NCBI GenBank assembly: GCA_963810095.1
Contig: CAWEMM010000007.1
Location: 160,001-224,000 of the forward strand
Direction: 5' to 3'
Origin: an uncultured Chloroflexia bacterium
Lineage (GTDB): Bacteria; Chloroflexota; Anaerolineae; CG2-30-64-16
DNA: 64,000 bases
A program made the translations under genes and the position numbers. The notes beneath the pieces were generated by a model that was not told the DNA's origin, made no database searches, and worked only from the letters and a program-made list of their open reading frames with translations. This document shows, one piece after another, positions 1 to 64,000 of the stretch (positions within the stretch are counted from its first letter, which is position 1; each line of letters opens with the position of its first letter).

Positions 1-37
1 CTACGACACTCGGCGGCGTCTTGGCATATAGTGATTA

Positions 38-3000
38 ATGGGGCAGGAGGAGAGGATGGCGTTTCTTAGTCGTCTCCGGGCGGGCGCACGGGGTTTCGCC
101 CCTGCAGCGCTGGTGAGGCACGGACGCGGCTTCCTCGTTGCGGCTGCCCTGCTGCTCGGCGCTCTGCTCCTTTCTTCCTGTGCACCCACGCAGCAGCTGG
201 GCCCCAGGCCCGGCCAGACGCCGCTCGACGCGGCCGAGATCTACCTCCAGCGCTACCAACCCGGCACCAATCCCCGCGTCTTCCAGACCACCCGCATCTT
301 CGACCGCAACGGCACCCTGATCGGGGAGCTGTGGAGCGAGGGCCGGCGCTCCTGGCTGCCGCTCAACCGTTTTTCCAAACAGTTGATCAACGCGACGATC
401 GCAGCCGAAGACTCGACTTTCTACAACAACACGGGCGTGGACACCGCCCGCGTGTATCGGTGCGGCGCTGAAGAATTACGAGGCAGGCGAGATCGTTTCC
501 GGCGCCTCGACCATCACGATGCAGCTTGCCCGCAACCTCTTCCTGGGGCCCGACCAGCGCTACGAGCAGTCGATGGACCGGAAGATGCTCGAGGCGGGCC
601 TGGCGCAGGAGCTGACCGAGCTCTTCACCAAGGACGAAATCCTCGAGATGTACCTGAACCTGGCGAATTACGGCCACCTCGCGTACGGGCCTGAGGCGGC
701 GAGCCAGGTATATTTCGGCAAGCCCGCGTCGCAGGCTGACACTCGCGGAGGCTGCCTTGCTGGCCGGGCTCCCCCAGTCGCCCGCGAACCTCGATCCCTT
801 CCAGAACCTCCAGGGCGCCAAGGCACGGCAGCGCACCGTGCTCGATCTCATGGTGCGCCACGGCTACCTGACCCAAGCCAAGGCGGACGCAACTTACGCG
901 GCGCCCCTGACGCTGAACCCCGACCCGGACCGCCGGGTCAACCTCGTGCCCCACTTCGTCAACTACGTGGCCGACGTGCTCGATGCGCGGCTGGGCGGCA
1001 GCGCGGGGCTGCGCTCGGGGCTGACGATCACCAGCACGCTCGACCTGCGCTTCCAGGCCTGGCGCAGGAGACGGTCGCGAAGCAGGTGAAGGCGCTCAAG
1101 CCCAAGCACGACCTGAGCAACGGCGCGCTGGTCGCCATGCTGCCCTACAGCGGCGAAGTTCTCGCGATGGTGGGCAGCGCGGACTTCAACGATACCAAGA
1201 TCGCCGGGCAGGTCAACGTCGCACGCAGCCTGCGCCAGCCCGGCAGTTCCATAAAGCCGGTGCTCTACGCGGCCGCCATGGACGACCTGCTGATCAGTCC
1301 GGCCACCGTGCTGTGGGACATTCCCGTGTCCTTCCCGATCACGGGCACCAAGCCTTACACGCCGCGCAACTACGACGGCAAGTTCCACGGGCCGGTGACC
1401 GTCCGCACGGCGCTGGCCAACAGTTACAACATCCCGGCCGTCAAGCTCCTCGACGCCGTGACCGTCGACCGCATGCTCAAGGGCGCGGAGTTGATGGGGA
1501 TCCGCAGCCTGTCGCAGTCAGACCGAACTTACGGACTGGCTCTGACGCTGGGCGGCGGCGACGTGACCCTGCTGGAACTGACGAACGCTTACAACGTGTT
1601 GGCGTCGGGGGGCCGGGCCGTGGCACCCGAGCCCATCCTGCAGGCGGTTGACGGTTACGGGCGGCCCGTGCTGACTGCGCGGCGCCCGGCCGGCGATCCC
1701 TTGCAGGCGGTGCGACCCAGCACCGCGTTCCTGCTGACGGATATCTTGAGCGACAACGATGCGCGCAAGCCGATGTTCGGGGTAAACAGCCCGCTGAAGC
1801 TCAGCCAGCCCGCTGCGGCAAAGACCGGCACGACCGACGATTGGCGCGACAACTGGACCCTTGGTTATACCCGCTATCTGGTGGCGGGCGTATGGGCGGG
1901 CAACAGCGACGGCCACCCGATGAAGAACGTGACGCGGCATCGCCGGTGCGGCGCCCATCTGGCATGACTTCATGGAGGCGGTGCTCAAGCAGCCCGACCT
2001 GCTCCGGGTAATCGGCGCAGCCGGTACCACGGACTCCGCGGCCTGGCAGTTTGAGCCCCCGGCCGACATCGTATGGGTGCCCGACGCGTGCCCCCCGCGG
2101 GTAACGTGCCGTAAGGGCGGCGAGATCTTTAGCACCGAGTGGATGGCGGCTGCCGGGGATGCAGGCCCCCTCGCAGACACGGTGATTCTGGCCCAGGCCG
2201 CGCCGGTTTACGTGGGCGGCGGGGGCTGGACGGCGTATTGCCGCACCGAGCCGGCCGCGCCGCGCGCGCTGCTCAGGCTGCCGGGGCCGCTCGGCATCAG
2301 CGGCGCCAGTGCAAGCGGGCCCGCGCCGGGGTCGCAGCTTGCCGCCAACTTGTCGCCGGACTCGGCGGCCGTCGCAGCCGGCCCCCGCGCGCCCCGGCAG
2401 GTCGATGTGCTGCGTGCGGTAGCATGGAGCCTGCGCACCCCCACGCCCGTCGACCTGGGACCCTGTGACCGGCTGGCGCAGACCGTGCGGGAATCAGGTG
2501 CGGGCGTTTCGGCCGGCGCGGATTTGAACGCGGCCGGGAATGCGGGCGCGGGCCCGTTCGCTGCGGCGGTGGCCTCGGTCAAGGGCATTGGCCCGACCCA
2601 GGCGCAGGCGCTGCTGCTCGCCGTGTCGCCCGCTTTGCCACCGGATGCGGAGCCCACAGTCGAGGCGACGCCGGCGATTGAAGCGACGCCCGCCGTGCTG
2701 GCTGCCGCGCCCGACTTCGGTTTCGCACTGGCCCGGGGCATCACGCACGACGACAACTGCGCTGGGCACTATATCCTGGGCTCCGTCATGGCGCGCAGCG
2801 GCGCGCCGATGCCGGGGGTTCATGTCGCGTTGGTGGACGAGTGGGGCAATCGGGCGGACGCGTGGAGCAAAGACGGCGTCACCGACGCGGGACGCTACGA
2901 CTTCCCGATCGGCTCGACGCCCAACCGCTACACGCTCACCATCATCGATGCCAACGGCGCGCCCGTGAGTGCGCCGGTGACGGTCGAGCACCAGCAAGGC

Positions 3001-3048
3001 TACGGCGGCACGCACCGCTGCCACACGATCATCTGGCAGGCGTATTGA
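38..3048 (+). CDS. Class A penicillin-binding protein (transglycosylase + transpeptidase) with C-terminal extension; split by several frameshifts
   Basis: Motifs spread over ORFs 38..694, 519..1967, 757..1089 and 1972..3048. Transglycosylase: AAEDSTFY, STITMQLARNLFL, ILEMYLN. Transpeptidase: RQPGSSIKP (SxxK), ALANSYNIPAV (SxN), AAKTGTT (KTG). N-terminal hydrophobic segment ends LLLSSC. Confidence 0.88.
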
Positions 3049-3070
3049 GCAACGCTGTGGTGACCCTTAC

Positions 3071-3110
3071 GAAACCGGGTTTCGCCTTCCATCGAAAGAA
3101 ACCCGGTTTC
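3071..3110. repeat. REP-like inverted repeat, family A (GAAACCGGGTTTC...GAAACCCGGTTTC); may also act as terminator
   Basis: Arms at 3071-3083 and 3098-3110 are reverse complements and are followed by a T-rich run. A related copy lies at 34176-34223. Confidence 0.75.
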
Positions 3111-3127
3111 TTTGTGTTTGTGTCAGT

Positions 3128-3145
3128 TCGTGTTAAACTACACAA
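3128..3145 (+). promoter_or_regulatory. Possible extended -10 (TGtTAAACT) overlapping a weak Rex-like palindrome upstream of fba
   Basis: TCGTGTTAAACTACACAA compared with the Rex consensus TTGTGAANNNNTTCACAA; several mismatches. Confidence 0.3.
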
Positions 3146-3176
3146 GATATTCGCGAAAGCTAACGAGGAGCACGAC

Positions 3177-4124
3177 ATGATCGTTACCACCGCTCAGTTG
3201 TTCAAGGCCGCCTACGGCAAGTACGCCATCGGCGCGTATAACATCAACAACATGGAGCAGGCGCTCGGCCTGTTCCAGGGTCACATCGCGGCTCAGGCCC
3301 CGTTTATCATCCAGATTTCGAAGGGCGCGCGCAAGTACGCGGGCGTGCCGATGATCGAGGCCATCATCCGGGCGGCCGAGAAGATGTACCCGGAAGCCAT
3401 CTTTGCCGTCCACCTCGACCATGGCGACGAGCAGACGTGCTATGACTGCATCAACTCCGGATTCTACTCCTCAGTGATGATCGACGCGTCGCACGAGCCC
3501 TTTGCCGAAAACGTGGCCATTACGAAGCGGATCGTGGACGCGGCGCATGCCAAGGGTCTGTCGGTGGAAGCCGAAATCGGCCAACTGGGCGGCGTGGAAG
3601 AGGACATCAAGGTTGACGAGAAGAACGCGCACTTGACCGACCCGCACGAGGCGAAGGCGTTTGTCGAGCAGTCGGGCTGCGACAGCCTGGCCGTCGCGGT
3701 CGGCACCAGCCACGGCGCCTACAAGTTCAAGGGCCAGCAGTCCTTGCACTTCGAGGTCATCGAGGCGATCCAGAAGCTGCTGCCGGGCTTCCCGCTCGTG
3801 ATGCACGGCTCATCTTCCGTGCCTCAGGAAGAGGTGCTGCGGATCAATGCCGCGGGCGGGCAACTCGACCCGACGGCTCGCGGTGTCGACGAGAATGAGC
3901 TCCTGCGGGCTGCGTCGCTGGGCGTCACCAAAATCAACATCGATACGGATGGCCGCCTGGTTTGGACGCGGGTGCACCGCGAGTTCTTCCGCGACACGCC
4001 GAAGGAGTTCGACTTCCGGCCGGTAGGCAAGACCTTCGTGGCCGAGTACGCGAAGTTTATCGAGGGCCGCTCCAAGAAACTGGGTTCTGCCGGCCAGTTG
4101 GCCGAGGTGCGGGCCAGCCTGTAA
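3177..4124 (+). CDS. fba: Class II fructose-1,6-bisphosphate aldolase
   Basis: GAYNINNME, VHLDHG, SSVMIDAS, VEAEIG, AVGTSHGAYK, LVMHGSS, KINIDTD. ATG at 3177 follows a GAGGAG RBS. Confidence 0.95.
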   Translation: MIVTTAQLFKAAYGKYAIGAYNINNMEQALGLFQGHIAAQAPFIIQISKGARKYAGVPMIEAIIRAAEKMYPEAIFAVHLDHGDEQTCYDCINSGFYSSVMIDASHEPFAENVAITKRIVDAAHAKGLSVEAEIGQLGGVEEDIKVDEKNAHLTDPHEAKAFVEQSGCDSLAVAVGTSHGAYKFKGQQSLHFEVIEAIQKLLPGFPLVMHGSSSVPQEEVLRINAAGGQLDPTARGVDENELLRAASLGVTKINIDTDGRLVWTRVHREFFRDTPKEFDFRPVGKTFVAEYAKFIEGRSKKLGSAGQLAEVRASL

Positions 4125-4140
4125 TCTCAGACGCGACACC

Positions 4141-4170
4141 AAGACGCCAGGGCCAACCTGGCGTCTTTTT
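4141..4170 (+). terminator. Intrinsic terminator after fba
   Basis: AAGACGCCAGG-gccaa-CCTGGCGTCTT followed by TTT. Confidence 0.8.
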
Positions 4171-4249
4171 GCTTAAGCAGGGCTCGCACAGCATCAGGTG
4201 TATACTGGACGTGTCGTGTCTCGTCGGCACTTCGTGCGGGAGGCGCATT

Positions 4250-4720
4250 ATGAGCACCGGCACCGGTGTAGACCCCTGGTGGGGGGCCGTCACGATCTGG
4301 GCCGTCGTCAACTGCGTGAATCTGCTGCAGTCGGCTGGTTTTCTCTCACGGCTCCACACCCACAACCTGAGCCTGAACCACGCCCTCGGCTATGTCATGC
4401 TGGCACTGGGTGTTCCTGCAGCGGTCGCGCTTGTTACGTTCGTGCGCCAGGCTGCCCCGATTCAGCAATGGATCGGTGCGCTGGTCTACCTCATCTTCCT
4501 CGCGTTGATGATCGTGGTCGACTACGCTCGGCCGGTCGAATTCCGCGATCCACCCCGCCCGGCCATTCTGATCCCCTACCTCGCGCTCTTTTTCGGCGCG
4601 ATCGTGTTGATGGGCCTTCCGATGTACCGGCTCAGCCGGCCGCTGTGGCTGGTCACGGTGACAACGACGATCCTTCTTGTCGTGTCGATGCTCCTGGCTC
4701 GACGCGCCGGCGTGGGCTAG
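4250..4720 (+). CDS. Hypothetical integral membrane protein (about 5 TM helices)
   Basis: ATG at 4250 after GGGAGG; several long hydrophobic segments. Confidence 0.7.
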   Translation: MSTGTGVDPWWGAVTIWAVVNCVNLLQSAGFLSRLHTHNLSLNHALGYVMLALGVPAAVALVTFVRQAAPIQQWIGALVYLIFLALMIVVDYARPVEFRDPPRPAILIPYLALFFGAIVLMGLPMYRLSRPLWLVTVTTTILLVVSMLLARRAGVG

Positions 4721-4750
4721 TGACGGCCGGGCGTAACGCGGGCAGGGCAG

Positions 4751-4769
4751 TGCTATAATCGGCCTTATG
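4751..4769 (+). promoter_or_regulatory. Extended -10 promoter (TGcTATAAT) 7 nt upstream of the ATG; likely leaderless transcript
   Basis: TGCTATAAT at 4751-4759, ATG at 4767, no Shine-Dalgarno between them. Confidence 0.55.
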
Positions 4770-5823
4770 CTCGAGCCGCCACCCATCTCTCACGCGGCCC
4801 TCGCCGCCTGCCTCCGCACGGAGTACGGGCTTCATGACCTCGCGCTCGAGTTCCTGCCGCTTGGGGCCGACCTAAGCGCCGCAGTTTATCGCGCCTCTGC
4901 CCCCGAGGCTCCCACCTACTTCGTCAAGCTCAAGTTCGGCGCGTTTGACGAGATGTCCGCGCTGCTGCCCCGCTGGCTGGCAGAGCAGCAGCCTGTAGGG
5001 GCAAAGGGCATCGCTGAGGTGATGGCGCCTCTGCCCGCAATCTCAGGCCGGCCGTGGGCCGAGACGGCGGACTTCCGCCTGCTGGTCTACCCGTTCGTAG
5101 ACGGGCGCGATGGCTACGAGGCCATGCTGTCCGAGTCCCAGTGGATCGGCTTCGGGCGAGCGATGCGGGCGATCCACGACGCGCCGCTCCCTGCGGCCCT
5201 CGCCCGGCGCGTCGGGCGGGAAGCATACACTTCCGCGCTTTCGAGACGAGCTGCGCCTCGTGATGGAGCAGTTGGGAGAGGGACCGTTACCCGACGCTCC
5301 CGCGAGGCGACTGGCAGCTTTTCTGAACGAGCGCCGGGGGGAGGTCCGTGAGTTGCTGGATCGGACAGAGCGGTTTGCCCTGGGGCTGCGCGCCGCGGGC
5401 CCGCCATTCGTCCTCTGCCACACGGACTTGCACGCGGGCAACCTGCTGCTGGCCGCCGACGGGCGGATGTTCATCGTCGACTGGGATGCGCCGCTCCTTG
5501 CGCCGCGGGAACGCGACCTGATGTACCCGGGGGGCGGCCAGGGCTTTCTGGGGCGGAGCCCACGCGAAGAGGAGGCGTTGTTCTACGCAGGCTATGGGAC
5601 CGTCACCGTGGACCTGCGGGCTGTGGCGTACTACCGGCTCGAGCGCATCGTCGAGGACCTGGCCGCCTTCTGCGCCCAACTGTTTAATCCCGAGGTCGGA
5701 CCGGGGGATGCCGGCAACACAGACCGGGAGCAGGCCGTGCGTTGGGCCATGTCGAACTTCGACCCCGGCAGAGTGCTCGAAATCGCCAATCGCACCGCAC
5801 GGCAAGCAGAGCCCGGGTCGTAA
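4767..5823 (+). CDS. Aminoglycoside phosphotransferase/choline kinase-like family protein (APH(9)-like); frameshift near 5235
   Basis: LPLGAD..AAVYR and YFVKL in the first ORF; LCHTDLHAGNLL (Brenner motif) and IVDWD...APRERDL in the second ORF. Confidence 0.8.
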
Positions 5824-5908
5824 GCGATGTGGTGACACGCCCGGCGAGAATCCCGGGAGGCCTAGCGGCCCGACGACTCGGGCACCGTGAAACCCCGGAT
5901 CGCGAGCG

Positions 5909-6571
5909 TTAGCTCGCGGCGCCGACGCGGCCCGAGCCTGAGATGTGCTGGTTGACGCGCGGCTGGCCGCGGTAGAAGACCGAGCCGCTGCCGCTCACGT
6001 TTACGCCCAGGTTGTTCGTCGCGTTCACCGCGGCCTTGCCCGAGCCGCTGATATGGATGTCCGTGTCGGCGGTCTCGAGACCGCTGTTCTGCACCGAGCC
6101 CGAGCCGCTGATATGAATGGACTGTCTCTCCGCGTGGCCCGCCATGGTGACGTTCCCCGAGCCGCTGATCTGCAGGCTGACCGTTTCCGCCTCGAGGCGC
6201 TCGATCTCGAGCTTGCCGCTGCCCGAAATGCCGAAGCGGCAGGACGCGCCCTGCAGGCCGGCCCCCACGATCTTACCACTCCCTGAGATGCTCGCGCCCG
6301 AGAACTGGCGCAGCTTGATGGTGTAAGTGACCTGCTTGTTGGTCATGAAGATCCATGTGAACCACCAGGTGAGCCACTCCCACCAGGCGAGGTCAAGTCC
6401 TAATACCAGGCAGTCATTGCGCACCTCGCTGCGGATGCGGGCGATGATGGCATCGTCTGCCTCGATCACGAGCCCCTCTGCGTCACCCTGAATCAGGGTC
6501 GCGTCGCCGAAGCCCTGCAGGGCAACCTCGCGAAAACCGGAAACGTCGCGCGTTTCAGTCGTGACAGCCAT
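5909..6571 (-). CDS. DUF2807 / head GIN domain protein (beta-helix repeats)
   Basis: Repeated ISGSG motif, TETRDVSGF N-terminus, SGSGSVFYRGQP near the C-terminus. Confidence 0.85.
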   Translation of the reverse strand: MAVTTETRDVSGFREVALQGFGDATLIQGDAEGLVIEADDAIIARIRSEVRNDCLVLGLDLAWWEWLTWWFTWIFMTNKQVTYTIKLRQFSGASISGSGKIVGAGLQGASCRFGISGSGKLEIERLEAETVSLQISGSGNVTMAGHAERQSIHISGSGSVQNSGLETADTDIHISGSGKAAVNATNNLGVNVSGSGSVFYRGQPRVNQHISGSGRVGAAS

Positions 6572-6682
6572 GGTGCCAACTCCTTAGTAAGCTGTTGCTT
6601 TCGTCTTCCAGTACGCAGAGGCTCGAAGTGGGTTGCACGGATATTCGGACGAGCACGACAAACCCGGGTTCGCGTTTCCTGG

Positions 6683-6798
6683 ACTGATCTGAAATGGGAC
6701 ACTGATACAACTGATTGAACTGATCTGCTCTCCCCCTTGGGCAAGAGATCGTGATAATCAGTCAGATCACTCCAATCAGTGTCCCGTTTCAAATCAGT
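6683..6798. repeat. REP-like palindromic element, family B (ACTGAT/ATCAGT units)
   Basis: Outer arms ACTGATCTGAAATGGGACACTGAT (6683-6706) and ATCAGTGTCCCGTTTCAAATCAGT (6775-6798) match at 22/24 as reverse complements. Internal ACTGAT/AATCAGT repeats. Abuts the pfk stop codon. Confidence 0.8.
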
Positions 6799-7914
6799 TC
6801 AATCTCCGAAGGATATTCCCAGGTCACGAGCGGCCAGCATGGTATCGCTGCCCAGCGGCACGGACTTCATACGCCGGGTGGCTTCGTGGAGGGGCACGTA
6901 CAGGACGTCCGGGGGGTCGATGGCGACCATAATGCCCGACATGCCTTCTTCGAGGGCACGCACCGCTGCCGTGCCGAAGCGGAGCGCGATCAGCCGGTCT
7001 GCAGAGGTGGGCGAGCCGCCGCGCAGGAGGTGGCCGAGCACGACGACCCGCGCCTCACGGCCGGTCAGCGCCTGTAGCTCGGCCGCGACTTTTTCGCCGA
7101 CGCCGCCCAACCGCTCGGCCCGGCCCACTTCCTTGCTCAGCACCGACGCGCTGCCGCCCACCGGCTTGGCGCCCTCGGCTATGACCACCATCGTGAACTT
7201 GCTTCCCTGCGCCTCCCGCTGGTGGATCTTCTGAGCTACCTTTGTGAGATCATAGGGGATCTCCGGGATCAGGATGGCATCGGCGGACCCTGCGACGCCA
7301 CAGTGGAGCGCGATCCAGCCGGCGTAGCGGCCCATCACCTCCATGACCATGACGCGGCCGTGTGACTCGGCAGTCGAGTGCAGGCGGTCGAGCGCCTCGG
7401 TGGCGAAGGCGACTGCGGTGTCAAACCCAAACGTTACGACCGTCTTGTCCAGGTCGTTGTCGATCGTCTTTGGCACGCCGATGATGCGCAAGCCCTTGTC
7501 TGCCAGGGCTGTGGCAATGGCCATCGACCCGTCACCCCCGATCGCAATATGGGCGTCGACGTTGTGGAGGCCGAACGCCCGGACCAGTTCGTCGGTGCGA
7601 TCGATCTCCGTCGTAGACCCGTCGGGCATTCGAACCGGATAATGCAGCGGGCTTCCGCGGTTGGTAGTGCCGATGATGGTTCCACCCAGGTGGGTGATGC
7701 CTCGCACGCGCTCGCGCGTCAGGCGGACCAGCCCGCCTTCAGGGTACTCCTCGGGCATAAGCAGGCCGTTGTACCCGTCGCGGATGCCGACGACCTCCCA
7801 GCCCCGGTTGATGGCGGCGAGGGTTGCCGCCCGGATGACGGCGTTGAGACCCGGCGCGTCGCCGCCGCCGGTGCTGATGGCGATCTTGTGAATGGGGGTG
7901 GGTGGGGTGGTCAT
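6799..7914 (-). CDS. pfkA: 6-phosphofructokinase, PfkA family (mixed/group III clade)
   Basis: TGGGDAPGLNAVI, GGTIIGT, GGDGS, PKTIDND, EVMGRYAG, LGHLLRGG. Confidence 0.93.
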   Translation of the reverse strand: MTTPPTPIHKIAISTGGGDAPGLNAVIRAATLAAINRGWEVVGIRDGYNGLLMPEEYPEGGLVRLTRERVRGITHLGGTIIGTTNRGSPLHYPVRMPDGSTTEIDRTDELVRAFGLHNVDAHIAIGGDGSMAIATALADKGLRIIGVPKTIDNDLDKTVVTFGFDTAVAFATEALDRLHSTAESHGRVMVMEVMGRYAGWIALHCGVAGSADAILIPEIPYDLTKVAQKIHQREAQGSKFTMVVIAEGAKPVGGSASVLSKEVGRAERLGGVGEKVAAELQALTGREARVVVLGHLLRGGSPTSADRLIALRFGTAAVRALEEGMSGIMVAIDPPDVLYVPLHEATRRMKSVPLGSDTMLAARDLGISFGD

Positions 7915-8083
7915 GGCTTGTCTCTTTCACATGGAGAAGGGAAGGCTGCCGGCGTCAATCCAGGCGTTGTGCGCCGGCGGTCCCCGCACTTGCTTTCTTT
8001 TCCGTTCGCCTGTGCGCCGAGCACGGTTCTCGGCCTGCCGCCGGCCGTTAGTCAGCCGGTCGCTGTTACTCAGCCGCCGGCTG

Positions 8084-9010
8084 CTAGCCAGCCGCACGCT
8101 CTTCTGCTTGCCGCGCTTCGATGTCGGTCCGGCTCGGAATGCCCTGGCGCCCGCCGGGGCGGGTGGCCTTCAGCCCGGCGGCGGCATTGGCCGTCTCGAG
8201 GGCGTATTCAATCGTCGCGCCGCGCGCCAACTCGGCCGCGTAGGCCCCGTGGAACACGTCGCCGCAGCCGGTCGTATCGACGACGTCCACCTTGAGCGCC
8301 GGACGGTGCTGGATCCGCATGCTGCCCTGTTCGACCCACCAGTACCCGTGCCCGTCGGCCGTCACCGCGGTCAGCGCCTGGTCGCGGCGCAGCGCGGCCA
8401 GCGAGTGCAGGGCCGCTTCCGGGTCCTTCTCGCCTGTCGCTGCGGTGGCAAACACTCGTCCCACGATCAGATGGTCGACCTCGCGCAGCGACTCGGCCAC
8501 GCCCGGACGCAGCTCTTCAAGGTCGGCGACGGTGGGAACGCCTGCTTGCCTGGCGAGTTGGAGGATGTGCGACGAGAGCTCGCCGATCGTATGGTCGAGG
8601 AACACGACCCGCGCCTGAGAGATCAGCTCGGGACCCACCTCGTCCGGCGTCAGCTGCTGGACGCCGTCGAACGAGTACAAGATTGTCCGCGTGCCGCCTG
8701 CCCGTTCGACCAGGATGATCGAATGGATCGGCCGTGCCGCGCCGAAGCGGATCACCGGCTCAATGTCGACGTGGGCCTTGTTGAATTCCTCCAGCGTCCA
8801 CACCGACAGGTCGTCGAAGCCCAGCACGCCCGCCCACGCCGCACGTGCTCCCAGCCTGGTTGCCGTGACCAAAGCCGTGCCGGCCATCCCACCGCCGTCA
8901 CGCGCCTTTCCGCGCATCGCAACCTTGTCGTCCGCCTGTGGGTAGCGGTCCAGGTACACCAGGTCGTCCACTGCGACCGCTCCGAACCCCAGCAGATCCC
9001 AGCGTTTCAT
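8084..9010 (-). CDS. PfkB/ribokinase family carbohydrate kinase
   Basis: GGMAGTAL near the N-terminus; C-terminal signature VVDTTGCGDVFHGAY; ANAAAG. Confidence 0.88.
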   Translation of the reverse strand: MKRWDLLGFGAVAVDDLVYLDRYPQADDKVAMRGKARDGGGMAGTALVTATRLGARAAWAGVLGFDDLSVWTLEEFNKAHVDIEPVIRFGAARPIHSIILVERAGGTRTILYSFDGVQQLTPDEVGPELISQARVVFLDHTIGELSSHILQLARQAGVPTVADLEELRPGVAESLREVDHLIVGRVFATAATGEKDPEAALHSLAALRRDQALTAVTADGHGYWWVEQGSMRIQHRPALKVDVVDTTGCGDVFHGAYAAELARGATIEYALETANAAAGLKATRPGGRQGIPSRTDIEARQAEERAAG

Positions 9011-9108
9011 GGTTTCCTCGCTCTCTCTTCACCAGGTTACGAAGAACACGCAGCTCACAAAGTCACTTGCGAGGCTTTATGGCGCTTCGGGTTTGTGGTT
9101 TTCTGTTG

Positions 9109-9918
9109 CTAGCTCATGCCCACCTGCGCCAGCGCCTCGGCAGGCGTGCGGCGCTCGTGGATGACGGCCTTGAATGCTTCGACGTTGGCGGTGATGTTCG
9201 GGAAGCCCCAAACGTTCCGGCCAATCGTCGCGCCCAGAGCGCCCGCCTCGACGACTTCCCACATCGCCTGGAGGGCATCGGCCAGCGTGCTGGTCTTGGG
9301 GCCGCCAGCCGCAACCAGGGGCACGGGGCAGTCTTCGGCAATCTGGCGGTGCGCGGCCAGGTCGCCGCAATAGGGGGTCTTCACCACGTCGGCGCCCACC
9401 TCCACCGCGCAGCGGGCCGCCCACGCGATATCCTCGGGCGTATACGAAATGCTGACGCCGCCGTTCGCATCCCAGCGTCGCGGGTAGATGTGGCAGATGA
9501 CGGGCAGGTCGAAACGAGCAGCGTCGCGGACTGCATCCGCCACTGCTCGGAGTGCGGCCCCTTCCGTCGCGCCGCGAATGAAGGCGGCCACCGCGTACGC
9601 ATCGGCGCCGAGCCGGACCGCGTCCTCCGGCGTCGCGAAGATCTCGCGTGCCATGTCATCGTTCTTCACACCCGACCCCTGGATAATCAGCGGCGCCTGG
9701 CCGGCGTAGGGCGCCCACAGGGAGGCAGCAATACCCTTGTGCATGGTGACTGCATCCGGCCGGGCGGCCATGATGGCAGCCAACGTCGGGCGGATATGGA
9801 GGAGGCCCGGCGGCATGTCCTGGCCGTAGCCGAGGAGGTGGTCGACCGCGATGGAGCAGAAGCGGCCCGACGGATGGGAAAAGATGCGCTTCAGGCGAAT
9901 GGTTTTGCCGAGATTCAT
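9109..9918 (-). CDS. Class I aldolase, DhnA/LsrF/AroA' family
   Basis: MNLGKTIRLKRIF, IAVDH, EDAVRLGADA, GADVVKTPY (Schiff-base Lys), VAAGGPK, GATIGRNVW. Confidence 0.88.
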   Translation of the reverse strand: MNLGKTIRLKRIFSHPSGRFCSIAVDHLLGYGQDMPPGLLHIRPTLAAIMAARPDAVTMHKGIAASLWAPYAGQAPLIIQGSGVKNDDMAREIFATPEDAVRLGADAYAVAAFIRGATEGAALRAVADAVRDAARFDLPVICHIYPRRWDANGGVSISYTPEDIAWAARCAVEVGADVVKTPYCGDLAAHRQIAEDCPVPLVAAGGPKTSTLADALQAMWEVVEAGALGATIGRNVWGFPNITANVEAFKAVIHERRTPAEALAQVGMS

Positions 9919-9946
9919 TGCGTGGCTGGCTCCTAAGTTGACGCGG

Positions 9947-10023
9947 GCAACACAAAGACGGCGAGGCACAACGATTTACAGGCGCCACGTCCAAAACGCT
10001 GTGTCATCGTGCCTTTGTGTTGC
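9947..10023. repeat. REP-like palindromic element, family C (CACAAAG...CTTTGTG)
   Basis: Perfect 11-bp arms GCAACACAAAG / CTTTGTGTTGC. A degenerate relative lies at about 9039-9098 and a clear copy at 63574-63658. Confidence 0.7.
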
Positions 10024-10029
10024 TGGCTT

Positions 10030-11844
10030 TTACAGTGCGCAGTATCGCTCGATCTTCTGGCCGATCACCGCGAGGCTGTCATCCCAGAACTTCCGCCCTC
10101 GCAGGTCGATGCCAAAGCGGGCCGCGAGATCGGCCGCGCGTCCTTCGCCCGTCGAAGCCAACAGGTTGATGTAATCGTCGACGAAGGTCGGCCCCCGCTG
10201 CTGATAGATCGCGTACAAGCCCGTTCCGAAGAGCAGACCGAACGCGTACGGGAAGTTGTAGAACGACTGCTCGGCCCGGTAGTAGTGCGGCTTCCAGGTC
10301 CACATGTAGGGGTGGAGATGGGCCGGATCGATTCCGTCACCGTACGTCGCGACCTGTGCCCGGCTCATGATCTCGCAGAGGTCATCGGCCGAAAGCTCGC
10401 TCTTCTCGCGGCGCTCGAACACCTCTTTTTCGAAGAGGTAGCGCGAGTAGATGTCTACGATGACCTGGCTGTCGCCGATGAGCGAGGTCTCGAGGATCTC
10501 GAGCTGCTTCCCCGGATCGGTCGTCTCGGACAGCACCGCCTGCATGACGATGGTCTCGCACATGATCGAAGCGGTCTCGGCGAGCACCATGGGCGTGCTG
10601 GCCTGGAGGGGCGTCTTGCCTGCTGCGAAATGGCACTCGTTGTGGAACGCGTGGCCCAGTTCGTGCGCGAGGGTGGAAACCTGGTCCAGCGTGCCGTCGA
10701 AGTTGCTCAACACCCGAGACTCGCGGGGCCCCCACACCTTCATGCAGAATGCACCCCCGCGCTTGCCCGGCCGCTGCTCCGCGTCGATCCAATTCCCATC
10801 GAACGCGCGCCGCGCCAGATCGGCCAGCTTGGGCGAGAACGAGCCGAAGTTCTTGAGGATGAAGCTCCGGGCTTCGTCAAAGGCGTAGCCCTGTCCGGTT
10901 TCGCCGCTCTGGGGCGCCGGCGCCCAGAGGTCCCACCACGCCAACCGGTCCTTGCCGAGCCGCTGCGCCTTCTTTTGCCAATACTTGCGGAAGGTGGGGA
11001 AGCTATCGGCCATGGCCGCCAGCATCGCATCCAGCGTCTCGCGGTCGATCCGCGCCCGGTCCACCGGCTCGTGCAGCGCGTCCGTCCGGCCGCGGCGGCG
11101 GCTCAGCGTGTTGACCGTGCCCTTGATCCCGTTCATGCATGCGGCGAGCGGCTCGCGGGCCGATGCCAGCAGCACGAGCTCTGCCTCGTGCGCTCGACGC
11201 CGCACATCCTCGTCGGGATGCGAGTGCAGGTTGATCAGCGCAGGCAGCGGCAGCCGCTGCACCTGACCGTCCAATTCAAAGTCGGCCGTTAACTGCGAGG
11301 TGACGATGCCCTGCAGGTTGTTCCAGAGGCTGGTGCTGTTCAGCGACAACTCGGCCGCAAGGCCCTCCAACTCCTCGGCCATCAGGTAGCGGCTCTGCTC
11401 GGCCATCTCCCGGAGTGCGAAGGCGTGCGCGGCCAGGTTCTCACGGCGGCCAAGGACAGTCTCCAGCCGGGGACCCAGGCTGCCCACCCACGCCTCGAAC
11501 CGCGTGTTCAACTGCCGCAGCCGGACCGCAACCTGCTTGTGCTCGGATTCGAGACGCCGTGCGAGCATGTCGAGCGAGTCCGTACTGACAAAGGAAGAGA
11601 TATAGGGCACGATCGTCGCATTCAAGACGCCGAGGTTGTTGAACCGCACCACGAGATCGTCGAGCAGCGCCGCGAGCGCTTCCGGGTCTGCGTCCGCAGT
11701 GGAAGCAGACGGCACGACGCGCTCGTCAAAGACGCGCTCAAGCTCGTCCACCGCCCGCTCGAACTGCTGGGTCGCGACTGCGAATTCGGGCGAGTTCAGC
11801 CCGGGGAAAACGTTGGAAAGGTCCCACCGAGGGGGTGTAATCAT
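10030..11844 (-). CDS. pepF: Oligoendopeptidase F (peptidase M3B)
   Basis: PRWDLS N-terminus, RPGKRGGAFC, TLAHELGHAFH zinc motif, LAETAS, FYNFPYAFG. Confidence 0.92.
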   Translation of the reverse strand: MITPPRWDLSNVFPGLNSPEFAVATQQFERAVDELERVFDERVVPSASTADADPEALAALLDDLVVRFNNLGVLNATIVPYISSFVSTDSLDMLARRLESEHKQVAVRLRQLNTRFEAWVGSLGPRLETVLGRRENLAAHAFALREMAEQSRYLMAEELEGLAAELSLNSTSLWNNLQGIVTSQLTADFELDGQVQRLPLPALINLHSHPDEDVRRRAHEAELVLLASAREPLAACMNGIKGTVNTLSRRRGRTDALHEPVDRARIDRETLDAMLAAMADSFPTFRKYWQKKAQRLGKDRLAWWDLWAPAPQSGETGQGYAFDEARSFILKNFGSFSPKLADLARRAFDGNWIDAEQRPGKRGGAFCMKVWGPRESRVLSNFDGTLDQVSTLAHELGHAFHNECHFAAGKTPLQASTPMVLAETASIMCETIVMQAVLSETTDPGKQLEILETSLIGDSQVIVDIYSRYLFEKEVFERREKSELSADDLCEIMSRAQVATYGDGIDPAHLHPYMWTWKPHYYRAEQSFYNFPYAFGLLFGTGLYAIYQQRGPTFVDDYINLLASTGEGRAADLAARFGIDLRGRKFWDDSLAVIGQKIERYCAL

Positions 11845-11906
11845 CGTCGACTGGCTCCCGCTGAGTTTCGCTGGTCGCTGGACACCGGGGTCCGCAAGCC
11901 TGCGAA

Positions 11907-11935
11907 AGTCTATGCCCCGCTGCGTGATAAGTCAA
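11907..11935 (-). promoter_or_regulatory. Sigma70-type promoter for pepF
   Basis: Minus strand reads TTGACT-17 nt-TAGACT, about 60 nt upstream of the start. Confidence 0.55.
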
Positions 11936-12000
11936 GCCAACGCGGCGGGCGGACGCACTTTCCCTGGTGGCATGCGCTCCGGATCAGCCCCATTCGCGCG

Positions 12001-12404
12001 CTAGGCGGCTGCGGTGGCCGCTTCTACCACGAGCTCCCGGAGCGCAGCGGCGTCGACGTCGCTGAGGCGCTTCACATACAGGCATCCCTTGCCGGCCTTA
12101 TACTTGCCGACCGCGCCAACGCGCCGGCGTGCATTTCGACGCAGTTGCCGAGATACAGGGTCAAAGCATCCTTACGGGAGGCGAACCCCACCTTCATCCA
12201 CTCGCCGCTCCGACCCGACGCGTAGTGGTAAGTGTATCTGCCGAAGCCTACGATGCTTTCGCCCCACATCACGGGTGGTTCACCCGTCACGTCTTGCATT
12301 AATTCGGCTACGGCCTGGCAGTCCTGCCGGCGCTGGGGGTCGGGAATTGCCGCGATATGGTCCCAGGCGCTTGCCGCTGTCGGTTGGGTTTTGGGTTCGG
12401 CCAT
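12001..12404 (-). CDS. DUF1801 (YdhG-like) domain protein; frameshift near 12110
   Basis: MAEPKTQPT, MWGESIVGFGRYTYHYASGRSGEW, GFASRK; continues in a shifted frame as GKYKAGKGCLYVKRLSDVD. Confidence 0.85.
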
Positions 12405-12414
12405 GCTGATCTCC

Positions 12415-12810
12415 TCAGGAAAACGACGCAACTGTCTCGGCGAGATCGCGGTGCATCTCGAGCAGCAGGTCCAGTCCGCTCAATTCCAGCACCTTCACGA
12501 CCTCCGGATTTGGATTCAGCAGCTTCAGATAGCGCGCCTTGCTGCCGGTTCGCAACACCCGCCGGGCGTCCTCGTCCGTTAGCCCGTTTGCCTGGTAGAG
12601 TGCGACGAGCGTCTTGTTGATCGACCGGATGCCGAAGCTGCCCACGAAGGGAACCTCGGTCAGGTCCAGGATGAGGTCGCGGGTACCGTTCGCAATCGCT
12701 AGCGCCACCGCAGACTCGAACTGACCGGCCGTATCCGCCGTCATCTCGCCTTTCACGTGTAACACCGTGACCGGAACGCTAGCCCGTTCCTGGCTCACCT
12801 TGATCTCCAT
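12415..12810 (-). CDS. STAS domain protein (anti-sigma factor antagonist)
   Basis: VLHVKGEM, LILDLTEVPFVGSFGI, LKLLNPNPEVVKVLELSGLD. Confidence 0.85.
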   Translation of the reverse strand: MEIKVSQERASVPVTVLHVKGEMTADTAGQFESAVALAIANGTRDLILDLTEVPFVGSFGIRSINKTLVALYQANGLTDEDARRVLRTGSKARYLKLLNPNPEVVKVLELSGLDLLLEMHRDLAETVASFS

Positions 12811-13051
12811 GCTGCCTCCTATTCCCGCGCCGTGCTACGAGGGGCGCACGGGTATCATACGAAAAGGTTTGCGCTCATGTCAGGCGCGAGGACTACAAAC
12901 AAGGGACGCGGAGTTCGAGGCCGCGCATCGTGTGCGACTCTACAGCCCCGGCAGCCCGTCTTTACTATACTGATCGCAACTTGTTTTGCGCTAGTGCGAC
13001 GAATCAAGCCGCGCCGGTGCAGGTTTCGGGCCGAGCGAGTATCGAGGTGTC

Positions 13052-13952
13052 ATGACTGAGCCAGCCAGGAGTCCTTTGCCTGAAGACGAGGTGGAGTTGC
13101 GTGGGGACGAGGAGCCACAGGTGGCGCCGGCCGCCGGGGGCTGCGGCCGGGCAGGCTGCGGGTTCGTGCTGGGCGTGTTGGGGAGCGCTCTGGTAACCGT
13201 CCTCATCATCGCAACCCTGCTCACCCGCGGACACCCGATTACATTTGCGAGCCGGCTGATTTCTCGGCCAACTGCCACACCGTCTCCTACGGCCCCTGGT
13301 GGCGCAGGGACGGGTGGGGTCCGGTCGGTGGCGTCCGCCACGCCACCCGCGGCCACCCGCGCGCCCGCGGCCACCCCGACCTTCATTCCCGTGCCCACGG
13401 CCGTGCCGACCCGCACGCCGACACCGACGCCCATCGCCTACGCCCACGCCAATCATCGCCCTGCGCCAGGTGAACGAGCTGGGCCGGTACGAGTCCATGC
13501 AATTCGTGATCCAGACGGTGGTGGACCTGTCGCGCGAACCGAGCAACTTCTGGGAACGCATCTGCGGATCGGATCAGCTGCTGCTGGTGGCCGGGGGCGA
13601 GGTCATCGCGGGGTTCGACCTGGGCAAGGTGGGACCGGGCGACTTGCAGATCACGGGCCGCAGGCTCAGGCTGACTTTGCCGCCGCCCGAGGTGTTCAGC
13701 TACTTTGTCCGAGAGGACCAGACGTACGTTTATCTGCGCAACACGGGCCTGCTGTGCAAGCCTGACCCGGGCCTGGAGACCCAGGCGCGGCGCCAGGCAG
13801 AGCAGCGGCTGCTGGACTACGCGATGCAGCAGGACATCCTCGTTCGGGCGCAGAAAGCTGGTTTGACGCAGTTGGAGGCTTTCTTCAGGGACCTGGGGTT
13901 CGAGCAGGTGGAGCTGACGGTCAAGCCGGGCAGCGCCGGCGCCGACGGCTAA
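13052..13952 (+). CDS. Membrane-anchored DUF4230-like protein with Pro/Thr linker; frameshift near 13440
   Basis: N-terminal TM and a PT-rich linker, then LLLVAGGEVIAGFDL, LTLPPPEVF and a helical C-terminus typical of DUF4230. Confidence 0.75.
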
Positions 13953-14283
13953 TGACGATTTGGCGGGGGCACTCTGCCCCGCCGCCCGGCCGCCGCCGCT
14001 CCCGCTTCGGGGGCGTCGCCCCCGAAACCCCCAAAGGCAATGCTCCCGGAGGGTCGGCTGCCTCTTGACTGGCAGGCGCCCGGCAGTGCCGGGCAGCGGC
14101 CGTGCTCGCTTCTCACACAACAGCGGTTACGAGCACGCATGGTTCTAATCGCCCCTGCCTCGTCCCCCGCACAGTGACTTATCCGGGCGAACGCGTACCC
14201 GCAGCGTGGCCTTTGGGGTTCCAAGGGGCGTAGCCCCTGGTCGGGGGCGGCGGGGGCAAGAGTGCCCCCGCCAAAAAGTCATT
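13951..14283. mobile_element. 333-bp non-coding REPIN/MITE-like element with long imperfect terminal inverted repeats and internal hairpins
   Basis: Left end AATGACGATTTGGCGGGGGCACTCTGCCCCGCCGCC; reverse complement of right end AATGACTTTTTGGCGGGGGCACTCTTGCCCCCGCCGCC. A second nested pair is GGGGCGTCGCCCCCGAAACCCCCAAAGGC / GCCTTTGGGGTTCCAAGGGGCGTAGCCCC. Sits between convergent genes. Confidence 0.65.
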
Positions 14284-14339
14284 GAAACCCGCCCCAGCTA
14301 ACTCTCGGATGGATACTCAGGTGCAGCGAGCCGAGCTGC

Positions 14340-15116
14340 TTACAGGTCGAGCGTCAACCCAACGGGGCAATGATCCGACCCTTTGACGTCGGGCAGGATG
14401 AACGCGTCGACGACCAGTGGCGCCAGGTCGGCCGTCACGAAGAAGTAGTCCAGCCGCCAGCCGATATTCCGCTCGCGCGCCTGGCCCCACTGCAGCCACC
14501 AGGTGTACGCGCCGGCCGTCTCGGGGTAGAGGTGGCGGAAGGTGTCGACATAACCGGCCTCGGTCCAGCGGTCGAGCCAGGCACGCTCTTCGGGCAGAAA
14601 GCCCGTGCTTTTCAGGTTCTGCTTAGGCCGGGCCAGGTCGATCTCCCGGTGCGAAGTGTTCACGTCGCCACATACGACGAGCGAGCGGGACTGCTGCCGC
14701 AAGTCGTCGCAGAACTTCAGAAAGGCGTCGTAGAACGCCAGCTTGTAGGGCACCCGTTCCTGATCGCGCCCGCCGTTGGGAAAGTAGCAGTTGACGAGGA
14801 CGAAGCGGCCGAAGTCGGCCACGAGCGTGCGGCCTTCGTCATCGAACTCCGCGCTGCCAATGCCCGGGCTGACCGTGAGCGGTTGGGCCTTGCTCAGAAT
14901 CGCGGTCCCCGAATGGCCTTTCTTGCGCGTCGAGTGTGTCCAGTAGCCGAAATAGCCGGGCGGTTTGGCGAGGTCGGGCGGCAGCTGGCCTTCTTCTGCC
15001 CGTGTCTCCTGCAGGCACAGGATATCGGGGGCAGCGGTCGCAAGCCAGGGCAGGAAGCCGGCCCGGTGGATGGCGCGCGCGCCGTTGACGTTCCAGGAAA
15101 GCAGGGTCAGGGTCAT
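14340..15116 (-). CDS. xth: Exodeoxyribonuclease III (AP endonuclease)
   Basis: SWNVNG, LCLQET, DDEGR, NCYFPNG, GDVNTSH, GWRLDYF, GSDHCP. Confidence 0.95.
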   Translation of the reverse strand: MTLTLLSWNVNGARAIHRAGFLPWLATAAPDILCLQETRAEEGQLPPDLAKPPGYFGYWTHSTRKKGHSGTAILSKAQPLTVSPGIGSAEFDDEGRTLVADFGRFVLVNCYFPNGGRDQERVPYKLAFYDAFLKFCDDLRQQSRSLVVCGDVNTSHREIDLARPKQNLKSTGFLPEERAWLDRWTEAGYVDTFRHLYPETAGAYTWWLQWGQARERNIGWRLDYFFVTADLAPLVVDAFILPDVKGSDHCPVGLTLDL

Positions 15117-15164
15117 GGCGCCTGGAGTATAATGGGTTCTCAAACAGGACACAAGGAGCGGCTC

Positions 15165-15632
15165 ATGGCACAAGTCAGCGCGGGAATCCTTCTTTACCGG
15201 CTGAACGGGACTTGTCCCGAGGTCTTTCTGATCCACATGGGCGGGCCGTTCTGGGCGCGCAGGGACGCGGGCGCATGGTCGATCCCAAAGGGCCTGGTGG
15301 ACGAAGGCGAGGAGTTGCTGGCGGCAGCGCTGCGCGAGTTCCGGGAGGAAACGGGGCAGCTGCTGGCCCCTGCCGAGCCCCCACACCCGCTGTCGCCCAT
15401 CCGCCAGTCCGGCGGCAAGGTTGTACACGCGTGGGCGGTGAAGGGCAATGCAGACCCCGAGCACATTGTGAGCAACACCTTCCAGGTCGAGTCGCCCCGG
15501 GGGTCAGGGCGGTGGCGCAGTTACCCCGAAGCAGACCGCGCGGCGTGGCTCGGCCTCGCGGAAGCGCATGACAAGATCGTAACAGGACAGCGCGGCCTGC
15601 TCGACGAACTGGCAGCCCTCCTCGGGTGCTAG
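15165..15632 (+). CDS. NUDIX hydrolase
   Basis: SAGILLYR, HMGGPFW, WSIPKG...AALREFREETG Nudix box; GGAG RBS. Confidence 0.9.
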   Translation: MAQVSAGILLYRLNGTCPEVFLIHMGGPFWARRDAGAWSIPKGLVDEGEELLAAALREFREETGQLLAPAEPPHPLSPIRQSGGKVVHAWAVKGNADPEHIVSNTFQVESPRGSGRWRSYPEADRAAWLGLAEAHDKIVTGQRGLLDELAALLGC

Positions 15633-15760
15633 CGTCCGCTTCTGCTCCTCCAGGATGGCGAAGTCCCCGCATCACCACCGTCGTTCCTCGAACCCGCTCT
15701 GGTGACCGGCAGTCATAGTGTCACGAATTGTTTGTATATTCCAGATTTGTAGCAATAAGC

Positions 15761-15777
15761 ATGACGCGTTGCGTCAT
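15761..15777. promoter_or_regulatory. Palindromic operator-like site upstream of the PKS gene
   Basis: ATGACGC-gtt-GCGTCAT, perfect 7-bp arms in an AT-rich intergenic stretch. Confidence 0.45.
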
Positions 15778-15818
15778 TTTTGCGATACAGCAAATTACGT
15801 ATTGTTCGCTCCAACGCC

Positions 15819-15836
15819 TTGTGCTATAGTGCACAC
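15819..15836 (+). promoter_or_regulatory. Rex-like operator overlapping an extended -10 (TGcTATAGT) of the PKS gene
   Basis: TTGTGCTATAGTGCACAC, with palindromic TGTGC-N6-GCACA, resembles the Rex box TTGTGAANNNNTTCACAA. Confidence 0.5.
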
Positions 15837-15976
15837 AGTGCGTCCGGTTCACGTACGACACTGTATCCCTTATCCGATCTTCCCGGCACCCGGTTTTAGC
15901 AGGCTGGAGGTTCACCAGGCACAACAATTGAGGGCAGCCCTTCCCCCTGGGGTTGTCTGCCTAAGGAGCGACAACG

Positions 15977-18900
15977 ATGCGCGGGCAGAGAGGCGGCAGC
16001 AACGCTCTCGATCGGAGCGGTGGCCGGGGGAGCAGGCTCCCTGTGGCCATTGTCGGAGTAGGCGCGATCCTTCCTGATGCGCCATGTGCGCCGGCATACT
16101 GGCAGAATATCCGCAGCCGGCGGTACAGCATCACCGAGGTCCCCAGTGACCGGTGGCGGATCGAGGACTATTACGATCCCGATCCGAGTGTCCGGGATAA
16201 GACCTACAGCAAAATCGGCGCCTGGGTGCGCGGCTTTACATTCGACTGGAAGGGCTTTCGGATCCCGCCGAAAGTCGCTGCTGCCATGGATGAAGGGCAG
16301 CAGTGGGCGGTGACCATTGCCGCCGAGGCCCTTGCCGATTACGGGTATCCGGCTCGTTCGCTCGATACGGAGCGCACGGGAGTCATTCTCGGCGCCGCAA
16401 TGGGTGGCGAGCTTCATTACATCACCGGCCTGCGGGTTTTCTTCCCCGAGTACGCCAACGCGCTGGCCGCGGTGGATGAGTTCCGGTCGCTGGGCCACGA
16501 ACAGCGGGCCGCGCTCGTCCAAGGGCTGCGCGGCTGAGGTCGACCGCCGGATCCCCGGCATCAGCGAGGACAGCATGCCCGGCGAGCTGGCGAACGTCAT
16601 CGCCGGCCGGGTTGCCAACGTTTTCAATTTCCGCGGCCCCAATTTCATTGCCGACGCGGCGTGTGCATCGTCATTCGCCGCGCTCGAATCCGCGTGTGAT
16701 CTCCTGGCCCACGGCAAAGCCGACGCCGTCCTGTGCGGCGGCGTCGACCGCAACATGGGCCCCTCAACCTTCGTCAAGTTCTGCAAGATCGGCGCACTCA
16801 GCGCAACCGGCACCCGGCCTTTTGGAGAGGGTGCGGACGGTTTCGTCATGGGTGAGGGCGCGGCCGCGTTCCTGCTGCGCCGCCTGGACGACGCGATAGC
16901 CGACGGCGACAAGATCTACGCGGTCATCCGTGGCATCGGCGCGGCCAGCGACGGTAAGGGCAAGGGCATCACCGCGCCCAACCCACAGGGCCAAATCCTC
17001 GCGGTGCGCCGGGGCTGGGAAGACGCCGGGCTGGATCCGGCGACGTGTACGCTCGTCGAGGCCCACGGCACGAGCACGAAGGTGGGCGACGTCGTCGAGG
17101 TGAACAGCCTGAGCGAAGTCTTTGCCACGGCGCGGCGGGGCAGCATCGGGCTGGGCTCGGCCAAAAGCAACGTCGGCCATCTGAAAGCCGGCGCGGGCGC
17201 GGCGGGACTGCTGAAGGCGGTTTATGCCCTGCATCACAAGGAACTGCCGCCGACGCTCAACGCCGAGCGGCCGAACCCGGCCATCGATTTCTCCTGCACG
17301 CCGTTCCGCCTGGTCCACGAGCCGGCTGCGTGGGAGCCGGATGGTGGGCTGCCGCGGCGCTGCGGCGTCAGCGCGTACGGCTTTGGCGGCACGAACTTCC
17401 ACGTGGTGTTGGAGGAGTACCGGGCCGGGCGAACTCGAGCAGGCGTCGCGCAGGTGAGCAGCGAGCGTCCGGCGGAGGCCGGCAGGTAGTTTTGCCGGGC
17501 GAAGTCGAAGGAGCGGAACTGCTCACGGACCTCTTCGCATCCTTCGGCGCGCACCGCGAAACAGCGGGCGGGAAACGTCAGCGAAGCTGACGCCCGCTCA
17601 GATGCTGGCCGCTGCCACTCCGCGGCGTGCTGGCGCTTGGCGCGGATGACGCCCGCAGGGCTTACGGGGCAGTTGGACGAAGTCGCCGGCAAGGTGGCCG
17701 GCGGCTGGCTTCCGCCGCCGGCCGCGCCCGCCGCGGTCGTGCTGTCTGCAGCCGAGCGCCTGGTGGTCGACTTCAGCACGCCAGAGGAACTGATCGAACG
17801 GATCAAGGCCGCCCGACAGGCGCTGCAGAGCGAGCAGCCCGCGGCCTGGCGGGCGCTGGCAAACCGCGGCATCTTCCGCGGCCGGGGCGAACCGGCGGGG
17901 AAGGTGGCCTTCCTCTTCCCCGGCCAGGGCAGCCAGTACGCCAACATGGGCCGCACGTTCGCAGACCTGCCGCCGTTCGCCGCGACCTTCGCCGAAGCGG
18001 ACGCAGTGCTGACGCCCATACTCGGGAGGCCGCTTACCAGCTACATCTTCAGCGACCCTGACGATGCGGCCGCGCTGCGGGCGGCCGAAGAAGCGCTGCG
18101 CCAGACCGCCATCACGCAGCCAGCCGTCCTGACTCTCGACGTCGCGCTCTGCCGCCTGCTGGCCGCGTACGGTTTCGCGCCGGACATGGTGATGGGCCAC
18201 TCCCTGGGCGAGTATGCCGCGCTGGTCGTCGCGGGCGTGCTGCCCTTTGCCGATGCGCTCGAGGCTGCGGCGGCCAGGGGCGCAGAGATGACGCGGGTGA
18301 GCATGGAAGACAACGGCTGGATGGCCGCGGTGATGGCGCCCCTCGACGTGGTGCAGGACATTCTCGAAGGTGTCGAGGGATATGTCGTGCCGGCAAACAT
18401 CAACAGCCTGGGCCAATGCGTGATCGGCGGCGCAAGCCGGCCGGTCGAGGACGCGATTGCGGCGTTCAAGGCCAAGGGCTTCGAGGCGCAGCGCCTCCCC
18501 GTGAGCCACGCATTCCACACCGCGATCGTCGCCCCGGCCAGCAAGCCCTTGCGCCAGGTCCTCGACCGTCTACACGTGGGGCCCCCGGCGCTGCCGGTCA
18601 TTTCGAACGTCACAGGTGACTTCCATCCCCACGACGTAAAGGGCATTAAGGACTTGCTCGAGCAGCAGATCGCCTCGCCGGTCCAGTGGGTGTTGGGGCT
18701 GGATGCGCTGTACAGGCACGGGTGCCGCACCTACGTCGAGGTCGGACCCAAGCGTGCGCTCAAGGGCTTCGTGGACGAGGTGCTGGGGACGCGCGAAGGC
18801 GTGAGCAGTGTGTTGACCTGTCACCCGAAGACGGGCGAAGCGGCCACCTTCAACCAAGCGCTGTGCAGCCTGTGGGCAGGAGGGTACGGGCTTGGATCGG

Positions 18901-21900
18901 ATGAGCTTACTGGAACGATCAGGAACGGCAGCACGGTCCATCATTGGCGAAGCGGACGAAGAAACGGAAACACGCGTGAGGAGGATGGCGGCATGGTGGG
19001 CAGCAATGGATTGAATGGCCATCGGGATGTGCTATCGCGGGGCGGCAACGGAAGCTCCGCTGCAGTGGGTTCGCGCATTGCCACGGATGGGGTCGACGTG
19101 TTGGCGCAGGCGCTCGCCCTCGCGCTGGAGCGCATGAGTTCGGCGCCCGTTCAGGCCCCCGGCGCCCTCGCGGAACATGCGGCGCAAGCGCAGCCGGCGC
19201 CGGCTGCGCTTGCGCCGCACGCCGCGTTCCCCGCGCCCGCCCCGTGGGACCGGACGACCACACCCGCCGGCTCCGTCGTCATCAGCGGCACCGGCCTGGG
19301 CCTGCCCGGCACGGCCAAGCGCATCATGGACCCCGACAACGCGCTCCGCGTGCTGCGGGGCGAGCAGTTCATCGACCTCGTGCCCGAGCCCTTCCGCCGC
19401 GAGATGCTCGCCAAGCGGGTCACCCGGCTCGTCAAGTCTGCCGACGGCGGGGGCAGCTTCCAGGTGATCGCCGATCCCGACGAAGTGATCCGGCTCGCGG
19501 GCCGCGGCGGTCCGTTCGACCTGGCCGACGAATACGGCGTGCCACAGAAGCTAGTCGAGAGCCTCGACATCACGTCGCAGCTCGCCATGGCCGCCGGCCT
19601 CGACGCCCTGCGCGAGGCCGGCATTCCCCTGGTGCAGACGTGGCGGTCCACTTCGACCGGTAAACATCTGCCCGACCGGTGGCTGATCCCCGCCGCGATG
19701 CGCGATGAGACCGGCGTCATCTTCGCCAGCGTGTTCCCCGGCGGCGCGGCCCTTGCGGGGGAGCTTGAACGGTATTACCAGTGGGAGAAGCGACTGGATG
19801 CGGTCGAGGAGCTGGAGGACTTGCGCCGGTACGTCCGCGACTTCGATGCACAGGCCGAGATCTGCCGGCGCATCGCGCAAGCTGCGCGACGAGATCTCCG
19901 CGCAGCCGTACGAGTTCGACCGCCGCTTTATCTTCCGCATTCTCTCCATGGGCCACAGCCAGTTCGCCGAGTACATCGGCGCCCGCGGGCCCAACACCCA
20001 GGTTAATGCCGCCTGTGCGACGACCACTCAGGCCATCGCGCTGGCCGAGGACTGGATCCGTTCGGGTCGCTGCCGCCGGGTGCTTGTCATCGCGGGCGAC
20101 GACGTCACCGGCGACTCGCTGATGGAATGGGTGGGTGCGGGCTTCCTCGCATTGGGCGCCGCGGCCACCGACGACCGGGTAAGCGAAGCCGCGCTGCCCT
20201 TCGACCGTCGCCGCCACGGCACGATTCTGGGCATGGGCGCGTGCGCGCTGGTGGTAGAGAGCGAAGACGCCCTGCGCGAGCGCGGGATGCGCGGCATCGT
20301 CGAGTTACTGTCGACCGAGGCCGCGAACAGCGCATATCACGGGTCGCGGTTGGACGTGGACCACATCGGCGACGTCATGGAAGGGCTGGTCTCGACGGCG
20401 GAAAAGCGGTTCGGCGTCAACCGCTATGCGATCGCGCCCTACACCGTTTTTGTCTCCCACGAGACTTACACGCCGGCCCGAGGCGGCAGTGCAGCGGCCG
20501 AGGTCGTCGCGCTGCGCAAGACTTTCGGCGAGGCGGCCCGGCACATCGTCGTCTCGAACACCAAGGGTTTCACCGGCCATGCGATGGGCGTGGGGGTGGA
20601 AGATGTATTGGCCGTCAAGATGCTCGAATATGGCATCGTGCCCCCCGTCCCCAATTTCCAGGAGGTGGATCCCGATCTTGGCGTGCTGAACCTCAGCCGT
20701 GGAGGCAATTACCCGATTGCCTATGCGCTTCACCTGGCCGCCGGCTTCGGTTCGCAGGTCTCGATGACGCTGCTGCGCCGGGTGCCGGGCGGCCCCGACC
20801 GCGTTGAAGACCGCCTGCGCTACCAGCACTGGTTGGACGCGGTGAGCGGCTACGACCGGGCACAACTCGAAACCGTGCAGCGGGTGCTGCGCGTGCAGTC
20901 GGAGGACGGCCCGGGCCGCAGCCCGCAACCGTCGCAGTGGCGTCGTGGGCAGGGCCCTTGCGAACGGGCCGCAGCCCCCGGCGAAGGCATCCCCGGCGCA
21001 GTTCGTCCCGCGCCGCTGTGGAAAGTGGCCGACAAGCTGGGTGGCGAGGCGGGGAAGACGGTCACCACCGGGCGCGTGGAACACGAAGGCACTAAAGTGG
21101 CGGTGCGCGACGAGGCGAAGGAGATGGCACGCGAACACACGCAGGCGGTGGAGGTCACGGAGCGCGAAGGGGTGGCGAAGCGCAGCTTCGTCGACCCCAC
21201 CGGTGCCTCTTCCCGAGCCCTCTACGCCAGCGGTGTCCTCGGTGGCAGAACAAGACGCGGTCACGGCCAAGGTGCTGGAGATCGTGGCGGGCAAGACCGG
21301 TTATCCGCAGGACATGCTCGACCTCGACCTGGACCTGGAGGCCGACCTGGGCATCGACACGGTAAAGCAGGCCGAGACCTTTGCCGCCATTCGCCAGGCG
21401 TATGATATCCCGCCCCAGCAGGGGTTAAGCCTGCGCGATTACCCGACCCTCAAGTCGGTCGCCGGCTTCGTGCACAAGCTGCGGCCCGATTTGGCCACCG
21501 AGCGCACAGAGACTGCGACGAGAGGCGTCGAGCATTCTGCGCCCGCAGCAGTTGCTTCTCCTGCCCCTGCCGCCGCGCCGGTGTCCTCGTCAGTCGTCTC
21601 CGGGCCCTCGGTGTCCTCTGTGGGAATGGAGGACCCCGTCACGGCCAAGGTGCTGGAGATCGTGGCGGGCAAGACGGGCTATCCCCAGGACATGCTCGAC
21701 CTGGACCTGGACCTGGAGGCCGACCTGGGCATCGACACGGTGAAGCAGGCCGAGACGTTCGCCGCCATCCGCCAGGCGTATGATATCCCGCCCCAGCAGG
21801 GCCTGAGCCTGCGCGATTATCCAACCCTCAAGTCGGTTGTCGGCTTCGTGCACAAGCTGCGGCCGGACTTGGCCGAGGGGACTCCCGAAACGGAGGCCGC

Positions 21901-24486
21901 GCGCCCTTTTGAGGTGGCCGGGCCCGGCGAGGGGCCGCCCACAGCCCGGCCCGCGCTCCACACTATCGGAACGCTCGAGGATGCCGACCGCATCGCCCGC
22001 CGCGTTCCTCGGGCTGCCCTGCGTCCGGCGCTCGAGCTCTGCAAGCCGACCGGCGTGGTCCTCGAGCAAGGCAGCCGAGTGGTGGTCATGCTGGACGAAG
22101 GGTGTGTGGGCACGGAGCTGGCCCACCGTCTGGCCGAGGCGCGCGTCGAGCCACTGCTGCTGGAGCCCGGCATCGATACTGCGTCCTTAACCGAGCGGCT
22201 GCGCGAGTGGCAGGCACAAGGTTCGATCCAGGGCGTTTACTGGCTGCCCGCGCTCGACGTCGAGCCGTCGCTCGACAGCATGGACCTCTCGGCATGGCGC
22301 GAGCTGAACCGCCGCCGCGTCAAGAACCTCTATGCAGCCATGCGCGCGCTGTACGACGGGGTGGCTCGGCAAGGCACCTTCCTACTGAGCGCAACTCGCC
22401 TGGGCGGCCTGCACGGGTACGGCGAGGACGGGGCAACTGCGCCGCTCGGCGGTGCGGTCACCGGGTTCACAAAGGCCTACACGGCCGAACAGGGGCTGGC
22501 CGCGGCCGGCACCGGTGGAAGCGGTCCGCTGGTCAAGGCGGTCGACGTCGCCGCGGGCGTACCTGATGCCCAGGTGGCGCGCTGGCTCATTGGCGAGACC
22601 CTGGTCGATCCGGGGATCGTCGAGGTCGGCTACCGTGACGGCCTGCGCTTCACAGTCAACCTGGAGGAGGAGCCGGCGCGCGATGGAGGCGCAGGGCTTA
22701 GTGCTCGGTCCCGAGACAGTCGTGCTGGTCACGGGCGCGGCAGGCGGGATCACGAGCGCGATCGTGGCGGATCTCGCCGCGGCAAGCGGCGGAAGCTTCT
22801 ACCTGCTCGACCTCGCGCCGCTGCCTGCGCAGGACGACGAACATGTGCGACTGTTCTGCGCGGGCCGTGAGGCGCTCAAGCAGGCGCTGATCGAGGCTGC
22901 CCGCAGGGCCGGCGGCAAACCAAAGCCTGCCGAAATCGACCGCCAGATCGCGGCCGTGGAGCGCCAGGCGGCCGCGCTGGCGGCGGTGCAAGCCGTCGAG
23001 GCCGCGGGCGGAAAGGCCCACTACCGCAGCCTCGACTTCCGCGATCTCGCCGCGGTGGAGGCCGTCATCGACGAGGTGCGCGCCGCGCACGGCCGCATCG
23101 ACCTGCTGGTCCACGCCGCGGGCCTGTTGATCGATAAAACGCTGCCCGACAAGCAGCCCGAGCAGTTCGACCTGGTTTTCGACGTGAAGGCCGACGGCTT
23201 TTTCAACCTGTTGAAGGCAAGCCAGGCCCTTCCCATCGGCGCGACCGTCGCATTCAGCTCGGTTGCAGGGCGCTTCGGCAATAACGGGCAGGCGGACTAC
23301 TCCGCCGCCAATGACCTGCTCTGCAAACTGACCCACAACCTGTCACACTGGCGGCCGGCAACGCGGGGCATCGCGATCGACTGGACGGCATGGGGCGGCA
23401 TCGGCATGGCGGCCCGCGGCTCGGTGCCGCAAATCATGGAGGCACTCGGCGTCGACATGCTCCCACCCGAGGCAGGCGTGCCAACCGTCCGCCGCGAGCT
23501 GACCTACGGGGCCGCCCGTGGGCGAGGTGCTCATCGCGGGGCGGCTGGGCGCCTGGCTTGAGGAGCGCGATGCCAGCGGCGGCCTGGACCCGAACAGGGT
23601 GGATGCCGCGCTCGGCGCTCAGGCGCGACTGATGGCGGGCCGGCTGGTGGGGACACCCTCCCACGGTGGGGTCGACATCGAGACCACACTCGACCCCCGG
23701 GCACAAGCGTTCCTGTACGACCATGCGCCCGACCCCGACACGCCCTGGCTGCCCGGCGTGATGGCCATCGAGGCGCTGGCCGAGTCGGCGCAGCTGCTCG
23801 CGCCTGACCACCAGGTGGCGGCGGTCGAGGACGTCCGGATGCTTGGGGCCTTCAAGTTCTTCCGCATGGAGCCGCGCACGCTCCATGTCGCGGGAACGGT
23901 GAGGCCGGTGGGCGACGAACTCCATGGGTCCATGGTCCTGCGCTCCGTCACGCAGCCCCTTAGGCCCGAGATGCCGGCGCAGGTGAAGGAGCACTTCGTC
24001 GGAAAGGTCCGGCTCGCCAGGTCGGTCCGCGAGCCCGTTCGCATCTCGCCCGAGGCCGTCGTGCTCCCGGAGTCAGCGCTGACAATCCGGGCGGCCAGCA
24101 TCTATCCGCCCTTCTTTCACGGTCCGGCGTACCGTGTAGTCGACGGGGCCACGGTTGCAGGCGGCCGGGTCGTTGCCCGCATGACCGCGGGCTTACCGCC
24201 CCAGTCAGCGCCGGCCGGTGCGGCAACGCTCATGGCGCCCCGCCTGGTGGAACTTTGCTTCCAGGCCGCCGCGCTCTGGAGTCTGCAGACGGCGGGTGCG
24301 ATGGCCTTCCCTGCAAGCCTCGCCAGCCTGGTCGTCTATCGCCAGGAGCCTCAGGAACCCGCTGACCGGCTCTGGTGCACGCTGGAGACGGGTGACGGAT
24401 CGACTTTTGAGGGCCAGGTGGTGGACGAAGAGGGCAACGTGTACGTGGCGTTGAAGGGGTACCGAACGATCGCCAGGCCGGGCTGA
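15977..24486 (+). CDS. Stand-alone multidomain type I PKS/FAS, PfaA-like: KS-AT-KS-ACP-ACP-KR-DH; about 6 frameshifts
   Basis: KS1: [24 protein letters not shown]: [23 protein letters not shown]2: [25 protein letters not shown]. Two ACPs: [17 protein letters not shown]: [16 protein letters not shown]: FLYDH...LPGV plus a second hot-dog segment. AAGGAG RBS before 15977. Confidence 0.9.
21258..21875 (+). repeat. Near-identical tandem duplication of the ACP-coding sequence (about 21258-21497 and 21636-21875)
   Basis: Both copies encode [67 protein letters not shown](A/V)[11 protein letters not shown], with mostly synonymous differences. Confidence 0.9.
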
Positions 24487-24575
24487 CCGCCTACCGGCGA
24501 CCCGGCCAACCCGCAAAGGGGTGGCGCTAGAGATCGAAAACCGAGGCCACTTCGAGCCCTTCTGGCAGAGTGGCC

Positions 24576-27459
24576 TCAGTTGGGATCCGTATACCGGACC
24601 GAGATGCGCGTGCCTGATTCCGGTGCGCTCTCGATTGACAGGGTTGCGCCCACTCGCTCCGCCCGTTCCCGCATCGAGCGGAGGCCCAGGTGCCCCGGAT
24701 ACGAGCCGTTGGGATCGAACCCTTTCCCGTTGTCGGTCACTTCCAGGTCGGCCCGGCCGTCACCCTGGCTGAGTTTGACCTCCATGCGGGTCGGCTTCGC
24801 GTGTTTGAGCGCGTTATTGATGGCCTCCTGCGCAATGCGGTAGAAGGTCTCCTTAACCGGCAAAGGCAGCTCGGGCTCATCGCACAGCGCCACGTCGAGC
24901 TGGAACTGGCCGCGCTGCTGCAGCGCGGTGGTCTGCAACTCCAGCGCCTTGACCAATCCGTCCGTCTCCAACTGGTCGGGCCGCAGCTCGAAGATCAGGG
25001 CCCGCATCTCGGCCTGGGCCGTCCTCGCCAGCTGGGCGGCGGCCTCGACGCGGACACGCGCAACGTCCGGTTTCTTCTCCCAGTTATTCAGCGCACCATG
25101 CGTCGCCATCACCACGCCAAACAGCGCTTGTGACACAGAGTCGTGCAGATCGCGGGCGAGCCGCTGGCGCTCCTCCAGCACGGCAAACTCCTGGGCCTGT
25201 TGGTAAAGACGGGCATTTTCGATGGCGATTGCCGCCTGGTTCGCGATCGCGGTTGCGAGGCGAGCGTGGTCCGCGGTGAAGCGGCCCGGCTCGTTGTGCG
25301 TAAGCCGCAGGATGCCGATCGGTCGGTTCTTGACCATGATCGGCACGGCCAGATAGGAGCGCGCCTTGCCGGCCAGCCGCCGCTGATCGACTGCCTGGGG
25401 CGCGTGCCACGCCCGAGCGAGGGGTGTGTTCTCATCCAGGTCCGTGATATAGACAGGCTTGCGATCGCGCACGGACTGCCAGAGGCCTGACGTTTTGCGC
25501 AGCGACATGCGGGTGGCCATGGCGTCGGCGCGCGGCAGCGGGCCGACATACTCCTGCACCACCAGGTCGTCGCCCTCGATCAGGTAGATCGTGACCCCAT
25601 CCGAATCGATCACGCCGTGCAGTTCCTGAACGAGCCGCGCCAGGACCTGTGGCAGATCAAGCGTCGAGACGAGCGTCTGGCTGACGGCCAGGAGGCTGGC
25701 GAGTTCGTCACGGGTGTGGCGCAACACCCGCTCGTCCGCAATCCGATCGCTGACGTCGGTGAACGACACGACGGCCGCGATGATCTCGCGATTGCGATCG
25801 TAGATGGGTGCAGAGCTGACGGACATGACGCCCCAGGTGTCGTCGCCGCGCAGGAAGTCTATCTCTTGCCCATGCACCACTTCGCCCTTGGCCAGGGACC
25901 GAGCAAGCGGCCATTCTTCGGGCAGGTAGGGCCGGCCGTCGGCGTGGAAGCCCTGGTACGCCCGGTAGGCCGCGGTTTCGGGCGATGGAATGAACGGGTG
26001 GCGCCAGATTTCCTCCGCCCGACGGTTACTCAGGACCAGCCGGCCGGTGGGCGCCTCGGCCAGGATGACGCCGATGGGCATATTCTCGATGAGCGCGGCG
26101 AGGCGCGCGCGTTCCACGTCCAGCGCATGGCCGATGCTGCTCAGTTCGCTCGCTTGCGCCTGGAGCTCGACTGCCTGCGCCTCGGCCCGGTGGAGCAACT
26201 GCTCGAGCTCGCGCCGGTTTAGCACCTGCTCCGTGACCTCGATGGCCACAAGCATCAGGTCGCGGTCAGCCTCGGGTGCGCCGCGTCACCGAGGCAGCGC
26301 CGTAGTAGAAGGGCAGCACCGAATAGCGCCAGTAGGTCGTGCCGCGGGCAAAGCCTTCGTGGCGATACTCGGTGTCCAGGTGCGGCTCGCCGGTCTCCAC
26401 AATGCGGTGAAACAGGTCGAGGAGACCCTGCTCTTGCGCGCGGGGGACGAATTCATCGAAAGCCAGCCCGGCAATGCCCTCGCTCCGGAACGGCTCGTCC
26501 AGGAACTGCTGGTAGGCGGCGTTTGCATACTTCACGCGGAGGTCGCGGCCCGACAGGACGCAGATGCCCGCCGGGGCAGATGACAGGAGGGCGTCATAGA
26601 ACTCGCGCTGGCGCTGCATCTCGGCGGCCAGGAGCTTGCGCTCCGTGATGTCGTGGAAATAGACGTCGATGACGTTGCCGCGCGGAAATGCGTGCACTTC
26701 GTGCCAGCGCTGCGTGATGGCCGATAGACCCTCGAAATGCACGGGGCGCTCCTCGGCAAAAGCGCGGGCGTAATTGTCATAAAACAACGTCTTCTTCGCG
26801 GCCGGAAACTCCTCCCACATGTCCTTTCCCAGGAGCTCGGCCTGGGACCGGCCGAAGAGTGCAGCGGCGACCGGGTTGATCTCCAGAATCCGCCAGTCGC
26901 GCGACAGCGAAATATAGGCTTCGAGGAGGCTGTTCAGTACGGCAGAGACTCGCCGGCCTGCCTGCTCGGCACGCTCCTGTGCGGCGCGCATCTCCGTCAC
27001 ATCGGAGAAGGTGACGACGACGCCGGTGACCGCCCCTTCGGGACCGCGCATCGGCGCGGCGCTCACTGTCGCCCAGGACGGCCGCCGCGTTTCGGGGTGC
27101 TCGAAGGTGAGGAGCATGCCGCGTACGGTTTCGCCGCGCAGCGCGCGGGGCATCGGCAATTCCGCCGCGTTTTCGACGGTCACGCCGTCGCTCCACTGGA
27201 AGTGCAGGGCCTGAATCCGCCGTTCGAGGTCAGGCTCGTAGTGTTCCGGTGAATAGCCGAGCAGGCGTTGCGCGACCGGGTTCATGCGCAGGATCCGGCC
27301 CTGTGCGTCAAACAGCATCAGGCCGTCGGAGGTCGCACCGAAAATAGCCTCGAGTTCGGCCGTGCGTTTCGCTGCCAAACGCTCGAGCTCGAGTGGCGAG
27401 AGGTCTGCGGTATCAGTCATTTTGGACGAGATGTCTCTAGGCTGGCTTGGATTGTGCAC
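24576..27459 (-). CDS. Cytoplasmic multi-PAS + GAF sensor histidine kinase (HisKA_3/NarX type); frameshift near 26270; alternative start 27420
   Basis: Several PAS/PAC segments; GAF (LAVPIMVK..IGIL); H-box ERQRLARDLHDSVSQ; RIAQEAINNALKHA; DNGKGF; HLGLRSMRERA. Confidence 0.9.
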
Positions 27460-27567
27460 ATATCATACCACATCGAGATGCACGGAGTCACTTTATGATC
27501 CATGCGAGATAGATCAACGCCAGTCAAAACAAATAGATACGGGGAGGGACGTCGCGCAGGGACATGA

Positions 27568-27613
27568 AAGGCGCCGGGAATGGACTCCAAGGGGAATCCA
27601 CTCCCGGCGCCTT
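27568..27613 (-). terminator. Intrinsic terminator hairpin after the Kelch/dehydrogenase gene
   Basis: AAGGCGCCGGGA...TCCCGGCGCCTT stem with a short T run on the minus strand. Confidence 0.65.
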
Positions 27614-27634
27614 CTGATCACCGGCGTTTCGAGA

Positions 27635-30600
27635 CTAGCGCACGCTCACCGCGGAGGTGGCGCTGCCGCCCAGGCTGCTGCGCACCGTCACGTTCTGCGG
27701 GGCGGCCGGCAGCGGGAACGTGCCGCTGTACGTTGTGCCCTTAAGGGTCAGCGTGCCAATCAGCGCACCGGTTGCCGTGTCATACACCTTCAGAACGGCG
27801 TTGGACCCGGATGAGGTGGCGTCGACCAGCAGCGTGCCCTGCGACGTGCGATACAAGGCCCGCGTGATGCGGACGGTATCGCCGGCCGGCGCGCCGGTCG
27901 CTGTGCGGGTGGGCGATGGTGTCGCAGTCGGTGCGAGCGTCGGCGTGCGCGTCGGCGTGGCTGTGGCGGCAATCTGCGTCGGCGTCGGCGTACGCGTCGG
28001 CGTGAACGTCGGCGTCGCGGTGGCGCTCGCCTGCGTCGGAGTCGGCGTGAACGTCGGCGTCGCAGTGGCGCTTACCTGCGTTGGAGTCGGCGTGAACGTG
28101 GGCGTCGCAGTGGCACTCGCCTGCGTGGGCGTCGGCGTGAACGTGGGTGTTGCGGTTCCCGCCGACCCGAGGCTGAACGCCTCGTTGACGTCGGTGAACG
28201 CGGAACCGCCCGTGGGGCCGCCGCCCGCCACGTACACGACGCCGTTCACGGTTGCGGCCGAGGCGCCATGGCGCGGGGTCAGCATCGGCTGGAGCGTCCG
28301 CCACGTATTGGTGAGCGGGTCGTACTCTTCGTTTTGGCTGAAGGTTCCGCCCGAGGGCGTGCGCTCGCCGCCGATGAGCTGCGCCCGACCGTTGAGGTAG
28401 CCGGTCACCATCGTGCGCCGGCCCGTTGGCATCGGGCGCGCGCGGTCCACGTGTTGGTAGTCGGATCGAACATCTCGGCCGATGCGAGGGTGCCGTTGAC
28501 CTCTGTGCCGTCTGCGTTGCGCGTCCGCCCGCCAAACACGTACATCTTGCCGCCCAGAATTGCCGAACCCGGGTTGTCACGGCGCTCGATCATCGACGGC
28601 GCCGCGCTCCAGCTGTTAGTCGCCGGGTCATACACCTCGACGCTGTTCAGCGACGCGCCGTCGTTGCCCATCCCGCCGGCCACGTAGATCTTGCCGTTGA
28701 GCACTTGGGCCGTCGGGTCCGCCGCGCCCGGTCGCCATCGACGCCAGCATCGTCCACTGGTTCGTGGCCGGATCGTAGACCGCTGCGTTGGCGACTGCGC
28801 CGGTGAAGGCCGCGGTCGACCCGGCGAATACGTAGAGCTTGCCGTTGTACGATGTGACCGCAGGGTTCTCAACCGCCGGGTACGAGGTGGGCAGGTCGGG
28901 TCCCTGGCTCCACACGTTCGTGGCGGGATTGTAGATGTACAGCGTGCGCTGGTGAATGTCGCCCGTGATTTTGCCGGCAACCGAGTAGAGCTTGCCGCCA
29001 AGCTCGGCGCCGCCCGCATCGAGCAGGGAGACCGGCATCTTCTGCTTGACAGTCCAGGCGCCCGGCGCGCTGCTCGTCGGCGAGGGTGTCGGGGTGACGG
29101 TCGGCGTCGACTGTGCGAAGCCGGCCGGGATCAGCGCGGTGACGCGCTGCGCGCCCAGCTCGCCCACGAAGATCGTCCCGTCGGGCGCCTGCGCCAGGGG
29201 CAGCGGATCGCTCAGCCCGCCCGCCAACTGCGTCGCCTGCAAGACGGTCGTGCCGTCGGCCGAGAGCTTGATGCGGGTGATGTCGTCGCCAACCGAGTAG
29301 TTCGCGACGAGGACTTCACCCTTCAGGGTCCCGTCAAACGCGTCGGCCGTGTACTCAATCGTCCCATCGGACGAAGTGTTCATGCCCATCGTGTGAATCG
29401 GGTTGAGATAGTTGGCTGCGGGCGAAACACTCTGGTAGTGGCCGTCCTTGAAGATGCACTCGTTCCGATAGGGATTCGGATGGCCGAACGTCTTCCCCTG
29501 GATCAACCGGTGGAAGAGATCAGGCTGGATGCCCGGGTTGTCGCCGCCCTGGGTCCAACTGGTCGTATCGCCGTAGCCTTCGCACGGCGGCGTCGGGTTG
29601 GGCGGGAAGCTCCCGGTCACGCCCAGGCCATTGTCCGGACCGTAGGCGTTGCCGTTCGAGTGCCAGACGAAGTCGTACATGTTGCGCAGGCCCGAAGAAT
29701 ACACCTGTACGCTGCAAGGCGAAGGGCCGTAAGTGTTCTCAGGCGTCGCGCAGGTCCCGTCGAAGCCGGCTGCCTTCACGTCTGCCACCAGGAACGCGGC
29801 CGACAGCGGCTGTTCGGCGCGCGTGCCGAATTCCGTATTGGCGGTGTTGGGCGCGCCCGCGCCGGTGTTGCCGCCATTGGCGATGTACAGCTTGCCGTCG
29901 GGCCCAAAGTGGACCGCGTTGATCGCATGGTTGGCGATCGCGCGCGGCAGCCCGGTGATCACGTCCTGGCGCGTTGCGAAGTCCGCGCCCGAGAGCCTCG
30001 TCACCGTGCTCGAGTTCAGCTCGCCGTTATCGGTCGACGGGCTGGAATGGGAGACCCACAGGATGACGTTGCTGGGCGTCGATGCGGGATCCACGGTAAT
30101 GCCGAGCGTGAGTCGCGAGCCCAGCGTCGTGATCACCTGGTCGGCCGTGACCTGCTTGGCGCTGTCGAGCGTGAGTGCATGGATCTTGCCGAACATCTCC
30201 GTGACATACAGGCGGTTGTCCGGCCCCCATACCATGGCAGTTGGGTTCGGGATGGGGAAGCTGACGCGGTTGAAGTTGAGGTCCGACGTCGAGCCGGTCG
30301 TAGTTTCGGCGGTCACCGAGAAATCGTCGAATGCGTAGGTCAAGGCGGCCTGGCTGTACCGGTGCGAGGCGAAGACGCCACCGAAGCTGCGGGTGCCAAT
30401 CGCGGGATCGATCCCCGCGGCGTCGAAGCTGAAGAACTCCCCGGGCACGATGAACGTGCCCAGTTGGGTCAGGTCTGCGCCGTTGATGCTGAAGTATGCG
30501 GCGACCGTCCGGTCCGTCGGATTCGCGCGCAGACGCAGGTTGACGCGGGACGTTGCGACCGAAAGCGGCCCGGTCACGAACGAGCCCGTGCGGACGCCGC

Positions 30601-31864
30601 CTGATTCGAAGAGGTATTCGATGCGGGTCGTCGGGCCAGGCTCCGACAGGATTTCCAGCTTCAGGTAGTTGTCCTGGTCGTTGCCGAACCAGAGGCCGCC
30701 CTGCTCGTAGTTGCCCGTGCCGACGGGTGGGTTCACCACCGTGGTCTGGATGAGCGAGATCTGGTCGGGCGCATCCACGCCGACCGCGAGCGCGTTGTCC
30801 TGCGAGTTCGAGGTCCCAAACATCAGACCCTTGGTCGTGGTGACATTCAGCGTGCCCGTGCCGCTGGTGTCCACCCGCAGGTTCGCTGGGATATAGCCCG
30901 TCCCGTTGGTCGGCTGATCGATGTAGGTGAAGCCTGTGCCCACCCCGGCCCCATCGACGATTTTGCCCGCGTCTGTCGCGAAATCCAGCGTGTAGGGCGC
31001 GTGCACCAGGATTTCCGAGCAGGCCAGGGGCGAGCAAGTCGTGGCTGCAGCAACGTCAAGCGTCACGGTCGTCGTCGCTGCCGCGACCCCGTCGCCCGCG
31101 GCGGTCACGGTCGCAGTGTAAGCGCCCGGTTGAAGCCCGGAGGCGTCGACATTCAGCGTTCGTACTGCCGGCGTGCTTCCCTTGCGCCCGTTACCGAGCG
31201 GCTGGGGCGCCTCGAATGTCAGCCACGGGGCGCTGCTCGATAACTGGAAGTTCGCGTCCTTGCCATCGCTTGCGAAAATGCGCAGGGTCTTTTCATCACG
31301 CCCGCCCCGGGTCACATTGAAGTGCAGGCGCTCGGGGCCGAAGAGCAGCGCCCGGGGACCGTTGTGCGCCTGGAACTGCACGCTCTCCACTGCCGTCGAA
31401 CCATCGTTCAGGTCGATGGCGGCAATAAGTGTGTGCGGGCCGTTCGCCAGGGCGGCCGTGTCGAAGCCGCGGGGCTGCGCGCTCGCGTCCAGCCCGCCCA
31501 GGTCAAACGGCGGCTTATCCGCGACCGCGTCCGGCGTGAGCGCGGCAAGCGTGCCTTCCAGCGAGTCTTGTGCCGGGTCAATAAAATATCGCACGCGTGC
31601 GACCCCGGCGGGCGGGGTGACGAAGATGTAGGCCCTGCCCGAGAGGACGGCGACCTCGTCGAGTGCGACATGCCCGCCCCGGTTGGCCGAGCGGCTGATG
31701 TGGAGGCGGTAGTCGGCATGGCCGGCCTGAGCAGCCGCTGCCGCGGGCTTGGATGCTGCGCTTGGTGCGGCCGCACCCGAACTCGCCGCGGGGAACGCCA
31801 CCGCTGCGATTAGCAGGAGCGCAAGCAGCGCGAGGTAAGGACGAAGTTTGCTCGTTCGAGCCAT
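27635..31864 (-). CDS. Secreted multidomain protein: Ig/BACON-like, lectin-like, glucose/sorbosone dehydrogenase-type beta-propeller, Kelch repeats, Pro/Thr linker, small C-terminal domain; 2 frameshifts
   Basis: Signal peptide MARTSKLRPYLALLALLL. GSDH-type motifs PTAMVWGPDNRLYV, HFGPDGKLYIANGG, SSGLRNMYD. Kelch motifs GKLYVFAG, GKIYVAGG...VEVYDPATNSW, PRHG. Confidence 0.82.
27999..28156 (-). repeat. 45-bp coding tandem repeat, about 3.5 copies (ATATPTFTPTPTQAS)
   Basis: Repeat unit begins GGCGTGAACGT on the + strand every 45 nt; no unique spacers. Confidence 0.85.
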
Positions 31865-32060
31865 GTGAACCCCTTTGCTACGGGAATTGAGTCTGCGTGG
31901 CAACAACTACTGAAAGCCTGCCTGGCGCGCTATATTATGATTGCTATGTCTGTCTCGGTCATCGCCCCAATGACGCACGTTGGTGTAAGGCTTTTGTCTG
32001 CGTAGTGAACATCGGCACAAATAATTGAATGTCGGACCGGGACGAGAAGCACGGCAGTCG

Positions 32061-32089
32061 TTGACGAGCCGTGGCGGCGAGAGTATCAT
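32061..32089 (+). promoter_or_regulatory. Sigma70-type promoter for the ABC transporter
   Basis: TTGACG-17 nt-TATCAT. Confidence 0.55.
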
Positions 32090-32126
32090 GCCGAGAGCAG
32101 AGCTGGTGATGAGAGGGGACGATTGA

Positions 32127-34165
32127 ATGCACGACGGAGGTTGGTGGGCGTTTATACGCTATGACGAAAAGAGCGATAAGCCGCGAATCAGCGGCCCTTT
32201 GCTGCGCCGCGCACTGCGTTATGCCCGGCCTTACCGGGGCAAGATCATTGCGATGTTGGCCTTGGTGGTGGTGATCACGCTGCTTAACCTGATTCCGCCG
32301 CTGTTGACCCGCGCCTTGATCGACCAGGCGCTGCCGAACAAAGACCTGCGGCAGCTGACGCTGCTGGCGTTCGGCATGCTCGCAGTGCCGCTGGTGACCG
32401 GGTTGCTCGGCGTGGCGCAACGGTATTACAACGCCACGGTGGGCGAAGGGGTGATCAGCGACCTGCGCACCGGGCTGTTCAGCCATCTGCACAGCATGTC
32501 GCTGCGCTTCTTCACCAACACGAAGACCGGCGAGCTCATGTCGCGCCTCAACAACGACGTCATCGGCGCACAGCGGGCCGTTACCGGCACTTTTATCGAC
32601 CTGTTCGCCAACGTGATCACGCTGGTCAGCGCGCTGATCATCATGCTGAAGCTCGACTGGCGCCTCACGCTGCTGGCCGCCGCGGTCCTGCCGCTGTTCC
32701 TCATTCCCGCCCGGGTGCTGGGCAAGCGCGTTCGGGCGACGGTCCGCGAGCAGATGACCCTCAACGCCGAGATGAATGCGATGATGGACGAGACGCTCAA
32801 CGTCTCGGGCGCCCTGCTCGTCAAGCTGTTCGGCCGCAGCGCCAGCGAAGTGGGGCGATTCCGCGCGCGCGCCGAGCGGGTGCGCTGGGCCGGCGTTCGC
32901 AATTCCTACCTCATGCGCTGGTTCTTCCTCACCGTCAGCCTGATCAGCGCAGTGGGCACGGTCGTCGTGTTCTGGGTCGGCGGCTTGCTCGTGATCCAGG
33001 GCCAGTTCACGATCGGGACCGTGGTGGCGTTCACGGCCTACCTCGGCATGATGTACGGGCCGCTGTCCGCACTGACGAACGCGCGCATGGACATCTCGGC
33101 CTCACTGGTCAGCTTCGAGCGGGTCTTTGAAGTGCTGGATCTGCCGCAGGAGATCCGTGAGAAGCCCGGCGCGCTGCGGCTCGACACGGTGCAGGGGCAG
33201 GTGGAGTTCGCAAAGGTGTCCTTCAGTTATCAGCCCGGCGAGAGCGTGCCCGGCGCCACCGCCGTCGGCCTGAGCGAAGTGTCACGTTTTGGTTGGGGCG
33301 GCCACGGCATGAGCGTGCCGCTTTCGCAGGAGGGCGGGAAGCTCGAAAAGCGGACGCCCGTGACCGGACCCAAGAACGGCGTCCAGGCTGCGCCGGGCGC
33401 AACTGAGCCGCCCGGCGCTCGACGCAGAGAGCGACGACACGGGCACGCTTGGGGAAACGCGGTGGGCGCTGCGCGACGTTTCCTTTGCGGTCAAGCCCGG
33501 CCAACTGGCCGCGCTTGTGGGTCCGAGCGGCGCGGGCAAAACGACAATTACCTACCTGCTGCCCCGGCTCTACGACCCAACGAGCGGCTCGATCTGCATC
33601 GACGGGCACGATCTGCGCGATCTGACCCTGGAGACGCTTGCCGCCCAGATCGGCATGGTGACCCAGGAGACCTACCTGTTCAACGACACCATTCGGGCGA
33701 ACCTGGTGTATGCCCGCTCGGACGCGACGGATGCGGAGATCGAGGCTGCCTGCCGGGCCGCGAACATCCACGACTTCATCGCGGAGTTGCCCGAAGGCTA
33801 CGACACCGTGGTCGGCAACCGGGGTTACCGCTTGTCCGGTGGGGAGAAGCAGCGCATCGCCATCGCCCGGGTGATCCTCAAGGACCCGCGGATACTGGTG
33901 CTGGACGAGGCCACGTCATCGCTCGACAGCCAGTCCGAGGCGCTGATCCAGGAAGCGCTCGAGCGCATCATGCAGGGCCGCACGAGCCTGGTCATCGCCC
34001 ACCGGCTGAGCACCATCCTGGCGGCAGACATGATCCTCGTGCTCGAAAAGGGCCGACTGGTCGAGCGCGGCACCGCACGCGGAGCTGCTCGCGCGGGGCG
34101 GGCTGTACGCGTCGCTCTACGAGACGCAGTTCAGGTACGCGCGCGAGGGGGACTTGGCCGGTTAG
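32127..34165 (+). CDS. ABC exporter, fused permease + ATPase (MdlB/MsbA-like); frameshifts near 33420-33460 and 34075
   Basis: TM domain with [12 protein letters not shown]; Walker [10 protein letters not shown]; LSGGEKQR; [11 protein letters not shown]; IAHRLST. Confidence 0.9.
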
Positions 34166-34175
34166 CGGCCAAAGA

Positions 34176-34223
34176 GAAACCAGGTTTCTGCACTCCGGAT
34201 CAACTGAGGCGAAACCTGGTTTC
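34176..34223. repeat. REP-like inverted repeat, family A
   Basis: GAAACCAGGTTTC (34176-34188) and GAAACCTGGTTTC (34211-34223) between convergent genes. Confidence 0.75.
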
Positions 34224-34238
34224 CTAGACCCGCAGAGA

Positions 34239-34666
34239 CTAAGCGTCGTCGCGTTCGGGGTTGTCGAAGCGGAAGAAGTTGCTCTGGTTCCCGTTCTTCA
34301 GGTTCTCCTGGAAGAGCATAATCAGGTTCCGCTCGTCGAACGTCCTGAACCAGTCGTCCCAGTTGACCTCTTCGAGCCGTCCGGTATCACCGCCGGGGAA
34401 GTCAAACCGTAGAACGCCAGCCGCTCGCCATGCTCGGTGCCGCTAACGGTCGCGGGCACGGCCCCGCGTTCCTCCGCCCACTTCATGATGACCTCATGAT
34501 TACGCGTGACGAGCGACTGCCCGTCGTGTTCCGCGTGCTCGTCCGGGCCGCCAATCCACTTCGACCGCCGCGTCGAGTCGGAGAGCTTATCGCCCCACTT
34601 CTTCAGGTACTTCTTGTCGTCGTCCGAAACTCGCTCAGGCAGTTCTTTGCTCGAGAACTGTGTCAT
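34239..34666 (-). CDS. Conserved hypothetical protein; frameshift near 34420
   Basis: VTRNHEVIMKWAEERGAVPATVSGTEH continues in a shifted frame as LRFDFPGGDTGRLEEVNWDDWFRTFDERNL, a recognisable small uncharacterised family. Confidence 0.7.
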
Positions 34667-34940
34667 AGATTGTCGCCTCCCCGCGCATGCGCCTTGCCGC
34701 GGCAGCGCGGCGGTCCGCGCAGCGCGCTTTTGCGCTTAGGATAGGACGCTTATCCATAATTGTTTGTAGGCATGCGTATCTAAGGAAATAACATCTGATA
34801 GAAGGGGCCGGAAAACGGACCGAGCTTCGTCACCCATACTGGCATTTGGGATGTCGGGGTGCGGGTCGCCGGGGGGAACATGGGCATTCGTTGGAACGGA
34901 TGGGGTAACGCCGTATGAATTCCAACGTTTGGGATGGGGG

Positions 34941-34988
34941 CAGGGATTCTGCGCCAGCCGGCAACGCCGGCTGGCGCGGAATCCCCTG
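34941..34988. terminator. Strong hairpin downstream of the GEVED-domain gene
   Basis: CAGGGATTCTGCGCCAGCCGGC-aac-GCCGGCTGGCGCGGAATCCCCTG. Confidence 0.6.
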
Positions 34989-35034
34989 TCGTTCCAGCTA
35001 ATCACCCTTCCGGGCCGGGTGGTTATCCGTCGTG

Positions 35035-36360
35035 CTACCCGCGAAAAACCTTCCAGAGCCCGGCCACTAGCGCCATCGTCGTAGCAACGAGTGCACCTAC
35101 GAGGGGGAGGGCTGCCGGTGCAGCCGACCCACTGAACGCGCTCACGTTGACCGCATTCGGCCCGAACGACCAGCGGTAGTCCTCGACCTCGCCGTTGGTT
35201 GCGGAGCCGGTCGGCGACTTGGCGCTGGTGCAGCCACCGCCCGCGTCCTGCGCGTAGAGACGGAAGCGCGTATAGAAGCTGCCGCTGCCCGGTTGTACCG
35301 GCACAGCAAAAGTGAGCGTGCTCGTTCCAGTGTTTACCGGCACGTTCACCAGGATGTTCTCCGTTGGGTCCGTCATGTTGCCGTTGTTGTTCCAGTCGGC
35401 CCATCCGCTCAGGCATCCGGGCCCGCCGGTCACGATCACGTTCACCGAACCGCCGCCGTTCTTGCGTTGCCAGAGCACGCCCGGAGTCGGCGTCACCCCG
35501 TCTTCATCATCCGGACCTGCCACCGGGCCCTTGTCGTCGGCGAGAGCATCTGCCGAGGGGAGACCGTTGAGCTCGTAGGGATCGATCTGAGGCCCGAGGA
35601 AGAGGCTGCCGACAACATGGCGCGGGCCATTCGCCGCAAACGTCGTGCCGTAAGTCTCGGGCAGGTCGCCCCAGTCCAATGAAACCGTTCGAATGTCGTG
35701 GACAGTCAGGTCGGATGCGTCGGTCTTGCCGTCAATGAGCAGTTCAACTGCGCCAACACTGCTGAAGTTCGCACCGCTACCCCCCAGCGTCGTGAATGCG
35801 CCGAACGGCACGTAGTAGTCGATGGGTAGGGAACCGCCGGTTTGCCCTCCGGGCAGTGATATGGTTGCGGTCGAGGAGTTGGGGCCCGAGTAGATCGTGA
35901 ACTTGAGATCGATTGGCAGGTCATTCAGGAGGACCGAGATTGCCAGCCCGTTCTGGGTGCCAGCCTGGGTCAGGTCCACGCCTCCCAGCCCGCTGGGATT
36001 GAGCGTGATCGAGCCGTCCACGCCATCCCACTGGATCAACGTCTGTGCGATGATGCCGGTGTCCTGGCTGTGCAGCAGGTCGCTGGTAATCGCCTGCATG
36101 CTGGCTGTGCCCGGCGAACCAGATAGCACTGTGACCCGTACATCGCGCTCGGTTCCCAAGACGTTCGGGCCCGAGACGGAGCCCCCGGCAGGGTTGCCCA
36201 GCGAAGCAACTACCGGACCCTGAGCGGCATCGAAGTGATCGATGGTGACCACGGCATCGGGCGCCGCGCTGACAAATGACGCGGCGTACAGCATCAGCAA
36301 GCCAATCAGCAGCAAGGCGGAAATGAGGCGACGTGGCGTCGCGCGTAGCGGTCGTGGCAT
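35035..36360 (-). CDS. Secreted surface protein with GEVED domain and C-terminal PxAV-motif/TM anchor
   Basis: Signal peptide; DWGDLPETY, DDEDGV, GWADWNNNG, YTRFRL, NGEVEDY; ends GPNAVNVSAF...LPLVGALVATTMALVAGLWKVFRG. Confidence 0.82.
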   Translation of the reverse strand: MPRPLRATPRRLISALLLIGLLMLYAASFVSAAPDAVVTIDHFDAAQGPVVASLGNPAGGSVSGPNVLGTERDVRVTVLSGSPGTASMQAITSDLLHSQDTGIIAQTLIQWDGVDGSITLNPSGLGGVDLTQAGTQNGLAISVLLNDLPIDLKFTIYSGPNSSTATISLPGGQTGGSLPIDYYVPFGAFTTLGGSGANFSSVGAVELLIDGKTDASDLTVHDIRTVSLDWGDLPETYGTTFAANGPRHVVGSLFLGPQIDPYELNGLPSADALADDKGPVAGPDDEDGVTPTPGVLWQRKNGGGSVNVIVTGGPGCLSGWADWNNNGNMTDPTENILVNVPVNTGTSTLTFAVPVQPGSGSFYTRFRLYAQDAGGGCTSAKSPTGSATNGEVEDYRWSFGPNAVNVSAFSGSAAPAALPLVGALVATTMALVAGLWKVFRG

Positions 36361-36566
36361 GATGAGGTCTCCTTGATTGGTAGATCGTCCGCGGGCGAAA
36401 CGATCAGGGATGGAAATGTTCAAGCGACACGGTTGCTGACGCGCCTATTATCCATTACTAGAGGGAATTTAGCAAGTGGTTAATGCGGAGATTGTGCACA
36501 TCTTGTCCGACAACGGGCGGTTGTGGGAGCCTAGGCTCTGGCGGCCGCAGGCTCCCACGATGCAGA

Positions 36567-36728
36567 CTACTTTTTTTCCTGGGTCGACGAGAGGAAGCGG
36601 GTCACCTTCGTGCCACAGACCGGGCAGGTTCCCTGGGCCATCTTGCGGCCGTTGGGGGTTTCTTTGACCTCGCCGTTCTTCACCTCGCGCTTCTCGCGAC
36701 ACTTGACACAATAGGCTTCGAAATCCAT
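36567..36728 (-). CDS. 53-aa DUF5679-like zinc-ribbon protein (not in ORF track)
   Basis: Manual translation gives MDFEAYCVKCREKREVKNGEVKETPNGRKMAQGTCPVCGTKVTRFLSSTQEKK*. Two CxxC motifs; AAGGAG RBS upstream. Confidence 0.88.
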   Translation of the reverse strand: MDFEAYCVKCREKREVKNGEVKETPNGRKMAQGTCPVCGTKVTRFLSSTQEKK

Positions 36729-36926
36729 TCCTGTATCTCCTTTTCTGGTGTGCCCTACACGTTCTACTCCAAAGGATGATCAACATAGCCGTACGTTGCT
36801 GCGCTTTAGCTTACAAACGGCCAATCTGCAGGAGATTACGAATTTGTTCGAGGATTCACAAGTAACGCGGTTCGACCGCGAGAACTTGTCGGGATACAGG
36901 GTCTGTGGTAAGTTGGGCACGGCAGC

Positions 36927-37867
36927 ATGGGTTTCTCTCATCTGAAGCGTGAGTGTTCAGGAGTTGATTTCGTGGGCTGGCCTTCTGCGTTCTCCAGATG
37001 GAATGCTCGGTGCCAACAGAAGCGCCCGCGCGTTCCCTTCTTGAGTCTCCTGGTAGTCGCCGCCGCAGTCATGTTGGGTGTAGACATGGCTGCACCTGTG
37101 CTTGGTCCCGTTGCCGAATTCACCATCGATGTCGCCCTCTTTGCGATCCTCATCCCTGTCGTCGTGCGTCACCGCGTCTCGAGTGAGTCGCGAATGAAAC
37201 GCGAGGCCGCGGCCGCCCAGGAGGCGGCGCTGGCCGAAGACCGGCGCATGTTGGCGCGCGAGTTGCATGATTCGATCGCGCAGCACTTGTCTTATCTGCA
37301 CCTGAGACTCGACGAGTTGGCCCAAAAAGACAACGGCGTCGGGGCGTCCGCCGTAGCAACTGAGCTTGGACGGCTTCGCGAGGTGGCGAACGAAGCCTAC
37401 GAAGAGGTCTACTGCCTGATGTCGAGTCTGCGATCGGGTCCCGTCGGCCAGTTGGCTGACACCCTGCGCGCGCGGGCGACGCTCTCTGCGCATCAAGCGG
37501 GTTTCGACACGAGGATCATCCAGGTCGGAGAACCGCAGAGGCTAAAATCGTGCTATGAGCAGGAGATCACATTAATTGTCCGCGAGGCCCTGGCCAACGT
37601 AGAGAAGCATGCCCCGCGACGCACGTAGACGTCGCGATGCACTGGACGGCAGACCGGCTCGGCATCACGATTCGCGATAACGGCCAGGGCCTAGATGTCG
37701 CCAGAGATGGGAAGTCCGGGCATTTCGGACTGGAGATCATGAAGGAGCGCGCTGCGGAGATGGGTGGCGTGCTCAACGTTGACTCGCTTCCGGGCGAGGG
37801 GACTGTTGTCAGTCTGTCGGTGCCGATGTCTCGCGTGCTCGAGCCGGATACCGAGTCGACTGTGTAG
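36927..37867 (+). CDS. Membrane sensor histidine kinase, HisKA_3 type; frameshift near 37620; start uncertain
   Basis: Two TM segments; EDRRMLARELHDSIAQ; REALANVEKHA; IRDNGQG; HFGLEIMKERA. Confidence 0.85.
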
Positions 37868-37895
37868 TCCACGACACTGGGCCCAGGTGCTGCCA

Positions 37896-38547
37896 ATGCC
37901 ATCCGACGCTCTCACGGTCGTCGTTGTCGACGATCAATTGCTGTTCCGCCAGGGCCTTGCAGGCCTGCTGGCTGGCCAACCTGATTTCGCCGTCGTGGGC
38001 GAGGCGGGGACGGTCGCCGAGTCGATCGAGCAGGTGCGGCGGCTGCGTCCACGAATCGTGCTGATGGACTACGGGCTGCCGGATGGCACCGGGGCAGACG
38101 CTACCCGAGAGATCCTGGCACTCGAGCCCGCCACCAAGATCGTCATCCTCACGGTTCACGAAGAGGATGAGGTGCTGCTGGACGCAATCCGGGCCGCGCG
38201 CGAAAGGCTACCTGCTCAAGAACACCCGCGTGGAGCGCTTGCTGTCGTTTCTCCGTGCCATGGCAGAGGGCGCGCCAGCGCTCGAGCCCCAGACCACTGC
38301 ACGTCTCCTCGATGCGCTCGCGAAGCCTCGGAAGGCCGAACCCGACGCAGCCGCGCTGGCGCAACTCAGCGACCGCGAGCGCGCGGTGCTGGAGGCGCTG
38401 GCAGCGGGCAAGACCAACGCAGAAATCGGGCAAACCCTTTTCATCTCGGAGAACACCGTCAAGATCCATGTACGAAGAATCCTCGCGAAGCTCGGCCTCG
38501 AGAACCGCCGGGATGCTGCCAGGTACAAGCGGAGTGACAGTAGATGA
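37896..38547 (+). CDS. NarL/FixJ family response regulator (REC + LuxR HTH); frameshift near 38195
   Basis: VVVDDQLLFRQGL, VLMDYGLPDG, GYLLK, LSDRERAVL...TNAEIGQTLFISENTVKIHVRRILAKL. Confidence 0.92.
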
Positions 38548-38833
38548 CGTTTCCTCGCCTCTTGCAAGGGCTGGGGGGCACGATCAGGATCCCTACGTCA
38601 TTCCTCCCACCTGAATGTGGTTTTTAATACGCAAATCTCCCTCCTAAGTATTAGCTCTCCATTCTGTTTTGAAGCGGCCGAAGCTATCAATTGGACTCGA
38701 TAATGTATCCGTATTGTATTCGAGAATAAAGCTCCGGGTTATGGACCCACAGCGTGCACGGGTGTACGATACGATACGGAAGCAGTAGGGCCCACGGACT
38801 TTGTCTGCGACCTATTCGAGCGGCGGTGCAACT

Positions 38834-39202
38834 ATGAATTCCCCTGACAGGAAACACGAACAGCGGATTCTTGTCGTTGATCCTGGTTCACTGCTGGGGG
38901 CAGGTCTGGTTCATTTGCTGGCGTCGACAGTGCAGGCGGCGGAGGATCACTTCACAGACGTCCGTGTTGTAACGGACGAGAGCGAGGAGCTGGCCGGTGT
39001 ACTTCGAAGCTACCGGCCTCACATGGTAATCGTGACCGACCTTGGCTTCCCGTTCGGCTCCGAAGTTCAACACGCCCTCGATAACTCGGACCCGGTGCCA
39101 AGGATTATTCGCATTGGTCCGGATTGCAACGCGGCCTGCGTTCACGACCAATTTCGCGTTCAACTGAATGTGATTGGTGATCTGCTAGCTTTGATTCCCT
39201 AG
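38834..39202 (+). CDS. Hypothetical protein, possibly a degenerate receiver domain
   Basis: RILVVDPGSLLGAGLVHLL and YRPHMVIVTD resemble REC beta1/alpha1 and beta3; the canonical acidic pocket and Lys are not evident. Confidence 0.55.
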   Translation: MNSPDRKHEQRILVVDPGSLLGAGLVHLLASTVQAAEDHFTDVRVVTDESEELAGVLRSYRPHMVIVTDLGFPFGSEVQHALDNSDPVPRIIRIGPDCNAACVHDQFRVQLNVIGDLLALIP

Positions 39203-39314
39203 TTTCGTAAGTTGGTGGCGCAAGCAGGCGCCCAAGGAGGCACCCCCATTCAATGCGTCTTTTTCCCCTTGGCAGCAACCACCGCGAAGCCTGACTTAGT
39301 GAAGGAGAACCGAG

Positions 39315-42300
39315 ATGGGTAAACATAGAAAGCTAAATGTCCTGCTCTTGCTCGCCGTCATCACCTCGATGTTGTTGACGTGTGCAGCTTCAGGCGTGGT
39401 GCAGCCCCGGCTGTTCGCAGCCACGAGTGCTGCGAACAGCACCATTGCTGCGGCCTTGCCCGCAAGCCCCGTTGACGAAACGAAGGTGCCTCATTATTTC
39501 GGCCCCTATCCGAACTGGGCAAACAGCCCATTCACGCTCCCTGACGCGACGGTAACGATCTCAGGGGATGGCACTGGCGCCACGGCCGAAGCCACGGTCG
39601 GGGCGAACGGCACTGTCACCGGCATCACCATTACCAATCCCGGGAGTGGCTACACCGCCGCGACGATCTCGATCGCTGGATCGGGAAGTGGGGCCACCGC
39701 TAACGCGGTGATCACCTGACCGGCATCGTCACCGGCGTCGCTGTCACCAACGGAGGCGGCGGCTACAAGCCCGGTCGTAACCTTCTCCGGCGGCGGCGCG
39801 ACCACGCACGCCACAGCGACCGCGTATGGCGCCGTCGATACTGTCGCTCGTCGCTGACACCAACTCTGCAGCGGCTACACCATGCCGACGGTCGACTTCG
39901 ACTTCCCGGACGACCCGAACGGCACGATCGCCAAGGGCGCACGTGACTGTGGGAGTCAATTGCACCCCATGGCGCCGGCTACTACGTCACGGTCAAGGCA
40001 TCGTGGTGGACGATCCCGGCTCCGGGTACTCCGCACGCGCCGAACGTCGTGATTCGCGACGGCACCCAGGCCAACCCAATCAACAACAAGGCGAGCCGCG
40101 ACGATCTGCCGTGCGGGCTGAGGCGGCTAAGGTGGAGGCGGAAGGCGCGGTTCTGATCGAGGCGCAACCGCGCTTGCGCCCACTTGAACCGGCAACGGCC
40201 ACGGCTGTTGCCACGCTTAGTATCCAGAGCGTCGGCATGAAGACTTTCGGTGCGGGCTACACTTCGGCGCCGACCGTGACCTTCACGGATGCGACCGGGA
40301 CCGGCAGCGGCGCGGCTGGCTCCGCCACGATTACAGCCGGCGGCATCACCGGGGTGACCAACCTGGTAGGCGGCTCCGGCTACATCACGGCGGGCGGCAT
40401 CAAGAAGTTCGCCGACCCGCTGCCAGGGCTCTGCGATCCCGCAGGCATCCTGGCACCTACATGCCCGACTGCGGCCTCGCTGGCGGCCAATCCTCTCGCT
40501 AAAGCGATTCCGATCGGCGTCGCCGATAAATCGGGCCCATACCAGAGCCCGGTGCCTGCTCCTGGCGTCTCAGACACCTACGAGATTGCGCTCGTGCAGT
40601 ACAGGATGAGCTTCTCGTCGAGTCTGCCACCGACTACGCTCGTCAGGGGCTACGTCCAGATCGAGACGCCGTCGTTGCTGGCCGCTAACCCTGGGCTGGT
40701 GAGCGCGCACTTCCCGCTCACGAACGCCAATCTAGATCCGGCTCTACCTGACACGCCGGTGTTGATCAATGGGGTCCAGGCCTACGGCGTGACGCCTCCC
40801 CAGTACCTGGGGCCAGTCATTGTCACACCCAAGAACCATCCGGTGCGGATCGTGTTCCGCAACATGCTCCCGACTGGTAACGCGGGCGACCTGTTCCTGC
40901 CGGTGGACTCCTCCTTGATGGGGGCCGGCATGGGCACTGGGTGGGAGAACTACGATCCGGTGCCGGTGCCCGGTGGAACCGTGATGGACGATGTCCGCAA
41001 TCCTCGGTGCACCGGGGCGTATAGCGACGGGCTATTCTGCTTCCTCAAGAACCGGGCCACGCTGCATCTCCACGGTGGCAACACCCCGTGGATCAGCGAC
41101 GGCACGCCGCACCAGTGGATCTCCCCGGCTGGCGATACCACGACCTGGCCGCAGGGCGTCAGCGTAGGGAACGTTCCGGACATGAACGTCTGCACGGCCG
41201 CGGACGACGGCTGCCAGACCTTCTACTACACCAACCAGCAGAGCGCGCGGCTGATGTTCTACCATGACCACGCGTATGGCCTCACGCGCCTCAACGTCAT
41301 ACGCAGGTGAGGCGGCTGGCTACCTGATCACCGACGAGACCGAGACGAAGCTGATGGCCGCCGGCGGCGCCCTCGAAGGCCTCGGCATCGGCACTCCGCT
41401 AGTCATCCAGGACAAGACTTTCGTGCCGCAGCCACGAGCAGCTCAGCCTGGCAGGACCCGACCTGGGATTCCACCCGGTGGGGCGGTTACGGAAACCTGT
41501 GGTACCACCACGTCTACATGCCGGCGCAAAACCCGGGCGACCCGAGCGGCATGAGCGGCTACGGCCGCTGGATGTACGGGCCGTGGTTCTGGCCGCCTGC
41601 AGGGGACGCCAAGTACGGTCCGATCGCCAACCCTTACTACAACATGGACCCGGAAACAGGCTTCACGACACCCTGGCCGTGCCGTGCACCTTGGACGACC
41701 CGACCACCTGGCAGTACGACACGGACCCGTTCTGCGAACCTGCGTTGATCCCCGGCACGCCGAACATCTCGGCCGGCATGGAGCAGTTCAACGACACGCC
41801 GATCGTCAACGGAACGGCGTACCCGACCATCACCGTTGAGCCGAAGGCGTACCGTTTCCGCGTCCTGAACGCGGCCAACGACCGTTTCTTCAACTTCCAG
41901 TGGTACGTGGGCGATCCCACCACCGCAAGCACTGTTGTCGGGCCGACCGAGGTTGCTCTGAACCCAGCCGAAGTGGCGGCGGCGCAGACCGACCCGAACG
42001 TCTCCCCGAGCCCTACAAGAGCATAGTCGTGAACGGCGCTACCGTCGATCTCCAGGACCGGACTGGATCCTGATCGGCACCGAGGGCGGGTTCCTGCCGG
42101 CCCCGGTGGTCGTCGACGGCCAGCAGGTGACCACCTGGATCACCGACCCGACCGTCTTCCACGTCGGCAACGTGGACTTGTACTCCCTGCTGCTGGCGCC
42201 GGCCGAGCGGGCCGACGTGATCGTCGACTTCTCGCGTTCGCCGGCCAGACGCTGATCCTCTACAACGACGCCCCGGCTGCGTTCCCGGCTCGTATCGCAA

Positions 42301-44090
42301 GCTACGACTACTACACCGGTGCCCCGGACATGCGTCCGGTGGGCGCGCCGCCCATCCTGCCCGGCTACGGCCCGAACACCCGCACGGTCATGCAGGTGAA
42401 GGTCGCGGGTAACGCCCGCGGCGCCGTTCAACCTGACTAAGCTTCGCAATGCCTTCAGCCACAAGGCGGACGGGTCCGGCGTGTTCGAGTCGGGCCAGCA
42501 CCCAATCATCGTCGGGCAGGCGGCCTACAACTCGGCCTACGGCACAAGCTTCGTCATCTAGCGGCTGGTGCAATGCACCCGACGAACCCGAGCGCACGCT
42601 GCGACGGGTACGCCCGCATCTCGGAGCAGGGCGGCGACATGTTCAAGTTCGACACGCTCAACAAGGACATGTTCGGGAATCCCAAGCAGGTCTCGGTCAA
42701 GATCGAACCGAAAGCGATGCACGACGAGACCAACGCATCGGCCTTCGATGAGTTCGGACGGATGCAGGCCAACCTGGGCCTCGAAGTTGTGCCGGCCACT
42801 CCGGTGTTGCAGAACATAGTCCTGCATCCGTACATCTTCCCGACTACCGAGATCGTCGACACCACCACGCTACCGGAGGCCACCGAAGCTGGTCGGGGGG
42901 ACGTTCCAGGACGTCACGGTGACTCCGATCTCCTCAGGCACGGACGGGACCCAGATCTGGAAATTCACGCACAACGGCGTGGACACGCACCCAATCCACT
43001 TCCACGCCTTCGACGTGCAGGTCCTGAACCGTGTCACGTGGGACAACATCATCATGCCGCCCGATGCCACCGAGCTTGGCTGGAAGGACACCCTCCGCAT
43101 CAGCCCGCTGGATAGACACGATCGTTGCGTGCGGGCTGTCGTTCCGAAGCTGCCCTGGGACGTGCCTAACAGCGTCCGGTTGATTAACCCGGCGATGCAG
43201 GACGGCGTGTCGATAGCTCTCTCGTCTGTAGCCGGCAAGCTCGACATGGGTATGACGGCGTTTGCTCCTAACGGCGAGCCGATCGACGTCTACAACCACT
43301 ACATGAACTTCGGTTCGGAGTACGTCTACCACTGCCATATCCTCAGTCATGAGGAGATGGACATGATGCGGCCGGTGTCGCTGGCCTACCCGCCGGTGGC
43401 CCCGTCCAACCTGAATGTGGCGGCTCCGACCGGCAGCGGCGCCAGCCGGTACGTGCAGCTAACCTGGACGGACAACTCCCGGAGCGAGACGAACTGGGTG
43501 ATCGAACGCTCTTCAACCGGCGCCAACGGGCCGTGGACCGTGCTGCCGACTATCCCATCTGACCCGGCGAACCCGGCGCTCAGCCCGACAACCGGCCAGA
43601 GCATTAACCGGACGGTCACCTACAGAGACGTGATCGGCACGCGCAGTGCTTCCATACTCCTACCGGGTCCAAGCCATCAACGTGGTGGGTGACACGTGGG
43701 ACTACGCGGACCCGGCGCTCAACACGATCGTGAGCGGCGGCTTCCCGACGGTGACCACCAGGTCCGGTTACTCGAATGTCCAGTCGTGGGTGACGGCGCC
43801 GGCGGCCCCCACGCTGACGAGCGCGACCAACCTGGGCGTGCAGGGTACCACCAACCGTGTACAATTGATCTGGACGGACGTGCCCGGGGCGGTCGGCTAC
43901 ACGATTCAACGAGCGACGAACTCGGCGTTCACGACTGGCGTGACCAACATCAATCGTGGGTGCCGGCTCCGTCAGCTACATTGATACGGTGCCGCGCAGC
44001 CCGGTCGGCACCACTTACTACTACCGGGTCCAGGCGCTCAATCCAGCGGCGTCCGCCTGGTCCAATGTCCGCAGTATCGTAACGCGGTAG
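39315..44090 (+). CDS. Very large secreted multicopper oxidase (MofA/OmpB-like) with N-terminal GxGYT repeats and C-terminal fibronectin type III domains; many frameshifts
   Basis: All four MCO copper motifs: LHLHGG (~41060), MFYHDHA (~41255), HPIHFHAF (~42990), YHCHILSHEEMDMM (~43325). Also YRFRVLNAANDR, IGTEGGFLPAP, LLLAPAERADVIVDFS and FN3 motifs LTWTDNS...YRVQA. Sec-type signal peptide. Confidence 0.85.
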
Positions 44091-44114
44091 TCGTACCTCG
44101 CAGTACGATCGTCT

Positions 44115-44174
44115 TCGGGGGAGGGAGTGCTCCTTCCAGGATCCAGTCCTTACGGGAGCGAATCCTTCCCCCGA
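44115..44174. terminator. Hairpin downstream of the multicopper oxidase
   Basis: TCGGGGGAGGGA...TCCTTCCCCCGA imperfect stem. Confidence 0.45.
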
Positions 44175-44225
44175 TATCCGTATCGAGTAGGCTGAATAAC
44201 GGGTGCGAGATGGCATATAGACGAG

Positions 44226-45407
44226 ATGTTCTGGGAGCTGCGTGTTATCCTCCTGGTTGTTGGGGTGACGGGCGCTTACGCTTCTGTGCCGGATACTAGG
44301 GATGCAAGCATCGCACGAAATGCTCCAATATCCGCGCAGGCGGCGCCGGGCTGGCAGCAAGTCAACACCAGCGGCTTCGGAACTCAGCAGGCTGTTGAGG
44401 TGACTGCACTGGAAGTATTCGCTAGCAATCTCTATGCGGGGACCGCAAATCCGACCGACGGGGCCCGCATATTCCGGTCGCAAGATGGTACGAGCTGGAC
44501 GCCTGTTTCTCAACCGGGCTTCGGCGTTGGGACAGACACCCGCCCGCGGGCGATTCTCGACCTGTTGGCCTTCAGGGGGGGACTCTATGCAAGCACCGGC
44601 CGGAACGACAATGCTGCGCAGATCTGGCGTGCGATGGATGGAGTCACCTGGGCGCCCATGGTTATCGCAGGTTTCGGCAATCCCGACACCGTCGATATCA
44701 CGGCCCTGACCGAATACGCCGGCGCAATCTACGCTGGAGCCACAAACCTGATCTCCGGTGCGCAGATATGGCGCAGCGCTAGCGGAGACAACAACACCTG
44801 GACGCAGGTTGGTCCCTCAGTGCCGGGAACGGCAGCCGCGACGATCACGGGATTCGCCGTCCACGGTGGCGAACTATATGCCGTGGTCGAGTCCAACGGA
44901 CCCGCGCAGGTCTGGCGTAGCACCACGGGCAGCGATTGGACAACCGTGATGAGCGACGGTTTCGGTAATAATCTGACGACATCCACTGGCGGCATGGCCG
45001 AGTTTGGCGGCTATCTGTACGCAGGGGCAGGAAATGTAGCCGAAGGTGCACAGTTGTGGCGCTCTCGGGATGCGGTGAATTGGGAACCTGCAATCACCCC
45101 CGGCTTCGGTGATACGAACAACAAAATGATCGAGTCCGTGTTCGTCTTTCAAAATCAGCTCTACGCCAGCACGAAGAACGACCTAACAGGCATGGAACTC
45201 TGGCGGTCGGCCAATGGGATAGCCTGGGAGCGTGCTAACCTTGATGGGTTCGGCGACAGTAATAACACCGGTTCAAACCGGAGCAATGCTACAGCGAACT
45301 TTCCAGGTCACTTGTATGTAGGCACGTCGAATCTCGTAGACGGCGGTGAGGTGTGGCGGATGGATCAACAGCAGCAACGCACGCTTCTCCCTCTCGTTGC
45401 CCGCTAA
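44226..45407 (+). CDS. Secreted beta-propeller repeat protein with C-terminal xLPLVxR motif
   Basis: About 7 repeats of xLYAG..N...GA.IWRS.DG..W......GFG; ends RTLLPLVAR. Confidence 0.8.
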   Translation: MFWELRVILLVVGVTGAYASVPDTRDASIARNAPISAQAAPGWQQVNTSGFGTQQAVEVTALEVFASNLYAGTANPTDGARIFRSQDGTSWTPVSQPGFGVGTDTRPRAILDLLAFRGGLYASTGRNDNAAQIWRAMDGVTWAPMVIAGFGNPDTVDITALTEYAGAIYAGATNLISGAQIWRSASGDNNTWTQVGPSVPGTAAATITGFAVHGGELYAVVESNGPAQVWRSTTGSDWTTVMSDGFGNNLTTSTGGMAEFGGYLYAGAGNVAEGAQLWRSRDAVNWEPAITPGFGDTNNKMIESVFVFQNQLYASTKNDLTGMELWRSANGIAWERANLDGFGDSNNTGSNRSNATANFPGHLYVGTSNLVDGGEVWRMDQQQQRTLLPLVAR

Positions 45408-45437
45408 ACACCAGACGCAGAACGGAGTGGGGTCAAG

Positions 45438-47864
45438 ATGCTCAAAGTTAAATGTGCTCTCAGGTTGCGAGCCGCGGTTTCTGTCGCAGCCACGGTCCTG
45501 TTGATGGCGGGTCTCCTGATCGCCCCCGCAGCTGCCGCCGAAGGCGCGTCGATTGCGGCGTTATCAGTGGTCCCAAGCTGGACGCAAGGTTCCCAACAAG
45601 CGGTTAAGTCCCACCTCATCATCGAAAACGTGGGCCAGTATGCCGAGGGGGCTCGATTCCTGCTCAAGCAGGGCGAGCGGCGCATTTGGCTCACTCAGGA
45701 TGCGGTTTGGCTGACGGTGCCCGATCCTCGCGTTGAGGGCGGGGCTGCGGTTCGCCCGGTGGGTCGCGAGCGGAACCCGGCCGCGATCGCACGGCCCGGA
45801 ACGGCCCTCCGCTTCACCTTTGCAGGCGCGAACTCGACACCCACACTCGAGCCTTACGGCCCTGTGCCGACGAAGGTCTCGTACCTGATCGGCAATGACC
45901 CGGCGGGTTGGCAGACCAATGTGCCGGTTTGGTCTGGGGTACGCTACCGCGACCTCTACCCGGGGGTCGACCTGGTTATCGGTGACGGCGCGGGCGGCGC
46001 CGTGCCGTGGCGCCTCGAAGCTCAGCCCGGAGCCAACCTGCAGGCCGTCGCACTCCGGGCCGAAGGGGCCGATTCCGTCACGGCAGAGGCGAGTGGGCTC
46101 CGCCTTGTGATCAAGGGCCGGGCTATCAATGTGTCCTTGCCGGTCTGGTCACTGCTCGGACAGCCGGATCTGGTTGGCAGCACAGCCGTGCAACAAGCCG
46201 ACGGGGCATCGTTCGCGTTGGCGCCCGCGTCCGAGCCAGAAGCCGGCACCGTGGAGACCGCCGACGCCTTCGAAGTGCTGGCTGCAGGGGATCTCGTCTA
46301 TAACACACCGCTGGCGGGTTCGGCATACGATGCAGGATATGGCATTGCCGTCGACGCTGCGGGCAATGCGTATATCACGGGTGAGTCCCAATCTACCAAT
46401 CTTCCGGTTACTCCTGGAGTCTACGATCCCAGTAGCATTGGCGAGTCCAGTGAGGCTTTTGTCGCCAAGTTCGATCCCGCCGGGACGTCGCTGCTCTACC
46501 TCACCTATCTTGGCGGTTCGGGCTCCGACATCGGATGGGGGATCGCGCTCGCCGGCAATCTGGCGTATGTGGTGGGCGAGACGACATCGACGAACTTCCC
46601 CGGCATGACGGGAACGGTGGTGGGCACTGATGCTTTCGTTGCGGCCCTTAACGCCGATGCAACCGGAGTCAGGTACGTGACGCGGCTAGGCGGCTCAGCA
46701 TACGATGCCGGCTATGGAATCGCGGTCGAGGGGCTGGACGCCTACCTCGTAGGTCTGACCCAGTCCCCGGATTTGCCCGGCACGGGCTGTGGCGGCGGCG
46801 CCAGCGGGGACCTGGTGGTCGCCAAGTTCGGCCCACTTGGCGGCAACCCCGTGTATGCAACCTGCCTCGTCAACCCCGACTTCGAAGCAGGCTACGGCAT
46901 TGCCGCACGCGGTGGAGCCGCTTATGTGGTGGGTGAGACCTTTGTGCCGGCGACAACTGACCGCGACATGGTCGTGGCGCGTTACGATGCGAGCGGAGCG
47001 TTGAGCGGCGGAAGGGAGATTGAGGGTTCCGCCGATGACGTTGGTAAAGGCGTTGCCGTCGACGGGTTTGGCAGCATCTACGTCACGGGGACTACGGAGA
47101 GCTCCACTAGCTTCCCCATAACTCCGAACACGGCGCCGTGGGGCGGCGGTACAAGAGACGCGGTCGTTGTCAAAATGTCCTCTGACTTCAACATTGGTTT
47201 TGCCACCTTCCTGGGGGGAGACGGCGACGACTCCGGGTATGGGATTTCGGTCGACACCGTTCAAGCCATGTATGTGGCCGGCACGACAACATCCGCCACT
47301 TTCCCCATGACCGCCGGGGCCTACGATACGGCGCTCGACGGCGCCAGCGACGTGTTCGTCGCGCGCATGCACTTGCAGAGCGCGGCTCAGGACAAGGTCA
47401 CCTACGCCACGTATTTGGGCGGCGCTTATGAGGACTGGGGTTACGGCGTCGCGACGGATACGGGGGGTCATGCCTTTGTGACCGGCAGCAGCGCGACATC
47501 GGGGAACTTTGACTCGAATAACGCGTTTGTGGCGAAGCTCAAAGTGAGCAGCCCACTGGGCCCGCCTTCTCCGGTGTCAATTGGTGTCAGCGGTTCAAGT
47601 GCTCTCTTGACCTGGCCTGGAGTAGCGGGCAGGAGCTATTACCAGGTCTTCCGCAGCACCCAGCCGTACTTCCAACCCGGAGACTGGAGCAGCGGGCTCC
47701 CGGTGTCCCAGCCGACCGCAACATCCTATACGGATGTCAACGTACTCCCAACGGTGAACGCTTACTTCTACGTGGTCAAGACTGTCAATGCAGCACCGGC
47801 GGCCAGTGCGAACTCCAATCGCGTGGGCAAGTTCACCTTCCAGCTCGTGAAGGGAACGCCCTAA
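45438..47864 (+). CDS. Secreted SBBP (beta-propeller repeat) surface protein with C-terminal FN3-like domain
   Basis: IENVGQ, SYLIGNDP..W.TNVP, YRDLYPGVDL N-terminal domain; repeated D.GYGIAVD..GNAYITG.T.S..FP and DAFVAK; ends YFYVVK...SNRVGKFTFQLVKG. Confidence 0.85.
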   Translation: MLKVKCALRLRAAVSVAATVLLMAGLLIAPAAAAEGASIAALSVVPSWTQGSQQAVKSHLIIENVGQYAEGARFLLKQGERRIWLTQDAVWLTVPDPRVEGGAAVRPVGRERNPAAIARPGTALRFTFAGANSTPTLEPYGPVPTKVSYLIGNDPAGWQTNVPVWSGVRYRDLYPGVDLVIGDGAGGAVPWRLEAQPGANLQAVALRAEGADSVTAEASGLRLVIKGRAINVSLPVWSLLGQPDLVGSTAVQQADGASFALAPASEPEAGTVETADAFEVLAAGDLVYNTPLAGSAYDAGYGIAVDAAGNAYITGESQSTNLPVTPGVYDPSSIGESSEAFVAKFDPAGTSLLYLTYLGGSGSDIGWGIALAGNLAYVVGETTSTNFPGMTGTVVGTDAFVAALNADATGVRYVTRLGGSAYDAGYGIAVEGLDAYLVGLTQSPDLPGTGCGGGASGDLVVAKFGPLGGNPVYATCLVNPDFEAGYGIAARGGAAYVVGETFVPATTDRDMVVARYDASGALSGGREIEGSADDVGKGVAVDGFGSIYVTGTTESSTSFPITPNTAPWGGGTRDAVVVKMSSDFNIGFATFLGGDGDDSGYGISVDTVQAMYVAGTTTSATFPMTAGAYDTALDGASDVFVARMHLQSAAQDKVTYATYLGGAYEDWGYGVATDTGGHAFVTGSSATSGNFDSNNAFVAKLKVSSPLGPPSPVSIGVSGSSALLTWPGVAGRSYYQVFRSTQPYFQPGDWSSGLPVSQPTATSYTDVNVLPTVNAYFYVVKTVNAAPAASANSNRVGKFTFQLVKGTP

Positions 47865-47877
47865 CGATATAGCCCGA

Positions 47878-47923
47878 CCGTTGCAGTGGCCGAGGGACCT
47901 AGGTCGCTCGGCCACTGCAACGG
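47878..47923. terminator. Strong hairpin after the SBBP gene
   Basis: CCGTTGCAGTGGCCGAG...CTCGGCCACTGCAACGG, 17-bp stem. Confidence 0.7.
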
Positions 47924-48054
47924 CATCAGAATACAGAAGTTGCCACTTCTGCACCGGGTGTGAGCGGAAGTCCAGCGCTTATGCTTGATCAGGAGGCGGT
48001 TTTCTGCGTGGTCAAAACCTGATAGGTTAGTTGATTATTACAACAGGTTATAAC

Positions 48055-48633
48055 ATGTCTCGCACACCCGCATCACGCCAACGTAGCATTCTCGAGCTAC
48101 TCGATGTCCGGCACATCCTGACGGTACAGGAACTGGCCGCGGAACTTGGCGTCTCGGCCATGACCGTACACCGTGATCTAAATAAGCTGGCTAGCAGCGG
48201 CCGGTTGGTCAAGACGCACGGGGGCGTCGCCCTACCCGCGCAGCCGCAGAACGGTAGCAGCGTACCTGCTTCTTGCGCGATGTGCAACCGTCCCGTTCCG
48301 GAGCGCAGCGCGGTCATCATGCAAAGCCAGCGCTTCGGCCGCATGATCGCCTGTTGCCCGCACTGCGGAGTGAGCCTGCTCGAGCGCAACACGCCGGCCG
48401 ATTTGATGCTGGTCACCGACTTCCTCTATTGTCAGATGGTCAGCGCGAACGACGCGAGCTACGTGGTCGGAAGCGATGTCGCATCGTGTTGCCGGCCAGG
48501 GGTGCTCGCGTTTGCCGGCCCCGACGTCGCAGTGCGATTTCAACGCGGATTTGGCGGCGAGATCATGAGTTTCGCGCAGGTGCGGCACCACTTGCGCTGC
48601 AGCATGTCGGTTACTGAAGAGCCTCGGCGGTAG
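48055..48633 (+). CDS. YcnK/CutR-like copper-responsive regulator (DeoR HTH + Cys-rich NosL-like domain)
   Basis: RQRSILELL..LTVQELAAELGVSAMTVHRDL..VKTHGG; CAMC, ACCPHCG, VTDFL, A.YVVGS, CC.P..LAF, FQRGFGG. No DeoR sugar-binding domain. Confidence 0.8.
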   Translation: MSRTPASRQRSILELLDVRHILTVQELAAELGVSAMTVHRDLNKLASSGRLVKTHGGVALPAQPQNGSSVPASCAMCNRPVPERSAVIMQSQRFGRMIACCPHCGVSLLERNTPADLMLVTDFLYCQMVSANDASYVVGSDVASCCRPGVLAFAGPDVAVRFQRGFGGEIMSFAQVRHHLRCSMSVTEEPRR

Positions 48634-48673
48634 GCGGCATCCCTCGCAATCACTACCATCGAGGAGGGAAACC

Positions 48674-49108
48674 ATGTGGCGTTATCTGAGCCTGAGCCTG
48701 TTGCTTATCTGTGTGGCTGCGGCGTTGATCGGATGTGCTGTTGAGAGCCTGGCGGCTAGCAATGCGTTTTCATACGCTTGTGCAGCCGGCGGCGAGTGTG
48801 GGGTTTTCTTGACTCTCACCAATTCGAACAGTCAACCTGACACTCTCGTTTCGGCCAGAACCGATGTTGCCGATCACGCGGAGCTGCACACAGTTGTGAT
48901 GGACATGAAGGGCGGCATGAAGATGCAGCAAGTGGCGGACATCGCACTGCCGGCATCGAGCTCCGTTGAGCTTAAGCCGGGAGGGTTCCATGTCATGCTC
49001 TTCGGCTTGAACAAGGAACTGAAAGCCGGAGACACATTTCCGCTGACTCTCAAGTTCGACAAGGGCGGCGAGCAGACGGTGCAGGTCCAGGTCAGGACCA
49101 AGAACTGA
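48674..49108 (+). CDS. Copper chaperone PCu(A)C
   Basis: AELH...M.M.....I.LPA...VELKPGGFHVMLFGL...LKAGDTFPLTLKF; lipoprotein-like signal peptide. Confidence 0.9.
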   Translation: MWRYLSLSLLLICVAAALIGCAVESLAASNAFSYACAAGGECGVFLTLTNSNSQPDTLVSARTDVADHAELHTVVMDMKGGMKMQQVADIALPASSSVELKPGGFHVMLFGLNKELKAGDTFPLTLKFDKGGEQTVQVQVRTKN

Positions 49109-49121
49109 GTCGAGAAGAAGC

Positions 49122-49613
49122 ATGAGGAAGACAAAACGGCTTCGTCCTGCACTCGCGGCAGCGCTTGTCCTGACGCTTGCGGTCGGATGCGGCGGCATGG
49201 GTTCGCAGCGGGCCGCAACGAACGCCAGACCTGAGGCGGCATCGACATTGGATCCGTTCCAGCAGGCGCTCGCGCCGGAGGGCTCCACCTTAGGGGTCAA
49301 GCGGCAGGACGAAATGCTCGTGTGGCTTAGTAGCAAGCCCGCACAACCCGCGCGCGGCGCCGCCGAGATTGACGCGTACCTGGTGAGCACAGATGGCCAG
49401 CCCGTTACGGCTGCCAAGGTCACTTTCGACACTGACATGACCAACATGAGCCACGGCCAGTACCTGGTGCCGGCGCAGCCCGCGGGGGATGGCCATTATG
49501 TTGGACAGGTGCACTTCTCGATGCCGGGTCCCTGGCGTGTGATCGCCATCGTGGAACGCGCTGGTCACGAGCCGGCAAGGGTACGTTTCGAGTTTTCGGT
49601 GAGTTCCAAATAG
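49122..49613 (+). CDS. YtkA/FixH-like lipoprotein (putative copper-binding Ig fold)
   Basis: Lipobox LAVGC; DGQPVTAAKV, DMTNMSHG, GHYVG..HFSMPGPWRV. Confidence 0.8.
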   Translation: MRKTKRLRPALAAALVLTLAVGCGGMGSQRAATNARPEAASTLDPFQQALAPEGSTLGVKRQDEMLVWLSSKPAQPARGAAEIDAYLVSTDGQPVTAAKVTFDTDMTNMSHGQYLVPAQPAGDGHYVGQVHFSMPGPWRVIAIVERAGHEPARVRFEFSVSSK

Positions 49614-49616
49614 GAG

Positions 49617-50279
49617 ATGTCGATGAGCCTCATTGTAGCGATACTGTTATCTGTCGGTTTTGCCGCAATCAGTCTGGGCGTTGGCATCCATCTCTTGCGC
49701 TACCGGAGCGCAGTTACGGAAATGCTCGGCATGATGATAGGGATGACGATGGGCATGATGTCTGGCATCGCCATCGGCTACTATATCGGGGCGGCGACCG
49801 ATATGTTCACAAGTAACCTCGTCGGCGTCGCGGTCGGGCTGGCATTTGGTGCCGGCTTCGGCAGTCAGGGCGGGTTGATGGGCGCCATGGATGGCGGTAT
49901 GGGCGGGTTCATGGGGGGCATGATGGGTGGGATGCTAGGCGTCATGATCAACATCTCCCCGCTGGCGGTCTGGGTCACGGCAGGCTTTACGACCGCCATC
50001 TGCCTGGCCATATACATTGGATTGATCCGTCTGGTACAGAATAGCTCCACCAAGCGGTATGCCAAGGACCCGGTGTGCGACATGTTGGTGGATGTTAGAA
50101 CGACGAAACTGACGAGCGAGTATCACGGCGCGACCGTATACTTCTGTGCTCCCGGCTGCAAGATCGCTTTCGACAAGGACCCCGAGCGGTACCTGGTGCT
50201 AAGCTTGCGTCAGCAAGCCTTGGACCAGCGCTCGATTTCTGGTGTTGGCAGCGGTCCTCGAGAGGCTATGGATGTCTGA
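49617..50279 (+). CDS. Met/Gly-rich integral membrane protein with C-terminal YHS/TRASH domain
   Basis: TM segments MLGMMIGMTMGMMSG and GLMGAMDGGMGGFMGGMMGGMLGVM; then AKDPVCDM.V...Y.G.TVYFCAPGCKIAFDKDPERY. Confidence 0.82.
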   Translation: MSMSLIVAILLSVGFAAISLGVGIHLLRYRSAVTEMLGMMIGMTMGMMSGIAIGYYIGAATDMFTSNLVGVAVGLAFGAGFGSQGGLMGAMDGGMGGFMGGMMGGMLGVMINISPLAVWVTAGFTTAICLAIYIGLIRLVQNSSTKRYAKDPVCDMLVDVRTTKLTSEYHGATVYFCAPGCKIAFDKDPERYLVLSLRQQALDQRSISGVGSGPREAMDV

Positions 50280-53200
50280 TCTCAAAAACGTCACGTTTCC
50301 CGTCACGGGCATGACGTGCGCCAATTGCGCAGCGGCAATCGAGAGAAATGTCCGCAAGCTTCCCGGCGTCGATGTGGCGAACGTGAACCTCGCTAATGAG
50401 AAGCTGACCGTCGCGTTCGATCCCGCGCAGCTCGACGAACACGGCATCATCGCCCGGGTCGAGCACATCGGCTACGGTATCCCGACCGGAAACATTGAGT
50501 TACCCATTACCGGTCTCAAGGATAACTCCGACGCTTTGACGCTGGAGAAGTTGTTGGCGCGTCAGGAAGGCGTTCTGGCTGCCAGCGTGAGCTATGGGAC
50601 CGAACGGGCGACGCTCAAGTACATCCCGGGCTTGACCAGCATTGCGGAACTGGCCAGGATCGTCCGTAAGGCAGGGTTCGATCTCGTCCAGGCGGGCGAA
50701 GCCGAGTCCATCGAAGATGCAGAAGCCCATGTGCGCACGGCTGAGATCAACCGCCAGAGAAAGCTGCTGATCACCGGCATTATCTTCACGACGCCGCTGG
50801 TCGCGTACAGCATGGCGCGCGACTTCATCGTGCCGTTCAAGGGCGACCTGTGGGTGATGCTGTTCCTCGCGACGGTTGTCCAGTTCGTGGTTGGCTCGCA
50901 GTACTACGAGGGGGCGTACAAAAGCCTCCGCGCTGGCGGCGCGAACATGGACGTCCTGATCGCCCTCGGCTCTTCGGTGGCATATTTCTTCAGCTTAGGC
51001 GTCGTTATTCATCTCATTCCAAGCCCCAACGTCTATTTCGAAACCGGCGCTGCGATCATCACCCTCATCATGCTCGGGAAGTTTCTGGAGGCGCGGCGCG
51101 TGGCAAGACGTCGGAGGCGCTGAAAGCACTGATGGGGTTGCGTGCCCGAACTGCACATGTCATCCGCGACGGCGTTGAGACCGAAATCGATGCGGATCAG
51201 GTCGTCGTGGGTGACATTCTCATCGTGCGGCCGGGCGAGAAGGTCCCCGTAGACGGCGTTATCAGCGAGGGGCGCTCTGCTTTCGATGAGTCGATGCTGA
51301 CCGGCGAGTCGATGCCGGTCAGCAAAGGTCCCGGCGACGAGATTATCGGCGCGACGATCAACAAGGAAGGGTTGATCAGGTTCGAAGCCAGCAAAGTGGG
51401 CAATAACACCACGCTGGCACAGATCGTGCGCATGGTCCAGGACGCCCAGGGAAGCAAGGCGCCCATCCAGAAGCTGACCGACCGTGTCAGCACCTACTTT
51501 GTCCCCGCCGTGATTGCTATTGCGCTGCTGACGTTTCTTGGTTGGCTGCTGCTGACCCGTGCCGAGTGGTCCGGTGCGATGATCAACGCAGTAGCGGTGC
51601 TCGTGATCGCCTGTCCGTGCGCCCTTGGCCTCGCTACCCCGACTGCGATCATGGTTGGCACGACAAAGGGCGCGGAGAGCGGCATCCTCTTCAAGAACAG
51701 CGAAGCGTTGGAACGCGCAGGCAAGGTAACGGTTGTGGTGCTGGACAAGACCGGCACAATCACCCGCGGGGAGCCAGCCGTGACCGACGTCTTCGCCATG
51801 GGGCATGATGCCAGGGCTCCGGGGGCGGCCTTCACCGAGGAAGAAGTGTTGCGCCTGGCGGCCAGCGCCGAGCGCGGGTCGGAGCATCCGCTGGGACGGG
51901 CGATTGTCGAAGCCGGGACAGCCAGAGGGCTGCAACTGGTGGACCCCACCTCCTTTAAGGCTGTCAGTGGCTTCGGTATTCGTGCCACCCTGCAGGATCA
52001 AAGCCTCATCATCGGTAACCCTCGAATGCTGCAGAACGAAGGCATTGCGATCGACTCGCTCCATCCGGACATCGCACGGCTCCAGTCCGAGGGGAAGACT
52101 GCAATGCTTGTCGCAGTTCGCCCCCCGAACGGTGAGGCAGCCGCCCAGTTGATCGGCCTCATAGCGGTCGCCGATACGGTCAAGCCCGGGGCGCGCGAAG
52201 CCATCGAGGAGCTGCGCCAGCTAGGGCTGGACGTTGTGATGATCACCGGCGACAACCAGCGCACCGCGGAGGTGATTGCGAAACAGGTCGGCATCGAGCG
52301 CGTGCTGGCCGAAGTGCTGCCCGGCGACAAGGTTAACGAAATCAAGAGACTGCAGGGCGGGGGCCAGGCAAACAAAGGACGCCAACTTGTGGCCATGGTC
52401 GGCGATGGCATCAACGATGCGCCCGCGTTGGCACAGGCCGATGTCGGCATTGCTATCGGCACGGGCACGGATGTTGCTATCGCGGCGGCCGGCATCACCT
52501 TGATCGGCGGTGAGTTGCATGGGGTAGCGCGCGCGATCTCGCTGTCGCGTGGCACTATGCAGACCATCGTGCAGAACCTCTTCTGGGCCTTCTTCTACAA
52601 TATCGTACTGATCCCGCTCGCGGCGTTCGGCTTTCTCGTCCCCATGGTGGCGGCCGGCGCAATGGCGTTCAGTTCCATCTTCGTGGTCACAAATAGCCTT
52701 AGAATGCGCGGATATGATTTCGAGAAGCTAACCGCGCCGAAACCGCTGGCGCGCCAGTTGGTCGAGATGACGCCGCGCTTGATTGCACCGGCAGGCGCAC
52801 TAGCGTTGCTCATGGCAGTCTCTCTCGGCTGGCTGATGCCGGCGAAGGCACAGGAACTGGCGAAGGTCTACTCGGGGCCGAGAACCAATTCCTACCGGGT
52901 CCTCATCAATCCCACAACTCCCATCGTCGCAGGAAATGCAACCCCGCTCGACGTGGAGATTATTGATCAGTTCGGCAAGCGAGCCACCGAGTTTCGGACC
53001 TTCGATTACGGCACGCTCAAGTACTATGCCTACCTGGCCATCATTCGGCGGGACCTTGAAGCTCTACAAGTCACCCCGTTGTTTCTCAGGCCCGACCCCA
53101 AGCCTGATCCGAGCCTGGGTGGGGCGGTTGACCCGATGTCAGCGCGGCCGTTTGAACAGCGCGTCATTCTGCCAAAGATCGTGTTCCCGAACGAGGGCCA

Positions 53201-53639
53201 ATACGTCGCATTCGTGTACTTCTGGCCCATCGGCGACCAGAAAGTCACCCTTAGCGTGCCTATCGACGTCAGCTCGACCCGAACTTCCGGGGCGACCCTG
53301 GTATCGGATCCGTCACCCTCGCGAGTGGTTGAAGGGTTGCAGGTCGCCCTCAAGACCCGGGGGCCGTTGGTGGCGGGCGAGGACAGCAGTATCAAATTCG
53401 AGGCAATCGATGAGGGGGGCCAGTCCCGCTCTCGCGAGATCGCGGTGCAGTCCAAGACATATGCCCGCCTCTTCCTTATCGATGAGCAGGCAACCACGTT
53501 CATGGAAGAGAGCCTGGCTGATCCCAACAACCTGGAGTTTACGGTGAACTTCCCAAAGCCTGGGATGTACAAAGCCTGGCTCGAGTTCAAGCATGAACGG
53601 GAGACGCAACGAATCCCGTTCGTTATAGAGGTGAAGTAA
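50272..53639 (+). CDS. copA: Cu(I)-translocating P1B-1 ATPase with an extra C-terminal TM and extracytoplasmic extension; frameshift near 51100
   Basis: [74 protein letters not shown]. About 330 aa follow the canonical end. Confidence 0.93.
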
Positions 53640-54019
53640 GCGCAATGGCGCATTCCCGAAGGAGCCATGCGGTGAACAAGTTCCTGGATGGGGTGATGAT
53701 TCTGATGGCGTTGACGATCGCGATCGACCGGGAGTCTCTGAATGTCGGTCAGACGGCAGGGCGCTGACGCGCGCGGACGCAGGGACTGTGCCGATGAAGT
53801 GTCACTGGGCCGCGAGCTTCATGTTGGCTTGGCTGTAACAGGCTTGCTGGTCACGCATGCACGGCGGCTCATCTCAGCAGGAGCTCCGCGCGATCGAAAT
53901 GGCAGATGGCCGCATCCAGGAGCCGTCCCTGCTCCCATAGGGGGACATATGATCAGATCGCATACGGGTGACGAAACGAGCCAGTGGGGTGAGCCGGTAG
54001 TCCGATCAGGGGGTGACGG

Positions 54020-55220
54020 TTGAGTGCGGTGAAAGTGCCGGAGGTCCAGTCAGTGTTCCGGGGCCAGCCTTCGCGCTGGCGAGCTGTTCCTGAGCTTTCT
54101 CCGTTTGGGCCTGACTGCCTTCGGCGGTCCCTCGATGGTCGCCTACATCCGCAAGCTGGCCGTAGAGCGCAAGGGCTGGCTGAGCGCCCGGGAGTTCAGC
54201 GACGGCGTTGCTTTTTGCCAGATGGTTCCCGGGGCGACGGCAATGCAAGCAGCCGCCTATGTAGGCCTCCATCAACGAGGGGTCGGGGGCGCGGCGGCGA
54301 GCCTGGTTGGCTTCGGCTTGCCTGCCTTCTGCCTCATGCTGGTCTTTGCGGTCGTGTACACTCAAACCGGCGCGCTTCCCGCAGTGACTGCAGTGTTCAG
54401 CGGTCTGCAGGCGGTCGTCGTTGCGATCGTGGTCAACGCCGCCTTCTCCTTTGGGAAGACAACGCTCAAGCACTGGATGCACTGGCTGATCGCGATCGTA
54501 TCCGCGGCGCTATTCTGGCAGGGCATCAACTCGCTGTTCGTCATTCTGGCTGCAGGGGCAGCTGGCTGGCTGTTGCTGCCACGACCGGTGTCTTCAGGAG
54601 CCCCGGCCGCGCAGCCTGCCGGTATCCCACTCTACAAGCGATCATTAGCGCTTATCCTGGCAGTTGCCGGGATGGGACTGGTCGCGCTCTACTTCCTGGC
54701 GCCGGAGCTGTTCCGCCTGGCTTTGCTCATGTTCAAGGTCGATCTGATGGCCTTCGGCGGTGGTTTTGCCTCCGTTCCGATCATGTATCACGAGGTAGTC
54801 GAGGTAAACGGCTGGATGCCGGGTGGGGTCTTCATGAACGGCATCATTCTGGGCCAGGTCACTCCGGGCCCCATCGTGATAACCGCCACGTTCATTGGGT
54901 ACCTCCTGGCTGGCCTGCTGGGCGCAGTCATCGCTTCGATCTGCATCTTCTTGCCATCATTTCTGATTGTCATTGGTGTGGCTCCCTTTTACGGCCGGCT
55001 GGCGGCCTCGCCGGTCTTCAAGGGGGTCATTCAGGCGGTTCTCTGTTCGTTCGTGGGCTTGCTGGTTTCCGTCGCCTTCCGTTTTGGCCTGCAGGTCCAC
55101 TGGGACGCCATCCATGTTCTGCTCGCGGTCGGAGCGCTGGTGGCCTTGCTCCGTAAGGTTGATATCCTGTGGGTGGTCCTGGCTGGCGTCATCCTTTCGC
55201 TCGTACTGATTCGCGTGTAA
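54020..55220 (+). CDS. chrA: Chromate ion transporter (long-chain CHR); probable frameshift near the 5' end
   Basis: Two CHR halves: GLTAFGGP...VERKGWLS...QMVPGA and AFGGG...GQVTPGP...FIGY...FLPSF. Confidence 0.9.
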
Positions 55221-55248
55221 ACCGTCGAGATACATTGGAGGTAACCGC

Positions 55249-56103
55249 ATGAAGCACGTCCCGTTCGTCGTCCTGACCCTCATTCTGATCGTAGTGCTAA
55301 CAGGTTGCGCAGGCACGCTGCCACCCGCAGCGGCTCCAGCCCCGACAACCGCACCAGCCGCGGCGCCAACTACGGCCCCCGCGGCTGCTAAGCTGGTTAC
55401 GGTGAAGGTGTTCGCGCCGTCCAGCATGATGGATGCCGTCAAAGAGATGACTGCGGCCTTCGAGGCGTCCAATCCGGGCGTCAAGCTTGCCGTCGAGATC
55501 GGACACTCGCCCACGCAGCGACTTCAGCTGACGCAGGGCGCGACCGGAGATGTTTTCATGACTGCCAGCCAGAAAGACATGGATGACGCAGTCACGGACA
55601 AGAGCGTCGCCGCCGGCGCTCCCCAGGTGTTCGCGAGGAATCAGCTCGTGGTCGTCATGCCGGCGAGCAATACGGCCAACGTTCAGAAACTGGAGGACCT
55701 GGCGAACCAGGGCGTAAGGTTATTGGTGGCTGTGGTCGACACGCCAATCGGCAAGGCCACGTTGAGCAGCTTGGATAAGATGGATAAGAAGTTGGGAGCG
55801 GGGTTCAAGGAGAAGGTGCTGGCCAATGTCGTATCCAACGAATCCGGGGTCAAGCCCATCGTGTCCAAGCTTCAGTTGGGTGAGGCTGATGCAGGCATCG
55901 TGTTTGTCACCGATGCCGTCGCAGCTCCAGCGCTCAAAACGGTCACCATTCCCCCCGACTTGAACATGATTAGCCAACTGAACGTAGCTCCACTTGCCAA
56001 AGCCCCGAACCCGGAACAAGCAGCGGCTTTTGCAGCATTTGTCACCTCAGCCCAGGGGCAGGAAATCCTGAAAAAGTGGGGATTCATGTCCGCGAAGCCG
56101 TGA
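55249..56103 (+). CDS. modA: Molybdate/tungstate ABC transporter substrate-binding lipoprotein
   Basis: Lipobox LTGC; VFAPSSM, GDVFMTAS, FARNQLVV, GEADAGIVFVTDA, FVTSAQGQEILKKWGF. Confidence 0.8.
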   Translation: MKHVPFVVLTLILIVVLTGCAGTLPPAAAPAPTTAPAAAPTTAPAAAKLVTVKVFAPSSMMDAVKEMTAAFEASNPGVKLAVEIGHSPTQRLQLTQGATGDVFMTASQKDMDDAVTDKSVAAGAPQVFARNQLVVVMPASNTANVQKLEDLANQGVRLLVAVVDTPIGKATLSSLDKMDKKLGAGFKEKVLANVVSNESGVKPIVSKLQLGEADAGIVFVTDAVAAPALKTVTIPPDLNMISQLNVAPLAKAPNPEQAAAFAAFVTSAQGQEILKKWGFMSAKP

Positions 56104-56176
56104 CGTATCGGTCGTGTAGTTGAGAGTTGAGGAGACATGCCGGAGAGGACAGGCGAGATGATGCGCACGGAAACGT

Positions 56177-57037
56177 TTGCCGGAGGCCGCAGCCCGGAAC
56201 CGGAAACCCGCGGCCAAGGTTAGCGACGTAGCCTACCACCAGAAGATCCACCGGGTTCGGCCACTGCTTGGTTTCATCCTGCTCGGCGGACTCGGGGCCC
56301 TTCTGCTGGCACTCCCGCTCCTGGTCCTGTTATGGCGTGGCGTAGGCGCGGGAATCGCAGGCTACCTGTCGCAGCCCTCCGTCATCGCCGCGGCCCGGCT
56401 GAGTCTCCTCACGAGTGGCACGAGCCTCCTTTTTACCCTGCTGCTTGGCACGCCTCTCGCTTACGTCTTGGCGCGCTGGTCGTTTCGCTACAAAGCCGTG
56501 GTGGAGACCGTCATCGACCTCCCGATCGTCCTGCCACCGATGGTGGCAGGGATCGGGCTGCTTCTCGCGTTTGGGCGAAAGGGCCTGTTGGGTGGACCGC
56601 TGCATGAGCTCGGCATTGCCCTCCCTTTCACAACGGCAGCGGTTATCTTCGCCCAAACCTTCGTTTCTGCTCCGCTTTACATCCGTGCCGCACGGCTTGG
56701 TTTCGGAGCCGTGCGGCCGGACATGATCGAGGCCGCCTACACCGACGGGGCATCCGAGTTCGTCATCTTCCGGCTTGTGATGGTACCGCTTGCCAGCCGG
56801 GCGATGCTGAACGGCCTCATCCTGTGCTGGGCGCGCGCCTTCGGCGAATTCGGCGCCACCATCATCTTCGCCGGTAATCTGGAAGGGCGCACCCAGACGA
56901 TGCCGCTGGTGATCTTCAATGGGTTCGAGACCAACCTGGGCGTCGCGTTGGGCATCTCGCTGGTGCTGATCCTGATTTCAACGACGATCTTGCTCGTCCT
57001 GCGCACGCTCGAGAAGAACACCAGCATCAACCTTTAG
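56177..57037 (+). CDS. modB: Molybdate ABC transporter permease; start uncertain
   Basis: LSLLTS, GTPLAYVLAR, IDLPIVLPPMVAG, EAAYTDGA (EAA loop), WARAFGEFGATIIFAGN, TQTMPL. Confidence 0.9.
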   Translation: MPEAAARNRKPAAKVSDVAYHQKIHRVRPLLGFILLGGLGALLLALPLLVLLWRGVGAGIAGYLSQPSVIAAARLSLLTSGTSLLFTLLLGTPLAYVLARWSFRYKAVVETVIDLPIVLPPMVAGIGLLLAFGRKGLLGGPLHELGIALPFTTAAVIFAQTFVSAPLYIRAARLGFGAVRPDMIEAAYTDGASEFVIFRLVMVPLASRAMLNGLILCWARAFGEFGATIIFAGNLEGRTQTMPLVIFNGFETNLGVALGISLVLILISTTILLVLRTLEKNTSINL

Positions 57038-57059
57038 CTCATCTTCCGCTCGTGTTGGC

Positions 57060-57420
57060 GGAAGTCGGTGGCAAGGGGACTAACCTGATGACTGGGAACG
57101 CTGTTCGGGCGGCCGGACTGCGCTGGGCGCTCACAGCCTCAGGTTCGCCCGTCCGATAACTGTCTGTGTATCCGAGTCGGATGTCCGCTCGGCAACAGAG
57201 CAGAGTGTGGTCATCGCTCGCTCGGTGATTAACCGAGCCCAGTTGTTGCTGGCAGCCGAGTCTGCCAGCAACCTGAACGGGACGACCGAGGGCGATATTG
57301 TGGACCTATTCCGCAGCCTTCATGCCAACTTCGGGCTTACCATCGTCCTCGTCACGAACACGCCAACTTGCTTCGTCGGGTATGCGAGCGATCGAGATGG
57401 CCGGCCGTCTTATCCTGGAA
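57060..57420 (+). pseudogene. Decayed C-terminal fragment of a LolD/MacB-type ABC ATPase
   Basis: ...RVVIARSVINRAQLLLAAESASNLNGTTEGDIVDLFRSLHANFGLTIVLVTN resembles QRVAIARALxNxPxLLLADEPTGNLD...TIVLVTH, but Walker B, D-loop and H-switch are substituted. No Walker A, and stops upstream. Confidence 0.65.
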
Positions 57421-57576
57421 GCGTCGGGACCCTTGCGCAAGGGAGCGCACAGGGAGTACGCGATAAGCCAGTGAGATCAGGCGGATGGCCCGGCAGTCAG
57501 TGAAGCTCGGGGACAGATTCACCGGCTGCGCGCGAGCGTGCTCCGGGCATGGCGTGGAGGGTAGCCGGTTCCGCAG

Positions 57577-59121
57577 CTATCGCATTGGGCTCTCATTCGA
57601 GTCGCGAGGGTCGGGTTTTTTGCGTCCATGCGTTACGTTTGCGCCTGACGGACCCGCCTCGGTTTGGCGATCCGTGAAGTCCGGCGGCGCCGCGCTGCGT
57701 GCAACGCGTGGCGGTGCGACACGTGTCGCGGGTCGCGCAGGCCGGCGGCGCATCAGCAACAGCAGCGGCAGCAGCAGCAGCAGGGGCAGAAGCAGCAGCC
57801 ACCACGGGAAGCGGCCCTCGGGCTGCGCCGGCGCGGGCGTGATGGGCGCGACGACGGGGACGGGTGTGTCCGTCGGCGTCGCAGTCGGTTGGGCCGTGGG
57901 CGCGGCTGCGGGCGCAATGAAGCGGTACGCGACCGCTGCGCCGGCCGCGAGCGGGCCCGAGCCCTGCCCGAACGTCACCGTGGCCGAGTAAGGATAGGAA
58001 GCGTCGACCTGTCCCTCGCCCACCAGCCGCCAGGTCACCGACTGGGCCCCGCCGTTGACCGGCACGCTCGCCATGGGCTTGCGCTCGGTCTCGCCGTCCG
58101 CCAGCCGGAGCCCCTGCGGCAGGACCACCGTCGCCTCGCCACCCGTGAAGTCGGCATCCGACAGGTTCGCCACCCACAGCGTCGCATTGAATTCCGGGTC
58201 GTCGCTGGTAATGCTGACCGGCGCATCGATCCAGGCGTTGCCGCCTCCCACGCCGGCCAGGCCGTAGTAGGTGACCCATGTGGCCGAGGCGCCAGGTGCG
58301 AGCGCCTCCGGCTCCCAGTACATCGCCACCGCGTCTGTCGCCCACCGGCCTGGTCGGGTCCACCTGGTAGTCCCACGCGGTGTTCTTGATTTCAGGCCAC
58401 GTGGCGAAGACGAGCCGGTCCGGCTTTGTCGCGTCCTCCCCTGTCAGGATGCCCTGGCCCTTCAGGCTGGCGGGGCTATAATCTTGCGCCTCGAATGCTT
58501 TCCAGTACGCGGGCATCTGGTCGCCGGCGAACTCGCGTTCCGTGTCGAAGTTGCCCGAACCGGGGACGAAGAACGGGGCCCGGTCGTTGTCGCCGATCAT
58601 CGTGTCCAGCATGATCCGCAGGCCCGCCGAGATGGCTTGCCGCGACGTGTTCGTCGCGGTCAGCGAAATGCGGAAGGTGTCCGGCCGGTTGGTATACGGA
58701 TTTGTGACGGGTGTGAGCGTCTGCGTGATCGCCACGCCTTCGAACAGCCAGCCTGCCACGAGCGCACCGTTCTGATCCGCGGGCTCGGGTTCGTGCTCTG
58801 CAAGAGCGGCAGATCGCGCGCCTGGCCTTCGCTGACCACCCGCAGCGTCGTGAACGAGGTATATCCCAGCCCGCCGTGCCCGTACATCAATCGCCGGCCG
58901 TCGTCGTCTGCCGTGGCCGGATCGCCGCCCCGCGTTCCGATCGTATACTGGCCCCACTCGTTGGCCCGCGCCTCGATTTGCTCGTTACCCACGGTCACGG
59001 GTCCGCCGCTGTCGCGCTGGAGCGCGGGGCCCGCCAGTGCCATGTGCGGCAGCACCAGGGTTACGGCGAGCGACAGTGCGATCAAATAGTACAGCATCGG
59101 CCTGATCTCTCTCATTCGCAT
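57577..59121 (-). CDS. Exported protein with a beta-sandwich N-terminal region, Pro/Thr linker and C-terminal membrane anchor; 2 frameshifts
   Basis: Signal peptide MLYYLIALSLAVTL; TRGGDP..DD..LMYG....TSFTTLR; GLRIMLDTMIGDNDRAPF; MYWEP..LAPG.....TYYG; FPWWLLLLPLLLLLPLLLLMRRR. Confidence 0.72.
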
Positions 59122-59124
59122 CGG

Positions 59125-62100
59125 CTACAACTCATTCCCGGCGTCCCCATCGTCTGGCGCGAGCGGCGTCACGTTGCTCAACCAGTCATCCAGGTCGAAC
59201 GGCGCGGGTGGTTCGACAGGCTCGTCCGGCGGCTCAGGGGGTCGGGCAGGCAAGTCGTCGGGCGGCGCCGCGGCACCGTGGCGGCTCAGCAGGCGAAACC
59301 TCCAGGGTCTCGAAGACCTCGGGTGCCGGGTGTGTCGGGGCCGGTTGGTCAGTCGAAAGTAGGGCGGCTGCGACCGCGGGGCCGGGCAAGCCCTCGGGGA
59401 TCCCTCGCCCGCGCAAGGGATGCACGACCTCGGAGGTCTGCCGCGGCGCGGCCGGTTCGGCCGTCTCTGGCGGTTCTGGACGGCGCGCCACCGGCAACAC
59501 CCGGCTGCCCGAGTTCTGCCGGGCGGCGACCAGGATCGCAAGCGCGTCGAACTCCTCCCACACGGCCGTCGCCCGTCGTCGCGGATCGACAAACTCCGCC
59601 CGGTCGCGGGCTTCGATTGCGGCCTGGTAGTCTCCCGCCAAGGCCCCCGCCCGCATCTCGTCGAGCAGCGGGTGGAGTCGTTCGCGCAGCGCTTCCAGCG
59701 CTTCGAGTTCGAGCCGCAGGTCGCCTGCCTCGTCGACGAGGCCGGCCGTTTTCTCGTCGTGGTCAAGCGCCTCTGGCGCGGTGCGACCGGGCGCCTCCAG
59801 CCCAACTTCTTCGATCGCCGCGGCATAGTGCCCGGCCGCGGCCAACCGGTGCGCTCGGGCCAGCCGCCGCACGACGCTGCCCAAGGCTGCTTCCCTTGCC
59901 TGCTCCGCCGCTGTCGAGCTTGCGGCCCCGCTCGCCAACTGCCACCAACGCATCAGCGCCGGCGCAACGAACTCACGCACGAGCGGATGGCTGGCCTCGC
60001 CCAGCAGGGCCGGCGGGACCGCTTGCCCCACCGTCGCTTCCGGTGCATCGAGCACGGCCAGCAGCGTGTGCCGGGCGTCGGCAGGCAGACCGCTCTCCCC
60101 ATCCGCTGCCGACTCGAGCGCGGCCTGGAACTGGGCCAGCGCGGAGAGCCGGTCGCCTGCGGCCGCCAGCGCGCGGGCGTTCCGCGTGCGGGCGCGCGTC
60201 TCGGTGAGGAGGGCAATTTGCCGTTCGACGCGCCGGAGCTCGGGGAGCACGTGCGGCGCAGCGACCGCATAGCTTTCTGCTAACCCGGCGCAAGAAGCAG
60301 CCGTTGCCAACTCGCCCCGTTCGAGCGCGGCCTTCGCCTGGGTCAGCCAACCCCGTGCCGCAGCCAGCGCGTCGTCCGAACCTTCGCGCAGCACCCGCTC
60401 CTGCGCGGCAAGCACGATTGGATCCGCGGTGCTCGCGGCGTAGGCCCGGAGCGCGGGCAGCGCTTCGACGCCGCGGCCCGCCGCGACCCGCTCGGCGGCG
60501 GTGTGCAGGACCGCGTTGCGCCGCTCCAGCGCCTCCACCTGCGCCCGAAGTTCCTCCCAGCGAGCGGGCAGCGGGTGGAGCGCGCCGCGGGCCGCCCGCA
60601 GCCCTGCACGGGCCGACTTGAGCGCGGCAATGGCTGCGTCCCAGTCCACCGCAACGAGGTCGCCATCCGCTGCGGGTTCGCACAGATCTCCCACCGTCTT
60701 GAGCGCGCGCTCCACCGGGTTCAGCGCCCGCTCCTCGGCTTCGGCCCGCGCCCGCGACTCCGCGGCCTCAGCCTGGGCAGCCAGCTCTGCCCGCCGTGCC
60801 GTGATTTCCGCCGTGACCCGGGCCGCTTCGCTCAGCGCGCCGGCCGGCGCAGACGTCAACTCGCCCACCTGCCGGCACAGCGCCAGCGCTGCGTCTTCGT
60901 CGCCCGCTTCGGCCCGGGCAGACGCGGCCGCGAGCAACTCGTCTGCCAGCCGGGCCGCCAGCCCCGGGGCGGTCTCCCACTGCTCGTACGCCCGGCGTAG
61001 CAGTTCGAGCCGCTGACTTGCCTGCGAGGTCGACCGGACTGCGTCGGCCTGGCCGAGCAGCTTCTTGACCTCTCTCTGGACGCGCTCGGTCTCCTTCAAG
61101 CCCGCCGCCAACTGCTCGCGCAGTTCCATAACGTCTGCCGCGTCGCCCCAACGGCCGCCCTCGACCCGTGCCAGGCCGTTCCGAAATGCGTCGCGGCCGC
61201 GTCCGGCATCCCGCGCGCCTAACGCCTCCCTGCCCTCGGCCAGCAGCAGCCGCGCCTGTTCGAGATCGGCCAGCGCCGCCCGCGCCTCGCCCAGCATCGC
61301 GTCGAGCACGGCCGCGACCTCGCCCAGGTCGCGCCCGCGTGCACCAATTGCCGCCTCCAGCGCTTCCCGGCTGGCCTGCCACCCTTGGCGGGCGGCTTCC
61401 AGGCGATGAGCCGCACGGTCACGCATCGCCTGGGCTGCGAAGAGCGCGGCGTCGCGCAACGCGGCGGCCTCGGCCTGCTCTGCCGCGGCGGTTGGATGCC
61501 CGGGGAAGATTTCGACTGTGGCCAGAAAGGCCGCGTGGGCGTGCTCGAACGCTTCCGCGGCCTCGTCAAATTCGTGTTCCACCACGGATGCGCGGCCCGC
61601 CGTGATTTCCTGGCGTCCCCGATCCATGTGCACGCGGAGGGCGATGGCCTGCCAATCCGGATTGCGGGGATGCTCGGCGCGCAGCGCGGCCAGCAGCGCG
61701 AGCGCGTCGTCCGTTCGCCCCTGGGCGAGCGCTTCGTTGACCGCGGCAAGTTGGTCCTGAATGCGGGTGAGGGCCCCGCGTGCCCGTTCGTGTAAGGCGG
61801 CCACGGGGCGGGCGAGCACGTCCTCGCGGCCCGTCAGTTCTTCGTCCAGCGCGGCAGCCAGCTCGGCTGCCAGGCGGTAATCTTGCCGTTCGAACGCCAA
61901 TTCGGCGAACTGGACCCGCTCGGAGACATTGCGCTCGGCAAACAGCTTGTCGCGCAACGCAGCGAGGGGAGCGGCCAGGCTTTCCCAACCACGCCCGTTC
62001 AGCGGCCGCAGAGTGTTGTCGAGCACCTCAAGCGCCTGGTCGAACTTGCGGCGTCCCGCAAGCACCTCGGCCTCCCGGCGGGCCGTGCCGATTCGCCGCT

Positions 62101-62452
62101 GCCACTCCTGGCCTTCCTGGGCCTCGCTGCGCAGCCCGTCGATCTCCGAGTGGTACTTCAGGATGTGGCTCAGCGCGCCGCGCGCCTGGGCCTGGTTCAG
62201 CACGCCGAGCGCTTCGTCGAAGCGGTGGGCGGCGAGCCCGGCGCGCGCCCTCGCCAGTGCCTGGCTCAGTTCCTCGTCGATGCTCTTCTGTTCCACCGCG
62301 TTGGCCCAGCCTTGGGCGGCCGCCGGCTGGTCGGGATGCGCGGCGAGAATCGCCTCGAACGCCGCGATAGCATCGTCCCAGCGGTAGTGGCTGAAATGCA
62401 CTTCGGCCTGGGCCAACCGGCCCCTGAGTTCGCTGTCTTTCATCTTCATCAC
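59125..62452 (-). CDS. Large Ala/Glu/Arg-rich alpha-helical (TPR-like) repeat protein; probable frameshift near 59280
   Basis: Repeated A...F....WD.AI..F..IL...P...AA helical motifs over about 1,000 aa; Pro-rich tail ending FDLDDWLSNV...NEL in the 59125 frame. Confidence 0.7.
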
Positions 62453-62548
62453 TGCTCAGAGCGACTTGGACGCGGATGACGCAGGATGGGGCGGCCCTTC
62501 ATGAAGGTGCGACCCGGTTTTTCATCCTGAAGAGCCCGTCGATCTGCA

Positions 62549-63562
62549 TCATTTGCGCTCTCTTGCATCTTCATGCTCCAAAAACGCCACCCGGCCGTTT
62601 GCCAGTCCGGCCGCGATCTCGCCCGTCGCTGCGACGGCAACCGAGAGCACGGTCGACGCGAACAGCAGGTCGCAACGGGCTGTGACCCGGCCGGTGAATG
62701 CGCCAATCTGCCAGAGTTCGCCCGTGTTCGTGCCTGCGACGAGGACCGGGCGCCCGGGGACGGCCTGCAGCGCCGTGATCGTGACGCCCGGTGGGCAGGC
62801 GAGCGACCAGGCTGTGCCTCGCAGCCCCGCGTCAAGCCCGACCAGCCGGCTGGATCCGGGGGACGCCTCGGTGTCGTGGCCCGCGGCGGTGTGGATCACG
62901 GCCGCGACGGCCAACGGAGCGGGCAGGCTCGCCAGGAGCGTCACACGGCCGGCCATAACGATCGACTTGCCGGGCTTGCCAAGTGCAGCGTCGATGGCGA
63001 CGATTTCGCCCGTCCTCGGAGCTGCGCCACCCAGCGCGGCAGCGTAGATCGTCCGGCAGTCGGGGCTGATGGTTGCGTGCCAGGTGCGCCGTGCACCAGC
63101 GGTCCCTTCTTGCGGGCCCAGCCGCCAGAGCAGTTGCCCCCGGCCGTCTAGCAGCGTGAGCCCCAACGCATGATGGCCGAGAGCGATCAGCCCTTCCCTC
63201 TCGGCGCCGGCCTGCGGCGCGAAGTCCAGGCTGTACAGATCGTCCTGCTGTTCCCAGATGCCGACTGCCGCCACCCGCAGCTGGTCGTGCGGGTTGTCGC
63301 TCGCTTCCCGGCGAAAGTCCAGCCGGTACAGACGCCCGGCCCGCTCCAGCGCGATGCCCGCGTCGAGCCGGGGCGACAGCCCGACCCGGCTGAACGCCGC
63401 GCCATGCCGCTCCAGCCGGCACTGCACGTTGCCCCGCCTGTCAAGCAACTGCAAGCCGTGCTCCGAGCCGACCAGCAGGTGGTCGCCGTCGCCGGAAAGT
63501 GCGACGGCATGCACCGGCCCGCCCAGGCTGTGAAAGCGGCTCAACCGTAGAGGATTTATCAT
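62549..63562 (-). CDS. WD40/YVTN-like beta-propeller protein
   Basis: VHAVALSGDGDHLLVGS, LYSLDF, ITAL....PVLVAGT..G.LW, VLSVAV..TGEIAAGLANGRV. Confidence 0.72.
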   Translation of the reverse strand: MINPLRLSRFHSLGGPVHAVALSGDGDHLLVGSEHGLQLLDRRGNVQCRLERHGAAFSRVGLSPRLDAGIALERAGRLYRLDFRREASDNPHDQLRVAAVGIWEQQDDLYSLDFAPQAGAEREGLIALGHHALGLTLLDGRGQLLWRLGPQEGTAGARRTWHATISPDCRTIYAAALGGAAPRTGEIVAIDAALGKPGKSIVMAGRVTLLASLPAPLAVAAVIHTAAGHDTEASPGSSRLVGLDAGLRGTAWSLACPPGVTITALQAVPGRPVLVAGTNTGELWQIGAFTGRVTARCDLLFASTVLSVAVAATGEIAAGLANGRVAFLEHEDARERK

Positions 63563-63573
63563 GGCATTAGCCG

Positions 63574-63658
63574 TCACACGAAGAACCCAAGAAACAAAGA
63601 TGCACAAAGACTTTTTAGGTGGCTTCGTGTAACTTCGGTTCTCCGGTTCTTTGTGTGA
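63574..63658. repeat. REP-like palindromic element, family C
   Basis: Arms TCACACGAAGAACC / GGTTCTTTGTGTGA (13/14 as reverse complements) with inner CACAAAG / CTTCGTG units. Confidence 0.7.
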
Positions 63659-63666
63659 TCTCTTCC

Positions 63667-64000
63667 TTACATCCCCCGCTTGATCAGTTGGTTCAGAGAA
63701 GCCATCTCCTCGCAGAGGATCAGGTGGATGACGGTGCCCATGTCGCGGACGCGCGGGTCGGGGTTCGCCTTGAACCCGGCCAGCGAGCCGCTGATATAGC
63801 CCCGGATGCGCTCCATGCGCCGCTCTGCGTTGCGGGCACGTCGTGTTTCGGGGTCCGCGCCTTCTTCGTTCGCCGGGCCGAGCGCAGCAGTGGCCGCGTT
63901 GATGGCACCGTAGAGCTCGGCCAGCTTGAGCGTGAACGGCCGCTCGATGCCAGCCAGCGGCACGCCGCGGCGGCTCAGCTCGCCCTGCACGCGGGCCACG
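63667..64000 (-). CDS. C-terminal part of a gene running off the window; function unassigned
   Basis: Frame is open to the window edge, helical, and ends DPRVRDMGTVIHLILCEEMASLNQLIKRGM*. Confidence 0.6.
   Translation of the reverse strand, partial: VARVQGELSRRGVPLAGIERPFTLKLAELYGAINAATAALGPANEEGADPETRRARNAERRMERIRGYISGSLAGFKANPDPRVRDMGTVIHLILCEEMASLNQLIKRGM

What the first reader, a model, noticed from the sequence alone, without database searches (positions are those of the whole stretch)
21258..21875. Both ACP domains of the PKS have Thr, not Ser, at the phosphopantetheinylation site (LGIDTVK)
Seen: each ACP copy reads [15 protein letters not shown], with ACG codons at 21359-21361 and 21737-21739. 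Two copies with other synonymous differences make a base-call error unlikely. Established: PfaA/PKS/FAS ACPs carry LG(I/V)DS, and that Ser accepts 4'-phosphopantetheine from a PPTase. Inference: this enzyme could be pantetheinylated on Thr, could use another tether or free CoA thioesters, or could have ACPs that act only as docking domains. The rest of the synthase looks catalytically intact, so simple decay is not the obvious explanation.
Basis: partly seen in the sequence, partly recalled or inferred. Interest (0 to 1): 0.82.

Follow-up and report, generated by a model that had tools for sequence, protein, structure and literature searches.

The report
Lipid synthase carrier domains use threonine
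A widespread family of bacterial lipid-making megaenzymes always has threonine where every studied acyl carrier protein has the serine that holds its cofactor arm, and it keeps its own cofactor-loading enzyme, so it may use a chemical linkage not yet seen in nature.

Summary
Both carrier (ACP) units read [15 protein letters not shown], with ACG at 21359-61 and 21737-39.

The Thr is a family signature, not an error or decay.
- In 80 loci from other species, chosen by a different domain (KS2), 225 of 230 ACP units have Thr, 0 have Ser and 5 are cut off. All four Thr codons are used.
- Thr-type ACPs go with the layout KS-AT-KS2-ACPn-KR-DH. This is the "Type R secondary lipid synthase" of Shulse & Allen 2011, whose text never mentions the Thr.
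- An acyl-CoA dehydrogenase lies upstream, and an intact Sfp-type phosphopantetheinyl transferase usually lies downstream.

These are single-base assembly insertions: environmental contigs lack one base at all four breaks they cover. dN/dS against the orthologue is 0.09-0.23.

Best reading (about 0.58): the cluster's own transferase phosphopantetheinylates the Thr. This is inferred, not shown. E. coli ACP S36T cannot be modified (PMC3340395). Earlier scan reports filed this family as Type R on other DNA and, in the summaries shown, did not mention the Thr.

The parts
15977..24486 (+). PfaA-like megasynthase gene (Type R type): KS1-AT-KS2-ACP-ACP-KR-DH. In the assembly it is split over several frames.
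   Evidence: Pfam on the frame pieces. tblastn of the intact 3175-aa relative P0003 covers the gene in frames 2,3,1,2,3,1. The ATG at 15977 comes from the ORF listing; the true start was not verified.
16043..17440 (+). KS1, first ketosynthase. Motifs DAACASS 16653-73, EAHGT 17058-72, KSNVGH 17163-80.
17910..18761 (+). Acyltransferase domain. GHSLGE at 18195-18212.
   Evidence: PF00698, E 3.1e-40; motif.
19326..20775 (+). KS2, the second ketosynthase-like domain ('CLF' in the 2011 paper), with Cys-His-His present. Motifs NAACATT 20005-25, SHETYTP 20455-75, GFTGH 20566-80. The end coordinate is approximate.
21254..21496 (+). ACP unit 1. Thr codon ACG at 21359-21361 in [11 protein letters not shown].
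21632..21874 (+). ACP unit 2. Thr codon ACG at 21737-21739.
   Evidence: Covered by an environmental contig with no change listed there.
22719..23396 (+). Ketoreductase domain. TGAAGGI 22731-51, YSAAN 23298-312.
   Evidence: PF08659, E 3.1e-25; motifs.
23503..24483 (+). PKS-type dehydratase domain.
   Evidence: PF14765, E 1e-14.
16519..16539 (+). Frame break 1 (+1). An environmental contig lacks one base at 16531.
17420..17651 (+). KS1-AT linker with at least two frame changes. The apparent in-frame stop at 17487-89 lies in an off-frame stretch. The conserved [13 protein letters not shown] is in another frame. A contig lacks one base at 17651.
19877..19880 (+). Frame break (+1). Contigs of two runs lack one base at 19877/19878.
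21018..21179 (+). Frame break (+1) in the KS2-ACP linker. Not covered by laid contigs.
22695..22702 (+). Frame break (+1). Not covered by laid contigs.
23520..23525 (+). Frame break (+1). An environmental contig lacks one base at 23520.

Best explanation
The gene encodes an iterative PfaA-like lipid/polyketide megasynthase of the 'Type R' kind (KS-AT-KS2-ACPn-KR-DH). In this family the cofactor-attachment serine of every ACP unit has been replaced by an invariant threonine, inside an invariant block E-A-D-x-G-x-D-T-V-K-Q-A-E. I propose that the Thr hydroxyl is the site where 4'-phosphopantetheine is attached. The proposed enzyme is the Sfp-type phosphopantetheinyl transferase that travels with the cluster. 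In this genome that transferase sits beside the paralogous complete cluster on contig C9 and would serve the window's orphan copy in trans. The Thr carriers and their transferase would then form a private pair. Shown here: the Thr, its conservation, the domain layout, the gene neighbourhood, the co-occurrence with the transferase, and purifying selection. Inferred: that the Thr is modified, by which enzyme, and why Thr is preferred. Possible reasons, all speculative, are insulation from AcpS and other PPTases or hydrolases, a phosphodiester more resistant to beta-elimination, or a constrained arm geometry.
For: 1. Conservation.
- In 80 loci picked by the KS2 domain, 225 of 230 ACP units have Thr, 0 have Ser and 5 are truncated.
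- Codons at the site are ACG 117, ACC 78, ACT 24 and ACA 6. Ser is one base change away and never appears.
- In 42 aligned ACPs the block E29 A30 D31 G33 D35 T36 V37 K38 Q39 A40 E41 is invariant, and no Ser column is conserved.

2. Bimodality. In the best 150 representatives of 1.84 billion proteins plus my two added relatives (152 proteins), 105 are all-Thr, 37 all-Ser and 10 mixed or gapped. That is 393 Thr and 184 Ser among 586 units.

3. A transferase with only Thr carriers nearby.
- A PPTase with GxDxE and WSxKE(A/S)xLK motifs lies 3-8 kb downstream of the KS2 cysteine in 35 of 47 loci with enough flank. An HMM finds one in 43 of 80 loci.
- No other PP-binding domain was found on either strand of those loci.
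- 5 of 5 genomes whose fetched flank lacked the PPTase have one elsewhere at 193-243 bits, three of them just beyond the flank.
- Among 41 relatives, this PPTase type (at least 195 bits) is present in 7 of 7 genomes with Thr-ACP genes and in 2 of the other 34. In one of those two (G026) the synthase is present. The best hit in the remaining 32 genomes is at most 92 bits.

4. The genome also has AcpS and an NRPS-linked Sfp-type PPTase, yet keeps a third PPTase in the cluster.

5. The catalytic motifs of KS1, AT, KS2, KR and DH are present. dN/dS against the orthologue is 0.09-0.23.

6. Docking model of the C9 PPTase + window ACP1 + CoA + Mg.
- Score 0.62 against a best control of 0.02. That mark was reached by 116 of 157 solved complexes and 2 of 215 mismatched pairs.
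- The runs agree in at least 94% of contacts, and the partner's pLDDT is at least 83.
- Thr36 touches W166 and E170 of the WSAKE motif.
- PPTase-carrier complexes are solved, so this pass may reflect likeness only.
Against: - No measurement shows a modified Thr.
- In the best-studied pair the same substitution is a null: E. coli ACP(S36T) cannot be modified and does not complement (PMC3340395 passages).
- I found no residue in the cluster PPTase motifs that differs from canonical Sfp-type motifs and would explain acceptance of Thr.
- One relative (G016, 97% complete) has this PPTase type but no Type R synthase was found.
- 12 of 47 loci had no PPTase within 3-8 kb of the KS2 cysteine.
- The upstream enzyme is of the acyl-CoA dehydrogenase family, which leaves room for CoA-bound intermediates.
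- The window copy itself has neither a PPTase nor a dehydrogenase neighbour.
Confidence: 0.58

Rival explanations
1. The Thr-ACP units are never modified. They act as docking or scaffolding domains, and intermediates travel as CoA thioesters or are held non-covalently. The AT, KS2 (weak KAS III-like signal) and the upstream acyl-CoA dehydrogenase work on free thioesters.
For: E. coli ACP S36T is unmodifiable. An acyl-CoA dehydrogenase gene is directly upstream in 52 of 52 loci with enough flank. KS2 gives a weak PF08545 (KAS III) match.
Against: Two to six tandem units with an invariant 11-residue attachment block are hard to explain for a mere dock. A catalytically intact PPTase whose only local carrier domains are these units is retained. 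Drift at an unused site should give Ala, Gly or Asn as well, but only 3 of 586 units carry something other than Thr or Ser.
Confidence: 0.17
2. Thr is pantetheinylated but is a neutral, frozen accident. Any Sfp-type PPTase loads Thr or Ser here equally well, and there is no private pairing.
For: The PPTase catalytic motifs are canonical. Rare Ser units occur in Thr-type proteins (P0038 TTTTS, P0145 STT). One genome has the PPTase type without the synthase.
Against: 0 Ser in 225 units across several phyla, with all four Thr codons in use, argues for selection for Thr over Ser rather than neutrality. The neighbouring residue covaries (Thr-Val 382, Thr-Ile 11, Ser-Ile 174, Ser-Val 9; kin are not independent). 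The two Ser units seen sit in degenerate or truncated end units.
Confidence: 0.15
3. The Thr carries another group, either a different prosthetic arm or a direct O-acyl ester.
For: Nothing beyond the absence of precedent for Thr-linked pantetheine in my searches.
Against: The only modifying enzyme conserved in the cluster is a PPTase. No CitX/MdcG-type genes were seen in the flanks I annotated. A direct ester has no arm to reach six active sites.
Confidence: 0.05
4. Artefact or pseudogene. The Thr codons or the whole gene reflect sequencing error or decay.
For: The assembled gene has at least seven frame breaks and an apparent stop. The genome is 88.5% complete in 16 contigs.
Against: - All four breaks that near-identical environmental contigs cover show one base fewer than the window (16531, 17651, 19877/8, 23520).
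- All breaks mapped by tblastn are +1.
- Other genes in the window and genome are broken in the same way. These are a penicillin-binding protein split over three frames, an ABC exporter, AcpS, and a YqeC/MobA gene.
- dN/dS is 0.09-0.23.
- The locus is syntenic in two congeners.
- Thr is family-wide.
Confidence: 0.02

Closest known systems
Type R secondary lipid synthase cluster (Shulse & Allen 2011, PLoS One 6:e20146, PMC3098273; passages and section 8 read)
   Same: A pfaA homologue with KS-MAT-'CLF'-ACP(3-6)-KR, followed by a PPTase gene. It is found in Chloroflexi, Acidobacteria and Elusimicrobia, and an acetyl-CoA carboxylase gene sometimes lies between them. The product is unknown. My loci match this: KS2 lies between AT and the ACPs, with a PPTase and a carboxyltransferase downstream.
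   Different: The paper's main text has 0 occurrences of 'threonine' or 'serine', so the Thr is not described there. Its figures and supplement were not seen. It calls KS2 a chain length factor, although Cys-His-His are present. It does not list the upstream acyl-CoA dehydrogenase, found here in 52 of 52 loci. The window copy has 2 ACPs and lacks both neighbours.
PfaA of polyunsaturated fatty acid synthases (TIGR02813)
   Same: The intact relative P0003 scores 1247.4 bits against a cut-off of 1010.1. It shares KS-MAT, tandem ACPs and KR-DH. The ACP motif is otherwise nearly the same (DLGIDSIKRVEI against [12 protein letters not shown]).
   Different: Canonical PfaA-type proteins in my sample have Ser in every unit and no KS2 (0 of 20 long Ser-type proteins have KS2, against 42 of 44 long Thr-type proteins). 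No pfaB/C/D partners were seen. An acyl-CoA dehydrogenase takes the place where an enoyl reductase would be expected.
E. coli ACP Ser36Thr mutant
   Same: The same substitution at the same motif position.
   Different: There it abolishes modification and function (PMC3340395). Here it is the conserved wild-type state of a whole family.
Sfp-type PPTase with carrier protein (solved complexes such as 4MRT; AcpS-ACP 1F80)
   Same: The cluster PPTase profile matches AcpS and Sfp chains. The modelled complex places the motif Thr against the WSxKE glutamate.
   Different: The acceptor in all solved complexes is Ser (recalled). Acceptance of Thr is untested.

Membership tests
Type R pfaA-homologue synthase | Domain order KS-MAT-second KS ('CLF')-tandem ACPs-KR | tested here: met
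   Pfam on the frame pieces. Collinear tblastn to an intact 3175-aa relative. Domain mapping of relatives.
Type R gene cluster | PPTase gene downstream of the synthase | tested here: not met
   The window copy is flanked by exonuclease III and NUDIX genes upstream and a PAS/GAF histidine kinase downstream. No PPTase lies in the window near it: the genome's PPTases are at C9:254049, C11:143717 and C7:16331, and the last is outside the window. The paralogue on C9 does meet the feature. The window therefore holds an orphan copy of the synthase gene, not a full cluster.
Type R gene cluster | Occurrence in Chloroflexi, Acidobacteria and other phyla | tested here: met
   Record titles of the 80 best loci are mostly Chloroflexota, plus Acidobacteriota, Myxococcota, Binatia and others.
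PfaA (TIGR02813) | Whole-protein score above the curated cut-off | tested here: inconclusive
   Met by the intact relative P0003 (1247.4 against 1010.1). The window gene itself could not be scored whole because of the frame breaks.
Canonical phosphopantetheine-binding carrier domain (PF00550) | Profile match above the gathering score | tested here: met
   52.2 bits against 20.8, in two stretches.
Canonical phosphopantetheine-binding carrier domain (PF00550) | Serine in the (D/E)xGxDS motif as the attachment site | tested here: not met
   Thr in both units and in 225 of 225 scorable units of the family sample.
Holo-carrier (modified in vivo) | 4'-phosphopantetheine covalently bound | not testable with these tools
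   Needs mass spectrometry.

The most novel reading that the evidence does not exclude
A natural O-(4'-phosphopantetheinyl)-threonine. Hundreds of bacterial species would use Thr, not Ser, as the cofactor anchor of their Type R lipid synthase carriers. A co-inherited PPTase lineage would load it, forming a carrier/transferase pair that is orthogonal to AcpS and Sfp systems. This would be a new protein modification and a ready-made orthogonal tagging pair.
Probability: 0.45. Interest if true: 0.88.

Novelty: new variant of a known kind. Interest (0 to 1): 0.78.

Why it matters
Textbooks treat the serine of the carrier-protein motif as universal. Pattern-based annotation requires it, and Ser-to-Thr is used in the laboratory as a dead control.

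Here a whole, widespread enzyme family has fixed Thr at that site. At least 582 KS2-encoding stretches were found in a one-genome-per-species collection, and 103 of the best 150 representative clusters are all-Thr. The family also keeps a dedicated transferase.

If the Thr is loaded, three things follow. It would be a new post-translational linkage. It would show that PPTase acceptor specificity can be switched. It would offer an orthogonal labelling pair.

If the Thr is not loaded, a catalytically complete megasynthase works without a pantetheine arm, which would be stranger still. Either way, one simple experiment decides it. The same experiment would also open a lipid pathway with no known product in abundant soil, sediment and wastewater bacteria.

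Tried and rejected
- **Pseudogene reading.** I considered it first because of the frame breaks and the apparent stop at 17487-89, then rejected it.
- **ACP structure prediction.** No fold search was run as a result.
- **Literature.**
  - Phrase searches for a threonine-linked pantetheine found 0 papers.
  - Searches for the motif strings gave only unrelated hits.
  - Three broader searches gave nothing relevant.
  - Two searches for later work on the family gave only the 2011 paper, and one was too generic.
  - The library lacks most subscription journals, so 'not in print' holds only for these searches.
- **PPTase specificity.** I looked for a PPTase residue that might explain Thr acceptance. 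The motifs are canonical and the PDB profile search gave no lead.
- **Single origin of the Thr type.** A quick KS1 tree of 44 proteins needs 2 label changes, and 1 is not excluded by the supported branches. 0 of 500 shuffles were as low. The careful search did not finish, and for proteins with two N-terminal KS domains I took the first one. The Thr type is clustered, but a single origin is not shown.
- **Sequencing runs.** They held only 0.10-0.15 of the sampled words and are contigs, not reads. They say nothing about the uncovered breaks at about 17420-17590, 21018-21179 and 22700. At 19877/8 a third contig (X4, depth 9.06) shows no deletion, but it touches the site only with the 22-letter end of a joint.
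- **Dropped rows.** 12 of the 80 loci were left out of the neighbourhood counts because my KS2-cysteine pattern did not match them. 16 of the 80 gave no scorable ACP. Most of those end soon after KS2; I did not examine each.
Full report
**What is in the sequence**

The two carrier units at 21254-21496 and 21632-21874 both read [18 protein letters not shown] (Thr) sits at 21359-61 and 21737-39. The units differ at 19 of 243 nucleotides: 15 synonymous and 2 non-synonymous codon changes.

Pfam calls both units PP-binding, at 52.2 bits against a cut-off of 20.8. The solved PigH carriers align their DLG(V/I)DS serine onto this Thr.

**The gene around it**

Pfam and a collinear tblastn against an intact relative give the domain order KS1-AT-KS2-ACP-ACP-KR-DH from about 15977 to 24486. 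Catalytic motifs of all enzymatic domains are present, including Cys-His-His in the second ketosynthase.

The assembled gene is not one open frame.
- The frame changes at 16519-16539, 19879, 21018-21179, about 22700 and 23521.
- It changes at least twice more in the KS1-AT linker. There the conserved [13 protein letters not shown] lies in a different frame from its flanks.
- The apparent stop at 17487-89 lies in an off-frame stretch.
- All five breaks mapped by tblastn shift the frame by +1.

**Are the breaks real?**

I laid contigs of four metagenome runs, which held only 0.10-0.15 of the sampled words, on the gene.
- Near-identical short contigs lack exactly one base at 16531, 17651, 19877/19878 (two runs) and 23520. 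These are all four breaks that such contigs cover.
- The other three break sites have no usable cover.
- One further contig at 19877/8 shows no deletion, but it touches the site only with the 22-letter end of a joint.

Other genes are broken in the same way.
- A penicillin-binding protein's transglycosylase domain is spread over three frames at 35-1964.
- An ABC exporter is split between its membrane and ATPase halves near 33400.
- AcpS at C7:16331-16652 is split.
- A YqeC/MobA gene on C6 is split.
- The paralogue on C9 shows at least two frame changes, possibly a third near its 3' end.

Other evidence points the same way.
- dN/dS against the orthologue in a congener (G007) is 0.10 (KS1), 0.23 (AT plus linkers), 0.09 (KS2) and 0.21 (ACP to KR linker), at dS about 1.0-1.2. 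The KR segment had only 45 aligned codons and is ignored.
- The locus, flanks included, is syntenic with G001:C35 and G007:C58 at 70-81% nucleotide identity.

I conclude that the breaks are single-base insertion errors of the assembly and that the gene is functional.

**Is the Thr a family feature?**

Within the genome, a paralogue on C9 (67% identity over the ACP region) has three units, all GIDTVKQAE.

Among 41 relatives, 8 genomes gave a match.
- Every unit in the loci from G000, G001, G004, G007, G008, G012 and G031 reads D-T, with ACG or ACC.
- The two units from G003 belong to a canonical PfaA type and read LGIDSIKRVEI.

A search of 1.84 billion representative proteins gave 6032 hits at E up to 0.001. 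I examined the best 150 plus my two added relatives.
- The 586 ACP units split into 393 Thr, 184 Ser, 6 gapped and 3 other.
- By protein: 105 all-Thr, 37 all-Ser, 10 mixed or gapped.

To avoid choosing by the feature I count, I then collected loci by the KS2 domain instead.
- In the best 80 loci, 225 of 230 ACP units have Thr, 0 have Ser and 5 are cut by contig ends. 16 loci gave no scorable unit.
- Codons at the site are ACG 117, ACC 78, ACT 24 and ACA 6.

In an alignment of 42 units the block E-A-D-x-G-x-D-T-V-K-Q-A-E is invariant, and no Ser column is conserved. The next residue covaries: Thr-Val 382, Thr-Ile 11, Ser-Ile 174, Ser-Val 9. Relatedness inflates this.

**What the family is**

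Thr-type carriers go with KS2. 42 of 44 Thr-type proteins of 1500 residues or more have KS2; the exceptions are P0024 and P0128. 0 of 20 Ser-type proteins have it.

This is the 'Type R' cluster of Shulse & Allen 2011: a pfaA homologue KS-MAT-CLF-ACP(3-6)-KR with a downstream PPTase, in Acidobacteria, Elusimicrobia and Chloroflexi, with an unknown product.
- The paper's main text has no occurrence of 'threonine' or 'serine'. I did not see its figures or supplement.
- Its PPTase section places Type R with the hShxH group.
- Two earlier reports of this scan filed the same architecture as Type R on other genomes. Neither summary shown mentions the Thr.
- The intact relative passes the PfaA model TIGR02813.

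**Neighbourhood**

In relatives an acyl-CoA dehydrogenase of about 550 residues lies directly upstream. An Sfp-type PPTase lies directly downstream, often followed by a carboxyltransferase.

Counts are over the 68 of 80 loci where my KS2-cysteine pattern matched.
- Dehydrogenase upstream: 52 of 52 with enough flank.
- PPTase 3-8 kb downstream of the KS2 cysteine: 35 of 47.
- Carboxyltransferase: 28 of 47.

A PPTase profile finds one in 43 of the 80 loci. Among the 35 downstream PPTases whose motifs I printed, 34 show GxDxE and 32 show WSxKE(A/S)xLK. The misses include a frame-broken ORF. No other carrier domain was found in those loci on either strand.

Co-occurrence with the transferase:
- Five genomes without a PPTase in the fetched flank all have one at 193-243 bits, three just beyond the flank.
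- Across 41 relatives the score is bimodal. Nine genomes have a hit of 195 bits or more, and all others score 92 bits or less.
- The nine include all 7 Thr-ACP genomes.
- G026 is the eighth. Its synthase is present, but the ACP region is missing from the assembly.
- G016 is the ninth. No Type R synthase was found there.

The window's own copy has neither neighbour. The complete cluster is on C9. The genome also holds AcpS and an NRPS-linked PPTase.

**Mechanism**

The most economical reading is that the Thr is the pantetheine attachment site and that the cluster PPTase loads it.

A model of that PPTase with the window's ACP1, CoA and Mg scored 0.62 against a best control of 0.02.
- The mark was reached by 116 of 157 solved complexes and 2 of 215 mismatched pairs.
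- The runs agree in at least 94% of contacts, and the partner's pLDDT is at least 83.
- Thr36 lies against W166 and E170 of the WSAKE motif.
- Because PPTase-carrier complexes are solved, this shows likeness, not binding.

Against this reading:
- E. coli ACP S36T cannot be modified (PMC3340395, passages read).
- I found no PPTase residue that would explain a switch of acceptor.
- The alternatives cannot be excluded without mass spectrometry. They are unmodified docking domains with CoA-bound intermediates, a neutral Thr that any PPTase loads, or another prosthetic group.

**Novelty**

The gene family is known, but the invariant Thr appears not to be. Five searches of the held open-access library found nothing on a natural Thr at this site or a Thr-linked pantetheine. 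Subscription journals are largely outside that library.

I rate this a new variant of a known kind, of high interest, and directly testable.

Noticed in passing
window 35-1964 and 32127-34409: Other genes in the window are frame-broken. A class A penicillin-binding protein has its transglycosylase domain spread over three frames. An ABC exporter is split between its membrane and ATPase halves. This points to assembly-wide single-base insertion errors.
   Followed up: partly
G000 C9:242826-257998 (L024): This is the complete paralogous Type R cluster. It holds an acyl-CoA dehydrogenase, a synthase with three Thr-ACPs (also frame-broken), a PPTase, and then an FtsX-type permease, an ABC ATPase and an HlyD-like protein. 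The last three resemble a DevCAB-type lipid exporter (resemblance recalled, not tested).
   Followed up: partly
L111 (G026:C71:1-12000): The Type R synthase here aligns to residues 1-1700 and 2286-3175 of the relative, with only about 100 nt in between. The whole tandem ACP region is missing. This is probably a repeat collapse in a short-read assembly, but a carrier-less form is not excluded.
   Followed up: no
L110 (G016:C4:45456-46157): A Type R-like PPTase (258 bits) sits beside a two-component system, in a 97%-complete genome where no Type R synthase was found. It is an unexplained exception to the co-occurrence.
   Followed up: partly
proteins P0090, P0136, P0104, P0123: These are variant architectures with extra Thr-type ACP units at the N-terminus or between KS1 and AT. 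Rare Ser or Ala units occur only in degenerate end units (P0038, P0145, P0024).
   Followed up: no
G000 C11:78000-144000: A large NRPS-type region with at least 15 carrier domains, followed by its own Sfp-type PPTase at C11:143717.
   Followed up: no
ACP motif, family-wide: The residue after the attachment site covaries with it: Thr-Val against Ser-Ile. This may be a volume compensation at the start of helix II.
   Followed up: partly
window 28628-31906 (-): A 1092-residue protein with glucose/sorbosone dehydrogenase-like and Kelch repeats. It is unrelated to the finding.
   Followed up: no
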